A stretch of 64,000 bases of DNA from an uncultured Methanoregulaceae archaeon (GTDB taxonomy: Archaea; Halobacteriota; Methanomicrobia; Methanomicrobiales; Methanospirillaceae), in the NCBI GenBank assembly GCA_963841015.1, contig CAWJAX010000002.1, positions 160,001 through 224,000 on the forward strand. Direction: 5' to 3'. This document shows, piece by piece, positions 1 through 64,000 of the stretch. Numbering within the stretch: the first letter of the stretch is position 1; each line of letters opens with the position of its first letter. Under the pieces are notes generated by a model, which had not been told where the DNA came from, ran no database searches, and saw nothing but the letters and a program-made list of their open reading frames with translations. A program made the translations under genes and the position numbers.

Positions 1-102
1 GAGCAGGTTTGTAAGCTGTTTTGTGGGGAATTCCCGATCCCGGAAAAAAGCCTTAGGTATGCCGGGAAAAACATCAGGCAAAAATGCTGGCCAGAATCCC
101 TC

Positions 103-369
103 TCAGATCCTTCCGTATTTTTTATGAGCCTGCTCAGTAGTCATGATCTCGTTGATGATAATTACCTGATCACGAGGATAAAAGAATACGGTATACCGAT
201 AGGACACATGCATCCGGTAGCGTTCTTTTGGCATAGTGAGCCGTTTTATATCTCCGTGTGCATGCGGATGGTCGGCAAGCCGATCTATATGTTCTCCTAC
301 AATACGGCGATCTTTCTCCGGCAGATTTACAAGGAACTTTATTGCCCGTTCCGTGATTTCTATGTTCAG
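103..369 (-). CDS. RelE/ParE-family type II toxin (probable CTG start; absent from the ORF track)
   Basis: Manual translation (M)NIEITERAIKFLVNLPEKDRRIVGEHIDRLADHPHAHGDIKRLTMPKERYRMHVSYRYTVFFY...HKKYGRI*. RelE-like pattern, 13 nt downstream of the antitoxin stop. An in-frame TGA at 381-379 bounds the ORF. Confidence 0.75.
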   Translation of the reverse strand: MNIEITERAIKFLVNLPEKDRRIVGEHIDRLADHPHAHGDIKRLTMPKERYRMHVSYRYTVFFYPRDQVIIINEIMTTEQAHKKYGRI

Positions 370-382
370 GAAATCACTTCAC

Positions 383-610
383 TCAAAGACCAAGATCCTT
401 CTTTACCCGGTTCCACGACACCGTCTTTTCAGTATCATCGATCACATCGAGATCAGCAATGAGCTGCAATCGCTGGTGATCGGTGATCAATTCGGCAATC
501 GTATCATCAAAGGTCTGACCCGGTTTTCGCAGCCGCGAGAGTGTTGCCCACGTGCTCGGTGTCAGGGCGACTCTCTTGGTTGCGATTTCTCCTTCCTGTG
601 CTTGTGCCAT
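383..610 (-). CDS. Putative antitoxin (RHH-like N-terminus, acidic C-terminus)
   Basis: 75 aa with KRVALTPSTWATLSRLRKPGQTFDDTIAELI and a C-terminal VSWNRVKKDLGL typical of archaeal RelB-like antitoxins; directly upstream of the RelE-like ORF. Confidence 0.75.
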   Translation of the reverse strand: MAQAQEGEIATKRVALTPSTWATLSRLRKPGQTFDDTIAELITDHQRLQLIADLDVIDDTEKTVSWNRVKKDLGL

Positions 611-804
611 ACATTCACCTTCCCATGATTGGTATCAGACAAATTTACAAGTTGTCTAATCGTGACAATATTTACATGGTTGACATTCTCGCGCAATAAA
701 GGTGGTGGTGGACCTTTAACCCGGTACCAGAAAACCAGGCATAAAAGGTTGTATCAATAGGTTGCGTTACCCTGATCCGGAAGTGATCGCCACCTGTTCT
801 ATGC

Positions 805-2325
805 TCATGCCGCCACAGAACCCAGTTCAGCCTCAATCTCATCCAGCAGTTTCCGGACCTGTGCAATCTTGGCTTTCACCGATGTACCGGACTCAAATGC
901 GGATCCGGCGTCCTTTATGTCCGTTGTCCTGCGCCACTGGCCCAGCACGTCCTGCAGGCTCTGTCCGATGAAGGTAGTACCGCTCCTGGCTTCGACAAGA
1001 CCTATCAGCGTCTGTTCACCGCTCGGCGTGATGACCGGGATGATCCAGATCTCCTGACCATCAATGACATACATGATCGGCTGGACTACCTCCAGCTCAG
1101 GCGCCTTTGCAACTTCCGGGTGCTGGTGGACGTTCTGCGATGCCCCCAGGTCGTTATAATAGCCCGGTGTTTCATGGAAGGTGAACTTGCCGGTCCTGAC
1201 ATCGGTCAGCATGTACCCGACCATGGACGTGTCCGTCCCGGGGTTCGATACCGTGCCGAACCAGTAGAGATTGCCGTCGTTGCCGTTCACGAGAAATACA
1301 TCAGGGCCGTCAATACCGGAGAGTATCTTGACATCACGCTGTCCCAGGACAGAGTTCCACCAGCCGAGCTGGTAGCGGCCCCACCAACCGATCCATTCTT
1401 CGGTGGTGATCTCGCTCCACACGCGCTGGATCCATGCAGGCTGTTTTCCGAGGCGGTAAAAGTCCACAGAACCGCTCACCGGGTCGATGGTGGCAACGCC
1501 GACCGGCCGTTCCCCGATAATCCCGTAGAGCATGGGTTCTGCCAGCTGGATAACATATTTCGGTTGCATCGTATCGTCAAGCTGGAACGAGGTTTCCATC
1601 TGCAGGAACTCCGGGTGCTGTTCCCACACGCGGCGGTTGACATTGTTTCCGAAAAGGGCACCCCGGGTAGAGATCATGCGGCTGACGGATACTCTCTGGG
1701 CTTCGGCTTTCGGGTCCTCGGCATTGACAATAACGTAACCCCCTGTGCCTTCATCCGCATACGACCATGCTTTGATAAAAAATCCGTCGTAATCGAGGGG
1801 AGTGATCCAGACAAGGGTACCGTTCAGGGTCTGGATATCAGGTTCAGCAATCTGCGACTTGTACCCGAGCGAGCCGATGACCTTGTCACTACGCCACCTG
1901 GCGGTCTCATAACTGACCAGCCGTATATGGCTGCTGTTGATAATTTCGGACGGGCCGCGGGCAACCGTCACGTTTGGTGCCGCTGCCAGCTGGGTTGCCG
2001 TCATGGCAGAAAGAATAGTAATTAAACAGAACCAGAAGACGATGATCACCGCCAGGGACACTCCGGAGACCACCGCTCCTTTCTGGTGGTTGGCAAGAGC
2101 GCTGTTCACACCAAGGGCTATTGCCGCGTTGACCAGGAACCAGAGCAGCAGATTGAACCCGGTGAACGGGAGCTGGATGATATAAAGCACGATAAAACTG
2201 CCGACCGCTGCTGCTATGGCAAGGCCCGCTCGTTTTTTGATATACCGGTTTTGGAATATGTCCGGCGAGACGAAGAAATAGAGGAGCCCGGTGAGGATCA
2301 CCACACTGAGGAACATAAGGTTCAT
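805..2325 (-). CDS. Conserved hypothetical membrane protein (about 4 N-terminal TM helices plus a large extracytoplasmic domain)
   Basis: 506 aa ORF with a hydrophobic N-terminus and a soluble beta-rich remainder (LVWITPLDY, LYWFGTVS, PIMYVIDG). Confidence 0.75.
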   Translation of the reverse strand: MNLMFLSVVILTGLLYFFVSPDIFQNRYIKKRAGLAIAAAVGSFIVLYIIQLPFTGFNLLLWFLVNAAIALGVNSALANHQKGAVVSGVSLAVIIVFWFCLITILSAMTATQLAAAPNVTVARGPSEIINSSHIRLVSYETARWRSDKVIGSLGYKSQIAEPDIQTLNGTLVWITPLDYDGFFIKAWSYADEGTGGYVIVNAEDPKAEAQRVSVSRMISTRGALFGNNVNRRVWEQHPEFLQMETSFQLDDTMQPKYVIQLAEPMLYGIIGERPVGVATIDPVSGSVDFYRLGKQPAWIQRVWSEITTEEWIGWWGRYQLGWWNSVLGQRDVKILSGIDGPDVFLVNGNDGNLYWFGTVSNPGTDTSMVGYMLTDVRTGKFTFHETPGYYNDLGASQNVHQHPEVAKAPELEVVQPIMYVIDGQEIWIIPVITPSGEQTLIGLVEARSGTTFIGQSLQDVLGQWRRTTDIKDAGSAFESGTSVKAKIAQVRKLLDEIEAELGSVAA

Positions 2326-2555
2326 ACCGGTACCCCACTCCCGGATGGCAGGTAATTATTCCCGGCCTGGAATTCCGGATTCGATCCCGTCCCGTTTCTG
2401 ACCGTGAGGTAAACAGGATACGTACCTGTGCGCATTCTCATTGCTGAAAGTATGCAAAAACAGGGTATTAAGGATATGTCCCGGTTTGACCGGATACCGT
2501 ACAGACCGCTGTCCCATCAGATATCCGAAGTTCCCGGGAAGTATGGCAGACAGGG

Positions 2556-3635
2556 TTACCCGGGATTCTTTTTAGGAGTGTATCCATGGCCGTGAATTGC
2601 CCTGCATCCCGGGTCCAGGGCAACGGCCTTATCCTGCGAGACATCTGCTTCCTCCTGCCGGCCAAGACACCGCAGGGCCTGTCCACGGGAGTACCACGCT
2701 TCGGCATCACCAGGGTCGATGGCGATTACCCGGTCATAGGAGAGAACCGCTTCGGCATACCGGCCAAGAGTCCCGAGTGCAACGCCGCGATTGTACCACG
2801 CTTCGGCATATTCCGGCCGGAGGGTTGTCGCCACTTCGTAGGAAATGACCGCTTCATCCTGCCGATCGAGATCGCTCAGGGCAGACCCGTGGTTGTACCA
2901 TGCTTCGGCGTATTCCGGCCGGAGAGCGACTGCGGTAAAATACGATTCTGCCGCGTCTTGTGGGCGGCCGAGATGCATGCACGTGTTCCCGCGGTTGTTC
3001 CAGGCCTCAGCATACTCCGGCCGGAGTGCAACTGCCCGGTCATACGAGACAAGAGCCTCGGTATGCTGCCCGAGCTGTGCCAGGGTATTTGCCCGGTTGA
3101 ACCATGCCCCGGGAAGATCCGGGCTGGTGGCGATCACCCTGTCGTACGATCGAAGGGCTTCTGCATACTGGCCGAGGTTCATGAGCACATTCCCCCGCAT
3201 GTTCCACGCCTCTATGTCATCCGGGCTGAGAGCTGTTGCCCGGTCACAGGAATCAAGGGCTTCTGAGTCCCGGCCAAGGTTCGTGAGCACCCACCCCCGG
3301 GTGTGCCATGCCTCGGCAAAATCCGGTTGGAGAGCGACAGCCCGGTCGCAGGAGTCAAGGGCTTCGGCATTGCGGCCAAGATGCCCGAGCACCCACCCGC
3401 GGTTACTCCACGCCCGGAAGTAACCGGGGTCCGTGGCAATCGCCGTATCGCAGGCATCGAGAGCAGCAGGAAAAAGACCCAGGTTGCCAAGTGCGGCTGC
3501 ACGGCCGTTCCATGCCCGGGTGCAGCCCGGATCAAGGGAAACTGCCCGGTCAAACAGGGCGAGTGCTTCGGAATACCTCCGGTGCCGGAACTGATCAACC
3601 CCCCTGGTGATGTAGTCTTTTGCCTGTTCTTTCAT
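2556..3635 (-). CDS. Tetratricopeptide repeat protein
   Basis: About 10 34-aa repeats of the form AW(Y/N)NRG..L..LG...EA..SYD.A..L.P; start at MKEQAKDY inferred. Confidence 0.92.
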
Positions 3636-3833
3636 ACACTGCCCTGTCCTGTCCGGATTATCACCATTCCGATCCCTGCCCGGACAAAAAACCTTCCTTC
3701 CCCCGTCCAGCCCGTACCTGCAGCCTGTATAGGCACAAAGGAGAAGTACCCTCAACTTTTTATCGTTTTGGATGCATCATCAGATTATTCTCTCACCATA
3801 AATAACAATGAAAATACTCCAAAGAGGTACCGT

Positions 3834-4229
3834 ATGAAAAAACCAGCAAACCCAACAACTTCCGTTCAACAAAAGCCCGACCCGCACACAAACACATCGG
3901 ACGGGGAAAGCGCCGTGCTCGCGACGATCGCGGCGATGCCGGAACCGGATCGCGTCATAGCCTCGCGGCTCCATGCGATCATCAAAGCCGGTGCGCCTGT
4001 TCTCTCGCCGAGATTCTGGTACGGGATGCCCGCGTATGCAAAGGACGGCAAAGTAGTCTGCTTCTTCCAGGGCAGGGAGAAATTCAAGACGAGGTACGCG
4101 ACGTTCGGCTTTATGCACGAGGCAAACCTCGACGAGGGGAATATGTGGCCGGTCGCCTTTGCGCTGAAAAAGGTGACTGCCACCGAAGAGGAAACGATCG
4201 CTGCGCTCGTGAAGAAAGCGGTGCGATGA
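3834..4229 (+). CDS. DUF1801/YdhG-like protein
   Basis: [18 protein letters not shown]...[11 protein letters not shown]...MWPVAFAL motif. Confidence 0.85.
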
Positions 4230-4261
4230 GGACGAAAACCGCTACAACCCTGGTGAAGCCG
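4076..4261 (+). repeat. Direct repeat, copy 1 (3' end of the DUF1801 gene plus downstream sequence)
   Basis: Near-identical to 4914-5098 (ggagaaattcaagacg...gtgaagccg). Confidence 0.92.
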
Positions 4262-4365
4262 ATGTATTACACGGCTGGTCTCTAAAATTTTCCTCAATCA
4301 CATCTTTTCACGAAATCGACTTGGTGCAGGTACAACCTGGCGGCTTCTTCTCAATCGAAACCATA

Positions 4366-4581
4366 ATGGACACTGACAACGACAAAGATATGATGACATC
4401 TCAGGCAGCACCCCGGGTGCGAAAAGATCATCCTGCAAAAAAATCTTCCGCTCAACAAAAAACAACAGAAGGCGAAGGAAAAAACATCCTCTATGCCGTA
4501 TCAGAGCACTCTCTTTGTGGATTTCTGGAAGATGAGCCGGACATTTACTCGGTGTCGGATCTGAAAGTCAGGTACCGATGA
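4366..4581 (+). CDS. Putative antitoxin of the PemK/MazF-like toxin
   Basis: Short ORF ending [19 protein letters not shown], with an ATGA overlap to the toxin start. Confidence 0.65.
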   Translation: MDTDNDKDMMTSQAAPRVRKDHPAKKSSAQQKTTEGEGKNILYAVSEHSLCGFLEDEPDIYSVSDLKVRYR

Positions 4582-4907
4582 AAGCAAAAATTATCCTGAT
4601 CCATTTTCCTTTTACGAATCTGACCGATTTTAAACTTCGACCGGCACTGGTCATTCATGAGAGCGAAAATGATGTGGTTGTTGCATTTATATCTTCAAAA
4701 ATTCCCGGGCATCTCCAGGATTCCGATTTCGTGATAGCAAGGGATCATCCTTCTTTCTTTTCCACCGGGCTGAAGGTTTCTTCAGTGATAAAATTCGATA
4801 AGATTGCAACCGTATCAAAAGATCTCATTGAAGGTGAGATCGGTGAGATTTCCCGTGATCTGGCCGATGAATGTAACCTCCTCTTATGCCGGATCTTCAT
4901 TCTTTGA
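4578..4907 (+). CDS. PemK/MazF-family toxin
   Basis: [17 protein letters not shown]...VAFISS...[17 protein letters not shown]...IGEI matches the PemK pattern. Confidence 0.88.
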
Positions 4908-4913
4908 TAGTAT

Positions 4914-5098
4914 GGAGAAATTCAAGACGCGGTACGCGACGTTCGGCTTCATGCACGAGGCAAACCTCGACGAAGGGAATATATGGCCGGTCGCCTTTGC
5001 GCTGAAAAAGGTGACTGCCACCGAAGAGGAAACGATCGCTGCGCTCGTGAAGAGAGCGGTGAGCTGATGACGAAAACCGCCACCTGGTAGTGAAGCCG
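4914..5098 (+). repeat. Direct repeat, copy 2 (truncated DUF1801 3' fragment)
   Basis: Encodes [50 protein letters not shown], a duplicate of the DUF1801 C-terminus. Confidence 0.92.
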
Positions 5099-5110
5099 GG
5101 GTAATTCGTA

Positions 5111-5497
5111 TTACCGGAGGGTAGTGCTGGGAATGGCCGATTTCAGGGCAGCATGAATATCTGACTCCCTGAACGGTTTACCAATAAAACCGTCGGCAGG
5201 TACCTTTTTTGCCCGTTCAAGATCTTCTGCCCTGGCAGAAGCGGTGAGAAATATTATCGGGATCGGAGCTGACTTTTTCATGGCAATTGCTGCATCAATC
5301 CCATCGGTTTGACCGTCAAGGGTGATATCCATCAGGACAGCATCGGGTCTCTTTTCTTTTATGAAATCTATCGCAGCTTCACCGGACGCCACTTTACCAC
5401 ACACGGCATATCCCAAAGAAATAAGACAAATTTCGATGAGCTGCTGGATGATGATATTATCTTCAACAATAAGGATCTCGAGAATTGCATTTATCAT
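5111..5497 (-). CDS. Stand-alone response regulator receiver (REC) protein
   Basis: ILIVEDN...PDAVLMDI...PIIFLTA...FIGKPF. Confidence 0.92.
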   Translation of the reverse strand: MINAILEILIVEDNIIIQQLIEICLISLGYAVCGKVASGEAAIDFIKEKRPDAVLMDITLDGQTDGIDAAIAMKKSAPIPIIFLTASARAEDLERAKKVPADGFIGKPFRESDIHAALKSAIPSTTLR

Positions 5498-5783
5498 AAA
5501 AATTCCCGGTGGGTCTCGTTGTTTACATAATAAATATGAGCGTTTAAATTATTTTTTATTTAATTTTTTTCGGAAGATGAGAAAGATAGTAAAAATTTCA
5601 CTTTTGGTACAATCGTCGGATAATGATGAAATATATCCGGTTCTCCACTGGAAATAAAGGGGTTTATATAATTTATAAAGAAGTCAGATATTCTGCATTA
5701 TTTTACCCTTTTAAGAAAATATTACCGGCAGATTTACCAAAAAAATTCTTCCTCCTGCATTGAGGGATTTTCAGTAATTGCCG

Positions 5784-6170
5784 TTACCTGTTTTTTTCCA
5801 AAATGTGCCTATCTTCCTGCAGCACCGGCTGCCCGTCGCACCGGACCTCGACGATACGGTCATCGGATACCAGGAAATACTGCCACGTTTTCCAGGGGGA
5901 GACTACCCAGATCTCCCGGGATACCACGGGAGTTTTCGGCACCGTGCGGAGCTGCTGTATCGCTTCGGTGAACATCCTTTCGATCTCCTGCGGGTTGCTG
6001 ATATGCGTGCGTATCCTCCTGACCCGGACAAATACCGTGCAACCGGTGATGAAGAGGATAAAATTGTAGTGCGATCTCTGCAGGGCCGGGTTGTCCAGGA
6101 CTACTCCCCGCCGGTTTGCAATCTCCTGTGCCGCGGCAATCGCCATGAGCGGCTGGGGGCCCCTCGTCAT
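5784..6170 (-). CDS. Hypothetical protein, possibly a degenerate PD-(D/E)XK-like fold
   Basis: 128 aa; YNFILF...VFVRVRR resembles nuclease strands without the catalytic acids; ATGA overlap with the upstream ORF. Confidence 0.6.
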   Translation of the reverse strand: MTRGPQPLMAIAAAQEIANRRGVVLDNPALQRSHYNFILFITGCTVFVRVRRIRTHISNPQEIERMFTEAIQQLRTVPKTPVVSREIWVVSPWKTWQYFLVSDDRIVEVRCDGQPVLQEDRHILEKNR

Positions 6171-6454
6171 CTCCGCTCGCCTCCGCTGCCATCATGCGTT
6201 CCCGTGCCATCACATGTTCCCGTATCTTCTGCATCCCCCTTGCGGCATTGCCGTGCCCCGGGACGGTTCCACGCACTCCTCAGCTCCCTCTTGACCGGCC
6301 GCGTCCGGATGCTGACGTTATAGAAATGATTCCCCGTCTTAGACACGATCACCCGTTCCAGCGTCTGACCATGGGTGACGACTCCCCGCTTCACAATATC
6401 CGGGATGAGGTACAGGGGAATGTCCCGCTCGATCTTCGCCGGTCGCCGGGGCAT
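6167..6454 (-). CDS. Hypothetical protein
   Basis: 95 aa, with coupled overlaps to both neighbours. Confidence 0.55.
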   Translation of the reverse strand: MPRRPAKIERDIPLYLIPDIVKRGVVTHGQTLERVIVSKTGNHFYNVSIRTRPVKRELRSAWNRPGARQCRKGDAEDTGTCDGTGTHDGSGGERR

Positions 6455-6636
6455 CAGGAACGCCCCCGTGTATCAGGGTTAAGGGGTTGTGATGGTCTGG
6501 TTGTCCTGTCGTCAGGGGAAGTTCCTGCATAGATTCTTACGGCGAGGGCGAAAAACCGGGTACTCCCGTTTCTTCTCGTCTGATTTATTGCGATCCTGGA
6601 GGATCTCGTTGTAGTGGTTTTTTGGCTGGTTGTCAT
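6454..6636 (-). CDS. Small hypothetical protein
   Basis: 60 aa; TGATG stop-start overlap with the next ORF. Confidence 0.45.
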   Translation of the reverse strand: MTTSQKTTTTRSSRIAINQTRRNGSTRFFALAVRIYAGTSPDDRTTRPSQPLNPDTRGRS

Positions 6637-6866
6637 GGATAATCACGGGTGAAATTAATCAGTTGTTCTTTTGTGCGGGGTAATTTTTACCAGAGCGGGA
6701 GTGTATTTGCCTGCATCGCTGGGACGATAACGCCGGGTTCTGCAGCGAACACGCCAGAGTGTTTGGCCGGGTATCGTTCAAAGGTCACACCGTACAGGAT
6801 AAACGGCAGGTGACCTGCCAGGTACGCAAAAACCCTGGACTATGGCAATCACCGGAATTCCGGCGC

Positions 6867-7106
6867 TTACTGACTATCAGCAAAAAAGGTATAGAGGGAG
6901 AAGATGGGGGAATGGTCGCTCGTCAGCCGGTAGCGCCTGGTTGTATGCATTGCATGTACGATGTTAAGCGGGATTGCGGGCAGGAGGACTTTCTGTGCAA
7001 TAACCGGGAGCAGGAGCTTGTGCACCACTGCTATGACTTTTGCTTTAAGGGCCTTTGCTGCCTTTTTTGCCCGGTCGAGCAGGTTTTTAAAAAATTCCCC
7101 GATCAT
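6867..7106 (-). CDS. Hypothetical protein
   Basis: MIGEFFKNLLDRAKKAAKALKAKVIAVVHKLLLP..., amphipathic N-terminus. Confidence 0.5.
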   Translation of the reverse strand: MIGEFFKNLLDRAKKAAKALKAKVIAVVHKLLLPVIAQKVLLPAIPLNIVHAMHTTRRYRLTSDHSPIFSLYTFFADSQ

Positions 7107-7467
7107 CGTTACGGAACAGTCAGGCACTCGTGAGAATTTAAATTGAGATGACCCAATCAGCTCGATGAATGGTATGTCTGACGAATGTATTTTTATGGAA
7201 TTGTTCCTGGGGCAACCGTTGGGGATGAAAAATAAGAGAGAACGACACGCGGATCATTGTCTTGCCGGAATACTCAGAATGGTTCTGGATTTGCCGGTGA
7301 ATTGCTGAGGATTGTCTGCAGGTCGTTAGAGAGTGGTGGATGTCTCTTTTTTTGTGAATCCGAATGGGGACCATGGTAAAGGTTGCCACATCGTTGAAGA
7401 TGCCGTGTCCCCGGATGGTTGAAGGAGGTGCATCTCCAAAAATCACCTGTTGAACAAAAATAGTGCG

Positions 7468-7507
7468 CCTCAGCCGGGCACCGGGACGTGATGTTCGATT
7501 CTGTTGT
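7468..7507. repeat. 40-bp direct repeat, copy 1
   Basis: cctcagccgggcaccgggacgtgatgttcgattctgttgt; 37/40 identical to 12340-12379. Confidence 0.85.
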
Positions 7508-7665
7508 TTTTTGGAATATGCGATCCAATCCGGAAAATTCCTTTTACAAAAAACCGATAAAATTAGCATATTGAATGGAAAAAGGCCCTGATAACCTCCC
7601 GGTTCAGACCGGCTTTTCGTAAGACAATATTTTTGTTCTTATCAACCACATCTGCTAATTGCCCC

Positions 7666-9444
7666 ATGGAAACCAGTACCCTCCTCCTGGTAATCGTACT
7701 TGCGGGAACCATCATCCTCATTGTAAGCAACCGGGTACGGATCGATCTTGTTGCTGTCCTTGCAAGCCTTGCTCTCGCCTGGCTTGGCCTAATCACCCCG
7801 GTGGAGGCGGTTTCCGGGTTTGCCTCAAACGCCGTGATCGCAATGGCGTCCATAATGATTATTGCGTACGGGATGGACAGAACTGGTGTAACGTTGCGTC
7901 TCGCCAACACCATCATGAAATATGCCGGAACCGGTGAGCGCCGGATCAACGCAACCATAGGGATAACGGTCGGTCTCTTCTCTTCGGTAATGCAGACTAT
8001 TGGCGTAGCTGCCCTCTTCCTTCCTGCAGTGAGGAGGATCGGGAAGCAGGCCCGTATTCCTGTCTCTCACCTGATAATGCCGATGGGGTTTGCAGCTATC
8101 CTTGGAGGGAGCATGACAATGATCGCATCCGGCCCGTTAATCGTATTAAATGACCTCCTTCTGCAGGCCGAAGCAGAGCCCTTCTCCCTCTTTGCTGTCA
8201 CCCCTGTAGGCCTCCCCCTCCTCATCGCCGGGATTGCTCTCTTTGCCCTGGCAGGAGATCGCCTCCTCCCGAAGAAAGAGGAGGCACCCTACGGACCTAC
8301 AATCGCTGAGATCTGGGGGATTGATCACCCTGTCAGAACCTGTACCATCCCCCCATCATCTCCGATCATCGGAATGACCCGTGAGGACGTGTCCTTCAAG
8401 ACCCGCTATGGTCTCGATCTCCTTGCCATACGCACCCATAAAGATATCAGTGTTGCACCCTCGCGATTTATCCGCCTCGAACCTGGCACGGAGCTCGCAT
8501 TCCTCGGATCCGAGGAGGTATTCCTGCAGTTTATCAATGAATCCGGCTGTATACCCTCCGGAGAACGATCTGGGTTAAAAGAGATCCTGGATGGTGAAGA
8601 GTATGGATTTGCCGAGCTGATCGTCCGGCCGAAGGCGTCGATTATCGGAAAGACCCCCCGGGAAATCAGGTTCCGGCAGACGTTCTCGATCGAGCCGATC
8701 ATCCATCAGCAAGGACAGACTGAAACGCGGGCTGATATCTCCAACAAACCCCTTGCAGCAGGTGATACCATTGTTGCCTTTGGATCATGGGACACCCTGA
8801 GGCACCTTGCCTGGCACCAGGATCTTGTGCTCGTAACCCCTCCTGAAGGGGACGGTATAAGACATAATAAGGGGTATCTGGCGGTCCTGATCTTCGCTGC
8901 CGCCCTCGGTCTCACTATCACCGGCGTCCCGATCTCCCTTGCCCTTCTCACGGGGGCAGCCGCGTCTGTTCTCTTCGGTGTCCTCAACATCGATGAGGCG
9001 TACCGGGCTGTCGATTGGAAGACGATAATCCTCATTGGCGGTCTGATACCCCTTGGAATTGCACTGGAAAAGAGTGGGGCGGCTTCAGCTCTCTCCGATT
9101 CCCTGATCGAAGTCCTTGCCGGATCCCATCCGATAATCATCATGTATGCTGTTGCCATCCTCGCAACCGTCCTCTCCCTCATAATCACCAACATCGCGGC
9201 AACAGTTCTCCTCGTTCCTCTTGTGATGCTTATTGGTACCGGGACAGGGACAGACCCCCGTGCTCTCGCCCTTCTCGTCGCGGTCTGCGCCTCGAACTCA
9301 TTCATCCTTCCAACCCACCAGGTAAATGCCCTCCTGATGGGGCCTGGAGGATATTCCCCGAAAGATTATCTGAAAGCAGGGAGCATCATGACCGTGATCT
9401 TCCTTGCAATAGCCGTAATGCTCATCTATCTCCTTATCAGATAG
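7666..9444 (+). CDS. SLC13/DASS-family permease with two TrkA_C (RCK_C) domains
   Basis: Many TM helices, LMPMGFAAILGGSMTMIASGP, two soluble SPIIG/SIIGKT...IRFR domains, C-terminal PTHQVNALLMGPGGY..KDY. Confidence 0.9.
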   Translation: METSTLLLVIVLAGTIILIVSNRVRIDLVAVLASLALAWLGLITPVEAVSGFASNAVIAMASIMIIAYGMDRTGVTLRLANTIMKYAGTGERRINATIGITVGLFSSVMQTIGVAALFLPAVRRIGKQARIPVSHLIMPMGFAAILGGSMTMIASGPLIVLNDLLLQAEAEPFSLFAVTPVGLPLLIAGIALFALAGDRLLPKKEEAPYGPTIAEIWGIDHPVRTCTIPPSSPIIGMTREDVSFKTRYGLDLLAIRTHKDISVAPSRFIRLEPGTELAFLGSEEVFLQFINESGCIPSGERSGLKEILDGEEYGFAELIVRPKASIIGKTPREIRFRQTFSIEPIIHQQGQTETRADISNKPLAAGDTIVAFGSWDTLRHLAWHQDLVLVTPPEGDGIRHNKGYLAVLIFAAALGLTITGVPISLALLTGAAASVLFGVLNIDEAYRAVDWKTIILIGGLIPLGIALEKSGAASALSDSLIEVLAGSHPIIIMYAVAILATVLSLIITNIAATVLLVPLVMLIGTGTGTDPRALALLVAVCASNSFILPTHQVNALLMGPGGYSPKDYLKAGSIMTVIFLAIAVMLIYLLIR

Positions 9445-9458
9445 AAGGATGAAAACAT

Positions 9459-10825
9459 ATGATCATCCACCAGTTTTTCATACCGGGGCTTGCTCACAGC
9501 TCGTACATCGTTGCCGGGAACCGGTCCTGTGCGGTCATCGATCCGGAACGCGATGCCGGACGGTATATTACCGCCGCACAGGAGATGGGACTTCGGATCA
9601 CCCATGTCCTGGAAACGCACCTGCATGCAGACTTCATATCAGGGCACCTCGACCTGGCCGATGCGACCGGCGCAGGTATCTATATGTCCCGGTCCGCATA
9701 CTGCGGATTTCCCCATACCCCTCTCGCTGAAGGGGATGAGGTGCGTCTTGAAGACATCCGTTTTTCAGTCATAGAGACGGCCGGACATACTCCCGAACAT
9801 ATCTGTTACATTGCAACGGATACCACACGCGGTCAGACACCGGTCGCCCTCTTTTCCGGTGACACACTCTTTGTTGGCGATGTCGGGCGGCCTGACCTCT
9901 TTTTGGGGAGAGCAACAGAACTTGCCTCATCCCTCTATGACAATCTGCATACCAAGATCATGACCCTCCCGGACGAGTGTGAGGTCTATCCTGCACACGG
10001 AATGGGATCTCTCTGCGGACGGGCGATGGCAGCAAAGCGGACAAGCACAATAGGGTATGAGAAGAAGTACAACTACGCCCTCCGGATCAGGAGTCGCGAG
10101 GAGTTCATCAGTGCACTCACTTCCGATATGCCTGCCGCCCCGGATCACTTCCTCCGCTGTTCTGAGATCAACAGGGCAGGTCCTGCACTGATGCGGGACC
10201 TCATCCAGCCAGTACCCGTCCAGCCGAAGTCGCTTGCAGACCGTATCCGGGCAGATGATGTAATCGTTCTCGATGTCAGAAGTTACCTTGCTTTCTCTGG
10301 CATGCACATCCCCGGAGCCTGGCATATCGATCTCTCGGGAAACTTTGCTACGCAGGCGGGCTGGATCCTCCCCCCGATAAGGATATCCTCCTTGTTGTTG
10401 AGGATCGAAGACAGGCAGAAGAAGCGACACTCCAGCTCCACCGGGTCGGATTTGACCGGGTCACGGGGTATGCCGAAGGAGGAATGCTTGTCTGGGGAAC
10501 AGCTGCGTTGCCCATCAGCCGTGTCCCGGTCATCTCCCCTGAGGAAGCACATGCCCTGATTCGATCAAACGAGGCGGTCTTAATCGATGTCCGCTCACGG
10601 GAGGAGTGGCAGGCTGCCCGTGTAGAGGGATCGATCCACATTCCCTGGCACGATCTCAGAACCCGGTACACCGAACTTGATCCTGCACAGCAGTATATTG
10701 TCATGTGCCGGGGGGGACAGCGTGCGAGCATCGCGGTAAGTATCCTGAAGATGCACGGATTCAGCCGTATTTTAAATCTTGGTGGCGGATACACGGCCTA
10801 CCAGAGGGCAGGATCGGTACCATGA
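9459..10825 (+). CDS. MBL-fold hydrolase (persulfide dioxygenase-like) fused to two rhodanese domains; frameshift at the C-run near 10370-10375
   Basis: THLHADF, GHTPEH, SGDTLF, PAHG motifs; DVRS...HIPGA; C-terminal CRGGQR rhodanese loop. One added C joins 9459-10559 and 10484-10825 (ILPPDKDILLVVED...). Confidence 0.85.
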
Positions 10826-10877
10826 TGCGAAACCTGCTATTAGTGGAAAGCATTTCCCCTGCTTGTGGAGGATATTG

Positions 10878-11402
10878 ATGACAGAATGGTTCATGATGGC
10901 GTCCTGGTCCCCCTACATCGTCGGTGCCGGGATCGGCATACTCATCTGGCTGGCGTTCCTGCTCTCTGACCGCCCGCTTGGTTGTTCGACAGCATATGCC
11001 AAAACGGCCGGTATGGCTGAGTCCGCAATCTCCCGTAAGAAGAGCGAAGTGATGCCGTACTATCAGAAGTTTACGCCGACAATCGATTGGCAGTGGATGC
11101 TCATCATCGGGGTGCTGATCGGAGCGTTCCTGTCTGCATACCTCTCCGGCACATTTACGCTCCTGATCGTGCCTCCTCTCTTTGCTGCGGAGTTCGGGAC
11201 GGACCCGATCTTCCGGTCCATTGTTGCCCTCCTTGGTGGCATGGTGATGGGGATTGGAGCCCGCTGGGCCGGAGGGTGTACATCCGGGCATGGGATATCC
11301 GGGACACTGCAGCTCTCGCTTGCGAGCTGGGTTGCGTCAATCTGCTTCTTTGCCGGCGGAATTCTGACCGCAGGACTCATCTATGGATTCTCATTCGTAT
11401 GA
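10878..11402 (+). CDS. YeeE/YedE thiosulfate/sulfur transporter family protein
   Basis: WSPYIVG, PLGCST, GARWAGGCTSGHG. Confidence 0.9.
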   Translation: MTEWFMMASWSPYIVGAGIGILIWLAFLLSDRPLGCSTAYAKTAGMAESAISRKKSEVMPYYQKFTPTIDWQWMLIIGVLIGAFLSAYLSGTFTLLIVPPLFAAEFGTDPIFRSIVALLGGMVMGIGARWAGGCTSGHGISGTLQLSLASWVASICFFAGGILTAGLIYGFSFV

Positions 11403-11410
11403 GGGGTGAA

Positions 11411-11971
11411 ATGATGGTATTTGAGCAGATCAGAATGGACAACCGGGTCCAGATTGTTCTCGGGCTTCTTACCGGCATCGTCTTTGGGTTCCTCCTGCAG
11501 AAAGGAGGGGTGACCGATTACGGGGTGATCATCGGCCAGCTCCTGCTCACCGACTTTACCGTCATAAAGATAATGCTCTCTGCTGTCCTAATCGGTATGA
11601 TCGGTGTCTATGCGATGAAGTCAGCCGGGCTGGTCCGGCTTCACTGCAGGGTGGGATCGGTCGGTGCAACTATAATCGGGGGGCTTATCTTCGGAGCGGG
11701 ATTTGCAATCCTCGGGTACTGCCCCGGGACCGCTGCCGGCGCGGTTGGATCGGGCGCGCTTGATGCAGCAATCGGAATGGTCGGCATCGCTCTTGGTGCC
11801 GGGATCTTCGCCCGGCTGTACCCGCGTCTCAACCGTTCGATCCTCAACTACGGGACCTTTCCGGCAGATACAATTCCGGAACTGGTAGGGATCCGTGCGG
11901 AGATTGTCGTGATAATTGTCGCGATTCTGATCGCTGGCTTCTTGTATATGCTCACCGTTTTGGGATTCTGA
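11411..11971 (+). CDS. YeeE/YedE family protein
   Basis: GIVFGFLLQKG, GGLIFGAGFAILGYCPGT. Confidence 0.9.
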   Translation: MMVFEQIRMDNRVQIVLGLLTGIVFGFLLQKGGVTDYGVIIGQLLLTDFTVIKIMLSAVLIGMIGVYAMKSAGLVRLHCRVGSVGATIIGGLIFGAGFAILGYCPGTAAGAVGSGALDAAIGMVGIALGAGIFARLYPRLNRSILNYGTFPADTIPELVGIRAEIVVIIVAILIAGFLYMLTVLGF

Positions 11972-12339
11972 TTGGTTCAATTCATGAGTGACTGGAGACC
12001 TCAGGATAAGCGATCCAATCCTTCTCATTTTTTTTCACTGTTTCGAAGATCGGGAACGCATCTCGTCTTGTGGACACTGAGGAACAGGACCGCAGCACTG
12101 ACGAATTCCCTGGAGACCCCGGTTTGTTCTGCAAGCCGGATCCTGGTTTGAAGTGCACTGCTTCCCGTCTTTATCAGATACAGACGTTCAGCGATTCAGG
12201 ACAGCACGACAACCCGCTTGAGCGAGTCGTAACATTTCAAAAGGAGAGTTGGCGTTCAAATCCTTAAAAAAGCACAAAATCAATGAAATACCTTCAAATT
12301 TTATTCAAAATCAAAAAAATAGCCTGATTTGAACCCAAA

Positions 12340-12379
12340 CCTCAGCCGGGCACCGGAACGTGATGTCCGATTCTGTCGT
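12340..12379. repeat. 40-bp direct repeat, copy 2
   Basis: cctcagccgggcaccggaacgtgatgtccgattctgtcgt. Confidence 0.85.
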
Positions 12380-12646
12380 ATCATACCTTTTTTGAAATTA
12401 TGTGGAATTATGAGAGTTAATTGTTGGGATGTGGTACGACCAGGGCTTGCCGCGGTGCTCCTGCGCCAGCGGCTGCTTCGGCCCGCTCCTCCCATACCGC
12501 TCTGCGGAATGTTCGTCGCTGTTGATCGTACTCCTATTGTCTATCCGGCGCAGACAATGCATATCACAGACAGAGGGTATGTTCGAGGACTAAGCTGAGT
12601 ATCGCTCGTTATCCTCTAAACCCCATTTACCGCACCTTGTATATCC

Positions 12647-12982
12647 TCAACCCTGGAGATTGAATTCTGCTGCTTCTTTTGAGAGAAAATAACCAAGAAT
12701 GGTCCGGATGACCACTACCACAGCGAGATTGATCAGCTCCTCCTGAGACGGAGTGGTAATTGTTGTCAGGATATCAGCTGCAATCAGAAATTCAAGACCA
12801 AACACGATCTTATCCGTCAGTTCCCGGCGGATTACATTATAAGTATACGAGCCCTTCCGGAACTCCAGAATAATGACTTTGACGATCGCTTTCAGACCGC
12901 CGTAGATGATGAGGACTGCCCCGGCAATTCCGAGGACAAGTGCAAAAAAATAGATGATCTCAAAGAATGCCGGAAATTGCAT
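12647..12982 (-). CDS. DUF1622 membrane protein
   Basis: IRRELTDKIVFGLEFLIAADILTTI..P...LAVVVVIRTILGYFL.KE. Confidence 0.88.
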   Translation of the reverse strand: MQFPAFFEIIYFFALVLGIAGAVLIIYGGLKAIVKVIILEFRKGSYTYNVIRRELTDKIVFGLEFLIAADILTTITTPSQEELINLAVVVVIRTILGYFLSKEAAEFNLQG

Positions 12983-13149
12983 ACACACTGACAGGTGCGG
13001 GGTACCTGATGAATTTTTGGATACAGTTCAGATTATCTGATGAAATTTATTAACAATGCTGACAGGTTGAAAACAGTGACAAAACCGCCCCCTTGAGGAA
13101 ACAGATGAGATAGATTTCAAACAGATAGAGGGTTTAAAAAGGGGGTATC

Positions 13150-14397
13150 CTACACCCATCCCCTGACCTTCATCGCTTCCACGACATGTTCCACGGCGAG
13201 GCTGTATGCGGCTCTCCTCAGGGAGATGTTGTTCTTAGTCGCCATTTCATACACTGCCCGGTACGTTTCAGTCATCGTTTTTTTGAGACGAGTGTCTACC
13301 GTTTCTTTGTCCCAGTGATCCATATTCAGGTTCTGGACCATCTCAAAATACGAAACAATGACCCCGCCCGCGTTACAGAGAAAATCGGGAATAATTGGTA
13401 TGCCCCGTGCGTGGAGATGATCGTTGGCTTCAGCGGTGATCGGGCCATTCCCGAACTCGGCAATGATTTTTGCCCTGATGCTGTCCATATTGTCGTGGGC
13501 AATAGCATTTTCAAGTGCTGCCGGAATGAGGATATCTGCGTCCAGCTCAAGGAGCTGTCTGTTGGTGATATCCTCGCCTGCTCCGGAGTTCCTGATTGAA
13601 CCTGTTTTCTTTTTATGATCCTTCAGTTTCAGAATATCAAGGCCGTCCCGGTTCAGGACCCCGCCCCGGCTGTCGCTCACGGCGATTATTCTGCAACCAC
13701 AGAGAGGATTTCCAAGCAACGCAGCATTTTCTCCTACATTCCCGAATCCCTGGATTGCAACGGTGGCTTTCCTGAGGTCAATGCCGAGGTCTTTTGCTGC
13801 CTCTTCGATGATATACCATCCACCCCGTGCGGTTGAGTCATCACGGCCCTCCGATCCGCCAATACTCATCGGTTTTCCGGTAACAACACCGAACGTGGTT
13901 TTACCCACATTATGGGAATATTCGTCCATCATCCATGCCATGGTCTGTGAATTTGTACCAACATCCGGCGCAGCAATATCACAATCCGGACCGATAAACC
14001 GGGCGATCTCCTGGATGTACGCCCGGCTCAGGCGTTCCATCTCACCTGCTGATAATTCCTTGGGATTACAGATCACTCCTCCTTTTGCGCCGCCCAGCGG
14101 GAGATGGTAGAGTGCACATTTCCAGGTCATGAGGGCTGCAAGAGCCCGGATTTCGTCAATAGTCACATCGGGATGAAACCGGATCCCGCCTTTGGTCGGG
14201 CCCCGGGCGTCGTTATACTGGACGCGGTATCCCTGAAATGCTCGTATGGTTCCATTATCCATACGGACGGGAATTGACGCATGATATTCCCGCACCGGCG
14301 TTTTTAAGAGTGCTTCCATATCAGACGAGAGTTTCATGTCGAGGGCACAGGCACATACATGCTTTTTAACCGTTTCAAAAAGATCTACATCCGCCAT
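13150..14397 (-). CDS. gdhA: Glu/Leu/Phe/Val dehydrogenase (glutamate dehydrogenase)
   Basis: GPTKGGIRFHP, GGAKGG, APDVGT, QGFGNVG, NAGGVIVSYFE. Confidence 0.93.
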   Translation of the reverse strand: MADVDLFETVKKHVCACALDMKLSSDMEALLKTPVREYHASIPVRMDNGTIRAFQGYRVQYNDARGPTKGGIRFHPDVTIDEIRALAALMTWKCALYHLPLGGAKGGVICNPKELSAGEMERLSRAYIQEIARFIGPDCDIAAPDVGTNSQTMAWMMDEYSHNVGKTTFGVVTGKPMSIGGSEGRDDSTARGGWYIIEEAAKDLGIDLRKATVAIQGFGNVGENAALLGNPLCGCRIIAVSDSRGGVLNRDGLDILKLKDHKKKTGSIRNSGAGEDITNRQLLELDADILIPAALENAIAHDNMDSIRAKIIAEFGNGPITAEANDHLHARGIPIIPDFLCNAGGVIVSYFEMVQNLNMDHWDKETVDTRLKKTMTETYRAVYEMATKNNISLRRAAYSLAVEHVVEAMKVRGWV

Positions 14398-14494
14398 ATT
14401 CGTCCGGTCCTATAATGGCTGTATATCCACGAAAACGGGTAAAAGGGTATCGATTATAACTGTTCCAGGCTCTCGTGCTGATATGCCGGTCTCT

Positions 14495-15130
14495 TTACCG
14501 GCCCAGCTGACGGAGGAAAGCGCTCTTATGGTTCTCGGATCCTCTCCGCAGGCTGGAATAAACCTGGGTGATGTCAGCCCTTGTTGTGTTGGCAAGTGCC
14601 TTGTCCAGGTCAGCAATATCCCGCACCTCGACAGCAAGCGAGGCCTCGAATGCACCGGTCCGGGAGGCATCTCCCTGTGCAGCAAGCGTTGTGTACAGCG
14701 ACTGGATGACCGGGTCGGTATACCCGGCCGATGCATTGCCGATCCGGTGGTCACCGAGGCCATACCTGTCGATGAGCAGCTGGACTTCGTTGTAGTGGGT
14801 GATCTCCGATGCAGCAATGTTGGAAAAGACTGGTACCGGATACATGCCGGCCCACCGGGCATACAGGTCGTGGGCAAGCTGCTCCTCTTCCCTCATGAAC
14901 AGGATATCAGCGATCTCAGCATCTGTCAGGGTCGTTGTATCTGACCGGGGCAAAAGAACCCCGGGATTCGTTCCCGGGCCGGTGCCCTGACCCTGGCCAG
15001 CCTGTTGTCCCTGCCCATATCCCGGCCGGGAGCTCTGTGCGGTACTCCCCATCCCGGACATGAATACAGCAATGATGACGATAACGACAATAATTACACC
15101 CCCAATCAGCAACCAGCTGGACTTCTCCAT
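14495..15130 (-). CDS. DUF2202 ferritin-like protein with N-terminal membrane anchor
   Basis: MREEEQLAHDLY, NIAASEITHY, EVRDIADL, GSENHKSAF. Confidence 0.85.
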   Translation of the reverse strand: MEKSSWLLIGGVIIVVIVIIAVFMSGMGSTAQSSRPGYGQGQQAGQGQGTGPGTNPGVLLPRSDTTTLTDAEIADILFMREEEQLAHDLYARWAGMYPVPVFSNIAASEITHYNEVQLLIDRYGLGDHRIGNASAGYTDPVIQSLYTTLAAQGDASRTGAFEASLAVEVRDIADLDKALANTTRADITQVYSSLRRGSENHKSAFLRQLGR

Positions 15131-15435
15131 GATGATATCACCAGTGAGTGCATGAGATAGAGCGATATATAAGGATTGGTTTTGCAAGAATCAGAACAGA
15201 CCGTTGAGATCGGGGTAGTGTAATCAGTTGATTACGAAGGACGCCTTTCAAGGAACATAAATGTTCCCTCCATTCCCCGCATTAAAACGCCCCGTTTGCT
15301 CTATACTTCTTCCAGCATCCTTTGTTTCCCGGAAATTCCTGGTTATAATAAAAGACCTTACTCCCGTATGTCCCATAGGAGTATGTCAAAGGGCCCCGCG
15401 ACAAGAAAACAAAAAACGAACAAGGAGAAAAAAAC

Positions 15436-15939
15436 ATGGCAGATTTTGTGCAGAATTCACAGACCAAAAATGCGGTTCGCATGCTTGCGAGCCCGATTGC
15501 AGACGTAACGGCGTTCAACTCGATTGTCCAGTCGGTCATCACCGACAACCCGTTTGCCTGTGTAGCCTATATGACCGCCGGGATAAACCACGACCCGGTA
15601 GAAAAGACCCGGGAAGCGTACACCGCACGGATCAACTACGAGGACGGGAATGCAAAGAACGTCGGTAACTGTTCCCACCGCTTCAACACACTCGCAGGGT
15701 TCAGCGCCGGGGTAACCGCGTTGCTGGCAGCCGCGGCAGTCACCACGGCACATGCCGGTACCGCAGTCCACGACCCGGCGGATGATGCATTCAGTGCAAC
15801 CCTCAGGTGCCACGATGCCAATGGCGAACTCTACCTGCTGAACTTCAGCCGTGACCGGGTTTCCCTCACGTCCTACTCGGACGAGGCCATCCGCACCGCG
15901 GTCGAGACCTGGGCGGACACCGTCCCGGCTCTTGCCTGA
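15436..15939 (+). CDS. Hypothetical protein (MADFVQ... family of Methanomicrobiales)
   Basis: 167 aa with a good SD (aggag) and strong codon bias; followed by a hairpin terminator. Confidence 0.8.
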   Translation: MADFVQNSQTKNAVRMLASPIADVTAFNSIVQSVITDNPFACVAYMTAGINHDPVEKTREAYTARINYEDGNAKNVGNCSHRFNTLAGFSAGVTALLAAAAVTTAHAGTAVHDPADDAFSATLRCHDANGELYLLNFSRDRVSLTSYSDEAIRTAVETWADTVPALA

Positions 15940-15966
15940 GCATACCAGAGACGACACGACCCTGAG

Positions 15967-16000
15967 GAGAGGAGACCCGGTCTACCGTCTCCTCTCTTTT
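15967..16000 (+). terminator. 10-bp stem hairpin followed by a T-tract
   Basis: GAGAGGAGAC-N10-GTCTCCTCTC-TTTT. Confidence 0.7.
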
Positions 16001-16036
16001 GTGGTCCTCTCGTTTCGGTACCTGGAGAGGACCGTT

Positions 16037-16201
16037 ATGGAAACCGAAGTTGCGGGAATCATCCTGGGGGCAGTGCTGCCCCTCTACCCGATGTTGTTTG
16101 TCATCTACCAGAAGATTGGCAGATATGACGAGATTGTTGAGGAGTTCAAAAAACTCCGGGCCGAACACGATGCCCACCGGGAGAATTTTCATGGAAACTA
16201 A
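16037..16201 (+). CDS. Small single-TM, coiled-coil protein
   Basis: METEVAGIILGAVLPLYPMLFVIYQKIGRYDEIVEEFKKLRAEH...; SD ggagagg. Confidence 0.6.
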   Translation: METEVAGIILGAVLPLYPMLFVIYQKIGRYDEIVEEFKKLRAEHDAHRENFHGN

Positions 16202-16666
16202 GATCATATCCCCCGCCGTTGCGCAGGTTATCGGCATATTCCGGGGAAAAGACGGCGGGTTTGAACCGCTCGGTCGCGATACACCGCTTACGGCCGATGA
16301 GGTAAGCCGTAACCCGATCTTCTATATCCTTGACCTGAACAGCGACACCTGCAGCGGGAACCTGATCATCGATGTGACCTACGATAACCTTTCACCCGTA
16401 CGGTTGCAGGACCTGCGGCGGGGGACCGATATCCCCCATGGGGTCCGGTTCTGGCCGGACTGGTTCGATATTCCACCCTATGAGGAGATGCATGACATTG
16501 ATGGCCGCCGGGTATATCCCCGGGCACCGGGTCTCCACACGGTGCAGATCCGGACCGCCGGCGGAAGTTTGCGCAGATGGGACGGGCACGGGACTTCAGC
16601 CCGGAGAATGGCGGGTACACCAGCCCGGTGTTTGAGCTATGGATTGGAGGGAGATACGGTGTTTGA
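16191..16666 (+). CDS. Hypothetical protein, frameshifted near 16560
   Basis: METKIISP...HTVQIRTA continues in another frame as RKFAQMGRARDFSPENGGYTSPVFELWIGGRYGV*. Confidence 0.55.
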
Positions 16667-17247
16667 GAACGAGGTGCTGACACGGTGTGCAATCGCCGGG
16701 ACGGGGATGGTGCTCGGGCTTATTGGTGTGCTGGCACATCTTCCCCTTCTTTTTCTCATCCTGCCGGTTGCAGTGGTCTTCCTGGGCATCGTTGCAGACC
16801 CCGAAGAGACCCATGCCGTGTGGTACGGGATGCTGAATACGCTCGGCATCTTTGATGTGTCTGCACTCTCACGCTGCGGAGAAGGGTGAACTATATCCAG
16901 AAAAAGCATTACTTCTGGTTCGGCGAGGTGGGGATGGCGGGTGTACTGGCAGGAAGTTTGCGGTCCCGCTGGGGCTCTTCTTTGCAGGGCAGACCGAGAT
17001 CACGCTGGCATTCATCAGTGCTGCAGTGCTGTTCCTGCCGCTCTTCGTGTTCCTGCCCAAGGCTGATCCAGCGGAGCGATGAAGGCGGATACGGATGCTG
17101 GTGATCGAGGCGTTCGGCAAGAACGGGCAGGTAAAAAAGGTGTTCTGGGCCGTGTTCACCGCCTTGGCCGGGCTGGTAGTGGCACGGATCATCGACCCGG
17201 GGACCGCCCGCCAGGTTGTATTGGCTCTTACGGGGATAGGCGTGTAA
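16659..17247 (+). pseudogene. Multi-TM hypothetical membrane protein broken by several frameshifts
   Basis: Hydrophobic segments continue across three frames (FENEVLTRC..., HYFWFGEVG..., FAVPLGLFF..., VIEAFGKNGQVKKVFWAVF...GIGV*). Confidence 0.5.
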
Positions 17248-17425
17248 GCGACAACCGGACAGTTCTTGTCCTGGTGGGGGATATGCGGATCTCCGGTTCA
17301 TGCCTGCCCATAGCGGTACACGCATCCTGGCAGACCCGCCATTCCCCGCACGGGATTACGGAAGATCAGTCGCACGCCCAAAAAAAAGACAAAATTACCG
17401 GGATACCCGCGGTGCTTTCAAACGC

Positions 17426-17638
17426 TCACTTCTTTTCCAGTGCCTGCCGGATCATCTTTAAGGTCTCAACTTTGTGCTTCTTGTACCCGATCTTGAACTC
17501 TTTGTGCATGATCCGCTCATCGAGCTTGCGCATTACTATTGCCTTTCTTGTTGCTTCGTCGAGGGATTCCCACGCGGCCATCTCAGCCCATTTGGCCTGA
17601 CCCATATGCATTTCAATTTTTGAATCTTCCATTATCAT
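17426..17638 (-). CDS. Small helical hypothetical protein
   Basis: 70 aa, SD aggag upstream. Confidence 0.7.
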   Translation of the reverse strand: MIMEDSKIEMHMGQAKWAEMAAWESLDEATRKAIVMRKLDERIMHKEFKIGYKKHKVETLKMIRQALEKK

Positions 17639-18082
17639 TTCGTGTAACTCCTTTTGGTGTATGGTGTTCTCATGGTTCTTTTTAAAATTCGGGTATTTCC
17701 GACGATGAAATGAAGAGGTATAGATATGTCTGACTCCTCCACGCTGACTCTTGACAAAATGGGGTGTACCAACTCATCGCATCACTCCAGAGAACTAGAT
17801 TATCTCTTCAGCAACGAACTCATATCAACATTACCAGGTGATGCAGATTTTGTTACAAAATCTGAAACGTATAACCAATGAAGTGCCTCAGACCGCGGAA
17901 ACACGCTGGTAGTGGGATCTGAGAATTATTATCGTATCCTTATCGGGCAATACCGGATCGGGTGCCCGGATACCGGAGCAGTTTTATAGCATAATGGGAT
18001 ATTACCAGAAAGGATTTCCCGATCATACGATATCCAAAAAAATAAGGAGTGGGGTATTATCCGGATAGTCACAGGAATCCCG

Positions 18083-18674
18083 GTGGGGGATACGCAGAAA
18101 CAACGGGATCTGATAGCCAGTCAGTGGGTGAAACTCAAAGAACCCAAAAATATGATGACCGCCATTCTCGCATCAGTTCCCTTCATGGCACTCAATACCA
18201 CGATCACCTTGTTGATCGCAGGTATGTTCGTGCCAGTCTCTCCCGAATACTGTGGAATAGACGGAACCACATTCTCGTTTCAGACAGACCTGCTTGCACC
18301 TGTTGCTTGGCGTAGTGGGAATACTTGTTGCCCACGAACTGATTCATGTACTCTGTATACCGGATTTTATCCGTTCAGATACTACCTGTATCGGAATAAC
18401 GTTTGGTGGCGGATTTGTGTATACGGAAGAACCCTTGACCCGGACACGCTTTATCATCATCAGCTTCGCACCGTTTATCGCCATTTCCCTCATCCTGCCC
18501 TTTATTCTGGGCATGCTGCATCTTCTCTCTCCGTTAATACTTGGTCTCATGGTATTGAACTCCCTGGGATCTTCAGTGGATATGTTGATCGCACTGCTTG
18601 TGCTTCTGCAGGTCCCCTCGAGAGCACATCTTGTTGCAAACGGCAGGGATACGTATTGGAAACCTGATGGATGA
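18083..18674 (+). CDS. DUF3267 putative zincin-type membrane metalloprotease; frameshift near 18300
   Basis: HELIH motif, TRFIIISFAPF, NSLGSSVD; the N-terminal half is in a different frame. Start uncertain. Confidence 0.75.
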
Positions 18675-18946
18675 GGTGGGAGTCGGGCTCGTTAAAAAGA
18701 GCGGTCAGGAAAAAATTTCGATACCCTCCTTACTGCCAATGAAGTAAATCTGAGGGCCTGAAAGATCCCTCTTATAATATCCATTCTTTAAGATTTCTGT
18801 CTGGAAATGAACTACTCATCCTTGTTTGACGATAATCAGCACGGATATTGACCATGTTCAGGTTTCGTTTTGTGACCTATGGTTCAAAAACGTAACAGAT
18901 ACGCTCATATGGTTCTGCTTTGAACCTTGAAGACGGAACACCTCAC

Positions 18947-19090
18947 ATGTACGCAATCGAAGCACAGAATCTCCGCAAGTCATTTGGGGACGTCATAGCG
19001 GTAGATGACGTCAGTATTGCCATTGAGGAAGGCGGTATCTTCGGGTTCCTCGGCCCGAACGGAGAATTTTTAAGAGCTCGATGCCGTTGA
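18947..19090 (+). pseudogene. Truncated ABC transporter ATP-binding gene (N-terminal fragment)
   Basis: MYAIEAQNLRKSFGDVIAVDDVSIAIEEGGIFGFLGPNG then breaks inside Walker A. Confidence 0.8.
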
Positions 19091-19493
19091 TCTCCGGCAT
19101 ATCATAATCCACAATAATTGCATCAAAGGATTTTTCAAGCAGAATCTTAAGTGCTTCGGTTGCTGATTGACCTGAAACATATGCGGAAATTGGCGAAACG
19201 CCGACAGACCACGAATATGAGATTGCCTATAGAAAATACGAGTAGGTTTTCATGATTAAGCAGAGTAATCTGCTCTGTTTCTTATTCATTGTTGAATATC
19301 CAATGAGACAATTTTCAGTTTCCATCATTTTTAAAAAATCAGTATGGATGAAATGGAAACCTTTCTTTGTTGTGTTCTTCAACAGGGTCCTGTTGCATTA
19401 ACTGGACGAGCTTGCCGATTACTACACCGTTTCCTGCACCGTCTGCGATATCTGCTCTTGAAAGGGAATTAACGAATTTTTGAAAAGTAAATA

Positions 19494-20252
19494 TTACTGG
19501 TAGAAAGGAGGTTTGTAAGTCTCCTCACCATTGGCGTTACCGATAGTTCTCCCCGTGTAATACCGGAAGGACTGTACCATGTTCTCATAGGTGGCCTGGC
19601 TAAGTGTACCGTCGGGGGTCATCGTGTAAATCATTACCGGAATATACCCCTTCTCATTTGCCGAGGCCTTGTTACCGACCAAGATTACGGTCTTGGCCGG
19701 AGTTCCGGAATAGGGATCGCTCTTGGCATCAAACCGGACATAGGTGATCCCGTTATAGGTGACGGTAGATTCATCGAATACTGCAACGGAACTACGGATG
19801 ATATTCCGGATATTCTGGTCCACGCTGAGTGAAGTGGAGTAAGAGAAGATGGTCAGTGAGTCGGCAAGCTCGGTATAGTTGCCACTGTTGTCGTTAATGG
19901 TCCCGTTGGCCCCGCCAGTGGCCGGGTTGAAGACAGTTGTTTTATAGAGGATGTTGTTTTCGGACGTCGTCGCACGGATGGTTGTGCCAGCATACCCGTC
20001 CGGTGCGGAGATAGTAAAGAGAAGAGGTGTATCCTTGATGCTCTTCGGAAGGGGAACGGCGGGTGCTGTCGTTGTCGGCAGGGGAGTCATCGCTGTTGGT
20101 ACTGGAGTTGAAACAGTGGTCAGGCGTTCGGTTGGGACAGTCGTCGGCACCGGTGAAGGGGTCGGCTGGGGCTGGATGGTCTGGGTGCACCCGGCAATAT
20201 ACATTACTGCTATGACCACCAGAAAAAGGATAAAAATTGTTTTGTTTTTCAT
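19494..20252 (-). CDS. Secreted/lipoprotein-like hypothetical protein with Pro/Thr linker
   Basis: Signal peptide ending IAGC, PT-rich linker. Confidence 0.8.
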   Translation of the reverse strand: MKNKTIFILFLVVIAVMYIAGCTQTIQPQPTPSPVPTTVPTERLTTVSTPVPTAMTPLPTTTAPAVPLPKSIKDTPLLFTISAPDGYAGTTIRATTSENNILYKTTVFNPATGGANGTINDNSGNYTELADSLTIFSYSTSLSVDQNIRNIIRSSVAVFDESTVTYNGITYVRFDAKSDPYSGTPAKTVILVGNKASANEKGYIPVMIYTMTPDGTLSQATYENMVQSFRYYTGRTIGNANGEETYKPPFYQ

Positions 20253-20515
20253 AGTAACACCATAATAGGCTGTGTTGAATACATGGGGGAAATCTGATAA
20301 TTCTTTTGATAGTTTTCAATTTTTGGAAACAGATGGGATAAACCGGGATAATCAGGCTGTTGTACATTTTTCCGTTGATGAAGCGTATGAACCAAACCCG
20401 CATCATCACCCTGCCACAATCAGACTGACAAAAAAAAGTATTGCGGGTACAGCCATTTCTTTGTTTGTTTATCTGACAATCCCAACATAATTTGTTTTCC
20501 AGGTACAGGAACGTC

Positions 20516-20890
20516 TCACTTCTGGACTTTAACTAAATCTCTCTTAATCGCCATTTTTTTGATCTTTTCACTGATATTTTCGCTGTTTTCCATGCGATGC
20601 CATTCCTCGTTGCTCATTCCCATAAAAAAATCGCATTCCGAACATTTTATCCAGGCTTCGTAATGATCCGGGAATTCTGCGTGAAGTGCCGGTTTTCCAC
20701 ACTGAGGGCATACTAGTGTTTTCCCCTTGATCGAAACCGTAACCTTGGTCTCACGGTCATGGGGTTCGATCTTTCCCTCACCGGGAACTGGCTTTGGGTC
20801 ACGGGTTTTTGCATCCGCTGATCCGTGGTGGGGCGCTACGCTGCCGTCACCGCGGGCTATCCTTTCCTGTACTTTTAATTTGTCCGTCAT
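20516..20890 (-). CDS. Zinc-ribbon hypothetical protein (paralog of 56776-57145)
   Basis: CPQCG...CSECDFFMGMSNEEWHRMENS. Confidence 0.8.
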   Translation of the reverse strand: MTDKLKVQERIARGDGSVAPHHGSADAKTRDPKPVPGEGKIEPHDRETKVTVSIKGKTLVCPQCGKPALHAEFPDHYEAWIKCSECDFFMGMSNEEWHRMENSENISEKIKKMAIKRDLVKVQK

Positions 20891-21122
20891 AGTTGTTCAC
20901 TGGTTAAGCATCCGCTTTGCCAGCACCCAGGCAAGATGTGCCTTGAAGTCATCTGGGTGCATGGTTCCGGTCTGGCGGGTTCTGCCATGGGGTTTATCCG
21001 TAACGACCTCGTTTTCCCATTATCACCGGCCGGTAATAGAAATCATCAATCCCCTCGTGAGTTCTCAGCAATAAAGCAGGTGTTAAAACGGGTAGTTTAC
21101 AAAAAAAAGAAATTCCTGAACC

Positions 21123-21488
21123 TCACCGGTTTTCCGGGGAAAGTATACTGCCAATGTATTTCTGTATATAGCCGATGACAAATGGTGCCACAAGTGGTAT
21201 AATCATCGCCTGCATTTCATGCCCGAGACCTGGATGGCTTCGTTCCTCTTTTTGTCCAGCACAAGCACCAGGTGATGTCATCCGTGTAATAATTACATAA
21301 GCGGCTATTCCTCCAATAATCGCAGTAGCCGCTGCTGCAAACGGGTGCCTCCTGATCGTCCCGCCAACAGATCCGAGAGCACGGGAAGGTGCCTGGACAA
21401 CAGACTCTTTCAGCCGGCCGTAGGATTCGGCGATTAATGCTTCTGTTACAAGGAGGTCCTCTTCGGTAATCGATCTACGGTTTTTCAT
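21123..21488 (-). CDS. Hypothetical membrane protein, YqjK-like position
   Basis: RRHPFAAAATAIIGG TM segment; overlaps the upstream ORF. Confidence 0.7.
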   Translation of the reverse strand: MKNRRSITEEDLLVTEALIAESYGRLKESVVQAPSRALGSVGGTIRRHPFAAAATAIIGGIAAYVIITRMTSPGACAGQKEERSHPGLGHEMQAMIIPLVAPFVIGYIQKYIGSILSPENR

Positions 21489-21849
21489 TTTTTATCATCT
21501 CCGTTGCAAGAGGTGTCTTCAGAACGATTTTTTGTGTCAGGAGCACGTACGCCATAATTCCGCCAATAATAAAGATAGCAATTCCCGTGATCAGCAGGGC
21601 AGCCCAGAAAGGTAATACCGTTGCAATAAGGAAGATTATACCCATCCAGACAAAAAGTGTGCCAGCTGCCAGTAAGGTAACAATGATCGAAAGGATCATG
21701 ATCCTTGAGATGAGCAGATTAAAAGGCTCAAATACATAGTACTGCAAAAACAAATCCGTTTTCTGCCGTATATAAAGATCGATGAATTTGAACGTCGTGG
21801 CAAACTCCGACTCTATTGAAGGTTCTTCGGTACTGGCAGCCTCATCCAT
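21475..21849 (-). CDS. YqjE/phage-holin-family-like two-TM protein
   Basis: Two TM helices with PFWAALLITG. Confidence 0.7.
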   Translation of the reverse strand: MDEAASTEEPSIESEFATTFKFIDLYIRQKTDLFLQYYVFEPFNLLISRIMILSIIVTLLAAGTLFVWMGIIFLIATVLPFWAALLITGIAIFIIGGIMAYVLLTQKIVLKTPLATEMIKNEKP

Positions 21850-21860
21850 GGGATCCCTCG

Positions 21861-22199
21861 TTAGTCGCGTGCTTTGAAGAGAAGCATGCCAATGATAGCT
21901 CCGATACCCGCTGCGATCAGGACCGAGGGAATTGGATGATCGATGATGATATGTTCTACAGGTTCAACCTTTTTATGATACTCAACTTCGATTTTTTTAA
22001 ACTCGATACCTGCTTCGTCCCTGAACCGGTTCATCCGGGACTCGACATCCGCCAGGATATTCCTGACATCATCGGTTTGTTCAGATACGTTAACATTCCG
22101 CAGCTTGCGGGCAGCCTGTTCAAGTGCATCAGCTGTTTGAACTTTCATCTGGTCTGTCTTTACAATCGTTGAATCAATCATTTTTTCCGCCATTATCAT
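21861..22199 (-). CDS. ElaB/YqjD (DUF883)-like tail-anchored protein
   Basis: Helical N-terminus and C-terminal HPIPSVLIAAGIGAIIGMLL. Confidence 0.75.
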   Translation of the reverse strand: MIMAEKMIDSTIVKTDQMKVQTADALEQAARKLRNVNVSEQTDDVRNILADVESRMNRFRDEAGIEFKKIEVEYHKKVEPVEHIIIDHPIPSVLIAAGIGAIIGMLLFKARD

Positions 22200-22453
22200 G
22201 CAACTCCTTTGCCTGATAAGGTTTTTTTTAAATATCGTGATATAATAATTTTTTATACCCTTATCAGAGCAGGCTATCATAGTGTAAAACAATATATAAA
22301 TCTCCCTTGAAATTGCAAATTTTGAAACAATCCCTGGAATTTCCCCAGTTTCGAGTACAGGAAAAATATCGCTTGATCGTGTACAAAGAACCTGTAAGAA
22401 TCACTTCCCGTACACGTTATCGGGCTGCTGACTGGTCACCTCAATGGTAACAA

Positions 22454-23479
22454 TCAACCTTGGGAAGTCCCGGTCTTGGCATATTCTGCCTCTTCAGCGA
22501 GTATTTTATACCCGGTCACCGCGAGCGCGACGAGCACCGGGCCAATAATAAAACCCACAATACCCATAAACGGGACTCCGGCAAAGATGCCGATCATCAT
22601 CATGACCGGGGGTATTGCAACCCGTTTTCCCATCATCACCGGGCGGTAATAGAAATCAATCCATCCACTCAGAAGCGGATATCCCACAACAAGGGTGATA
22701 ACCGCACTCCAGGTTTGGCCGAGGCTCAGAAAATAGAAGGTGAAGAAGAGGATCACGATCTGGGCACCGATGAGCGGAATCAGCATGCCAAGACCGATCA
22801 ATGTTGCGAACAGGAAGGGATCATCAACACCCAGAAGGAAGAAGAACGGGATTGCAAGGAGAAATGCTATCAATGCAGCAGAAATCTGGACAATGATAAG
22901 AGCATAGATGGTATTGGCGGAAATTTCTGACATCCTGTCAACAGCCTGGCGAAGTTTTGGGGAAAGGGTACACGTCAGGGTGTCCCATATCTGCTCCCCG
23001 TAATACAACAACATGGAAAGTGAGAGAAAAAATATGATGATGGAAATAAGTGACTGCATGACATTGCCGGACAACGACAGGAGCGATTGCAGCAGTAACT
23101 GGATAAGTGTTTCAGGCATATTGGATACCTGTTTTTCCGTGAAGGTTGGCAGAAAAGCTGAAAAACCGGTATTTTTTAATCCGCTTACCATTGAGGTAAC
23201 CATGGTCCCGATATGGTCGATGCTGCCATACAATATGTTTGACGAGATCGATAGCACGAGCAGGATTACGAGGAGAACCCAGAGGGTAATGAAGGTAACG
23301 GATACTGATGGTTTTACCATTCCCGAAAGCCATTTATGAAATGACATAAGGGCGACAGCGATGGCAGCTGACCATATCAATACGGTCATGAGCGGCCAGA
23401 AAACCAGGATACAGACAATATAAATCGCAGCGATAAGGAGAACCACCTGCTTGTTTTCGCTTACCCTGATACGGTCCAT
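22454..23479 (-). CDS. AI-2E family transporter
   Basis: IPLIGA, DFYYRPVMMGKRV, GIVGFIIGPVL. Confidence 0.9.
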   Translation of the reverse strand: MDRIRVSENKQVVLLIAAIYIVCILVFWPLMTVLIWSAAIAVALMSFHKWLSGMVKPSVSVTFITLWVLLVILLVLSISSNILYGSIDHIGTMVTSMVSGLKNTGFSAFLPTFTEKQVSNMPETLIQLLLQSLLSLSGNVMQSLISIIIFFLSLSMLLYYGEQIWDTLTCTLSPKLRQAVDRMSEISANTIYALIIVQISAALIAFLLAIPFFFLLGVDDPFLFATLIGLGMLIPLIGAQIVILFFTFYFLSLGQTWSAVITLVVGYPLLSGWIDFYYRPVMMGKRVAIPPVMMMIGIFAGVPFMGIVGFIIGPVLVALAVTGYKILAEEAEYAKTGTSQG

Positions 23480-23610
23480 AAATATCAAATCTTTGGCATG
23501 AATTTTTCCTTGCTGCTCTCGAAACAGGGCAATTTCTTTATTGATAGTAACGTTAAATTTTCATTAAAATTTTATTTTTTTACCTGGCAAATTGGAACGC
23601 GAAAAAATAT

Positions 23611-23772
23611 TTAAAATGCCCCAAACAGGAAGGTAATAATCGCGATAATTATGAAGATAATTACCAGGATCTTCGCTATTTCCATAGAAAACCCGGCAAC
23701 CCCTCTGGCACCTAATATGTAGAACACTAATGCCAAAACCAGGAATACTACGGCGAGCCATATTAAATCCAT
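23611..23772 (-). CDS. DUF1328/UPF0391 small membrane protein (absent from the ORF track)
   Basis: [53 protein letters not shown]. Confidence 0.8.
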
Positions 23773-23784
23773 ACTCTTAACCTC

Positions 23785-24009
23785 CTACTTCTTCTTCAAA
23801 TCTGATCCGGCCTTGTGTACCGCAATTTTTGCGTCAGAAACCGCTTTGTGGACACCCATCTTTGCATCATCTGATACATTCTGTGCATCCTCTCCGGCAC
23901 CCTTCAGGGCATTATGTACGACTACCGATGCATCATCATATGCCGTATGTGCTGCCACGTTGGCGTCATCAGCGGCTTTGCTGGCTTTTACTTTTAGATT
24001 GTCCGTCAA
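23785..24009 (-). CDS. LEA-like hydrophilic protein with 11-aa repeats (TTG start)
   Basis: AADDANVAAHT/AYDDASVVVHN/VSDDAKMGVHK/AVSDAKIAVHK; SD ggag. Confidence 0.7.
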   Translation of the reverse strand: MTDNLKVKASKAADDANVAAHTAYDDASVVVHNALKGAGEDAQNVSDDAKMGVHKAVSDAKIAVHKAGSDLKKK

Positions 24010-24289
24010 TTCGTTTTCAACTCCCTTCCCTGATATGATTTTCTTCAATACATTATCATAAAATTTTTTTATCCATATCAGAGTATGCCCTTTTTTAATA
24101 GGATAGTATATACTTCTAACCTCTTTTTGCAAAATCTGAAACAATCGGGAATTTCCCGTGCTGATTACAGAAAAAATGGGTATTCTGCTGATTTTTGATC
24201 TTTCAAATTTTATAATAAAAAGGGGGTGATCACTCATCTATTTATGTTGTTGGCGGTAATTTCAAGCACCTTATACAAGAAGGAATCAA

Positions 24290-24502
24290 TCATTTCTTTT
24301 TCTTCGATTTTGATCCTGACCCGTGTGCAGCGCTTTTAGGAGCAGAAACAACTTTGTGTTTTACCTCATCTGATGCTTTCGGTACTTTCGTTCCGGGATG
24401 TTCCAACTGGTCAAGCGAAGCGGTGACATCATCATGCATTTTAAGGGTGGCTTTTTCTGATGCTTTCTCTGCTTTCATGGCTTTGCTGTCTTTATCAGTC
24501 AT
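24290..24502 (-). CDS. Small hydrophilic Lys/Ser/Ala-rich protein
   Basis: 70 aa, SD aggag. Confidence 0.7.
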   Translation of the reverse strand: MTDKDSKAMKAEKASEKATLKMHDDVTASLDQLEHPGTKVPKASDEVKHKVVSAPKSAAHGSGSKSKKKK

Positions 24503-24983
24503 AATGTCTTCAACTCCTTTCCCTGACAGGTATCAATGGAATTATTTTATATCCAATAATCATTCTACCGACACCAGGGCAGACTGGAATAAGGTTGAAT
24601 GAATATAAAATTCTTATTTGTTTTTCCAAAATCTGAAACGAACAAGAATTTTTCGTGTTGAGTGGCTGAGAACGCGAAAAAGAACATATACAATTCCGCT
24701 GGTCATCATTCGTAGGTATCGGCCATATCTCTTACATCGTACTTGTAAACCGAGCTGACTGAAACATCCAAAATACCTTAAAAATACATTTCATTTTCAA
24801 TTTTTGTAATATCAAATAAGTTTTATATGCAAGCTCATCGTGTAGTGTCATACTCTTGTGTGGTTATTTGATCAGGTGAAATTTTCGGATAATCCGCTAT
24901 CCCATAAAAACAATTTCACCTGGGAAAAAAGAACTGCATTTGCGAGAATGATGGGCAATCTCAGGAAAAACTTGGTGATTTAC

Positions 24984-25661
24984 ATGGATGATTTAACTTC
25001 ACGAGATCAGGAAAAAGCACGGGAAAAGGACCTGAAAGCCGAACAGGACCGGCAGCGGGATGAGCAAAAAGCCCGGGAACAGGCTGCAGAAAAAGGACGG
25101 AAAGAGGAACAGGACCGGCAGAAGGAACGTGAACAGGCGACAGAGAAGGGACGGAAACAAGGACTGGAACAGGAACGGGCACGGCAAAAGGCAAAGGGAG
25201 GTTCGGGGGGGATCATCATCGCCCTCCTTGTTGTTATTGTTATCGTCTTCGCTGCTATTGCCTGGTTCTCACTGAGCGAGACGGTTACCGATGTAACCCC
25301 AGGAACCCCGTTACCGTTCACGACAAACTATGCGGTTTCATTTCCTGAAGGCCAGACAACTACCCTCGGCAATTCCCGCATCAACGTAATGTGGTTCGAA
25401 AACGAGCTCATTACGGATATTGATGGCGCCAAACAGAAACTGGTGGTAGGTGAGGAAAGAGTTTTATCTGAACGGCGAGGGGTAACAAAAGCACTTGGCG
25501 TAATCACGCTTATGGATATAAACTATGTAATTAACCTGAAATATAAAGGTGAACGGGACGGCCGGGCGTACTTCGATATGGCAGTCCACACCTCAAAACA
25601 GGTACCGGATATCCTCCTCAAACGGATGCTTCCCCCCGAAATAGATGCACGATCCCCGTGA
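24984..25661 (+). CDS. Single-TM protein with charged coiled-coil repeats
   Basis: EQDRQ/EQAAEKGRK repeats, then a TM helix and an extracytoplasmic domain. Confidence 0.75.
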   Translation: MDDLTSRDQEKAREKDLKAEQDRQRDEQKAREQAAEKGRKEEQDRQKEREQATEKGRKQGLEQERARQKAKGGSGGIIIALLVVIVIVFAAIAWFSLSETVTDVTPGTPLPFTTNYAVSFPEGQTTTLGNSRINVMWFENELITDIDGAKQKLVVGEERVLSERRGVTKALGVITLMDINYVINLKYKGERDGRAYFDMAVHTSKQVPDILLKRMLPPEIDARSP

Positions 25662-25674
25662 GCGGAGGGTTTGC

Positions 25675-26364
25675 ATGAACATCAGGTATACAATCACATT
25701 TTTTGGAGTTCTGTGTATTGCACTCCTTTTCTCGGGATGCACCAATACATCCCCGCAAGTCCCGGCACCGACTCCGGTTCCCACTACCGCTGCAATGGTG
25801 ACACTCTCGCCAACCCCGACCGCAGTCCCCTTTCCGAATGCGCTGGCCCTGAATGAGTACGCCACCTTCGGGAGTGGGAATATGATCGGTAAGGCAACAA
25901 TCTACGGGTATGACATAAAACCAGGCTATAACTGGACGGCACCGTCATGGAACAGCCCCGGCGAGCAGGCAGCTGCATCCCAGCCGCTTGACATCCAGCG
26001 TGGTTATAACAGGGAAAAGCCTCAGGAAGGCAATACCTTCCTTTTCGTGCATGTCCGTGTCCTGAATACAGGGAAAAATGCCGTGTATGCTCCCTCAGCA
26101 AAACAGTTTGTGGTGAACAATAACGGGACGCTCTACAATTATTCGCCAGTCTATGGTTCCGATGTGATTATTGATAAAGTTCCGGGGACACAGTACGATT
26201 ACCAGATCGGGCGGGGCGGAACCGTCGGCTACATCCAACCCGGAGAAAGTAATGCTGCAGATGGCTATCTCATCTACGAAATACCGGCGACATTCTCTCC
26301 CAATACGACATACGTGGTAAGTAATCTCGACTATCAGAATAAGGCAGTATGGAAACTTGGATGA
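25675..26364 (+). CDS. Lipoprotein-like, DUF4352-like Ig-fold protein
   Basis: FSGC lipobox-like site, FLFVHVRVLNTG, IQPGES..GYLIYEIP. Confidence 0.75.
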   Translation: MNIRYTITFFGVLCIALLFSGCTNTSPQVPAPTPVPTTAAMVTLSPTPTAVPFPNALALNEYATFGSGNMIGKATIYGYDIKPGYNWTAPSWNSPGEQAAASQPLDIQRGYNREKPQEGNTFLFVHVRVLNTGKNAVYAPSAKQFVVNNNGTLYNYSPVYGSDVIIDKVPGTQYDYQIGRGGTVGYIQPGESNAADGYLIYEIPATFSPNTTYVVSNLDYQNKAVWKLG

Positions 26365-26737
26365 TTGAGGATGTTCCTCTATTTCTTTCAGTCACCAGCC
26401 AGGGGGGTAGACGCGAAGATGTATCCGGTCCCGGACCTCCCGTTCGGCCAGTATCCCATCTCCTGACGCGAAGGCACTGCAAAAATCTTATCCCCTGGCT
26501 TCTTACCAGATCAAGCACCGTAGAGCTTTGATCCCGATACATGGAAACATAAGGCCCAGATCTTCACCCTCATGCTTGATGTCCACATCGGTGCGAGTGT
26601 CCCTGCTAATGCCAACCGAACGCAAACATGAATGTCGCTGTGAACATTCAAGTTTTTTGAACCATCTCTACAGAGTCCAATTCAGCGCAAATTATAAAAC
26701 CAAAGGTGATGAACAGACACTTTAACGGAAGTAAATT

Positions 26738-26902
26738 ATGGACTGGCTCTTAACGCTTGGTATACTGTTTATCATTATTGCCGTTATATTTGTAATTCTT
26801 GGATTTATCGGGAGAATAGCATGGACAATTGCAAAGTGGATTATTATCATCTTGATTATCCTTGCGTTAATTTCCCTCATCATGGGAAATCCCCTCTTTT
26901 AA
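26738..26902 (+). CDS. DUF1328-like small membrane protein (absent from the ORF track)
   Basis: MDWLLTLGILFIIIAVIFVILGFIGRIAWTIAKWIIIILIILALISLIMGNPLF*. Confidence 0.7.
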   Translation: MDWLLTLGILFIIIAVIFVILGFIGRIAWTIAKWIIIILIILALISLIMGNPLF

Positions 26903-27583
26903 CGAAGCGCTCGGTGAAATATTCCGTGCCACATACGAAAATACCCCCACCCTGTTAAATGCAAACAGGTGCAACTATGCAATATGTCAAAAATTAACCT
27001 GCAACAAACTTTGAAGAAACCGTTTTCAGAATGGACAGATGAAGAGAAATTATTTTTTTTCATGATTTATTAGGTCATCACCATAGGCCGCCACCAGGAT
27101 ATAGCGAGACGATGCCGGATAAGGTGATCTATTCTCCCGATGAGAACCTTTTGTATCGGTTGAGTAAAGATTAATTTCTGCTCAATGGCATTCAAAATAA
27201 TCCGCGATCCTTGAGATCTGCCAACAGAACGCGAATATGAGGGTCCATGACCATGTATGATGGTTTAATGATAAGGAGGTAGTGAGTCCATCATCCACCA
27301 TGGGCGATAATTCTCACAACCCCTCACACGTTTTTTTAATTGTTGGCCAAGTGTCATCCTGCCGTATAGCCAACATTTGTCTCCAGTCTTATAATTACAC
27401 TCTTTACATGAGATCAACCTGAACAGAGCCATACCTAAGGAATTAAAAGCACATGTATAATTAATTCACAAACCGCTGCGGGTTCGACAAAAGAACCCTT
27501 TGATTATATCCTCACTGCCACGAGAAGAAAACCAATAAGTTCAAAATAATAAAAATCATACAAACCTTTTGTGGTGGTCATGT

Positions 27584-27808
27584 ATGCCCTGGGTCTCATG
27601 CAAAATATGTAACGGTAAAGGACAAATCTCTGACCCGAAGCAACCAGGATGGGAAGCAAAAGAATTCGGACAAAAATATAGAGAATGTCCAAATCGTGAT
27701 TGCCTAAGTGGAAAAATTTACATTAGCAAATACACGTCCGATTTTCATAATCAGTATGTGCCATCAGATCAGGAAATAGCTGCCCAAAAAACGAGAATCC
27801 AACAATAA
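27584..27808 (+). CDS. Small DnaJ-type zinc-finger-like protein
   Basis: CKICNGKG...CPNRDCLSGK. Confidence 0.55.
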   Translation: MPWVSCKICNGKGQISDPKQPGWEAKEFGQKYRECPNRDCLSGKIYISKYTSDFHNQYVPSDQEIAAQKTRIQQ

Positions 27809-28097
27809 AGTAAAATACAATTTTATCGGTGAGGATATAACCATCCCTTCAGTATATGAGATCTGCCAACCGAACGTGAATATAAACGTCTTTGCAACAC
27901 TTTAAAAGAACAGGGCGGAAACACTCCGCCCATTATAGGTGTTTCCGGGTTCCTTCAAGGCATTGGAGAGCTCGTCCTTGGGAGTTGGGTCGCAGAATGA
28001 TAGTGTGGAGTCATCGCTCTGATGACGTATCGAAAAGAAAATACATAAAAACATATCTCTTCTTAACAAATCTGGAACGCCAATATGAAGATTAAAA

Positions 28098-28286
28098 TTA
28101 ATATTTTTTTATTCCTGTTTTTATTCGAAAAAGAACGTCAGCAGTTAATACAGGAATATTATGTTCAGATTCCATGTGTTCAATGAGTTGTCTTATGATC
28201 TCTCGTTCAGTTGTTCCCTTTACTTCGAAAGAACAATCCATGCCCAGATCTCCGCATTTAATTGAAGCCAATGGAATGCGTTCCAT
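28098..28286 (-). CDS. DUF1059 small metal-binding protein, copy 1
   Basis: CGDLGMDCSFEVKG.TE.E....H...EH. Confidence 0.85.
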   Translation of the reverse strand: MERIPLASIKCGDLGMDCSFEVKGTTEREIIRQLIEHMESEHNIPVLTADVLFRIKTGIKKY

Positions 28287-28499
28287 TTCATCTGATCCTG
28301 GTCGTCCTTCCGATAACAACTGCATTCCTGATCTCCCGTTTTGTTCTGAATCTCCATAAGTAAGAACACCCTATCTTTTTCCTATAAAAGAGGAAATGTT
28401 TAAGATTATTCCCAAGAAACAGATTTTGACACAAATTTTGAAATAATCAGAGAATATACCCCGCCCTCAGTATCTGCCAACAGAAAGCGGATTAGAGAC

Positions 28500-28775
28500 T
28501 CACAAGACGCGTTCTGTTGAAAATGAACATCCTTTAGGAAGAGGAATATCCCCGTCGGGATATGTCGCGCACCGCCGAGGTCTCTTCTCATAAATTCCAC
28601 AGGTGTTATCTGATTGAAGATGCGGGCAGATATTTTGAATCCATAAAATTTCCGTCACGGGATTATATTCCCACCCCCTGCATGCACAATATTCAATATC
28701 ATCAGGAGTTGCATTTGCAAGGTGAAGTACGACCCATCGGCAGCACTCTCCACAGTGTCGGCATTCCGGTGGCAT
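28500..28775 (-). CDS. YkgJ-family Cys-cluster (Zn/Fe-chelating) protein
   Basis: CRHCGECC...CPHL...CGIYEKRPRRCATYP. Confidence 0.85.
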   Translation of the reverse strand: MPPECRHCGECCRWVVLHLANATPDDIEYCACRGWEYNPVTEILWIQNICPHLQSDNTCGIYEKRPRRCATYPDGDIPLPKGCSFSTERVL

Positions 28776-29012
28776 GGTAATTGTAAAAAATAGTATTTCG
28801 ATAATTAATGAAAATTTGCACGAATTGAAATCTGACAACAGAACACGAATATGACCATTTTATAATTTCTCATTCTGAATGACGATTACTACGGTACACT
28901 TTTTCATTACGCATAGTATATTTTTATAGATCCCTTAATTTTGAAAAATAAGGATAATTAGAGGGTATTTAGATATCTTCCAGAGGTAAAAGGTTATTAT
29001 TTTTATTGAATT

Positions 29013-29360
29013 CTAATCCTCCAAAAAGTCTGAGAGATGATATTTTTTTGTACTTAAATTAATAGTAACAGATTTTTCATTTTTTTTCGCATCACCGATA
29101 ATTTTTTCGATTCTTGGCATTAATTTTTTATAGACTTTCTCTTCTAATTCAGCCTTTTTTTTATTTTTGTCATCTATCCCTTTATCAAACGATATTTTGT
29201 AAATGGTTCCTAAAGTACCATAAGGATTCTTTACATCAATCAATATTTCTCCTTTATAGTCATTATCTGTAAGCCCTGTCTCTACTATACGAGGAGTTAG
29301 GAGAGTTAATTCATCGATATCAATCCAACTTTTCCCATCAGCCGTTTTTATCTTTGACAT
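29013..29360 (-). CDS. Low-GC hypothetical protein
   Basis: 115 aa AT-rich ORF between two motif copies. Confidence 0.6.
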   Translation of the reverse strand: MSKIKTADGKSWIDIDELTLLTPRIVETGLTDNDYKGEILIDVKNPYGTLGTIYKISFDKGIDDKNKKKAELEEKVYKKLMPRIEKIIGDAKKNEKSVTINLSTKKYHLSDFLED

Positions 29361-29582
29361 AAACGAGAATATAGTATATTCAGATAATAAAACATTCTTT
29401 TAAAAAAAGGGATATAACCCCTCGAGCCCCTGCTAACCGCTAACAGATCACGAATATGCGAGTTACATGAGAAGCAGGGTGTGGGAGACCCGATGAAAGT
29501 TGTGGAATATATGGATCCTCACAATGGTTATTAAATAATTTATTAATAAATTCTGGTCTATGTTTTACGCAAAGTGCTGGTC

Positions 29583-30005
29583 TTAGCTTTTATTGAGCAT
29601 TTCCCGTGCGAACTTTTTTGCGTTATCCAGGTCTTCGGTGCCGGGATGACCGCGGTTCACGAATAAAAATTTCCCTTTGCAGTGATAGCTTCCCATGACA
29701 GTGGCACCCTTCTGCTGCACCATATCCGCCATCACGGAGATCAGTTTTTGCCCTCCTGCAAGACTTGCCGCGGTGCCGAACAAGGCGACCTTGCGTCCCG
29801 TAAGGTTTCCGGACCCGATGAATTTCAGCATCGCCTCCCCTGGTTTACCACCATACGTACCACTGCCAAGGAACAGGAGCTGTGCGTCGTTTTGGGGGGT
29901 TGCCGCCACATCCATTGCCGTAATACCCACCTCTCCGGCGATGGCATCTGCCACTTTCCTGGTATTTCCACCCCGGGAATCAACCAGTACAGAAACTTCA
30001 GTCAT
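29583..30005 (-). CDS. Flavodoxin family protein
   Basis: SRGGNTRKVADAIA, LGSGTYGG, VALFGT. Confidence 0.9.
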   Translation of the reverse strand: MTEVSVLVDSRGGNTRKVADAIAGEVGITAMDVAATPQNDAQLLFLGSGTYGGKPGEAMLKFIGSGNLTGRKVALFGTAASLAGGQKLISVMADMVQQKGATVMGSYHCKGKFLFVNRGHPGTEDLDNAKKFAREMLNKS

Positions 30006-30114
30006 ATTTTCAAATGTATGATTATCTGCCTTAAAAATGATCGTGGTAACCCCATGGGGTTTTATTTTTTATGAAGTTCACCGGTCATACACTTCACGAG
30101 CTGAAGGACGATTA

Positions 30115-30685
30115 TTATTTTTTGTTGATCTCTTCCCTGAACCGGTGAAAGAGATCGTACATTGCCTGCCGGATTTCATTGCCAACATCCCCCCAGGATG
30201 TGCAGACCGGGGATGCCTGAGAGTCTGATTCTGTATCCCGGGGTACATCATCTCGTACTGTTTCCGGGTAAAATATCCGTACATACCCGGTAATTACGAC
30301 GATGAAAAAGACAAGGAGATACAAGATAGTCTTAACATTCAAAAACATGGCCGACATTCCGGGACCGTACCCACAGATCAAAGAAATCCAGCAGGATGAA
30401 GATCAGGCTGACGACCAGCAAGCTTCCCAGCCCGGAAATGAGCGGTCCCGGAATATTGAAGGGATATTGAAACGAGAAGAAAATATCGGCCACCATAAAC
30501 ACTATCCCCATCGTAATGATCAGGGTGAGGTTATCCATCAATAATTCGACAAATCCAAGCAGGAATGCATTGTGGAACCAGGATGCGAGATAGCCGAGTA
30601 TCACAAGGAGAACCAGAAATACGATAATACCGGTCAGGTCTGATATGACCGCACACCACGGGGATCTGTTGTTAGAGAATTTCAT
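30115..30685 (-). CDS. Hypothetical membrane protein, frameshift near 30372
   Basis: TM ORF 30332-30694 continues into 30115-30381 after a 1-nt shift. Confidence 0.65.
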
Positions 30686-30731
30686 ACCGTACACCTGTTC
30701 TTTCTTATATCCGGGTAATTACCGGTAAAAA

Positions 30732-31544
30732 TCATATCCTTGTGATCAACTCACTCCGGGAAAAGATCCGGATTCCTGTCCAGATCAGGACGGCATCAAT
30801 GGCAAAGAACACCAGACCGACAAGGACTGCCACCAAAGGTGAAAGGAATAGCAGTCCCATACTCTGGGCAACCATCAGGAAAATAATCAGGATGACGAGT
30901 ATGCTGGATGCCTGGTAGGCTTCCATGAAAGTACTGACTCGTGTCGAGATGATCACCGTTGCCGAGACCCCGAGCAGGGCAACCGCGGGAACGACAAAGA
31001 TCATGAGGGCCAGCCAGCTCTCTGTCGGGAACCAGATCCTGCCCATGACCGGGTAGCCGGCAATGTTTGTCACAAGTGCAAAGATCAGGAAATTCACCCA
31101 GGTATACACAACAGCCGGAATGAATGAGGCAAAAAGTTTGCCGAGGAATAACTCTGCATCGGTTGCGGGTGTGTAGAGGAGGGCTTCCAGAGTCTTTCGC
31201 TCTTTTTCCCCGACAAATGCCTCTGCTGCTATCATGCACGAGAGGATCAGCGGCAGTATGAGGAAGAGCGGTGCGATGAGGTACCCGAGGATGAGGACAA
31301 TCGGGAATTGCGCGGGAGAGAGTGTTCCCATCTGTTCAAGAAAAGCCGCAGGAATGCTGGCAGACAATTCATCGAAAGAAGGCTGAGTGCTTCCCGTTGT
31401 GACGACAGCGATCTGGGTGATAAGAAGCGGAAGACCAATGGCAAATATCACGGAAAGCACGATAGCGCCGGAGACAGCAATACGGTTTTTTGCTACCTCG
31501 AAGAGATCCTTTTCCGCAATTGCCCGGATAAACTGCCAGTTCAC
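30732..31544 (-). CDS. ABC-2 type transporter permease
   Basis: AEAFVGEKERKTLEALLYTP...LFLGK. Confidence 0.9.
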   Translation of the reverse strand: MNWQFIRAIAEKDLFEVAKNRIAVSGAIVLSVIFAIGLPLLITQIAVVTTGSTQPSFDELSASIPAAFLEQMGTLSPAQFPIVLILGYLIAPLFLILPLILSCMIAAEAFVGEKERKTLEALLYTPATDAELFLGKLFASFIPAVVYTWVNFLIFALVTNIAGYPVMGRIWFPTESWLALMIFVVPAVALLGVSATVIISTRVSTFMEAYQASSILVILIIFLMVAQSMGLLFLSPLVAVLVGLVFFAIDAVLIWTGIRIFSRSELITRI

Positions 31545-32485
31545 AGGACACTCCCTCCCTGGTCCTGGACGGCAAAATAAATCTCCTCAAGCGAGTAATC
31601 CCTCGGCGTGATTCGGAAGATCTCACCGCCATTGCTTACCACGATCCGGATCACTGCCGGTACAAGATCTTTTTGTGCAACCCTGATGGTTACCGTGGTA
31701 TCAGCCTGACTGTCAACAATTACCCCTTCCATCTCCCGTATCTTACCGATGACAGAAGACGGCGGGGGGGTGAGAAATTCCATTTCCACGGGCACTGCTT
31801 TCCAGAGTCGCTCCGTAAGATCATGGATACTTCCCTGGGCGAGAATCTTTCCTTTATTGATCATCGCCACGCGGGAGCAGAGGTGCTGGGCCTGGTTGAG
31901 ATTGTGCGTACACAAAAAAATTGTTTTTCCATTGTCCGCTGCGAGCTCCCGGATAATCCCCTCCACCTGACGTGATGCTTCCGGGTCAAGACCCGAGGTA
32001 GGCTCATCCAGAAAAATAACCTGCGGATCGTGAATCAGTGCACGGGCAATCGCAAGACGCTGCTTCATGCCTTTTGAAAATCCGCCCACCGCTTCATCTC
32101 CCCGATCTGCAAGATGCAGGAGCGAGAGGATCTTATTGACCCGCTGAGGGATATCTGCATCAGGAATACCATAGAACCTGCCAAAGAAAGAGAGATTCTT
32201 TTTTGCGCTGAGGCGTTCATAGAGCGACGGGGTTTCTGTAAGCACACCGGTCCTTGCCCGGACGTACGCCCCATCAACCGTCACATCTTTGCCAAAGAGG
32301 ATCGCTTTTCCTGAGGTAGGTGTCAGGACGCCGTTGAGCAGCCGGACGAGGGTGGTCTTACCGGAACCATTCGGTCCGAGAACGCCGAATACTTCTCCTT
32401 CCTCGATAGAGAAATTGATCCCATCGATTGCTGGAGTGCTGCCAAATGTCCGTACAAGGTTCTCTCCCTGGATTATCGGGTTCAT
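31541..32485 (-). CDS. ABC transporter ATP-binding protein
   Basis: GPNGSGKTT, FSKGMKQR, FLDEPTSGLD. Confidence 0.95.
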   Translation of the reverse strand: MNPIIQGENLVRTFGSTPAIDGINFSIEEGEVFGVLGPNGSGKTTLVRLLNGVLTPTSGKAILFGKDVTVDGAYVRARTGVLTETPSLYERLSAKKNLSFFGRFYGIPDADIPQRVNKILSLLHLADRGDEAVGGFSKGMKQRLAIARALIHDPQVIFLDEPTSGLDPEASRQVEGIIRELAADNGKTIFLCTHNLNQAQHLCSRVAMINKGKILAQGSIHDLTERLWKAVPVEMEFLTPPPSSVIGKIREMEGVIVDSQADTTVTIRVAQKDLVPAVIRIVVSNGGEIFRITPRDYSLEEIYFAVQDQGGSVL

Positions 32486-32559
32486 GGTATCTTTGTCCTT
32501 CTATCTTTTTTTTAATCGGGGAAAACAGTTGTGACCCGGGTGACTCATTGATGGTACGT

Positions 32560-32680
32560 TCCGCGATTGGTTTTACGCACGATATGACCTCACCAAAAAG
32601 AGTATCTCGCAAAAATAGTCGGGGTGAGAAGAGAGACCATTCTCGCCATTGAAAAAAAGGTACTGCTAGCCCCCGGTAAA
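32560..32680 (+). pseudogene. Remnant of an XRE-family HTH regulator
   Basis: Across frames: ARYDLT / YLAKIVGVRRETILAIEK. Confidence 0.6.
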
Positions 32681-32729
32681 ACCGGTACACGGTATCGCAG
32701 ATGTCCTGCACACGATAACTATCCAACAG

Positions 32730-32990
32730 CTAAACGAGTTTTCTTGCTTCTTCGGCCGGGATGGCAACCATGGTCTCTATATCCAGAAAGTGTGACCGGC
32801 GCATGGACAATTGCATTGCTTCCTTTTCATTCGGGGCTTCAATTATCGCCACAGCATCGTACCTGCCGAGTGTCCAGTCGATACTCAGGTATTTAATCCC
32901 CTTTTTTGATTCTTCTTCAATCATTTTTAAGTTCTCAGAAATAAAGTCCCTGGGCTTTGTTTTGAATTTCACCAGTGCAATGAAACGCAT
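32730..32990 (-). CDS. GYD domain-containing protein
   Basis: WTLGRYDAVAIIEAP...ETMVAIP. Confidence 0.88.
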   Translation of the reverse strand: MRFIALVKFKTKPRDFISENLKMIEEESKKGIKYLSIDWTLGRYDAVAIIEAPNEKEAMQLSMRRSHFLDIETMVAIPAEEARKLV

Positions 32991-33180
32991 AACTCACATC
33001 CTTTTCCCCAACACAGGTGGTATGGGTTGCTTTGGTATTGCTCATACACTATTTAACAGCACTCGCGGGTTACAAATTTTGAAAAAAGAGCAGCACTAAA
33101 AAAACAGTTGAGAGAAGCCAGATCTGAACCCTGTCCCCCTGGTATCTGCTGGCGAACGAAGATATATGGCGTTTTTTTGT

Positions 33181-33327
33181 TTAGCCTGTTTTACTTTCCT
33201 GGAATTCTGTTAATTGCATCGGCTCTCCATGGCAGAGAATCTCTCCCCCACCGGCTTCTGGTACAAGAACAACATTTCCCCAGACAGTACAACGGTACAC
33301 TTCGCCAGCTTTTTGAACATTTACCCT
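33181..33327 (-). pseudogene. Desulforedoxin-like small Fe protein, degenerate (AGG at the start position, CxxC reads CTVW)
   Basis: VNVQKAGEVYRCTVWGNVVLVPEAGGGEILCHGEPMQL...*. Confidence 0.65.
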
Positions 33328-33467
33328 TTGGGGCCTCTCACAAGCTTGTTGATTGTATTTTTTATTTTCATAAGGAGAGGATAATATTATGGATATCGTC
33401 AGATGTAAAAATCAGAACATCTCTTTTTCACCGTAAGAACAGATCAATCACGGGACCCATGATATTT

Positions 33468-33885
33468 GCCAACAGAACGCGAATTGTTGTTAAAAAACAA
33501 CCGGTTTATTTCATTCCTTTTCCACCCGAATGACGTCCGCACAGCAGAGTTCCGCTGCTTCGGCAGCACAATCCTCGAATTCTGCAGGAAGTCTCCCCTC
33601 CGCCTTGTTTCCGTTCAGCTGATATTTTTCTCTCACCTGGCTGAATGAATCGTCAGGATTCTGTTCGAAAATGTCCGGGCAGGTCTCCCAGCAGGTTCCG
33701 CAGATGGAGCAGTTTTCTCGATTCAGCATTATTTTCATGATCCAATCCTCCTTTCCTTTTCACCGCATGGCTACGATAGTGCCCTTTATCAAGCCGAAGG
33801 CTTTCACCCGGTAACCAAACAGCCCCTTCTTTACTCGTGAATTTCCTCACGACCATTGAGATCTGCCCAAAGAACACGCGTCTGA
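33468..33885 (+). repeat. Further copies of the cassette-boundary motif
   Basis: 33468 GCCAACAGAACGCGAAT (17 exact); 33856-33885 TTGAGATCTGCCCAAAGAACACGCGTCTGA; weak copy near 33143. Confidence 0.75.
33511..33738 (-). CDS. Ferredoxin (single-cluster type)
   Basis: CSICGTCWETCP...AAELCC. Confidence 0.9.
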   Translation of the reverse strand: MKIMLNRENCSICGTCWETCPDIFEQNPDDSFSQVREKYQLNGNKAEGRLPAEFEDCAAEAAELCCADVIRVEKE

Positions 33886-34176
33886 AAACGGTAACGGAGT
33901 GGGCGGGTTATTACTCCGCCCATATCATGAAGGTATAATCCAGTTCCCAGGTTTTCAGGCTTCCCGGGAGAAGCACGCGAAACAGGATCATTGCCATTCA
34001 TAGTTCAAGGTTTGAGAGAGCTCCTCCTACGGAGTTGGGGCAGAGTGATAGTGCGGAGTCATCTCTCTGATGAGTTATCGAAGAGAAAATAGATAAAAAT
34101 ATTCATAAAAAACAAAATTTGAAACGAATTTTGGAAATTGTAAAAATCAGCTTACCTCGTACCATAAAGATTAAAA

Positions 34177-34365
34177 TTACAATTTTTTTATTCCTTTCTT
34201 TATTCGAAAAAGAACATCAGCTGTTAATACAGGGATATTATGTTCAGATTCCATGTGTGAAAGTAATTGTCGTATGAGTTCCCGTTCAGTTGTTCCTTTC
34301 ACTTCGAATGAACAATCCATGCCCAAATCTCCGCATTTAATTGAAGCCAATGGACTGCGTTCCAT
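34177..34365 (-). CDS. DUF1059 small metal-binding protein, copy 2
   Basis: Near-identical to 28098-28286. Confidence 0.85.
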   Translation of the reverse strand: MERSPLASIKCGDLGMDCSFEVKGTTERELIRQLLSHMESEHNIPVLTADVLFRIKKGIKKL

Positions 34366-34685
34366 TGCACCTGGTACTTCCCGTCCTTCCCGTAACGACT
34401 GCACTCCTGATCACCAGTTTTGTTCTGAATCTCCATGAGTAAGAACACCCTTCGTTTTTTTTATTAATGAGGAAATTGTTAAGATTATTCCAGATAAACA
34501 AATTTTGAGACAAATTTTGAAACATTTGAAGAAAGGGACCATCTGCAATCAGAAGGGAACGATGTCCATCGGAACGCAGCAAGCTCCATTCATTATTCCA
34601 GGGGTCGATACACCTCATCACCGAATTGTTAATGAGACATCATGTGCAGACTACACACAAGGAAAATCCACAAAAATCCGCTATC

Positions 34686-35711
34686 ATGAATTCCCTCACC
34701 GAGTTCTCTAATTTATCCCGCGGCCTGATCACTCTTGCAGCAGTCATCCTGATACTCGCCGGGATGAAAGCTGCAGCATCCTTCCTGGCCCCGCTCCTTT
34801 TCTCAATATTTCTGGCGGTAATCTTCGGCATGCTTCTCCACTGGTTTGAGAAAAAAGGTCTTTCCCCCCGTCTTGCCCTCATCTCAACCTTAGGAGTCTT
34901 CCTGGCCATCATGGCCGTGTTTATCGTCGTGATTGCAGGGTCGTTTCTCCAGATCCTTTCCGAGCTTCCCCGCTACCAGCATGAACTGGAAAAAACCCTT
35001 GAACCGGGTAACCCCTTACTCAGCATCCCCGGTCTGGATCTCTCCTCACTGACCGTCCAGGACCTTATCCAATCTCTCTCTTCCCAGGCAGCAGGCATGA
35101 TCGTGGGCATAACAAATGTGATAGGTATCGCCGTAATTATTCTTGTTACCACCCTCTTCCTCATTTTTGAAGCCAGGGGTTTTACGTCAAAGCTGCAGCA
35201 GATCATTGAAGAATACCGCCCCGGCGACCTGAACCGGTTCACCACGCTCGCGCAGAAAAACGTAGACTACATCATCATCAGGACCAAGGTAAATCTTGCC
35301 ATGGGTGCTGGTGTGGCGATCATTCTCGCCTTGCTCGGAGTAAAATACGCCGTATTCTGGGGATTCCTCGCCTTCCTGCTTGGATTTATACCCTATATCG
35401 GGTTCTGGCTTGCGGTTGTTCCGCCTATGCTCATCGCCTGGGTCAGTCTTGGTCCCGTGTATGCCCTCCTGGTGCTCGCCGGATCGGCGCTGGTGAATTT
35501 TCTTGCCGAGTACATTATGTTCCCCGGTCTCGCAGGGCGGGGACTGGAACTTTCCGCAGCTGTAGTGTTCATCTCCCTTCTTTTCTGGGGGTATATTCTC
35601 GGAGGAATCGGGGTCCTCATTGCTGTGCCCCTGACCCTTTTTGTTCAGTTGATCTGCGAATTGTCTGAAGAGACCCGGTGGGTCAGCGTCCTTCTTGGAC
35701 CATCTGCGTAA
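34686..35711 (+). CDS. AI-2E family transporter (YhhT/TqsA-like)
   Basis: WGFLAFLLGFIPYIG, SLLFWGYILGGIGVLIAVPLT. Confidence 0.9.
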   Translation: MNSLTEFSNLSRGLITLAAVILILAGMKAAASFLAPLLFSIFLAVIFGMLLHWFEKKGLSPRLALISTLGVFLAIMAVFIVVIAGSFLQILSELPRYQHELEKTLEPGNPLLSIPGLDLSSLTVQDLIQSLSSQAAGMIVGITNVIGIAVIILVTTLFLIFEARGFTSKLQQIIEEYRPGDLNRFTTLAQKNVDYIIIRTKVNLAMGAGVAIILALLGVKYAVFWGFLAFLLGFIPYIGFWLAVVPPMLIAWVSLGPVYALLVLAGSALVNFLAEYIMFPGLAGRGLELSAAVVFISLLFWGYILGGIGVLIAVPLTLFVQLICELSEETRWVSVLLGPSA

Positions 35712-35961
35712 CGGGAGAAACAGGGATGCAGCGATTGGCTTCCCGCCCGAATTTTTATACGCACCATAAGACCCGGAGACCGGGTCAGCCCATTGCTGCC
35801 TCCCAGATGGGAGGACGGGCTCCGGACCGGGACTCACGAACATCGCCCAGGGGATCCACTTGGAGCGAAGCGTCACTCCTGTAATTTTTGCGATTTTTTA
35901 CAGAAGACTGTGTTTTTTTTATTAATCCAAATTATAACGAATGGAGAAAAAACGGATATAC

Positions 35962-36710
35962 TTAATTCCCGTTTTTGAGAACAAAAAACGTGTATCCATA
36001 TTCCTTCGAATACTTCCGGTGGATCTCCATCTCCTTTTCTAACCCTTTGATAATGGATTGTGCATCGGCATTATCCTTATACCTCTCTTTTAATCCGGGC
36101 ACCTTCTTCGACAACGGAGTATAATAGTGATCCCACCATGCGGCATCAGGGAGCCTGAACGAACTGATTACCGTATACCCGGCCGATCGGATTATGTCCT
36201 CAGTATCCGGTACTGATTTCATATCCGGACATTCTTCCCCCAAAAAGCTCTGCATTCCTCTGAGGGTGCATCGGTAAACCATGTACAGTCCGAGACTACC
36301 AGGTATCCATCCGGTTGTAAAAATTTTTTCCAGTACTGGAGAGCCGGGGATAACCCCATGATAAATGCAGAACCCTCAGACCAGATAATATCAAATGAGA
36401 CCTCGTTAAACGGAAGATTGTCCATGGATGCCCGATACGTCACGATTCTTGTGTCCAACCCGGCATTTTTTGCCCGGTGAATAAGATCATCCAGGAACGG
36501 CTGGTGAACATCTACGGCGGTGATCCTGCAATCAGGACAGAGCCTGGCAAGGGCAAGGGTCTGCATACCGGAGCCGCACCCGATATCAAGAATTTTTCCC
36601 CGTCTGTGATCCGGTGGGATGCATGACCATGCATGTGCCGTAGATTCATCAGTACCGGGACCCTGACGGGGTAAATCTTCAAACATCTTGCAGATAAGCG
36701 TTACATCCAT
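35962..36710 (-). CDS. Class I SAM-dependent methyltransferase, frameshift near 36243
   Basis: PRQGPG, ILDIGCGSG, DIIWSEG; C-terminus (YGYTFFVL) is in an adjacent frame. Confidence 0.85.
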
Positions 36711-36950
36711 TATACCAAGGTTAAAAAAAGAGATGATAACCCTTCTGGTTTTCTGACAACATAAGGCATGCCCGGCTGATGAAGCAAAACGTGAACGATC
36801 CTTCAATAATATCACTTCGTGTATCCCGTGATGCAGGTATGCAAAGGAGTGCGTCGGTGAAGAGATATACCGGAAACCTGTGGAGGAGAAAGAGGGATGA
36901 GGGAACGTGCACATCAACGGGTGAAAGAATCCTGACTTGGAAAAATGTGA

Positions 36951-37766
36951 TTATCCTGCCGGTGCAGGAACCGGAGGGACCGTTTTTGGTTCTCCCTGGT
37001 CGTACACGAGCGAGAAGTACCTGGCAGAGAAGATGGTAAAGATCGGGTTGACAACAAGGAGAAGGACCCAGCCGATATACGGGATAAATGACAGGATACC
37101 GGTAATGACGGCATAGATGACCATGGCTATGACGTACCCGATGAGGAGGATGATGTAGGAAATCCACCCGATGGTTCTTATCGTCGTAAGTATCGCTGAA
37201 AAACGGATGCCTTCGCGGATGCTTCCCGTCCGGGCAAACCGAACGGCACCGAGGATTCCAAAGAGCAGGACGATGATGAAGAGAATACCCTCCACGAAAA
37301 GGAGCAGCAGAATAAAGGAGACCAGGAGTATCCAGTCCGGTGAACCGGATAGTGCCTGGGTGGAAAGGAACGTGGTGAGTGCAAGGGCGATTCCCGCTGC
37401 CAGCACGAGTATGAGGGGAAGGATCCAGAGGAACCAGACCACTGCGAGCTTAATGCCATCGACAAAAAGGTCAGTCCACCCGGTGAAATCAGGGGCGGGT
37501 GATGTTCCCCGGTAGATACGGACGGTATAGCCCGAGATAAAGAACGAGAGAATGAAGCCGAGGCCGGCAAGGACCGCGATCTGGCCCCACGGGATCGCAC
37601 CCCAGTTTAGCTCAGTACCGGTCATGATTGTTTTGGGATCGATAAGGAACTGGATAAGCGAGAACGGGAGGGCAAAGAGAATGAAGATCGCCCACCGGGT
37701 CCATTTTCCTACCAGTGCTTCCTGCGCATAGGTGAATGAATCTGAAAGCAGTGCTCCGATATCCAT
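36951..37766 (-). CDS. DUF4013 membrane protein
   Basis: GYTVRIYRG...P.F..W..LFVDGIK. Confidence 0.85.
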   Translation of the reverse strand: MDIGALLSDSFTYAQEALVGKWTRWAIFILFALPFSLIQFLIDPKTIMTGTELNWGAIPWGQIAVLAGLGFILSFFISGYTVRIYRGTSPAPDFTGWTDLFVDGIKLAVVWFLWILPLILVLAAGIALALTTFLSTQALSGSPDWILLVSFILLLLFVEGILFIIVLLFGILGAVRFARTGSIREGIRFSAILTTIRTIGWISYIILLIGYVIAMVIYAVITGILSFIPYIGWVLLLVVNPIFTIFSARYFSLVYDQGEPKTVPPVPAPAG

Positions 37767-37986
37767 ACAGAAGATCACGTGAGATAATGGTATATCAACT
37801 CTTGTACGGGGGGATGCCGGGTGGACATACGAAAATCCAGTCAGTGAGCGTTGATTTGATGGGGATCCTGTTGAAATGGATGATGGGGGGGTCGGACCAA
37901 AAAAAAATGAGCAACCAGGAAGATGAAGTGGCGAAGTCGTCCGTGAGAAAAGAAAGGTTTATTCACCTGTGTCCGATTGTATAGTA

Positions 37987-38439
37987 ATGGACCGGATTAT
38001 AGTCTCACTGGATTTTCTTGAATTCCCTCCTACCCATACCTGCGATGGCGGGAATCTGTCTCCCCGCCTTACCCTTAAGGGATTGAATGCATCATCAGTT
38101 GCTGTTATGATCTTCAACCCGTTCGAAAAATCCTGTTGTTCTTTCACCCCCTGGATTGTCTGGAATATCCCCCCCGTGCAGCAGATCCCTCCCGGAATCC
38201 CCCATGGAGGCAGGGTCACTTCACCCATCGCAGCTGTGCAGGGCATCACGGACTATGGGACCATCGGCTATACGGGTCCGTGTCCTCCGCATGGCCAGAT
38301 GATACGGTATCTGTTCAGGGTATATGGGCTGGATGCGATGCTGGATCTCCCAGCAGGATCCAACAAACATGAGCTTATAACTGCGATGAAAGGGCATGCG
38401 ATCCAGTTTGGCGATACGGCCGCTGTATGTTCACGATGA
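37987..38439 (+). CDS. YbhB/YbcL (PEBP) family protein
   Basis: TCDGGNLSP, WIVWNIP, GYTGPCPP, RYLFRVYGLD. Confidence 0.9.
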   Translation: MDRIIVSLDFLEFPPTHTCDGGNLSPRLTLKGLNASSVAVMIFNPFEKSCCSFTPWIVWNIPPVQQIPPGIPHGGRVTSPIAAVQGITDYGTIGYTGPCPPHGQMIRYLFRVYGLDAMLDLPAGSNKHELITAMKGHAIQFGDTAAVCSR

Positions 38440-38659
38440 TTAGGATTACATTTTACACAAGGTATAGGAAAGCCCTTGAGAGATCCTCTGTTCTCCGAAG
38501 TGAATAACTGACCACACCAGCTCAGGAACGGTTCAGCCGGCTGCCATTCAGATAACTGATATAAACGATTCTTTTTAAGGGAGCCGCCGGAATACCTTTG
38601 AACCTCAGGACCCCCCGGAGCAGATCCGGTATCACGGGTTTAAAAAACGATTTTTTGGA

Positions 38660-40313
38660 TCATTCCTTCACGGTAATTACCCGGAAGATCCTTCCGTCTT
38701 TGAAGAGTGAGATCTTCCCCCCGCTCTGGGAGAGCACGATCCCGACAGCCGGTGTTTCCTGGGTAATGCCTGCCACGGATGCATGACGGGTACCAAGACC
38801 TTTGGGGATGGAAGCCTGGCTGGTATCGATGGTGATGTACCGCCCGGCTGCCTCAATGGTCCCGTCACCGGCAATGATGAAGGCGCCGTCAATCTGGGAG
38901 AGTTCCTTGACGGTCTCCCGGATCTCATGATTGGTCATGTTCCGTGCCGATCGGGGATGACCCTCAAAGGGGTTGAGGATCAACTGGGTTGATCTCGCCA
39001 GTACTTCGGGGGCACTCCCGATCATGAAGGTGGTCCCGATCGGCTTTCCTTCCCTTCCCTCCCGGGAAAGCTCAAGTGAGAGGGTATACACCTCCTCAAA
39101 CACCTCCTCCCTGATATCCGTTCCTTCAAGGAACTTGCTGATCCAGGTGGCAGATCCTGTCGGGAGATCCTTCTGGTTGATTTTCCGGTCAGTGATATCG
39201 TAGCCAATGGATAACATCTCGGTGAGCCGGCCCTGGTCATCCCGGATCGTTCGGTTGCTCCAGGCAATCCACACGCGTTCACCGTCCCGTTTCATGTTCT
39301 CATTCACGTTGATTTCAAACTCATCCGGGTTCTGCATAACGTCCCGTACCATCCGCACGAGGTCCCGTCCGGTGCGGGATTTCTGGGGGAGAATGGTACC
39401 TACCAGGTTTTGACCGGCAAGTTCCTCCTGGGTGAATCCAAAAAAGGCTGCCCCGGATTTGTTGATAAACCGGATCATGCCACGGGTATCCACGCGGAGC
39501 ACAATACTGTTTGCGCTGTCAAGGAGGTCCTGGTAGCGTACCTCACTTTTCCGGAGCAGATCCCGCATCCGGACATAGTCCGTTATATCCTGACCAATGA
39601 AGATCTGGCCCTTTTCCGGATCAGCAGGATCGATAGGGCGTGAGAGGAGGTGACAATGGATCAGGGTGCCGTCTTTGCGTTTCAGCAGACCCTCGACCAT
39701 GCCCCACCCCCCTTCGGTCGGGCCTTCAAAAAGACCTGTATCAATACGACGGTGCTCCGCTTCATCCGGAAAGAGGTGGATTGGATCGGAGCCGATCAGC
39801 TCGCTTTCAGTGTACCCGAGCTTCCTTGGGATAATAGCGTTCACCCAGAGGATCCGGTGATCTTTAATCACACAGGCTGCAATGGGAGAGGCATCATGGA
39901 TAGCCCGCATGATGATGTTATCCTGTACCATCTGCTCATCGATCCTGCGGTGCGCAACAAGGTTTTTGATAACCGGAACAAGCAGATCCTGATGGTTTTT
40001 GTCAGTAACATCCCAGAGATAATAATCAGCACCGGCGCTGAGTGCACGGTCAGCACGGTTACTTTCAAGCGCGTCAGTCAGAAATAGTCACAGGGACCCC
40101 CGTAGTGCAGGTCCGAATCTTTCGGAGGATTTCCAGCCCGTCACAATCATCTGCATTGTCATGGATAATGACGATGTCAGGACGTTGCCAGGACAGGACT
40201 TCCCCGATATCGGTCTTTTCGGGCAGCCGGGATACGTTCAGTTCCCCGTTCGCTTCACACCACCCGAAGAGTTCCGGACTGCTGGCAGGATCAACCAGGA
40301 GTACCCTTAACAT
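38660..40313 (-). CDS. REC-PAS-PAS-diadenylate cyclase (DisA_N/DAC); frameshift near 40083
   Basis: DAC motifs SQIDGAFII and GLGTRHASVAGIT; two PAS/PAC domains. The frame is open upstream of 39931 (LTDALESNRADRALSAGADYYL...) and joins the REC ORF 40074-40334 with a 1-nt shift. Confidence 0.85.
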
Positions 40314-40684
40314 GGGTAGTTTTCTCACTGGCAATCCTCATCAAACTATGTGACGACATCTTGCCCTTCACCGTGGTGCAGCGGGCCGGGGAATGCATCT
40401 TATGGAGGGGTGACGGTCTGCCATAGACCTCCTTGTCAGGGACAAATCCCGGACCAGGACTGTCCTGCCTGGCCTGGCTGCAGCCCCATCGTTTTCCAGG
40501 ATCCCGTACATTTCTCCCCCAGCCCGCTGATGAGGGATAGGAAGAATGCAGCCGGGTTCGCCCGGCATACCCTTTCGGAGAATATCAGGAATGGTTGTTT
40601 CTCAGATTCCAAAAGCGGTAGGATTTATCTACGCGCTCGTAATGATCGGGATTACGCGTATCTCTGGTATTTTCCTGCAGCTGG

Positions 40685-42001
40685 TTATACTCTCGTTGTT
40701 GATGAATCTTCAGCCATCTTTCCTGCACCCTTCCTCGTATAGGGGAGGGAGAAACGGTAACTCACGACAAAGCCCATGACCAGTGCGATGGCCATTGCCG
40801 GGACGAGCTCCGGCTCAAAAACAATGGCGATGATGAGAGCAATGGCAATCGGGCTCCTGAGCAGGGCAACACTGAAGCCGGCAATCACGCAGACGAGGCA
40901 GACGGCTAGCGGCATAAAGGGGAAGAGCCGGAATACCAGGATTCCCAGGGTCCCCCCGATAAAGAAACCCGGGAAGATGTATCCCCCGGCAAAACCGGTG
41001 GAAAAGGAGAACGTTACAAGGACCATCTTTACCAGGACAAGGAGAAATAAAAGGACAAGGCTGACCTCAAGAGAGTTGTTGATGAGGACCTGGAGCTGGT
41101 CATTGCCCATAAAAAGGGTAAGGGGGAAAAGCATGCCTGCCAGCCCTAGTCCAAGACCGCCGATGAGGCCAAGGATGACAGGCTGGTGCTCCATCGGCTC
41201 AAAAAGCGCCCGCATTTTCTTGTAAAGGATAATGAAGAAAATCCCGCATACCCCGCCGATCAGGCCAAGAGCGACTGCATAGATGAGGTCAATGTCCTTG
41301 AATCCCCCGTAGGGCGGAAGGGTAAACATACTGCCGATGAAAGAACCTGATATCAGGAAATACGCGGCAAATCCTGCCGTGGCAGCCACGATCGAAGGAA
41401 GAACCGCCTTCCAGGTCATGATTCCTTTTTCCAGGGTGGTCTCGATAAAGATGAGGGCCCCGGCAAACGGTGAGGTGAGGAATGCCCCAAAAAAGCCACT
41501 GATGGCAGAGAGCGCTGAAAGGGTGACCACCGGGGGCGGCATGCGGGCTTTCTCCGCGATGGTACCACCCACTGCACCGGTGGCGACCGTAAGCGGTGCC
41601 TCCGGGCCGAGCGGAGCACCGCAGACAAGGGAGACCAGTCCCCGCAAGAAGAGCTCCAGTCCTCGTTTCAGGGTAAACCTCCCTTTCTCATTAAACTCGA
41701 TGAGATCCTCTGCCATGATGGCAATCTCACCGTTAAAATAATGCCGTATCACTCCAGCCCCCAGCCCCCCAACAACACAGATAACCAGAATGATGGGATT
41801 AAAAATTGGCGTCAGGGAGTCAACAGGTATGTCTTTCCACAGGATAGGGGTCAGAAATTCCTGGAGGAAAACAAACGCGATCATCATGAGGGCGCCGATA
41901 ATCCCGATGAGGGAGACAAAGAGCAGGAGAATGTAGAACTTTCCAGTGTTCAGCGAATCAGAAGCTTCATCGATCTTTTTACTGCTGGTATCTTCGGGCA
42001 T
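40685..42001 (-). CDS. CLC-family chloride channel/transporter
   Basis: GAPLGPEAP, GFAGGYIFP, many TM helices. Confidence 0.88.
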   Translation of the reverse strand: MPEDTSSKKIDEASDSLNTGKFYILLLFVSLIGIIGALMMIAFVFLQEFLTPILWKDIPVDSLTPIFNPIILVICVVGGLGAGVIRHYFNGEIAIMAEDLIEFNEKGRFTLKRGLELFLRGLVSLVCGAPLGPEAPLTVATGAVGGTIAEKARMPPPVVTLSALSAISGFFGAFLTSPFAGALIFIETTLEKGIMTWKAVLPSIVAATAGFAAYFLISGSFIGSMFTLPPYGGFKDIDLIYAVALGLIGGVCGIFFIILYKKMRALFEPMEHQPVILGLIGGLGLGLAGMLFPLTLFMGNDQLQVLINNSLEVSLVLLFLLVLVKMVLVTFSFSTGFAGGYIFPGFFIGGTLGILVFRLFPFMPLAVCLVCVIAGFSVALLRSPIAIALIIAIVFEPELVPAMAIALVMGFVVSYRFSLPYTRKGAGKMAEDSSTTRV

Positions 42002-42214
42002 CGCAGGTCTCCTGTATAGAATGAAAAACAAGGCAGTATTAAATACCACCACATTTAATCGAATCGCTCTGTCTCCGGTTTTCCTGAATTTTTGTCCCGA
42101 AACCTCATGAGAGTATATTCACCTGGTCCGGATAGCGTCATGAGGGGGAATTCCTCTGACTTCTATCCTGACTGTGCACCACCTTTTTATTTTCCGGAGA
42201 TGACCCGTTGGTAC

Positions 42215-43027
42215 ATGGACAACCTGAAATTTTTCCTTGGTATCGGGCTTGCTATCGTACTGGTTTTCTTCGGAGCGTCGGTATATACCCGGTTTGCCGG
42301 GGATACCACTGGTCCGGTAGACCGGGAGACGCTCTACCAGGTCTCCACCATCGATGCCCTGATGCAGGGTGTGTTTGACGGGATCCAGCCGATCGGAGAG
42401 CTGAAAACCCACGGTGATTTCGGGATAGGTACCTTCGATGCCCTGGATGGTGAGATGATTGTGCTGGACGGGGTAGTCTACCAGGCAAAGGCGGATGGCC
42501 ATATCTCCCGGGCCAGTGACAGCCTCACCACCCCTTTTGCTACCGTAACATACTTTGATCGCGACCGTACGGCCATGACCGAAAAGCCGATGAACTTTTC
42601 CGTCTTCTCGGCATCGATGGCCGGGGGACTGCCCTCACAGAACATGGTCTATGCCGTGCGGATGCAGGGATATTTTCCCCTGATGAAAGTGCGGTCAATT
42701 CCGGCGCAGCAGATACCCTACCCCACGCTGACTGAAGCGGCACAGAACCAGTCAGTCTATACCTATACAAATACCACAGGTTCTGTTGCAGGGTTCTACA
42801 CTCCCGTTTTTTTTGAAGGGCTCAATGTTGTAGGATTCCATCTCCATTTTATCAGCGATGATCAGCAGACCGGTGGCCATATTCTCGATTTCACCGTGCC
42901 GAAAAACACGACAGTCGAATATGACATAACACCGGAATTTCATATGATACTGCCGACAAGCGGTGCATTTACCGGAGCCGATCTTTCGCAGGATTTAACC
43001 GCGGATCTGGCAAAGGTAGAGAAGTAA
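42215..43027 (+). CDS. budA: Alpha-acetolactate decarboxylase with N-terminal signal/TM segment
   Basis: LYQVSTIDALMQG, HGDFGIGTF..LDGEMI, GFHLHFI...GGH. Confidence 0.9.
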   Translation: MDNLKFFLGIGLAIVLVFFGASVYTRFAGDTTGPVDRETLYQVSTIDALMQGVFDGIQPIGELKTHGDFGIGTFDALDGEMIVLDGVVYQAKADGHISRASDSLTTPFATVTYFDRDRTAMTEKPMNFSVFSASMAGGLPSQNMVYAVRMQGYFPLMKVRSIPAQQIPYPTLTEAAQNQSVYTYTNTTGSVAGFYTPVFFEGLNVVGFHLHFISDDQQTGGHILDFTVPKNTTVEYDITPEFHMILPTSGAFTGADLSQDLTADLAKVEK

Positions 43028-43205
43028 TTTTTCTTTTTTAAAAAAGGAGGATTTTAAAAAATCAATCCAAGGGGGGAAAAGAGTAATTCTGTCCGTTTTT
43101 TCTGCCCTATATTCTCTCCATGTTCGATATATGCTGGTATTATTCCTGCACAATTTCTCTAAATAACAGGAATTTTATTAAAATATGGAATTAAAAGGAG
43201 ATAGT

Positions 43206-43868
43206 ATGACATCATCAGGAAGTCATGGAACATTCAAATCAGGAATTATCGGGCTTGGTATCATGCTGGTGCTGGTACTGCTTGTCAGTGGCTGCACCCA
43301 GCAGGCAGCAACCCCTGCAGGTACGACAACTCCAACGGTCACCCAGGCGTCAGCGGGTATGGCGAACCCGGCATCGGTTGCCTGTGGCCAGTCCGGTGGT
43401 ACAGTCGATATTAAAAAAGATGCATCCGGTAATGAGTACGGCATGTGCACATTCAAAAACGGAACTTCCTGTGAGGAGTGGGCACTTTACCGGGGCGAGG
43501 GATGCAAACCCGGTGTAACAGCATCACCAACGGTTGAGGCAAAGAACATGGTCACGTTCACGGAAGCAGATAACGGAAAAACTGAGAGTGTTACCCGGAA
43601 CACCCAGTTCTCCGTGGTGCTTGCAGAAAATCCCTCCACCGGGTTCATGTGGAATGCAACCCTCTCACCGGGTCTTGAACTCCTGTCAGACTACCATAAG
43701 GATGACCCGTCTGCCGGCAGGCCGGGTGCCGGTGGAAACCATACCTGGATCATGGTCGCAAAGGTGACCGGAGACCAGAAATTCTCTGCTATCTACAAGC
43801 GTTCCTGGGAGCCGGTGACCGGTAACGAGACTGCATATAGCGTGAACATCAGGGTTGTTAATCCCTGA
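43206..43868 (+). CDS. Lipoprotein with DUF333 domain and chagasin-like (I42) protease-inhibitor domain
   Basis: SGC lipobox-like site; MANPASVAC..GG...GMC.F.NG..CEEWALYRG; ENPSTGFMW...GAGG...YKRSWE. Confidence 0.85.
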   Translation: MTSSGSHGTFKSGIIGLGIMLVLVLLVSGCTQQAATPAGTTTPTVTQASAGMANPASVACGQSGGTVDIKKDASGNEYGMCTFKNGTSCEEWALYRGEGCKPGVTASPTVEAKNMVTFTEADNGKTESVTRNTQFSVVLAENPSTGFMWNATLSPGLELLSDYHKDDPSAGRPGAGGNHTWIMVAKVTGDQKFSAIYKRSWEPVTGNETAYSVNIRVVNP

Positions 43869-44027
43869 TATAATTTTATTCCTGGCAACCTGATTTTCAA
43901 TAGGAAGGAAAACCAGGAAATGGAGAATCCTCCGCGTCTTTTGTGGACTTTTGAGTGAATACAATACCGCATTATTTTAAAACCCACTCCGAATTTCATA
44001 AATCACCCAACCACCAACACTATTCTC

Positions 44028-44363
44028 ATGAAGTATACGGCACGGCATATCCAGCGTTTCTTGGAAACAGGAAGGATTGACGCTACCCTCTGGAAGAACC
44101 ACTTCCCCTCGCTACTGCCCACCCAGGTGCCGGCCTGCGATGACTGCACGGAGCTGAAAGACCGGACCTGTGCAGGTGGCCGGGACCCGGTTGAGTGTTT
44201 CCTTGCCAAAGCACCTGCAGCAGAGCCGGGCAGGGGAGCACCGGCAGAAGAAGCGGGATCCCATGCTCGGCCTTGGTGCACAAGGGCTGAAGGTTCACGG
44301 AACGGCAAAGCCCAAGGATCAATCGAAAATGTGAGGGATGGCCTGGATTTTTGTCTCCCATAA
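44028..44363 (+). CDS. Cys-containing hypothetical protein
   Basis: CDDC...C.GGRDPVECF. Confidence 0.55.
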   Translation: MKYTARHIQRFLETGRIDATLWKNHFPSLLPTQVPACDDCTELKDRTCAGGRDPVECFLAKAPAAEPGRGAPAEEAGSHARPWCTRAEGSRNGKAQGSIENVRDGLDFCLP

Positions 44364-44478
44364 TACTGAGGTGTGCTGGCGGGCAGTCGTTTGCTGATCT
44401 GTCCGAAGAAATCCGGATAAGCCGGTAGTTTCTCTTTGTCTGGCAGGTTTCAACAAATCGGAAAAAGAGATTACCTGG

Positions 44479-44727
44479 TTATCGGTTTACGCAGAGGCGA
44501 TCGATGACAAGCCCATGTTTGATAAATACCTCACACCCCAGACAATAACATTTTACTGCCTTTATTTGTGAGGGAATCCTTGACCTTCCCCGGGCGCAGA
44601 AGAGTGCTTCGGGAGGATAGTCTGCAAGCTTGTTCTCCTTACATGTCGGACACATTTTACAAATGCACTTCTCCAGGTTTTCTTCAGTATCATCCACTCT
44701 CCGGGTATCATCCCTGGGTGTTTTCAT
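44479..44727 (-). CDS. DUF2769-like Cys-rich small protein
   Basis: CICKMCPT...LFCARG...CYCLGC...C. Confidence 0.75.
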   Translation of the reverse strand: MKTPRDDTRRVDDTEENLEKCICKMCPTCKENKLADYPPEALFCARGRSRIPSQIKAVKCYCLGCEVFIKHGLVIDRLCVNR

Positions 44728-44843
44728 GGTTATTTCACAACAAAGGAATATTGCAAATAGAGATTAATATCCTTCCCCGAAAGAAGAATAGTGTGAAAAC
44801 AATTGGTGTGAAGAAATAAGCATGCCAGGATCTATGGTGAGGT

Positions 44844-45470
44844 ATGGATTTCTTTGACTCCGCATACCAGGGCACACCTCCTTGGGATATCGGCCGGCCC
44901 CAGAAGGAGTTCGTCGAACTGGTCCGGAGAGGAGAGATAACAGGATCTGTCCTGGACATCGGATGCGGGACAGGTGAGCATGCCCTCTTTTTTGCGGGGG
45001 AAGGCCTTGAAGTGTGGGGGATCGATTCTGCCCCTGCGGCGATCCAGAAGGCACAGGAGAAGGCATCACAAAGAGGTCTCCCGGTGCATTTTTGTGTCCT
45101 GGACGTCCGGGACCTTTCCCGGCTCAACAGGACGTTCGATACTGCCACCGACTCAGGGCTCTTCCATACGCTGTCCGATGAAGGCCGCCCGGTGTTCGTG
45201 GATAACCTTGCAGCCATCCTGTCCCCGGCCGGGAACTACTTCATGCTCTGCTTTTCCGACCTGGAGCCCGCCGGATATGGTCCGAGGAGGATAACAAAAA
45301 GAGAGATACAGGACAACTTCCGGGATGGGTGGACCATCAATTACATCAGGCCGACAATCTTCGAGAGCCGCACCCGGGCAGAAGGACCCCGTGCCTGGCT
45401 TTCATCGATAGCAAAGAAAACTGAACAGGTATCAGGACCTCCGGCATGGATGGATGCAACGGCGGATTGA
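44844..45470 (+). CDS. Class I SAM-dependent methyltransferase
   Basis: PPWDIGRPQ, VLDIGCGTGE, DSGLFH. Confidence 0.9.
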   Translation: MDFFDSAYQGTPPWDIGRPQKEFVELVRRGEITGSVLDIGCGTGEHALFFAGEGLEVWGIDSAPAAIQKAQEKASQRGLPVHFCVLDVRDLSRLNRTFDTATDSGLFHTLSDEGRPVFVDNLAAILSPAGNYFMLCFSDLEPAGYGPRRITKREIQDNFRDGWTINYIRPTIFESRTRAEGPRAWLSSIAKKTEQVSGPPAWMDATAD

Positions 45471-45656
45471 TTCGAATCCCTCCGGCAGGACGAAAAAGCA
45501 CTGACGGTTCTCTTCTCTGATCTCTGATTTCCGGTAACAGGGCAGGAAGAATCCTGGTATGTACCATACCAAAAAAAAAAATCCCGGGTCATTCATTCTG
45601 TATCGGAGTGAGGGAAAGAGAGATGAAGGGTTCGGTCAAATACTCCGAAAGTGAAC

Positions 45657-46364
45657 ATGAGAACACCGGACCTGTCTTGGCTGTCACGGGGGATACAGGA
45701 CATTTCGCGGCGTAACACGTACATCCGCCTTCTCGTCCCGCCCCTTCTCGCGGTGGTTTTTTTTATACTGTGTTTTCTCATCCTTTCCAGGAACAGGATC
45801 CTGATCCTCGGCGGCCTGATGGTCGCGTATTTTATCCCCCCGTCTGGTAAGGAATCAATAATCCCGATCGGGATCGGACTCGGGATCCCGTGGTGGCTGA
45901 TGGCACTGACTCTGACCCTGCTCGATGTCATCACCGCCCTTTTTATGATTATGAACTTCAGCCTGATGCTCCGGGTTCCGCGACTCGGTCCCTGGATTGA
46001 AAAGACAACTGCCTCGAGCAGGGAGTTTATGGCAGAACACCCCTGGATGAGCCATTGGAGGATCCTGGGGCTGGCCTTCTTTGTGATGCTGCCTTTCCAG
46101 GGCACCGGGGGGGTGGGGGCGACCGTAGTAGGATTTATGCTGGGCCTTACTCCCGGAGAAATACTATTAGCCGTTGGCATTGGAGCGGCTGTGGAAAGCC
46201 TGACATTTGCCCTCGGATGGGGATTAGTCCGGGAACTGATCCAGGCAAACCTGATACTTGGTATTGCCGTGGCCTTCGTGTTCATCACAGGAACGATACT
46301 TCTTGTATTCCTGATCCGGCGACGGTTTTCCCGAAGCACGGACAACGATAAAAAAGAGCTATAG
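45657..46364 (+). CDS. Small multi-drug export family membrane protein
   Basis: GKESIIPIG, FVMLPFQGTGG. Confidence 0.8.
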   Translation: MRTPDLSWLSRGIQDISRRNTYIRLLVPPLLAVVFFILCFLILSRNRILILGGLMVAYFIPPSGKESIIPIGIGLGIPWWLMALTLTLLDVITALFMIMNFSLMLRVPRLGPWIEKTTASSREFMAEHPWMSHWRILGLAFFVMLPFQGTGGVGATVVGFMLGLTPGEILLAVGIGAAVESLTFALGWGLVRELIQANLILGIAVAFVFITGTILLVFLIRRRFSRSTDNDKKEL

Positions 46365-46711
46365 CGGGAGGGGACCCTTTTGACGGTATCCTGCCCACAT
46401 TTTCTATATAACAGAATGCCGATCTGACTTTCTTTGTATTTTTTTAAAAGACTGAAAAAGACGGTTTCCCAAAATCTCCCTATAATGAGCAACCTATGCA
46501 GATATTGGAGAAATGTTAACAAAATGTGAATTGAGGGTCAATTTTTCCAAAGAAGAGGGAAAAAAGGCAATTGAAGGGAAAATGCCAATCACAGAGCAGG
46601 TTCCACCAGACCGGAACTTTATGACGTGTGCGATACAATTGGTTATCACTACTGATTCTGAACGCTTTTACCAGATTCGGAATCCGTGCACATCTCTGAA
46701 AATCTGGGTCC

Positions 46712-47542
46712 TCAATCCTTATGAGATTCGGATAAGGGAACAAAAGCCGGCGGTTGGATTCCCGACCGCTGGAATTCTGCCCATGCTCTCCGGGTAATTT
46801 CGGATTTAAACTCAAACTCCTGCCGGAGATCGTTGACGTATCCCTTTGCGCGGACACGCTTGTAGTACGGGAAGTCTTCGAGCAGCACCGTAAACGGGTA
46901 TTTTTTCGAGATAATCACGTATTTCGATGTGATGAGAGCCTCTTTGAGGATTTTTAATGCGATATCGGCATCAGATTCCGGGTGGATGAAGAGGTCTGTT
47001 ACAATCATCATGGCGATATCTCCCGCATTACCGCTGGTCACCGGTTGGGTGAAGACAGAGAAGTTCGGCAGGGATACCATTTCATCGGCCGGTGTCTGGA
47101 TCCGTGTCGAACGGATCCCGATGTCCTTTACTTCCCCATACTTATCGCCGATGGTGACCTTGTCTCCAATCTGGAATGGCTTTTCAATGATGATCACGAT
47201 CCCGCCGACAATATCTGATATGAGATCCTTGAGCCCGAATCCTATGGCGGCACCGAACAGGCCGGAAACTACGATTGTCTGCGTCAGTGACAGCTCGATG
47301 GTGGCAGAGATGATGTAATAGAGGGCAACGGCATAGACAAGGAGTTTCAGCAGGGGGATGATCATAGTAATGGAAGTCCGGTACCATCCGATACGCTCCG
47401 AGATACGGACCAGCAGGAAACTGAGCAGATACGTCAGGATGTAGGCAGCCACGATAATGAAACCGATGTACAGGATGAGGTTGGTATCAATGGTCTGGAG
47501 CGGGAGTTCCGAAGTTACGTTGGCGAGCAGGGAATCAGCCAT
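46712..47542 (-). CDS. MscS-family mechanosensitive channel
   Basis: AIGFGLKDLISDIVGG..I..EKPFQIGD.V...G.V.DIGIRST.I....PN. Confidence 0.92.
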   Translation of the reverse strand: MADSLLANVTSELPLQTIDTNLILYIGFIIVAAYILTYLLSFLLVRISERIGWYRTSITMIIPLLKLLVYAVALYYIISATIELSLTQTIVVSGLFGAAIGFGLKDLISDIVGGIVIIIEKPFQIGDKVTIGDKYGEVKDIGIRSTRIQTPADEMVSLPNFSVFTQPVTSGNAGDIAMMIVTDLFIHPESDADIALKILKEALITSKYVIISKKYPFTVLLEDFPYYKRVRAKGYVNDLRQEFEFKSEITRRAWAEFQRSGIQPPAFVPLSESHKD

Positions 47543-48580
47543 TATGTCCACAACCTCCTCGTTTTTGTAAGGTATTCCACCACACAGGCCATCAGAAGCG
47601 GCGGGATGCTGTAATACCCGGCGATATCGGTGACCAGGCCATGCTGGACGAGCCGGTAGAGAACAGGTTCGATATCCATCTCGGAACCGGCAATGGCGGA
47701 AAGGTCTGTGTGGTGAAGAGATTCCATCGAGAGGATGATGGAAAGAATAAAGGACTCATTGATATCAAGGTCAATGGTGCACGACACTTCGCTGACATCG
47801 CTTAACCGGATAGTGTTATCCTTAAGGCTTTTTTCCCAGATCAGGACTGCAACACCCGGGTTCCCGTTGGCGATACGGTTGATTTTTTCAAAGATCATAT
47901 CCTCCAGTGCAACCTGTACCCGCCGCTTTTTTGAAAGCCCAAACCGCATAACGGCAAAATTCAGCTTGATCCAGGGCAGGGAAATGTCCGTTGTGGTAAA
48001 CGGCACCCGCATGGTCCGGTGGATAACGGAGTAAACCATAGACCGGTCGGTAGTCCCTTCATCGATGAAGCGGATCTCCCCTGGTTTATACCGCGACATG
48101 ATGACCTGCTTGAGCACGGGTGTATCCATCGTGTCCAGAACAACAGACTGTCGGGAAATACGCATCGATTTCCATAACCGATGAGAGATACTGCCAGCCA
48201 TAGGTGTTCCAGGTAGTGATGAACAGCTTCTTCGATCCGATGAGTGCGTGCAGGAAGGTGTTGAGAACATCGAATCCCCCGATCCTCATCGTAGCAAAGT
48301 ACTGGCAGTTATCGACAAGGATAATATCAGACGGAATTGTTGAGAAGTTCGGCAGGGTGGACGGTGTAATAACATCGTTAAAAGGCAGGTAATGTACCCG
48401 GTCCCCGTACCTGCGCCTGAGCTCGGCAATAATTGTCGTGCGACCGCTCATCGGCCGGGAAATGATCGCAACATGTGACGGGGCACCGGAACCGAACTGT
48501 TCGATTGCACCGGTTATTTCCTGCAGCTCCCGCCCATACCCGATGATTTCACCCGTTCCTGTGCTTTCTGAATCGGCCAT
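47542..48580 (-). CDS. P-loop (AAA-like) NTPase with C-terminal winged helix, degenerate Walker A; frameshift near 48148
   Basis: IIGYGREL, SRPMSGRTT, IILVDN, GNPGVA; the two ORFs join with a 1-nt shift; TAATG overlap with the MscS gene. Confidence 0.75.
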
Positions 48581-48682
48581 TCTTTTCCCTTTGCTCCTCA
48601 CCAGTAAAATTTACGTCAGGGATATTAAAGAGTGCGTTACATTCTAAAAAAAGATGGCAGTGCCTGTTGGTTATAAAAAGTG

Positions 48683-49648
48683 TTATCCTTCCCGTTTTCC
48701 CAAATCCGCAGGAGGAATGGGGTTTTTCAGGACGCTTGTCACGGTCATTGTTTCGGAAGCAACCGTGATGCCCTCTTCAGATTCAATCGCTGTTAAGATC
48801 AGCTCGCTCAGTCGTGAGTGGAGAATACGCCTGCTACGTGCATCCGTGACATACCGTGCATCCAGGGTGATCCAGTTGTCGGTGAGCGTAATATAGACTG
48901 AAGGTTCGACAACCTTTTTCGGAAGGTAATATCTCTCCCCGATCCGTTCGATCTCGAGCTCTGCCTGAGCGGTCATTGTACCGGTTTCCTGTTTTAATAT
49001 TGAGAGAACGATCTCTTTTGCCCGCCGCCAGTTGCTTTCGTATGTCAGGGGAACGGAGATCTCGTCCCAGACAAACGAATGGTCACGGGTGTAATTATAG
49101 AATGAATGGCTGATCACCAGTCCATTCGGGATGATCAGCAACCTGCCAGACGGCTGGTCTCCACCAATCCAGCCCCGGATCTCCATTAAGGTCGTACTCA
49201 GGATCCCAATATCCATGACATCCCCGGCTTTATCATCGATGGAAATACGGTCGCCAACAAGGTAATAATTGGAGACGATAATCAGGATGCCCCCGACAAA
49301 ATTCCTTAACACGTCCTGAAGTGCAAATGCAATGCCGGCAGCGAGTACACCATAGTATATCAGCAGCGATGAGGTATCGGTCACCCAGATTCGTACACAC
49401 AGGAGGAGGACGATAATGATCGAAAGAACCGACAGGACTTTATTTGCGGTATATCGTGATTTTAAGTCGGTGATCCTTTTAACGATATACATGCTTAACA
49501 GTACCGAAAAGACAAAGTAGGTCACGGTCACAGCGAGCGATGTCAGAAATATGTTGATTATAATGGGATCGCCGATTACCCCGGCTGCTGCACCGGTGAG
49601 TATTGAGAGCACGAGCAGCCCCGTGAAAATCAGTAGTTTACGTTTCAT
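48683..49648 (-). CDS. MscS-family mechanosensitive channel
   Basis: IAFALQDVLRNFVGG, VGDRI, GDVMDIG, IPNG. Confidence 0.92.
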   Translation of the reverse strand: MKRKLLIFTGLLVLSILTGAAAGVIGDPIIINIFLTSLAVTVTYFVFSVLLSMYIVKRITDLKSRYTANKVLSVLSIIIVLLLCVRIWVTDTSSLLIYYGVLAAGIAFALQDVLRNFVGGILIIVSNYYLVGDRISIDDKAGDVMDIGILSTTLMEIRGWIGGDQPSGRLLIIPNGLVISHSFYNYTRDHSFVWDEISVPLTYESNWRRAKEIVLSILKQETGTMTAQAELEIERIGERYYLPKKVVEPSVYITLTDNWITLDARYVTDARSRRILHSRLSELILTAIESEEGITVASETMTVTSVLKNPIPPADLGKREG

Positions 49649-50080
49649 GCTTGGATATCTGTAAATTCTTTCTTTTATTATATAGAGGAATCGTCAGGGA
49701 AGATCAATTTGACGATATATTTTCTTAATTGTGGTTGTGCCGTAGGCATAGTTCCACCGGAAATTACCCCCTACGAAAATTAATATTGTCAGACAAAAAG
49801 CGGCGCTTCGACCGACTTATTTCCCGTGGAGAACCGGTTCTTCCTGGCAGAATAGTAAAAATTCTGATGAGGATTTTTTTCACAATTTAAAAATGGATTA
49901 TATTTAGCAGTAACTCTAAAAGAAATTATTATTCATAATTTGAAGGGTGAATCTAGATTATTAGAGAAACTTTTTGAAAAAAACATGGAAATGTATATTC
50001 GATTCATGATCAAAACAAGAGAATTAACTCTCAAATCTGAATTAATGCGATAATTTCTCCCAAATGTGAGTAAATATCTT

Positions 50081-51302
50081 ATGCGTGACAATAAGGATTA
50101 TTACGAGATCCTGGGCGTCAAACGGGATGTTTCGCCGGATGATTTAAAGAAAGCATTCAGGCAACTGGCACGAAAATATCATCCGGACCTCAACCAGGGG
50201 AGCAAAGAGTCAGAGGAGAAATTCAAGGAAATTAATGAGGCCTACCAGGTGCTCAGCGATCCTCAGAAAAAGCTGAGTACGACAACGTGGGACCTGCTGT
50301 TTACCGGCGGGGGATTTTTCCGGGTACACACCGCCCAGCTACGAGGACCTGTTCAGGGACTTCGGGTTAGGGGATATCTTCGATGCATTCTATGCCGGTC
50401 CCGACAGGACACACAGCACGGCCGGTGCTGATCTCTGGTATGAGACTGAAATCTCCCTTCCTGACGCGTTCCATGGTATAAAAAATACCGTTGAGGTTCC
50501 CCACGTGTATGCATGCGGTACCTGCCATGGTTCCGGCGCACAACCGGGATTTATCCGTACCTGTACCACCTGCGGAGGGAGCGGGGAACGGGTAACTGTA
50601 CGGCGGAACGGGCATCAGGAAGTGGTTACTATCAGCCCATGCCCTGAATGTGGCGGGCGGGGAACAATTATCGAAAAATCCTGTGAGACCTGCAAGGGCA
50701 GCGGGACAATCCGGAGGATCAGAAGAATTGAGGTTTTTATTCCTGCCGGGGTTGAAGATGGCCAGTTCTTACGGATTGCCGGTGAAGGAGAGCCCGGGAG
50801 GGACAATGGCCTCCCGGGTGATTTGTATGCCGTTGTCCACATCAAAAAACATCCCGGCTTTGAGCGACACGGGGCGGACCTGTACAGTACCACGGTTATC
50901 GGGCGTGAAACAGCTCTCACTGGCGGAGAAATTACCATTCCCACGATTACCGGAAGTGCGACACTCAGAATTCCCCGCGAGACGCAGAACCATACCCTGT
51001 TCCGTCTCAAAGAACAGGGAATGCCGTACCTGAATTCCGGGATGATGGGGGATCTTCTCACCGAGGTTATTGTAACGATTTCCGGAGAACCGGCAAAAAA
51101 ACAGGCGGGATGGAAAGGAGAATCCCTCGTTGCACTCCTGGCATTCATTCTTGCATCAGCAGATCTCCTGCTCCGGTTGCAACGGGAGGGGGCAATGACA
51201 CCGGGTAATCTGATCATTTTTATCATCGTATTTCTGGTTTGTTATGCAACAGGGTGGATTTTATTGAAGATATACCGGGGAATTGTCGGTAAGGCAGAAT
51301 AA
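50081..51302 (+). CDS. dnaJ: DnaJ-like chaperone with C-terminal TM tail; frameshifts near 50268 and 50305
   Basis: KDYYEILGV...HPD J-domain, DIF motif, four CxxCxGxG repeats, GDLY C-terminal domain, hydrophobic tail. Confidence 0.8.
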
Positions 51303-51553
51303 TACCCGAAAACCGGTATCTTTAAAACCATTCATTCACCGTTTTAAAATGGGATACTCATCAGACACTAAAAAAACTCCCGGCCTATGTTTTAAATTTT
51401 GTTTCAAAAATTGATTTACAGACAACAGTTTTTATAATCCCCTTCCTTAAAAAAAGACATCTGCAAGGCAGAATACTCCGGGCAAAAAAATCCTGGTATT
51501 CTGTCCTTGTCATTTCAGGTGAATTATGGCTGTGAATGCCGTCAGGATGGCTG

Positions 51554-51988
51554 ATGAATGGTTCAGTCGCCTTCAGAAAACGGACCGGACCGGTCGTCTC
51601 ATCGAAAAAGTACCTGGCTGAAAGGAGTACAGAAGAGCGGATGCGGGCAATAACGGAACTGGGAAGCATCAGAGACCATGGGGCAGCAGGGCTGCTGATT
51701 GATTGTTGCCAGGACCAGGACCCTGAGATCCGGCGAAGTGCAATTGTGGGGTTGCAGAACCTGAGAAGCGGCCGGGCAGTGAGTGTCCTTATTGACCGCC
51801 TCCGGGATAAGGACGAACTGCCCGAAACACGGCAGCATGCCGCATCAGCTCTGGCAGCCATCAGAAGTTACCGTGCGATACAGGAACTGAGAAGCCGGTA
51901 CGCGGATACGGATGAAGACCGTACCCTCAGGTTCTTCATCGGCAGGGAACTGGACCGGGTTCAGATTCTGGTGAGCGCTTCCTGGTGA
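51554..51988 (+). CDS. HEAT/PBS-lyase repeat protein
   Basis: RMRAITELG, D.DPEIRRSAIVGL, RQHAASALA. Confidence 0.8.
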   Translation: MNGSVAFRKRTGPVVSSKKYLAERSTEERMRAITELGSIRDHGAAGLLIDCCQDQDPEIRRSAIVGLQNLRSGRAVSVLIDRLRDKDELPETRQHAASALAAIRSYRAIQELRSRYADTDEDRTLRFFIGRELDRVQILVSASW

Positions 51989-52351
51989 CCTGTATCTTTT
52001 TTAAAACCCCTGTCATACGTTTCGTCCCCGGGACTTTTTGAGGGGACTACAGCCACCCGGTGATGGAATGGATCCCTCTCGTGTAAAAGATACCTCCCTC
52101 CCCGGTTCCCTGTTCCACGTGCCCAATGCCGGTCAAATCCGGCTTTCACCAGCCGGAAAGGTCTGTCAGGGGAGTTTTCCGGCTTAAAAACAAACCTTTT
52201 CCGCTCAAAAATCCCGGGTATCTGAAATCCTCCAGAAAAGTGAGTGATCATTCCCGATTTTACCAATTCCCTTTCACCCGCATGGATAGGGAAGCATTCG
52301 TATTTAAGAGCAATAATGACGATATTTATTGAGCAAACGAACGGTTCTTCC

Positions 52352-53937
52352 ATGCGTACGGTACGAGACACATCTTCAGGAGTACGGCGAATCATCGCAA
52401 CTGTATGCATCATCATCCTCGTACTGCCGGGCGTAGCCTTCGCAGAAACCGTGGATAAGGCAACACCGGGCACAGAGGCCCCGACCGGCACTGTACCGAA
52501 TGTCACCAGCGTGCCGGCAACACCGGTTCCCACCGCTCTCCTGCCTCTTGAGAACACGAGCGGTGTAACACCGAATGTTACCCCGATTCCGACAACGCCG
52601 GTTCCGCTGGTGTTTATCTCCCTTGAGAACGCGACCGGTGCCGTCAACCCTCCCCCGCTTCTTATCTTCGATCCTCCGGTCATTCAGGGCCTGACTGCCA
52701 CCCTCTACGGGATTGTCTCTCCCGGGTCGACGAATGTAACGGTTGTCAGCCTCCTCTGGGACTGGGGGGATGGCAAGGCGCCGGAATACCATGGATTCCC
52801 AAACTCACATGCATACAGCAGTCCGGGCACGTACATCTTCTCGATTACCGCCCGGCAGTCCGATGGACAGAACCTCACCGGAACCACAAAGATTTCCGTG
52901 GGGGATCCGCTGGTCCCTGTTACGACTACCGTTCCCATAACCCTGAATACAACGGTGCCGGGGGGACCCGTCATGATGATACATCCCCCGGTCCTGACCC
53001 TGCTTGAGCCGGCGATTGACCGGAAGAATGTCACGCTGAACGGGAACCTCAACGCCGGATCACCAGGTGTAGCGATCGAATGGGTGACGGTCGACTGGAA
53101 TGACGGATCCATTACAAAATCTTCCGATCTCCCGGTAGCGCACCGGTATTCCGGCGCCGGGATTTTCACCGTCAGCGTTACGGGGAACCAGTCTGACGGC
53201 CAGTCAACCACAAAAAAGATCGCGCTGGAGATCAAAGATGAGATACCTGCTCCGCCCGGACCAACACCTTCAGGTCCCGCCCCCCAGAATGACCTGCAGG
53301 GGTACCTTATTCTCATTGCCATGGCCATAACCGGGGGGGTTATCGTGGCCGTAGTCATGATCACCCGGCAGAAAAAAGACCTGCTGGTCGCAAAGCATAC
53401 CCAAAAGACATTTCCCGCGAGGGGAGGCCCACTCCCGGCAAACCGGCCTTCAGCAGAAGAATTAAAAACGATATGTTCCGGGACGGGCGTTGAACCGGAG
53501 GTTCTTGACGCGGTGATCCAGGTGGCCAGGGAAATTGCCCGGGAAGGGCGCGAGGGACAGGCTATCGGGACAGCATTTGTTGTCGGGGACACCACAAATG
53601 TCCTGAGCCATTCAAAACAGTTTGTCTTAAACCCGTTCCATGGTCACCAGGAGACCGAACGGCAGATAACCGATGCCGGGATCCAGGGAACCATCAAGGA
53701 GTTTGCCCAGCTGGACGGAGCGTTCCTTATCACGGGCACCGGGGTGGTCGAAGCGGCAGGGAGGTGCATCACGGTGGACTTAAGCCAGGTGAACCTGCCC
53801 GGAGGGATGGGTTCACGGCACCTGTCCATTGCCGGCATCACCCGGGTTACCACCTCAATCGGGGTCGTAGTCTCGCAAAGCGGTGGCCAGATCTCTATTT
53901 TCCGGGGGGAAAGATCGTCTACACTATCAGGTCATGA
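52352..53937 (+). CDS. Secreted PKD-PKD-TM-diadenylate cyclase; G-run frameshift at 53904-53909
   Basis: Signal peptide, WDWGDG/VDWNDG..H.YS..G.(Y/F) PKD motifs, TM helix, DAC motifs QLDGAFLI and GSRHLSIAGIT; one added G gives FRGGKIVYTIRS*. Confidence 0.85.
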
Positions 53938-53949
53938 GGGAGCAGCCCG

Positions 53950-54156
53950 GTGGCGCTCCCGCTCTTGCAGGTGGGCAAAAATATCCTCATAGCCTGGGGA
54001 ATGAAGGATATCGGGTTCAGGGAAAAAGAGTTAAAGACATGGATGGACGCGTTTCCCCTTGCAAAGGTAGTACGGTTCGAAGATGCCGGTCATTTTGTCG
54101 CAGAGGAGAAGCCGGCGGAACTCATCGGGGAGATAATGAATCTGATCCGCTCATAA
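53950..54156 (+). pseudogene. C-terminal fragment of an alpha/beta hydrolase (haloalkane dehalogenase-like)
   Basis: ILIAWGMKDIGF...DAGHFVAEEKP with no N-terminal domain. Confidence 0.7.
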
Positions 54157-54206
54157 AAATTACCTGAATCCTGCGATTCATGTGGTGGTAACCGGTGAAA
54201 AGAGCA

Positions 54207-54389
54207 TTATTTTTTTATCGCCATCTGCACCCGGTAAATGGTATCGGCTGTCAGTACCGGCATTTTGAGTTCAGTTTCTGAATATTCGATAAATTTTCTC
54301 ATGACTTCCCGCTCATTTGTTCCCGTGAGTTCAAAGGAATAATCCATGCCGAGATCTCGAGAGTTTAATGACACAATACCCAAACACAT
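54207..54389 (-). CDS. DUF1059-like paralog lacking the Cys/His ligands
   Basis: SRDLGMDYSFELTGTNEREV...PVLTADT. Confidence 0.7.
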   Translation of the reverse strand: MCLGIVSLNSRDLGMDYSFELTGTNEREVMRKFIEYSETELKMPVLTADTIYRVQMAIKK

Positions 54390-54722
54390 CATCTCTTTTT
54401 GGTGATCACAACCTTTTCCTGTAGTATAATAAACGCTGGCTAGGCATCGGTGCAAGGCATGAGGATTTTTTCCGATTCTGGTCCTCATTTTATCTGGTAT
54501 CCCCCCGATGTTTTCTGGTCTGAGGGAAGATCTGACTCATGCCATTCTCCCTAAAAAAAAGCAGCGGGATGGAATGGTTAACCATTGCTTTCTTTCTTAT
54601 TTTCACCCCATGCTCATACCCTTTAAAAGGCTGAACAGCCGGCTTATGATTAAACAGGAAGAGTAAGATTGTTCATTGCAGGGCAGCAAACCGCAAATCA
54701 GATCCGGCAGCCGTGGATACCT

Positions 54723-56534
54723 GTGGATAAACCTGATGAACTCCTGAAAAAATACTGGGGTTTTTCTTCTTTTTTACCGCACCAGAAAGAGATCATCGAT
54801 TCTGTCCTGGAATGTCATGATACCCTTGCAATCATGGCAACGGGTGGCGGAAAATCGCTCTGCTACCAGCTTCCCGCCCTGTGCTTTCATGGCCTGACGA
54901 TTGTCATATCCCCCTTGATCTCGCTCATGAAAGACCAGGTTGACGACCTGAATGCACGGGGGATACCTGCAGCTGCCTTCAACAGTTCACTGGAATACGG
55001 TGACCGGAAAAATCTTGAGGAAGACCTGAAAAATAACCGCATCAGGCTTTTGTTCCTCTCACCCGAGAAATGTATGCAGCCGGATTTCCTCATCTTCCTG
55101 AAAAAATCCCCGGTCTCCCTTTTTGCCATCGATGAGGCACACTGCATCTCAGAATGGGGTCACCATTTCAGGCCGGAATACCGGCAATTATCTGCCCTGA
55201 AAAAACACTTCCCGTCAGTTCCCCTTATTGCATTAACCGCCACTGCCATCCCCGCCGTGAGAAAAGACATCTCCCAACAACTTGGATTATCTGCTCCCCG
55301 CGAATGTATCGGCAGTTTCAACCGGAAAAACCTGCAGTACCGTGTTCTGCCGAAGAAAGATGCATTGAACACCCTCCTTACCTATATACGGCAGCACAAG
55401 GGTGATTCCGGTATTATTTATTGCCTCAGCAAAAAAGAAACAGAAGATCTGGCGGAACGACTCCGGAAAAGTGGTTTTCCGGCACAGGCCTATCATGCCG
55501 GACTTTCAAAAAAGGTCAGGGAAAACGTCCAGGATGAATTCATTCACGACAATGCAGCTGTTGTCTGCGCAACGGTTGCATTTGGCATGGGTATCGACAA
55601 ACCGGATGTCCGCTTCGTGATTCATTACGATATGCCAAAGAGTATAGAGTCCTATTTTCAGGAAACCGGACGAGCAGGACGAGATGGCGGTGAGAGCGAA
55701 TGCATTCTGTTCTACAGCAGGGGGGATGTGGGGAAAATCCGCTCTCTGCTGGAACGTGACGGATCCGATGAACGTTTCGTACGGCTCGCACTCCGCAAAC
55801 TGCAGGATATGTCGGAATATTGCGAATCTCCCTCATGCAGGCGGAAGTTTTTACTCACCTACTTTGGGGAAGAATACGCCGGGGAACCGTGCGGTTCGTG
55901 TGACAATTGCGATCAACCGCAGGAAATGATTGACGGTACAGATGTTGCAAAAAAAATTATCGCGTGCGTGCAGCAGCTGCCATCCCCCTATGGAGTCGCT
56001 CTCATAACCGAGGTCCTGACCGGTGCAAAAAGTTCCCGGGTCCGGAATTATCATTTTGACAACCTTCCCGCATACGCTAGCATGAAAGAATACAGCACAT
56101 CCCAGCTCAGGACATGGATTGGTGAGCTGATCCGGCAGGGATACCTGGCAAGGACGGGAGATAAATATCCGGTCATTCGCTTAACAAATAAAAGTCATGA
56201 TGCAGGACAGGGAAACACATTACTCAGACTCTCTCTTCCTGAACAGGGTACCATGAAAAAATCCCTGCCTCTCTTGCAGGGTGTCACTACAACCAGCGAA
56301 GAAAAATTATTTTTGCACTTAAAAACGCTGCGCAAATCCATTGCCGATCAGGCCGGTGTGCCGCCCTATATCATTTTTCCGGATAAGAGTCTAAGAGAGA
56401 TGGCACAGGCAAAACCCTGCGGGCTGCACAATTTCAGGCATATTCATGGGGTCGGGGAGATCAAAATGGAAAAATACGGGCTGGTTTTTATGTCAGCAAT
56501 CAAAACCTTTTGTGAAGAAAACGAACCAAAATAA
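54723..56534 (+). CDS. recQ: ATP-dependent DNA helicase RecQ
   Basis: TGGGKSLCYQ, DEAHCISEWGH, QETGRAGRDG, RQC Zn cysteines, HRDC domain. Confidence 0.95.
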   Translation: MDKPDELLKKYWGFSSFLPHQKEIIDSVLECHDTLAIMATGGGKSLCYQLPALCFHGLTIVISPLISLMKDQVDDLNARGIPAAAFNSSLEYGDRKNLEEDLKNNRIRLLFLSPEKCMQPDFLIFLKKSPVSLFAIDEAHCISEWGHHFRPEYRQLSALKKHFPSVPLIALTATAIPAVRKDISQQLGLSAPRECIGSFNRKNLQYRVLPKKDALNTLLTYIRQHKGDSGIIYCLSKKETEDLAERLRKSGFPAQAYHAGLSKKVRENVQDEFIHDNAAVVCATVAFGMGIDKPDVRFVIHYDMPKSIESYFQETGRAGRDGGESECILFYSRGDVGKIRSLLERDGSDERFVRLALRKLQDMSEYCESPSCRRKFLLTYFGEEYAGEPCGSCDNCDQPQEMIDGTDVAKKIIACVQQLPSPYGVALITEVLTGAKSSRVRNYHFDNLPAYASMKEYSTSQLRTWIGELIRQGYLARTGDKYPVIRLTNKSHDAGQGNTLLRLSLPEQGTMKKSLPLLQGVTTTSEEKLFLHLKTLRKSIADQAGVPPYIIFPDKSLREMAQAKPCGLHNFRHIHGVGEIKMEKYGLVFMSAIKTFCEENEPK

Positions 56535-56775
56535 AACAACCCGGGGGAACAGGAAAGAAGCGACGCTGACCGGCTCTTTGGGCAGGACCTGACACGACAG
56601 ATTTCCCGCATAACCGTTCACCAGTATTTCCGGGTTGATGCAAATTTTGCAACTACCGGGCAGACGGATATACTTCCACGTCCTATAGACCTTATCTAAA
56701 CCAGCGACAATAATTTGTGAGTATCATGACCGTTACTTTACAAAAATCACCGCGGGATAAGGAGTGGATACCACA

Positions 56776-57145
56776 GTGACTGACAAAGGAAAAGACAAAG
56801 CCGCAAAAGACTGAATATACTGAAGCAAATGTCACCGCACAGACCATGACCCAAGATCCCGGCGTGAAAGCACAGCATGGTTCGGGTGGTACAAAGGTCG
56901 TCCCCCACAACCGGGAGAGCATTGTTACCACATCAATCCGCCAGGAGAAACTGACCTGCCCCCGGTGCGGTGAATCAACCATCCACGCAGAATTCCCTGA
57001 CCAGTTTGAAGCCTGGATTAAATGTTCGTCCTGCGATTTTTTTATGGGAATGAGCAATGATGACTGGCACCGTATGGAAAACAGTCCCAATATCAATGAG
57101 AAAATCAAAAAAATGGCGTTTAAAAAAGACCTCATCAAAGAGTAG
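56776..57145 (+). CDS. Zinc-ribbon hypothetical protein (paralog of 20516-20890); N-terminus likely frameshifted
   Basis: CPRCG...CSSCDFFMGMSNDDWHRMENS; a GTG-TDK start after SD ggag lies in an adjacent frame. Confidence 0.75.
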
Positions 57146-57254
57146 CCAGGGAATATTTTCGGATGAAAGATATTTTAAAGAACAGTCCGGTTCTGCACAC
57201 AAGGTTCTGCAGAATACATGACCGGGAAATTTTTTAAAAAATACGGTTATTGGG

Positions 57255-57519
57255 GCTCTGTAGAAACGCACATGAGTCACGGACTCAGGCAAACATGATG
57301 AATAACCGTGGGTTTTTCCTGGTAATTCCTTTTCCCTTGATATGAAATTCAAGATGCTGGTACGAATGAAGGAGGGGACAGTGCCTGTCCCGCCATGCCG
57401 CCCCTGCGCTGAGCGATGATGACGCAGCACCTGTTCGGGAGGTATCGCATCGGCGGAGCCACAGCGGCGGGGGTGAAACCCCCTTGAGCGTTTAGCTTGG
57501 AATTGAATATTTCTACAGA
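57255..57519. mobile_element. MITE copy 1 (with an extra ~58-bp segment after the left end)
   Basis: GCTCTGTAGAA...TTCTACAGA ends; body matches the reverse complement of 63693-63899. Confidence 0.8.
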
Positions 57520-57593
57520 TCAGTTATTTGCTATTTTTGATTTCAGGGTATTTTTTGAACGTTTTGATTGATTCCCCGTTGTGAGCACCGCTC

Positions 57594-57926
57594 CTACAAG
57601 GGACCGGTGAGCGTTGGCAGGATCCATCCGACAATGGATGCCACAACCCATATGACAACAGCAATGAGCAGGGATTTGATCCAGCCGATTGAGTAGAGCA
57701 TCTGTAATGCCAGCAGCCATACGATTCCCGCTATGAAAGCGGCGAGCAATCCCTGGCCCAGCCAGGAGTAAATGATAGTGTAGGCGATTGTTCCAATAAG
57801 GGCAGCGATAAGTGCCGTCGTTATCCCTTCGCTTTCACCAAAAAACTTTACAATGACATAAATTATGAGCGTTGAAATAATCAGTGCGATAGCAAATATC
57901 AACAGCGTACCAACAAGTGAGGCCAT
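57594..57926 (-). CDS. Four-TM hypothetical membrane protein
   Basis: 110 aa hydrophobic ORF. Confidence 0.8.
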   Translation of the reverse strand: MASLVGTLLIFAIALIISTLIIYVIVKFFGESEGITTALIAALIGTIAYTIIYSWLGQGLLAAFIAGIVWLLALQMLYSIGWIKSLLIAVVIWVVASIVGWILPTLTGPL

Positions 57927-58640
57927 GGTGCATCTCTTTTCCCTATCTCTTTAAAAAGAGATCCCTATGTTACAAAATCTGAAATATGTCCCTGGATGGC
58001 AAATACGTTGGTTTTCCCTGGTGCGGACAGGGATGCTCATGAATGTAATTTTTTCCCTTCAGGTTTTTTCATGCAGAGTCAGCACAGGATTAAAACTCTC
58101 ACCCAGGTGAGTAATCTTTTCCTGACTAAAAAATAAGGAACAGGGACAATCGTATCTATCAGGTAATAAAAAAGTGCATTTCCCGAATGAATCATTCTTC
58201 CGGTTACCTTGAATCATTCTCTCATTGCAGTCAGGAAAACCGTTTCAATCGTCCTCTTCATCCTCAAGGGTGGGCCAGATATACTCATCATTGGCAGTAT
58301 AGGACAGACTCGTCATCATCATCTCTTGGGTAACGGCGGGGATCCAGATCCAGCTCGGGTTCCCCCCGCTCGTCCTTGCTTCCCCGGACACCATGGCTCA
58401 TGGAGCTTTCTCCGCCCCGGTGTCCCCGGCTCCGTTCTCCTCGCACCATCTGTCTCACCTCAATCCCCCATGTATTCTCAAAAACAAATTTCATTGTTTA
58501 TCAGGTTAAATATTTTTTGGATCTGCTGTGAAAAGGTTGTGAGCAGGTACAAAGATCTTTCGTGAACTACCCATAATCATGAAATGGTGAGGGGAGAAAG
58601 AATCTCTTCACGGAATGCAATCTTCCCCGGGTGACCGATC

Positions 58641-58934
58641 CTGTTAACCAGCCATACCCTCCTGCAGCAGTACTGGCACGATGACCGCTACGATATTGGC
58701 AAAGTCCGGGTCTGGTACCGTGACCAGGGCGCAGAAAACAACTGGTCTGTCGTGTGCGGTTCCGATATCAGCCTGGAACCGTACTACCTGAATATCCGGA
58801 CACCTGATGGTGAGAAACCCATTCCGTATCACCGGATACTGCTCATCACGTATGACGGGGAGATAACATTCGAGAACCGGAAGATACGGGGGCTGGCATA
58901 CCAGCTCATCGAGGAGAGTCAGCACCGGATATAG
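58641..58934 (+). CDS. DUF504/MJ1316-like RNA repair domain protein (probable CTG start)
   Basis: (M)LTSHTLLQQYWHDDRY...WYRDQGA...IPYHRILLITYDG; in-frame TGA at 58632 and GGTGA SD. Confidence 0.75.
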   Translation: MLTSHTLLQQYWHDDRYDIGKVRVWYRDQGAENNWSVVCGSDISLEPYYLNIRTPDGEKPIPYHRILLITYDGEITFENRKIRGLAYQLIEESQHRI

Positions 58935-59148
58935 CCGATCAGGGGACCGGAGAGGATGAATCAGGCGCAGTGTCCTTTTTTACGCCAAGGAAAAGATACT
59001 TCCCCTCAACTGTGCAGTTGGCAGGAGTATCACAGGTGCAACAAAGCTGCAGATCCTCGAACGGATGTTTGTCCCAAAAAAACAGGAACAAATAAAAAGA
59101 AGGACAGTATTACCCCCGCATCTCGTAGTATTTTATTATCGTGCACAG

Positions 59149-59593
59149 TTACGGCACAAACCGTATACCGGGATAGACAGCGCCCCGGAAACCGATTCTC
59201 AGCAACCGCCAGGCCGAACTTTTCCGTAATAACACTGCGGAATTCATTTTCACGGATAAGTTTAGGGAATCCTCGTATCTGTCGGCGGAAGGTGCGGACC
59301 CATTCACTCCAGAGCAGCATGCACTGGACATCATAGATCCCGTTCAGCTGCACATGGCGCGCCAGGAATTCGTCCAGGACCCTGAGTTCGTGGATCTCTT
59401 CCTGGTCGATATCGATTCCCGTTAACCGGAACTGTTCGCCAAACCGGTTCAGCATCTCGAGGTTTGTCTCGTCTATGACGGCTGGGGAAAGGCTGTTTAC
59501 GGCACTCACGGGGCTGCTCCCGGTCAGGGAGATTTGTTTTGGCTGGGGGGTCCTGAATGCGATACAGGATCCCTGGCTTTGCGTAGCGGACAT
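59149..59593 (-). CDS. Hypothetical protein with a winged-helix-like C-terminus; frameshift near 59185
   Basis: FLARHV...LWSEWV...EFRSVI followed by RGAVYPGIRFVP* in the adjacent frame. Confidence 0.55.
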
Positions 59594-59850
59594 CAGAGAA
59601 TCACCAGTAGAGCATGTGAAGAGGGGGTTTATAGGTAGTTACCTGAATTCCAAAATTTGAAACATACATTGAAAACAACACCGGGGAGGTAACTCTGATC
59701 AGAGAAAACGGGTACCCGGGCAAGGTTTTTCTCCGTGAGCAGCGGGGGAGAATAACGACAATCAGCAAAGAAAACCCCTTCCAGGGAAACGTGCAGCAAA
59801 GAGTATAACACGACCCCGGGAAGAATACTTCCTAAAAGGATGGGCAGGAA

Positions 59851-60669
59851 ATGACAACCCTTTTGGTTGACCAGGCACTCTGCACACGGTGCGGTATTTG
59901 TCCGATTGTATGTCCGATGAAAATAATTGGTCCTGTTGACGAGAAAACACTCCCTTGTGTCCCTGAAGCAAAAGCCGTGATGTGCATCCGCTGTGGTCAT
60001 TGTGAGGTGTCCTGCCCCTCACAGGCCATTATCCTCAACTTCCTGCCGGAGGAAAAGGTTCACCTTGCGGCTGGTGCAGGATCCCTCTCTCCGGCTGACC
60101 TCAGCCTGTACCTGAAGAAGCGCAGGTCGGTCCGGCATTTCACTCCTGAACCTGTTGATAAGGATACCATACGGCAGATTCTTGATGTTTCCCGGTACGC
60201 AGCATCCGGGAGCAACGGACAACCGGTCCAATGGCTGGTTGTGCATGATCCTGAGGAAGTCCAGAAGCTCGCCGGGCTGACGATCGGGTGGATGAAAACA
60301 CTCCTGAACAGCGACCATCCCCTGAGCGGGTATGTCCCATCACTTATTGCGGCATGGGATCGTGGCTTTGATCCGGTCTGCAGGGGTGCTCCGCATCTTG
60401 TGATTGCCCATATCCCGGAGGGCAACCCGGTCGCATCCATCGATGCCATCATCGCCCTGACCCATTTCGATGTCACCGCACCGGCCTATGGTGTCGGAAC
60501 CTGCTGGGCGGGTTTCCTCTCGATGGCTGCCACTGCTTATGAACCCCTGCAAAAAGTCCTCGCCCTCCCATCAGGAAGGAAGTACTCCTATGCCCTGATG
60601 TTTGGCTACCCCCGGTATAAAACCTACGGGATCCCCCGGCGTAACCCGCTTGAGATCACGTGGCGGTAG
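59851..60669 (+). CDS. Nitroreductase family protein with N-terminal 2x[4Fe-4S] domain
   Basis: CTRCGICPIVCP, CIRCGHCEVSCP, RRSVRHF, ASGSNGQP, GTCWAG. Confidence 0.92.
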   Translation: MTTLLVDQALCTRCGICPIVCPMKIIGPVDEKTLPCVPEAKAVMCIRCGHCEVSCPSQAIILNFLPEEKVHLAAGAGSLSPADLSLYLKKRRSVRHFTPEPVDKDTIRQILDVSRYAASGSNGQPVQWLVVHDPEEVQKLAGLTIGWMKTLLNSDHPLSGYVPSLIAAWDRGFDPVCRGAPHLVIAHIPEGNPVASIDAIIALTHFDVTAPAYGVGTCWAGFLSMAATAYEPLQKVLALPSGRKYSYALMFGYPRYKTYGIPRRNPLEITWR

Positions 60670-61357
60670 TGGCAGGACATGAAGCGGAGTTCCATCGAAT
60701 ATTGTACGATTGTCACGGTTCGGGAGTGAACCCCCTGGATTCATGTCTGGTTCAACAGGCCCCCTTTTCGAATAACGCACTTTTAATCAAATAGTTTCTC
60801 AATAAAAGCGCATTGAATATGATTCTATCTATAAATAAGTATATATATATGCACTAACTATTACTCTTTATCGGGGGTATATACAGAGAGGTACCAGGAG
60901 GATCTCCCGCGATGGAGTATAAACCGGGTCCTTCTTTGAAGCCTTGGGGAAATGAAAAAAAATCTGCGATGAGTCTTACGCCCACGAAAAGAGCATAGGG
61001 AATTCATGGCGTGAGAGGAGCAGAATCATCTGGTCTGTCCGCCGGGGTATTTCATCACCTCTTACCCCGGAATCTCCAATGTCTTTGGGCCATAAATACC
61101 ACTCGCCTCGTGTAATAAATACGGGTATAAGGTATACCTGTCTTTACCTTATACCCGGAAAAATTCTTCCTGATTGTACGCAGCGTTGCTATTCGTAGGG
61201 AAACGTGGAGCGGATTTTCCGGCTTTCTCCCCCTGGTGCGGTCCGGCATTCAATAGCACAGTCACTTTAACCCCGATCGGGGTGCCTGACAGTAATAATG
61301 CAGCCCGACAATTCCCTGATTGCCCCTTCCCCCTAAACAAAAGACTGACAGGGAAAC

Positions 61358-61564
61358 GGTTCTCTAGAATTCCTGTTCTTTTTAAGAGGAAATTCAAAGC
61401 AGGGGTATGATGATTGAGGTGACCGTGCCTGTCCTCCATACCACCCCTGCGCTGAGCGATGATGACGAAGTACCTGTTTGGATTTTATCGCACCAGGGGA
61501 GCCATAGTGGCGGGGGAGAAACGACCCTGAGCGTTTCGGTAGTAATGAAGTATTTTTCAGAGCC
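61358..61564. mobile_element. MITE copy 2 (diverged)
   Basis: GGTTCTCTAGAAT...ATTTTTCAGAGCC ends; shares cccctgcgctgagcgatgatgacg and other blocks with copies 1 and 3. Confidence 0.7.
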
Positions 61565-61648
61565 TGAGAAAGGTCTCCGGCTATTACCTTATCACCTTGC
61601 TTTATTACCGTACACGTCCCCGGAGAATATACTCTGGGAGGAAAACAC

Positions 61649-62512
61649 ATGATACTCGATGCACGGGTGAGACCCCCGTTTAAAAGTCTCAAAGAGGTAC
61701 TTGCACCTGCACCAGGAGCCCGGCCATCGGTCAAACGCAGTCCCCTGGTGAGCGGATACGAACGCCCGCAGTCCATGGTCCGGAAATCGGTGGAGCTGTT
61801 CTTCCAGGAAATGGATGAAGCCCGTGTGGACAAAGGCATACTGGTGGGCAGGCAGGCGGGGCACCGGTTTGTCTCCAATGATGACATCGCGGAACTCCGT
61901 GACCAGTATCCCGGCCGGTTTCCCCTTTCGATTGCGGGCATAAACGGGATAGATGTACCAGCTGCCATCCGTGAGGTTGAACGCACCATTACAGGAATGG
62001 GATTTAATGGCATTGCCGTTGACCCCGGCTGGTGGGTCCCCGCGATGTATGTCGATGATCCCCGCATTTACCCGATCTATGCAAAATGTGCAGAACTTGG
62101 GGGAGTGCTCTACCTTACCTGCAGCCTGATGCAGGGACCGGATATATCGTTTGCTGAACCGTGGCGCATTCAGCGCGTGGCAAATGAGTTTCCTGACCTG
62201 CAGATTGTGGTTGTGCACGGGGCGTTTCCCTACACCAGCGAAATGATCGGTGTCATGATAGCCAATGCACCGTTAGGAAACCTGTGGGTACTACCGGATT
62301 TCTTCCAGTTTATCCCTGGTTTTCCGGGAGCCCAGGACTGGGTAGAGGCTGCCAACCACTACCTTGGGGACAGGATCCTCTATGCCTCATCCTACCCGGT
62401 ACGACCCCTTAACCAGAGTATTGACGAATTCAGACGGTTTTCGTACAAACCCGATGTGCTGGAGAACCTCCTTGCAAAAAATGCAGCGAACCTGTTCGGG
62501 ATAAAACTCTGA
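61649..62512 (+). CDS. Amidohydrolase_2 family protein
   Basis: ILDARVRP, YPIYAKCAELG, IVVVHG, ILYASSYP. Confidence 0.85.
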   Translation: MILDARVRPPFKSLKEVLAPAPGARPSVKRSPLVSGYERPQSMVRKSVELFFQEMDEARVDKGILVGRQAGHRFVSNDDIAELRDQYPGRFPLSIAGINGIDVPAAIREVERTITGMGFNGIAVDPGWWVPAMYVDDPRIYPIYAKCAELGGVLYLTCSLMQGPDISFAEPWRIQRVANEFPDLQIVVVHGAFPYTSEMIGVMIANAPLGNLWVLPDFFQFIPGFPGAQDWVEAANHYLGDRILYASSYPVRPLNQSIDEFRRFSYKPDVLENLLAKNAANLFGIKL

Positions 62513-62661
62513 TGTTTGCAGGTTGGTAAAAAAGAAAAAAATCAACGGATCACCGATGGGTCGTTGGAGCGGGTGTCCAGCGACGATCAAAGGGAACCGG
62601 GAAACGATGGTGAATTCAAAAAGGTATCAATAAAACCTATCACACAAAGAGAAGAGATAAA

Positions 62662-63654
62662 ATGACCCGCATGAATGCAGAAATCAAGGCGGAATTACTG
62701 GCCCTGGGAAAAGTCGATGTCGAGCCGGCATTGTTACCACGACCTTCCCGATCTACAGCGGGTCCCGGTACAGGACTTCGCTCCATTTTCTTTAAATCCG
62801 GGGGTCACCGGGTCAGGATGGAGATCGATCCAGGATCCCCCTTAAAGATGGTAGAGCAAAACGGGGATGTCGTTATCCTGAAAGACAACAGGGAACTGGT
62901 GCGGGGAATAATTGACCCGGTCGTAGCCCACTGTCCCGAACAGACCTATATCACGATCAGTGAACAGTGCAGGTATGACTGCAAGTTCTGTTCTGTCCCC
63001 AAGTTCCAGGGAAAGATCAAGACCCTTGAGGAGGTCCTTGCAATCGTTGAAAAGGTGAAAAAAGAAGGGAATTTAAAGACGATTGCCTTCACCTCGGGGG
63101 TCGCTACTACACCGGAAAACGAGATCGACCGGGTCGTGGAATATGTGCAGGCTGTCCGGCACTACAACGTCCCGATCGGTGTTGCGGTCTACCCGACAAA
63201 GGACTCGTCACAGCGGCTCAAAGATGCAGGGGTGACAGAAGTAAAATACAATGTGGAGACCATGGACAAGGAGATCTTTGAGCGGGTCTGTTCCGGGAGA
63301 AAAGGCCACTCCCTCGATTTTATCCTGGATTCGTTACGGGATGCTGTAAAAGTATTCGGCAGGAACCGGGTCTCTTCAAACATTATCATCGGGCTTGGGG
63401 AGACCGATGAATGCGTCAGAAAAGGTGTTGAATACCTCGCAAAGATGGAAGTCATTGCCGTTCTCCGCCCGATAACCATTTCTCCCTACCGTAAAGGGGA
63501 AATTCTGGCAACCCGGCCAAGCGCTGAAAGGTTGCTGAAGCTCACGAAAATGACGCGTGATATCCTGAAAAAATATGACCTGCACGTCGAAGTTTCCCGG
63601 ACCATGTGTCTTCCCTGTACCGGCTGTGACCTTACACCGGGCCGTGATGTGTGA
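62662..63654 (+). CDS. Radical SAM protein (BioB-like, methanogen family)
   Basis: CRYDCKFC motif, STAGPG, AHCPEQ, C-terminal CLPCTGCD. Confidence 0.9.
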   Translation: MTRMNAEIKAELLALGKVDVEPALLPRPSRSTAGPGTGLRSIFFKSGGHRVRMEIDPGSPLKMVEQNGDVVILKDNRELVRGIIDPVVAHCPEQTYITISEQCRYDCKFCSVPKFQGKIKTLEEVLAIVEKVKKEGNLKTIAFTSGVATTPENEIDRVVEYVQAVRHYNVPIGVAVYPTKDSSQRLKDAGVTEVKYNVETMDKEIFERVCSGRKGHSLDFILDSLRDAVKVFGRNRVSSNIIIGLGETDECVRKGVEYLAKMEVIAVLRPITISPYRKGEILATRPSAERLLKLTKMTRDILKKYDLHVEVSRTMCLPCTGCDLTPGRDV

Positions 63655-63692
63655 GAGGGGTTATGGGAGTGGGTAGTTTTTCCTTTTTTTTT

Positions 63693-63899
63693 GCTCTGTA
63701 GAAATGTTCAATTACAAGCTAAACGCTCAAGGGGGTTTCACCCCCGCCGCTGTGGCTCCCCCAACGCGATAACTCCCGAACAGGTGCTACGTTATCATCG
63801 CTCAGCGCAGGGGCGGCATGGGGGGACAGGCACTGTCCCCTCCTCCATTCATACCAGCATCTTGAATTTCATATCAATGGAAAAGGAATTCTACAGAGC
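63693..63899. mobile_element. MITE copy 3 with perfect 11-bp terminal inverted repeats
   Basis: GCTCTGTAGAA (63693-63703) and TTCTACAGAGC (63889-63899); non-coding and hairpin-rich. Confidence 0.85.
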
Positions 63900-64000
63900 C
63901 CTTTTTTTAAAAAGGAATACGAACGGTGTGACAATACTCTTTTGTTCCAACCGGAGTCTGTCTTATCCCCTGTTCATTGTATGCATTGGTTCAGGTGAGG

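What the first reader, a model, noticed from the sequence alone, without database searches (positions are those of the whole stretch)
26611..29459. Cassette-like array: a conserved 21-28 bp site separates single-gene units
Seen: (T)GAGATCT-GCCAACAGAACGCGAATATGA recurs in the same orientation at 26611, 27220, 27865, 28476, 28834 and 29439, spaced about 610, 645, 610, 360 and 605 bp apart. Each interval holds one small, unrelated, often AT-rich gene (DUF1328-like, Zn-finger, DUF1059, YkgJ, orphan), and flavodoxin follows. A further copy is at 19200, about 110 bp after a truncated ABC gene. On the minus strand the site reads ATATTCGC-GTTCT-GTTGGCA. Known: integron simple sites are an L box, a 5-6 bp spacer and a GTT-starting R box, and integrons occur in archaea. 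Inference: these are site-specific recombination sites of an integron-like or other tyrosine-recombinase gene-capture system. Most copies are half-sites without the full attC hairpin and no recombinase lies in the window, so this may be an undescribed cassette system.
Basis: partly seen in the sequence, partly recalled or inferred. Interest (0 to 1): 0.85.

Follow-up and report, generated by a model that had tools for sequence, protein, structure and literature searches.

The report
Motif-bounded gene cassettes in Methanoregula
A 22-base DNA word separates small, unrelated genes in a peat and freshwater methanogen (Methanoregula), and related strains gain, lose and reshuffle those genes exactly at that word. 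It therefore behaves like the junction of an integron-type gene-capture array, but it has neither the folded site nor the integrase of integrons.

Summary
Seven same-strand copies of TGCCAACAGAACGCGAATATGA lie where stated (0 expected by chance). Two further copies lie at 33467 and 33864, and there are three decayed ones.

The closest relative, G063 (91-94% identical), lacks window 26637-27863 and 28486-28845. Each gap leaves a single motif copy. Single units recur at other loci and in other genomes, running from motif to motif.

In 120 metagenome contigs that hold the exact 19-mer, 63 of 65 neighbouring copies are co-oriented, with a median spacing of 711 nt. Gene direction inside the units is mixed (24 minus, 16 plus). 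Variant letters of motif positions 3 and 13-15 travel with the left unit and positions 16-22 with the right unit. This suggests one exchange point, ...AACGCG|AATATGA.

It is not an integron. Only 1 of 9 copies has a hairpin, there is no dyad symmetry, and no integrase lies near any array. G000 holds one tyrosine recombinase, a XerA type that is universal in the genus, and none of five other recombinase or transposase families searched.

The motif is also the 3' subterminal part of a dispersed ~285-nt element.

Best reading (0.5): an undescribed site-specific cassette-exchange site. Main rival (0.25): homologous recombination at a conserved repeat. An earlier scan note (e1-2395491) reports a similar arrangement on other DNA; I did not check it.

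The parts
19199..19220 (+). Solo motif copy (CGCCGACAGACCACGAATATGA), about 135 nt after the break in a truncated ABC ATPase gene (18920-19090)
26610..26631 (+). Motif copy 1, the left end of the array. Synteny with G063 runs through it. Its left flank CCCTGCTAA is shared with the last copy.
26738..26902 (+). Unit 1 gene: a 54-aa hydrophobic ORF with its own promoter region. A paralogue at G000 C5:110298-110535 has no motif flanks.
26960..26989 (+). Doubtful decayed motif (TGCAAACAG...AATATGT with a longer middle). One metagenome contig joins 27001 to 28871.
   Evidence: not scored by the PWM
27219..27240 (+). Motif copy 2, identical to the consensus
27265..27432 (-). Unit 2a gene: a 55-aa Cys-rich ORF. 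The unit 27219-27526 recurs motif-to-motif at G000 C1:26605-26920, G063:C2:160267-160572 and G016:C67.
27516..27539 (+). Decayed motif copy (12 of 22 letters match). The homologous place in the C1, G063 and G016 copies of the unit carries a good motif.
27584..27808 (+). Unit 2b gene: a 74-aa CxxCxGxG zinc-finger ORF. A homologue sits in a metagenome cassette (L149).
27864..27885 (+). Motif copy 3. In G063 its right half and right flank are joined to the left flank of copy 1.
28098..28325 (-). Unit 3 gene: DUF1059, with a hairpin terminator (27911-27931) and a conserved 3' region. The whole unit is duplicated at 33864-34565.
28475..28496 (+). Motif copy 4. It is the only copy with an inverted partner (CGCGTTCTGTTG at 28508-28519) and a significant hairpin.
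28503..28775 (-). Unit 4 gene: CxxCxxCC (YkgJ-type) protein. The unit 28496-28869 recurs alone at G066:C31:74882-75254 and is absent from G063.
28833..28854 (+). Motif copy 5
29013..29360 (-). Unit 5 gene: a 115-aa AT-rich orphan, found in 3 other Methanoregula-type records only. In G041 it has a different left neighbour.
29438..29459 (+). Motif copy 6, the right end of the array. Synteny with G063 ends here. The flavodoxin and ABC genes that follow lie elsewhere, inverted, in G063.
33467..33488 (+). Motif copy in a second small array. It lies inside a 1.95-kb block (32653-34604) that is absent from G063.
33864..33885 (+). Decayed motif copy (PWM 14.4) at the start of the second DUF1059 unit. 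The ferredoxin gene 33511-33738 (minus strand) lies before it.
34544..34565 (+). Decayed motif copy (14 of 22 letters match) at the end of the second DUF1059 unit (gene 34177-34404, minus strand). Its position is homologous to 28475.

Best explanation
The ~25-bp word (A)TC-TGCCAACAGAACGCGAATATGA is the exchange site of a gene-cassette system in a subclade of Methanoregula. Each unit is a complete small transcription unit of about 250-1,500 bp, AT-rich, with its own promoter and terminator.

Inferred mechanism: a unit leaves by recombination between its two flanking co-oriented copies. It enters by recombination of its single copy with any resident copy. This always leaves direct repeats, so arrays build up whatever the direction of the gene inside. 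Exchange seems to happen at one place inside the word, between positions 15 and 16 (...AACGCG|AATATGA).

The enzyme is not encoded beside the arrays and is not identified. It is either an unrecognised protein or, by elimination, the universal XerA-type recombinase acting on an atypical, asymmetric site.

Shown: the sites, their co-orientation, the unit boundaries, and turnover and shuffling between strains. Inferred: a circular intermediate, a fixed cleavage point, and an enzyme-driven rather than homology-driven reaction.
For: (1) Indels fall at the motif. G063 joins window 24800-26636 directly to 27864-28485, and then to 28846-29458. Junction 1 is one hybrid motif whose left half matches copy 1 and whose right half matches copy 3.

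(2) Units recur elsewhere from motif to motif. Examples are the 55-aa unit (G000 C1, G063:C2, G016:C67), the YkgJ unit (G066:C31), the orphan unit with another left neighbour (G041:C19), and C3 units scattered over other loci.

(3) Metagenome contigs of one run show other orders of the same units with joints at or near the motif: 28443->27223, 29407->27220, 27001->28871.

(4) Co-orientation is strong. In G000, 7 of 7 neighbouring pairs within 5 kb are co-oriented. In 120 metagenome contigs the figure is 63 of 65 pairs, and 46 of 48 multi-copy contigs have all copies on one strand. The largest ORF inside units points either way: 24 minus, 16 plus, 1 none, of 41 units.

(5) Only the 22 nt plus 3 upstream letters are conserved at fixed positions in 54 array-type copies. 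The flanks carry no information.

(6) The same word, often letter-perfect, occurs in 47 of 81 genomes of the genus. The backwards-read control gave 2 hits. It occurred in 0 of 16 genomes of other genera of the order.

(7) Linkage: in 31 same-left and 15 same-right pairs, positions 3 and 13-15 go with the left unit and positions 16-22 with the right unit.

(8) Units have GC 0.27-0.45, against about 0.5 in the flanks.
Against: No enzyme is identified. G000 (94% complete, 5 contigs) has one PF00589 gene, which is universal in the genus, and no hit to PF00239, PF01797, PF07282, PF01548, PF16795 or PF04986. No integrase lies in the window. On the 120 metagenome contigs there is a single XerA fragment about 390 nt from a motif.

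The site has no dyad symmetry, which most tyrosine recombinases need (PMC8371274, passages read).

One G063 junction is imprecise, with the motif shortened by 6 nt.

Two block boundaries have no motif: the left edge of 32653-34604, and both ends of the ~60-kb inversion apart from the copy at 29438.

Other repeats, such as the 210-nt MITE, also sit at breakpoints between G000 and G063.

No circular contig was found among the 120, and no raw-read evidence for circles was obtained.

The linkage analysis rests on few, non-independent pairs.
Confidence: 0.5

Rival explanations
1. Passive recombination at a conserved repeat. The word has another primary job, inherited from the ~285-nt dispersed element whose 3' end it forms. 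That job might be a protein-binding or termination-related site. Host homologous recombination (RadA), or slippage between the 22-30-bp copies, deletes, duplicates and Campbell-inserts the DNA between them. No dedicated enzyme is needed.
For: The motif is the 3' subterminal part of a repeat with 8 full copies in G000, followed there by GGNTCGTTTTTT. Related species carry it mainly in that context, kilobases apart. No recombinase tracks it. One junction is imprecise. MITE copies also mark breakpoints. An earlier, unchecked scan note reports a recombinase-free islet flanked by 95-bp direct repeats in another Methanoregula (e1-3731909).
Against: A stretch of 22-28 bp is short for homologous exchange. 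The array-type copies are better conserved than the same stretch inside the 285-nt elements of G000. Linkage switches abruptly at positions 15/16 rather than gradually. This model does not explain why nearly every small accessory unit is bracketed by the word in many genomes.
Confidence: 0.25
2. Solo ends of a transposable element. The copies are right-end remnants of a MITE- or IS-like element (the 285-nt repeat) that inserted repeatedly, or one-endedly, into one hot spot and carried or trapped neighbouring genes.
For: The 285-nt repeat has short terminal inverted letters (GGAAAATACGCCC ... GGCTCGTTTTTCC) and only a weak consensus fold of -10.6 kcal/mol. Both 5' and 3' fragments of it occur alone. 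One copy sits at the edge of a 10.3-kb G000-specific island.
Against: Array copies lack the element's last ~12 nt and its 5' end. No target-site duplication is visible at 8 full copies. No Y1, TnpB, IS110 or IS91 transposase is present in G000. DDE-type transposases were not searched. The DNA between copies consists of unrelated single genes.
Confidence: 0.1
3. A regulatory or punctuation element only. The word would be a promoter-upstream operator, a terminator or a roadblock shared by a regulon of small redox or stress genes, and it spread by ordinary gene duplication.
For: Several units encode small metal or redox proteins: DUF1059, CxxCxxCC, ferredoxin and flavodoxin. A T-rich tract tends to follow the word. 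A TATA-like box lies 20-40 nt upstream in many copies.
Against: The word keeps one strand while genes point both ways. Its distance to gene starts and stops varies from 7 to 213 nt in the window. A paralogue of the 54-aa gene keeps its promoter without the word. The unit contents are unrelated, ranging from TPR, HTH and S-layer-like proteins to a 580-aa sensor. Indels break inside the word.
Confidence: 0.08
4. A canonical integron or CALIN (a cluster of attC sites lacking an integrase), as reported in Archaea.
For: The arrays are co-oriented sites separating single genes. The left part GCCAAC loosely resembles the RYYYAAC inverse core. One copy (28475) has an inverted partner ending in GTTGAAA. 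Most archaeal integrons are CALINs (PMC9668308, passages read).
Against: Only 1 of 9 copies folds. There is no dyad symmetry. The site is 22-28 bp, not the longer folded attC. No IntI was found in G000 or beside any array. Gene direction is mixed and the units carry their own promoters.
Confidence: 0.02

Closest known systems
Integron gene cassettes and CALINs, including archaeal ones (Ghaly et al. 2022, PMC9668308; abstract and passages read)
   Same: Co-oriented short sites separate single, unrelated, mostly small accessory genes. Units are gained, lost and reordered at the site. Arrays without a neighbouring integrase are common. The model of a one-site circular intermediate fits.
   Different: The site is a ~25-bp asymmetric word, not an imperfect palindrome that folds. 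No IntI is present. Genes point either way and carry their own promoter and terminator. Array position is not conserved and there is no attI/Pc platform.
dif modules (pdif sites, XerC/XerD) of Acinetobacter plasmids (search listing and abstracts only) and IMEX arrays at dif (recalled)
   Same: Small gene modules are bounded by short recombination sites and moved by a housekeeping recombinase that is not encoded in the module. The only tyrosine recombinase in G000 is of the Xer type.
   Different: pdif and dif sites are 11-6-11 inverted repeats (PMC2958812 and PMC8371274, passages read). In dif modules the sites alternate in orientation (recalled). Here there is no dyad, and all copies in an array are direct repeats on the chromosome.
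Species-specific repeats of sedentary chromosomal integrons, such as the Vibrio cholerae repeats (recalled)
   Same: A nearly identical site sequence is reused across hundreds of cassettes within one lineage.
   Different: Those repeats are ~120-nt structured attC sites next to intIA. Here the site is 22 nt, with no structure and no integrase.
MITEs and solo IS ends
   Same: The word is part of a dispersed ~285-nt repeat with short terminal inverted letters. Repeats mark breakpoints between strains.
   Different: Array copies carry only the 22-28-nt stretch. No target duplication and no transposase were found; DDE-type transposases were not searched.

Membership tests
Integron / CALIN | attC: an imperfect inverted repeat (R''-L''...L'-R') that folds as a single-strand hairpin | tested here: not met
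   DNA-parameter folds of 3 windows around each of 9 copies. Only 28475 (downstream window) is significant, z = -3.7; the other 26 windows have z > -2. The consensus has no dyad symmetry.
Integron / CALIN | IntI-type tyrosine recombinase in the genome or beside the array | tested here: not met
   There is 1 PF00589 hit in G000, a 306-aa protein orthologous to a gene present across the genus. None lies in window 18-36 kb. The 120 metagenome contigs hold one XerA fragment only. CALINs also lack IntI, so this alone does not exclude membership.
Integron / CALIN | Co-oriented sites separating single-gene units, with turnover at the site | tested here: met
Integron / CALIN | Cassettes mostly promoterless and in one direction, read from Pc, with an attI platform | tested here: not met
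   24 minus, 16 plus and 1 none, of 41 units. Units have their own promoter regions. The array place is not conserved in G041, G075 or G008.
Integron / CALIN | attC covariance model (IntegronFinder) scores the sites | not testable with these tools
   No attC model is on hand. Rfam gave nothing.
Xer/dif-type modules (pdif modules, IMEX) | 28-bp site of two 11-bp inverted arms and a 6-bp spacer | tested here: not met
   The best dyad has mean complementarity 0.45 over 9 informative pairs, against 0.24 for random column pairs. The definition is from PMC2958812 and PMC8371274.
Xer/dif-type modules (pdif modules, IMEX) | Housekeeping Xer recombinase present | tested here: met
   A XerA-type gene lies at G000 C2:368983-369900. 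It is present in 73 of 81 genus genomes whether or not the motif is found, so this is uninformative.
MITE / IS end | Terminal inverted repeats plus target-site duplication, and a cognate transposase | tested here: inconclusive
   The 285-nt repeat has short inverted termini. No duplication was seen at 8 copies. Y1, TnpB, IS110 and IS91 were not found in G000. DDE families were not searched.

The most novel reading that the evidence does not exclude
Methanoregula carries a cassette-capture system that is analogous to the integron but mechanistically distinct. An asymmetric, unstructured ~25-bp site with a fixed exchange point is served in trans by an enzyme that is not an integron integrase. 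That enzyme is either an unknown protein or XerA working on a non-dif site. The system circulates a pool of self-expressed small accessory genes through wetland and freshwater methanogen populations.
Probability: 0.4. Interest if true: 0.88.

Novelty: new variant of a known kind. Interest (0 to 1): 0.76.

Why it matters
Gene-cassette capture is known almost only from integrons, which are defined by IntI and folded attC sites. Here a lineage of abundant wetland methanogens shows the same genome behaviour with a quite different site and no visible enzyme: co-oriented sites, single-gene units, and gain, loss and reshuffling at the site.

If an enzyme drives it, this is a new site-specific recombination system and a new route of accessory-gene flow in methane-producing archaea. 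The site is short and defined, so it could be used as a probe to harvest the cassette gene pool from metagenomes.

If homology alone drives it, it shows how a 22-bp conserved repeat can organise a flexible gene pool without any mobile-element enzyme.

Tried and rejected
- Rfam on the window (gathering threshold) and on 8 loci holding motif or 285-nt-element copies (E <= 1): nothing relevant.
- tRNA scan of the window: none, so the word is not a tRNA-gene fragment.
- The word as a conserved C-terminal peptide (...ANRTRI*): rejected. The upstream conserved block changes frame between copies (by reading).
- Structured RNA for the 285-nt element: the consensus fold is weak, -10.6 kcal/mol, with the reverse strand at -14.8.
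- dif-like site: no dyad. A search of G000 with the inner arms of the P. abyssi dif (taken from PMC2958812) found no convincing dif.
- Recombinase and transposase families in G000: PF00239, PF01797, PF07282, PF01548 and PF16795 gave 0 hits. PF04986 hit 1 of 41 genus genomes, not G000.
- Extra integrases compared with motif counts across 81 genomes: no pattern by eye.
- Conserved array platform: none in G041, G075 or G008.
- Inversion between inverted motif copies as the cause of the G000/G063 rearrangement: no motif at the other breakpoints.
- Viral contigs: 0 exact matches.
- Circular contigs: 0 of 120.
- Sequencing runs: no RNA holder listed. The one raw-read run (X21) laid 0 reads, so there was no test for excised circles or transcript ends. 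The 'go-back' joints 27240->26645 and 27240->26641 may reflect only a motif copy of another strain and are not counted as circles.
- Recurrent large ORF families on the metagenome contigs: only NHL-type surface proteins, no recombinase-like family.
- Literature: searches (integrons + archaea + attC + gene cassettes; Methanoregula + repeat + intergenic + mobile; integron-like + archaeal + methanogen) listed no description of this word or arrangement. Supplements such as data S1/S3 of PMC9668308, which list the archaeal MAGs with attC clusters, could not be seen and might include Methanoregula MAGs.
Full report
**1. What is there**

The repeat finder gives one family of 7 co-oriented copies. The 22-nt cores start at 19199, 26610, 27219, 27864, 28475, 28833 and 29438. 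The consensus TGCCAACAGAACGCGAATATGA has 4 matches at 3 mismatches or fewer, against 0.00 expected in shuffles. A PWM built from the seven copies finds two more + strand copies in the window, at 33467 and 33864. Three decayed copies can be placed by homology or by reading: 27516-27539, 34544-34565 and, doubtfully, 26960-26989.

In the whole assembly (G000; 2.28 Mb, 5 contigs; window = C2:160001-224000) there are 20 hits at PWM >= 18, against 1 for the PWM read backwards. Nine of the 20 have a neighbour within 5 kb, and 7 of 7 neighbouring pairs are co-oriented. The seven training copies score by construction.

**2. The units**

ORF lists and Pfam give, between the copies:
- a 54-aa membrane ORF (+), no Pfam hit;
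- a 55-aa Cys-rich ORF (-);
- a 74-aa CxxCxGxG ORF (+);
- DUF1059 (-);
- a CxxCxxCC, YkgJ-type protein (-);
- a 115-aa orphan (-).

Flavodoxin (-) follows the last copy. The second small array holds a ferredoxin (-) and a second DUF1059 (-). No recombinase lies in window 18-36 kb.

The units are AT-rich, with GC 0.27-0.45 against about 0.5 beside them. They look like complete transcription units. The 54-aa gene shares its promoter region with a paralogue on C5 that has no motif. The DUF1059 unit carries a hairpin terminator and a conserved upstream region.

**3. The organism**

Records encoding the 115-aa orphan are titled Methanoregula or Methanoregulaceae MAGs.

**4.

They do. The closest genome held, G063, is 91-94% identical. 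It aligns to window 24800-26636, then directly to 27864-28485, then directly to 28846-29458.

Read base by base, junction 1 is a single motif. Its left half and left flank are those of copy 1, and its right half (GAATATAA) and right flank are those of copy 3. Junction 2 joins the left flank of copy 4 to the right flank of copy 5 through a motif that is 6 nt short. After the last copy (29438) synteny ends. The flavodoxin and ABC genes lie about 60 kb away, inverted, in G063. The other breakpoints of that rearrangement carry no motif.

G063 also lacks 32653-34604, the second array. The left edge of that block has no motif.

**5. Units move as units**

- The 55-aa unit (27219-27526) recurs at G000 C1:26605-26920, G063:C2:160267-160572 and G016:C67. 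Each copy is bounded by the word.
- The YkgJ unit (28496-28869) recurs alone at G066:C31.
- The orphan unit has another left neighbour in G041.
- Pieces of the C3 array of G000 are scattered over other loci of G063, G066 and G087. One of them ends inside the motif.

Contigs of one freshwater metagenome run show further orders of the same units. The joints are at or within about 30 nt of motif copies: 28443->27223, 29407->27220, 27001->28871 and 28820->28892/28900. One joint removes only the DUF1059 gene (28050->28409).

**6. How general it is**

The 21-mer at 3 mismatches or fewer occurs in 47 of 81 genomes of the genus, with 2 control hits. It occurs in 0 of 16 genomes of other genera of the order.

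It is in 0 viral contigs. On those 120 contigs (479.7 kb) there are 185 copies at PWM >= 18. Of these contigs, 48 hold two or more copies, and in 46 of them all copies are on one strand. Of 65 neighbouring pairs, 63 are co-oriented. Spacing is 248-4417 nt, with a median of 711 (the first 80 contigs gave 32/33 and 43/44).

In 41 units from the first 80 contigs the largest ORF is on the minus strand 24 times, on the plus strand 16 times, and absent once. Median unit length is 649 nt and median GC 0.39. The contents are unrelated: Cys-rich small proteins, HTH and TPR proteins, membrane proteins, surface proteins and a 580-aa sensor.

**7. Anatomy of the site**

In 54 array-type copies only the 22 nt and the 3 letters before them (ATC) carry positional information. 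Many copies have a loosely placed upstream box about 30 nt before the word (CATAGAAAC..TAC..CGCGAG, or ATATAAGCGTTGGTACC). This box resembles a diverged direct repeat of the word (my reading).

There is no dyad symmetry. The best mean complementarity is 0.45 over 9 pairs, against 0.24 for random pairs. Only 1 of 9 window copies can form a significant hairpin.

Among 257 distinct copies I took pairs that share the left flank but not the right (31 pairs), and the reverse (15 pairs). Variant letters at positions 3 and 13-15 go with the left unit. Letters at positions 16-22 and beyond go with the right unit. This agrees with G063 junction 1 and suggests one exchange point between positions 15 and 16. 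The pairs are few and not independent.

**8. Link to a dispersed element**

The word is also the 3' subterminal part of a ~285-nt repeat. G000 has 8 full copies (70-80% alike) plus separate 5' and 3' fragments. The repeat ends in ...GAATATGAGGNTCGTTTTTTCCGA. Relatives hold 2-9 copies. In more distant species (G053, G089, G071, G020) the word is seen mainly in this context, kilobases apart.

The repeat's consensus fold is weak and its tips are inverted repeats. No target duplication was seen. One copy sits at the edge of a 10.3-kb G000-specific island. Inside these elements of G000 the word is less well kept than in the arrays. I cannot say what this element is.

**9. The enzyme**

G000 has one PF00589 gene, 306 aa, at C2:368983-369900. 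Orthologues scoring about 120-130 bits occur across the genus, and 73 of 81 genomes have a PF00589 hit. Additional integrases do not follow the motif-rich genomes: G000 has 1, G063 2, G066 3, G087 2, G056 1 and G089 1.

The serine recombinase, Y1, TnpB-type, IS110 and SSV-type integrase families gave 0 hits in G000. IS91 was found in 1 of 41 genomes, not in G000. DDE transposases and reverse transcriptases were not searched.

On the 120 metagenome contigs the only integrase-like sequence is one XerA fragment, about 390 nt from a motif.

**10. Reading**

Direct repeats around every unit, irrespective of gene direction, are what insertion of a one-site circle into a resident site leaves. A promoter, a terminator or a fork barrier would not leave this pattern. 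The co-orientation, the motif-to-motif units, the hybrid junction and the abrupt linkage switch favour a site-specific reaction.

The lack of any enzyme, the lack of dyad symmetry (stated to be crucial for most tyrosine recombinases; PMC8371274, passages), one imprecise junction and breakpoints at other repeats keep homology-driven exchange alive as the main rival.

It works like an integron array but fails the integron membership tests of folded attC, IntI and Pc/attI (PMC9668308, passages). It also fails the dif-module test of an 11-6-11 dyad (PMC2958812, passages).

**11. Prior notes of this scan**

One note on another genome (e1-2395491) reaches a similar reading for a co-oriented motif between cargo genes in methanogen-related archaea. 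I could not check whether it is the same word. Sequence look-ups found no look-alike windows.

Noticed in passing
window 63691-63901, 57325-57522, 61358-61536; more than 80 places in G000: A ~210-nt dispersed repeat (75-92% alike), MITE-like, is also abundant in G063 and G048. Copies sit at breakpoints between G000 and G063.
   Followed up: partly
G000 C4:21696-21985, C4:37021-37308, C4:17098-17380, C4:110075-110360, C3:499177-499464, C5:583301-583588, C5:545506-545795, C5:458485-458770: A ~285-nt repeat family ends in the motif plus GGNTCGTTTTTT. It has strongly conserved inner blocks (such as GTTTGCCAAAATACGGCAGATTTGCACCTC), gives no Rfam hit and folds weakly. Its nature (RNA gene, MITE or site carrier) is unexplained. 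Four of the 8 copies lie on the 166-kb contig C4.
   Followed up: partly
G053:C1 and G089:C1 (complete genomes): All motif hits lie on the + strand (10 of 10 and 9 of 9), although they are spread over 0.15-3.05 Mb. I have no explanation for this chromosome-wide strand uniformity.
   Followed up: no
window 35798-35920: A ~125-nt repeat has 5 other copies in G000 (84-89% alike). It is not a tRNA.
   Followed up: no
window 27960-28040 and 34010-34090: A conserved non-coding block lies in the 3' region of both DUF1059 genes (...GGAGTTGGG..GATAGTG.GGAGTCATC.CTCTGATGA..TATCGAA.AG) and contains CUGAUGA. It gave no Rfam hit.
   Followed up: no
window 24998-25171: Three 54-nt tandem repeats lie inside the 267-aa ORF 24858-25661 and encode a Lys/Glu/Gln-rich stretch.
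   Followed up: no
G000 C2:370653-371250: A 190-nt tandem repeat (4 or more units) starts about 750 nt after the end of the XerA-type gene. Each unit holds AATCCAGATAACTCTAATTATATCCAAT.
   Followed up: no
window 19494-24700: This AT-rich stretch holds internal duplications (21010-21056 ~ 22623-22670; 22201-22367 ~ 24018-24177), an AI-2E transporter paralogue of one on C3, and small membrane ORFs. It is probably part of the same flexible region.
   Followed up: no
G000 C1:19096-20187: Two small paralogous Cys-rich ORFs (...PCRKA(D/E)C..WR.G.C..IR...) lie near the C1 motif pair. A homologue sits inside a metagenome cassette (L141).
   Followed up: no
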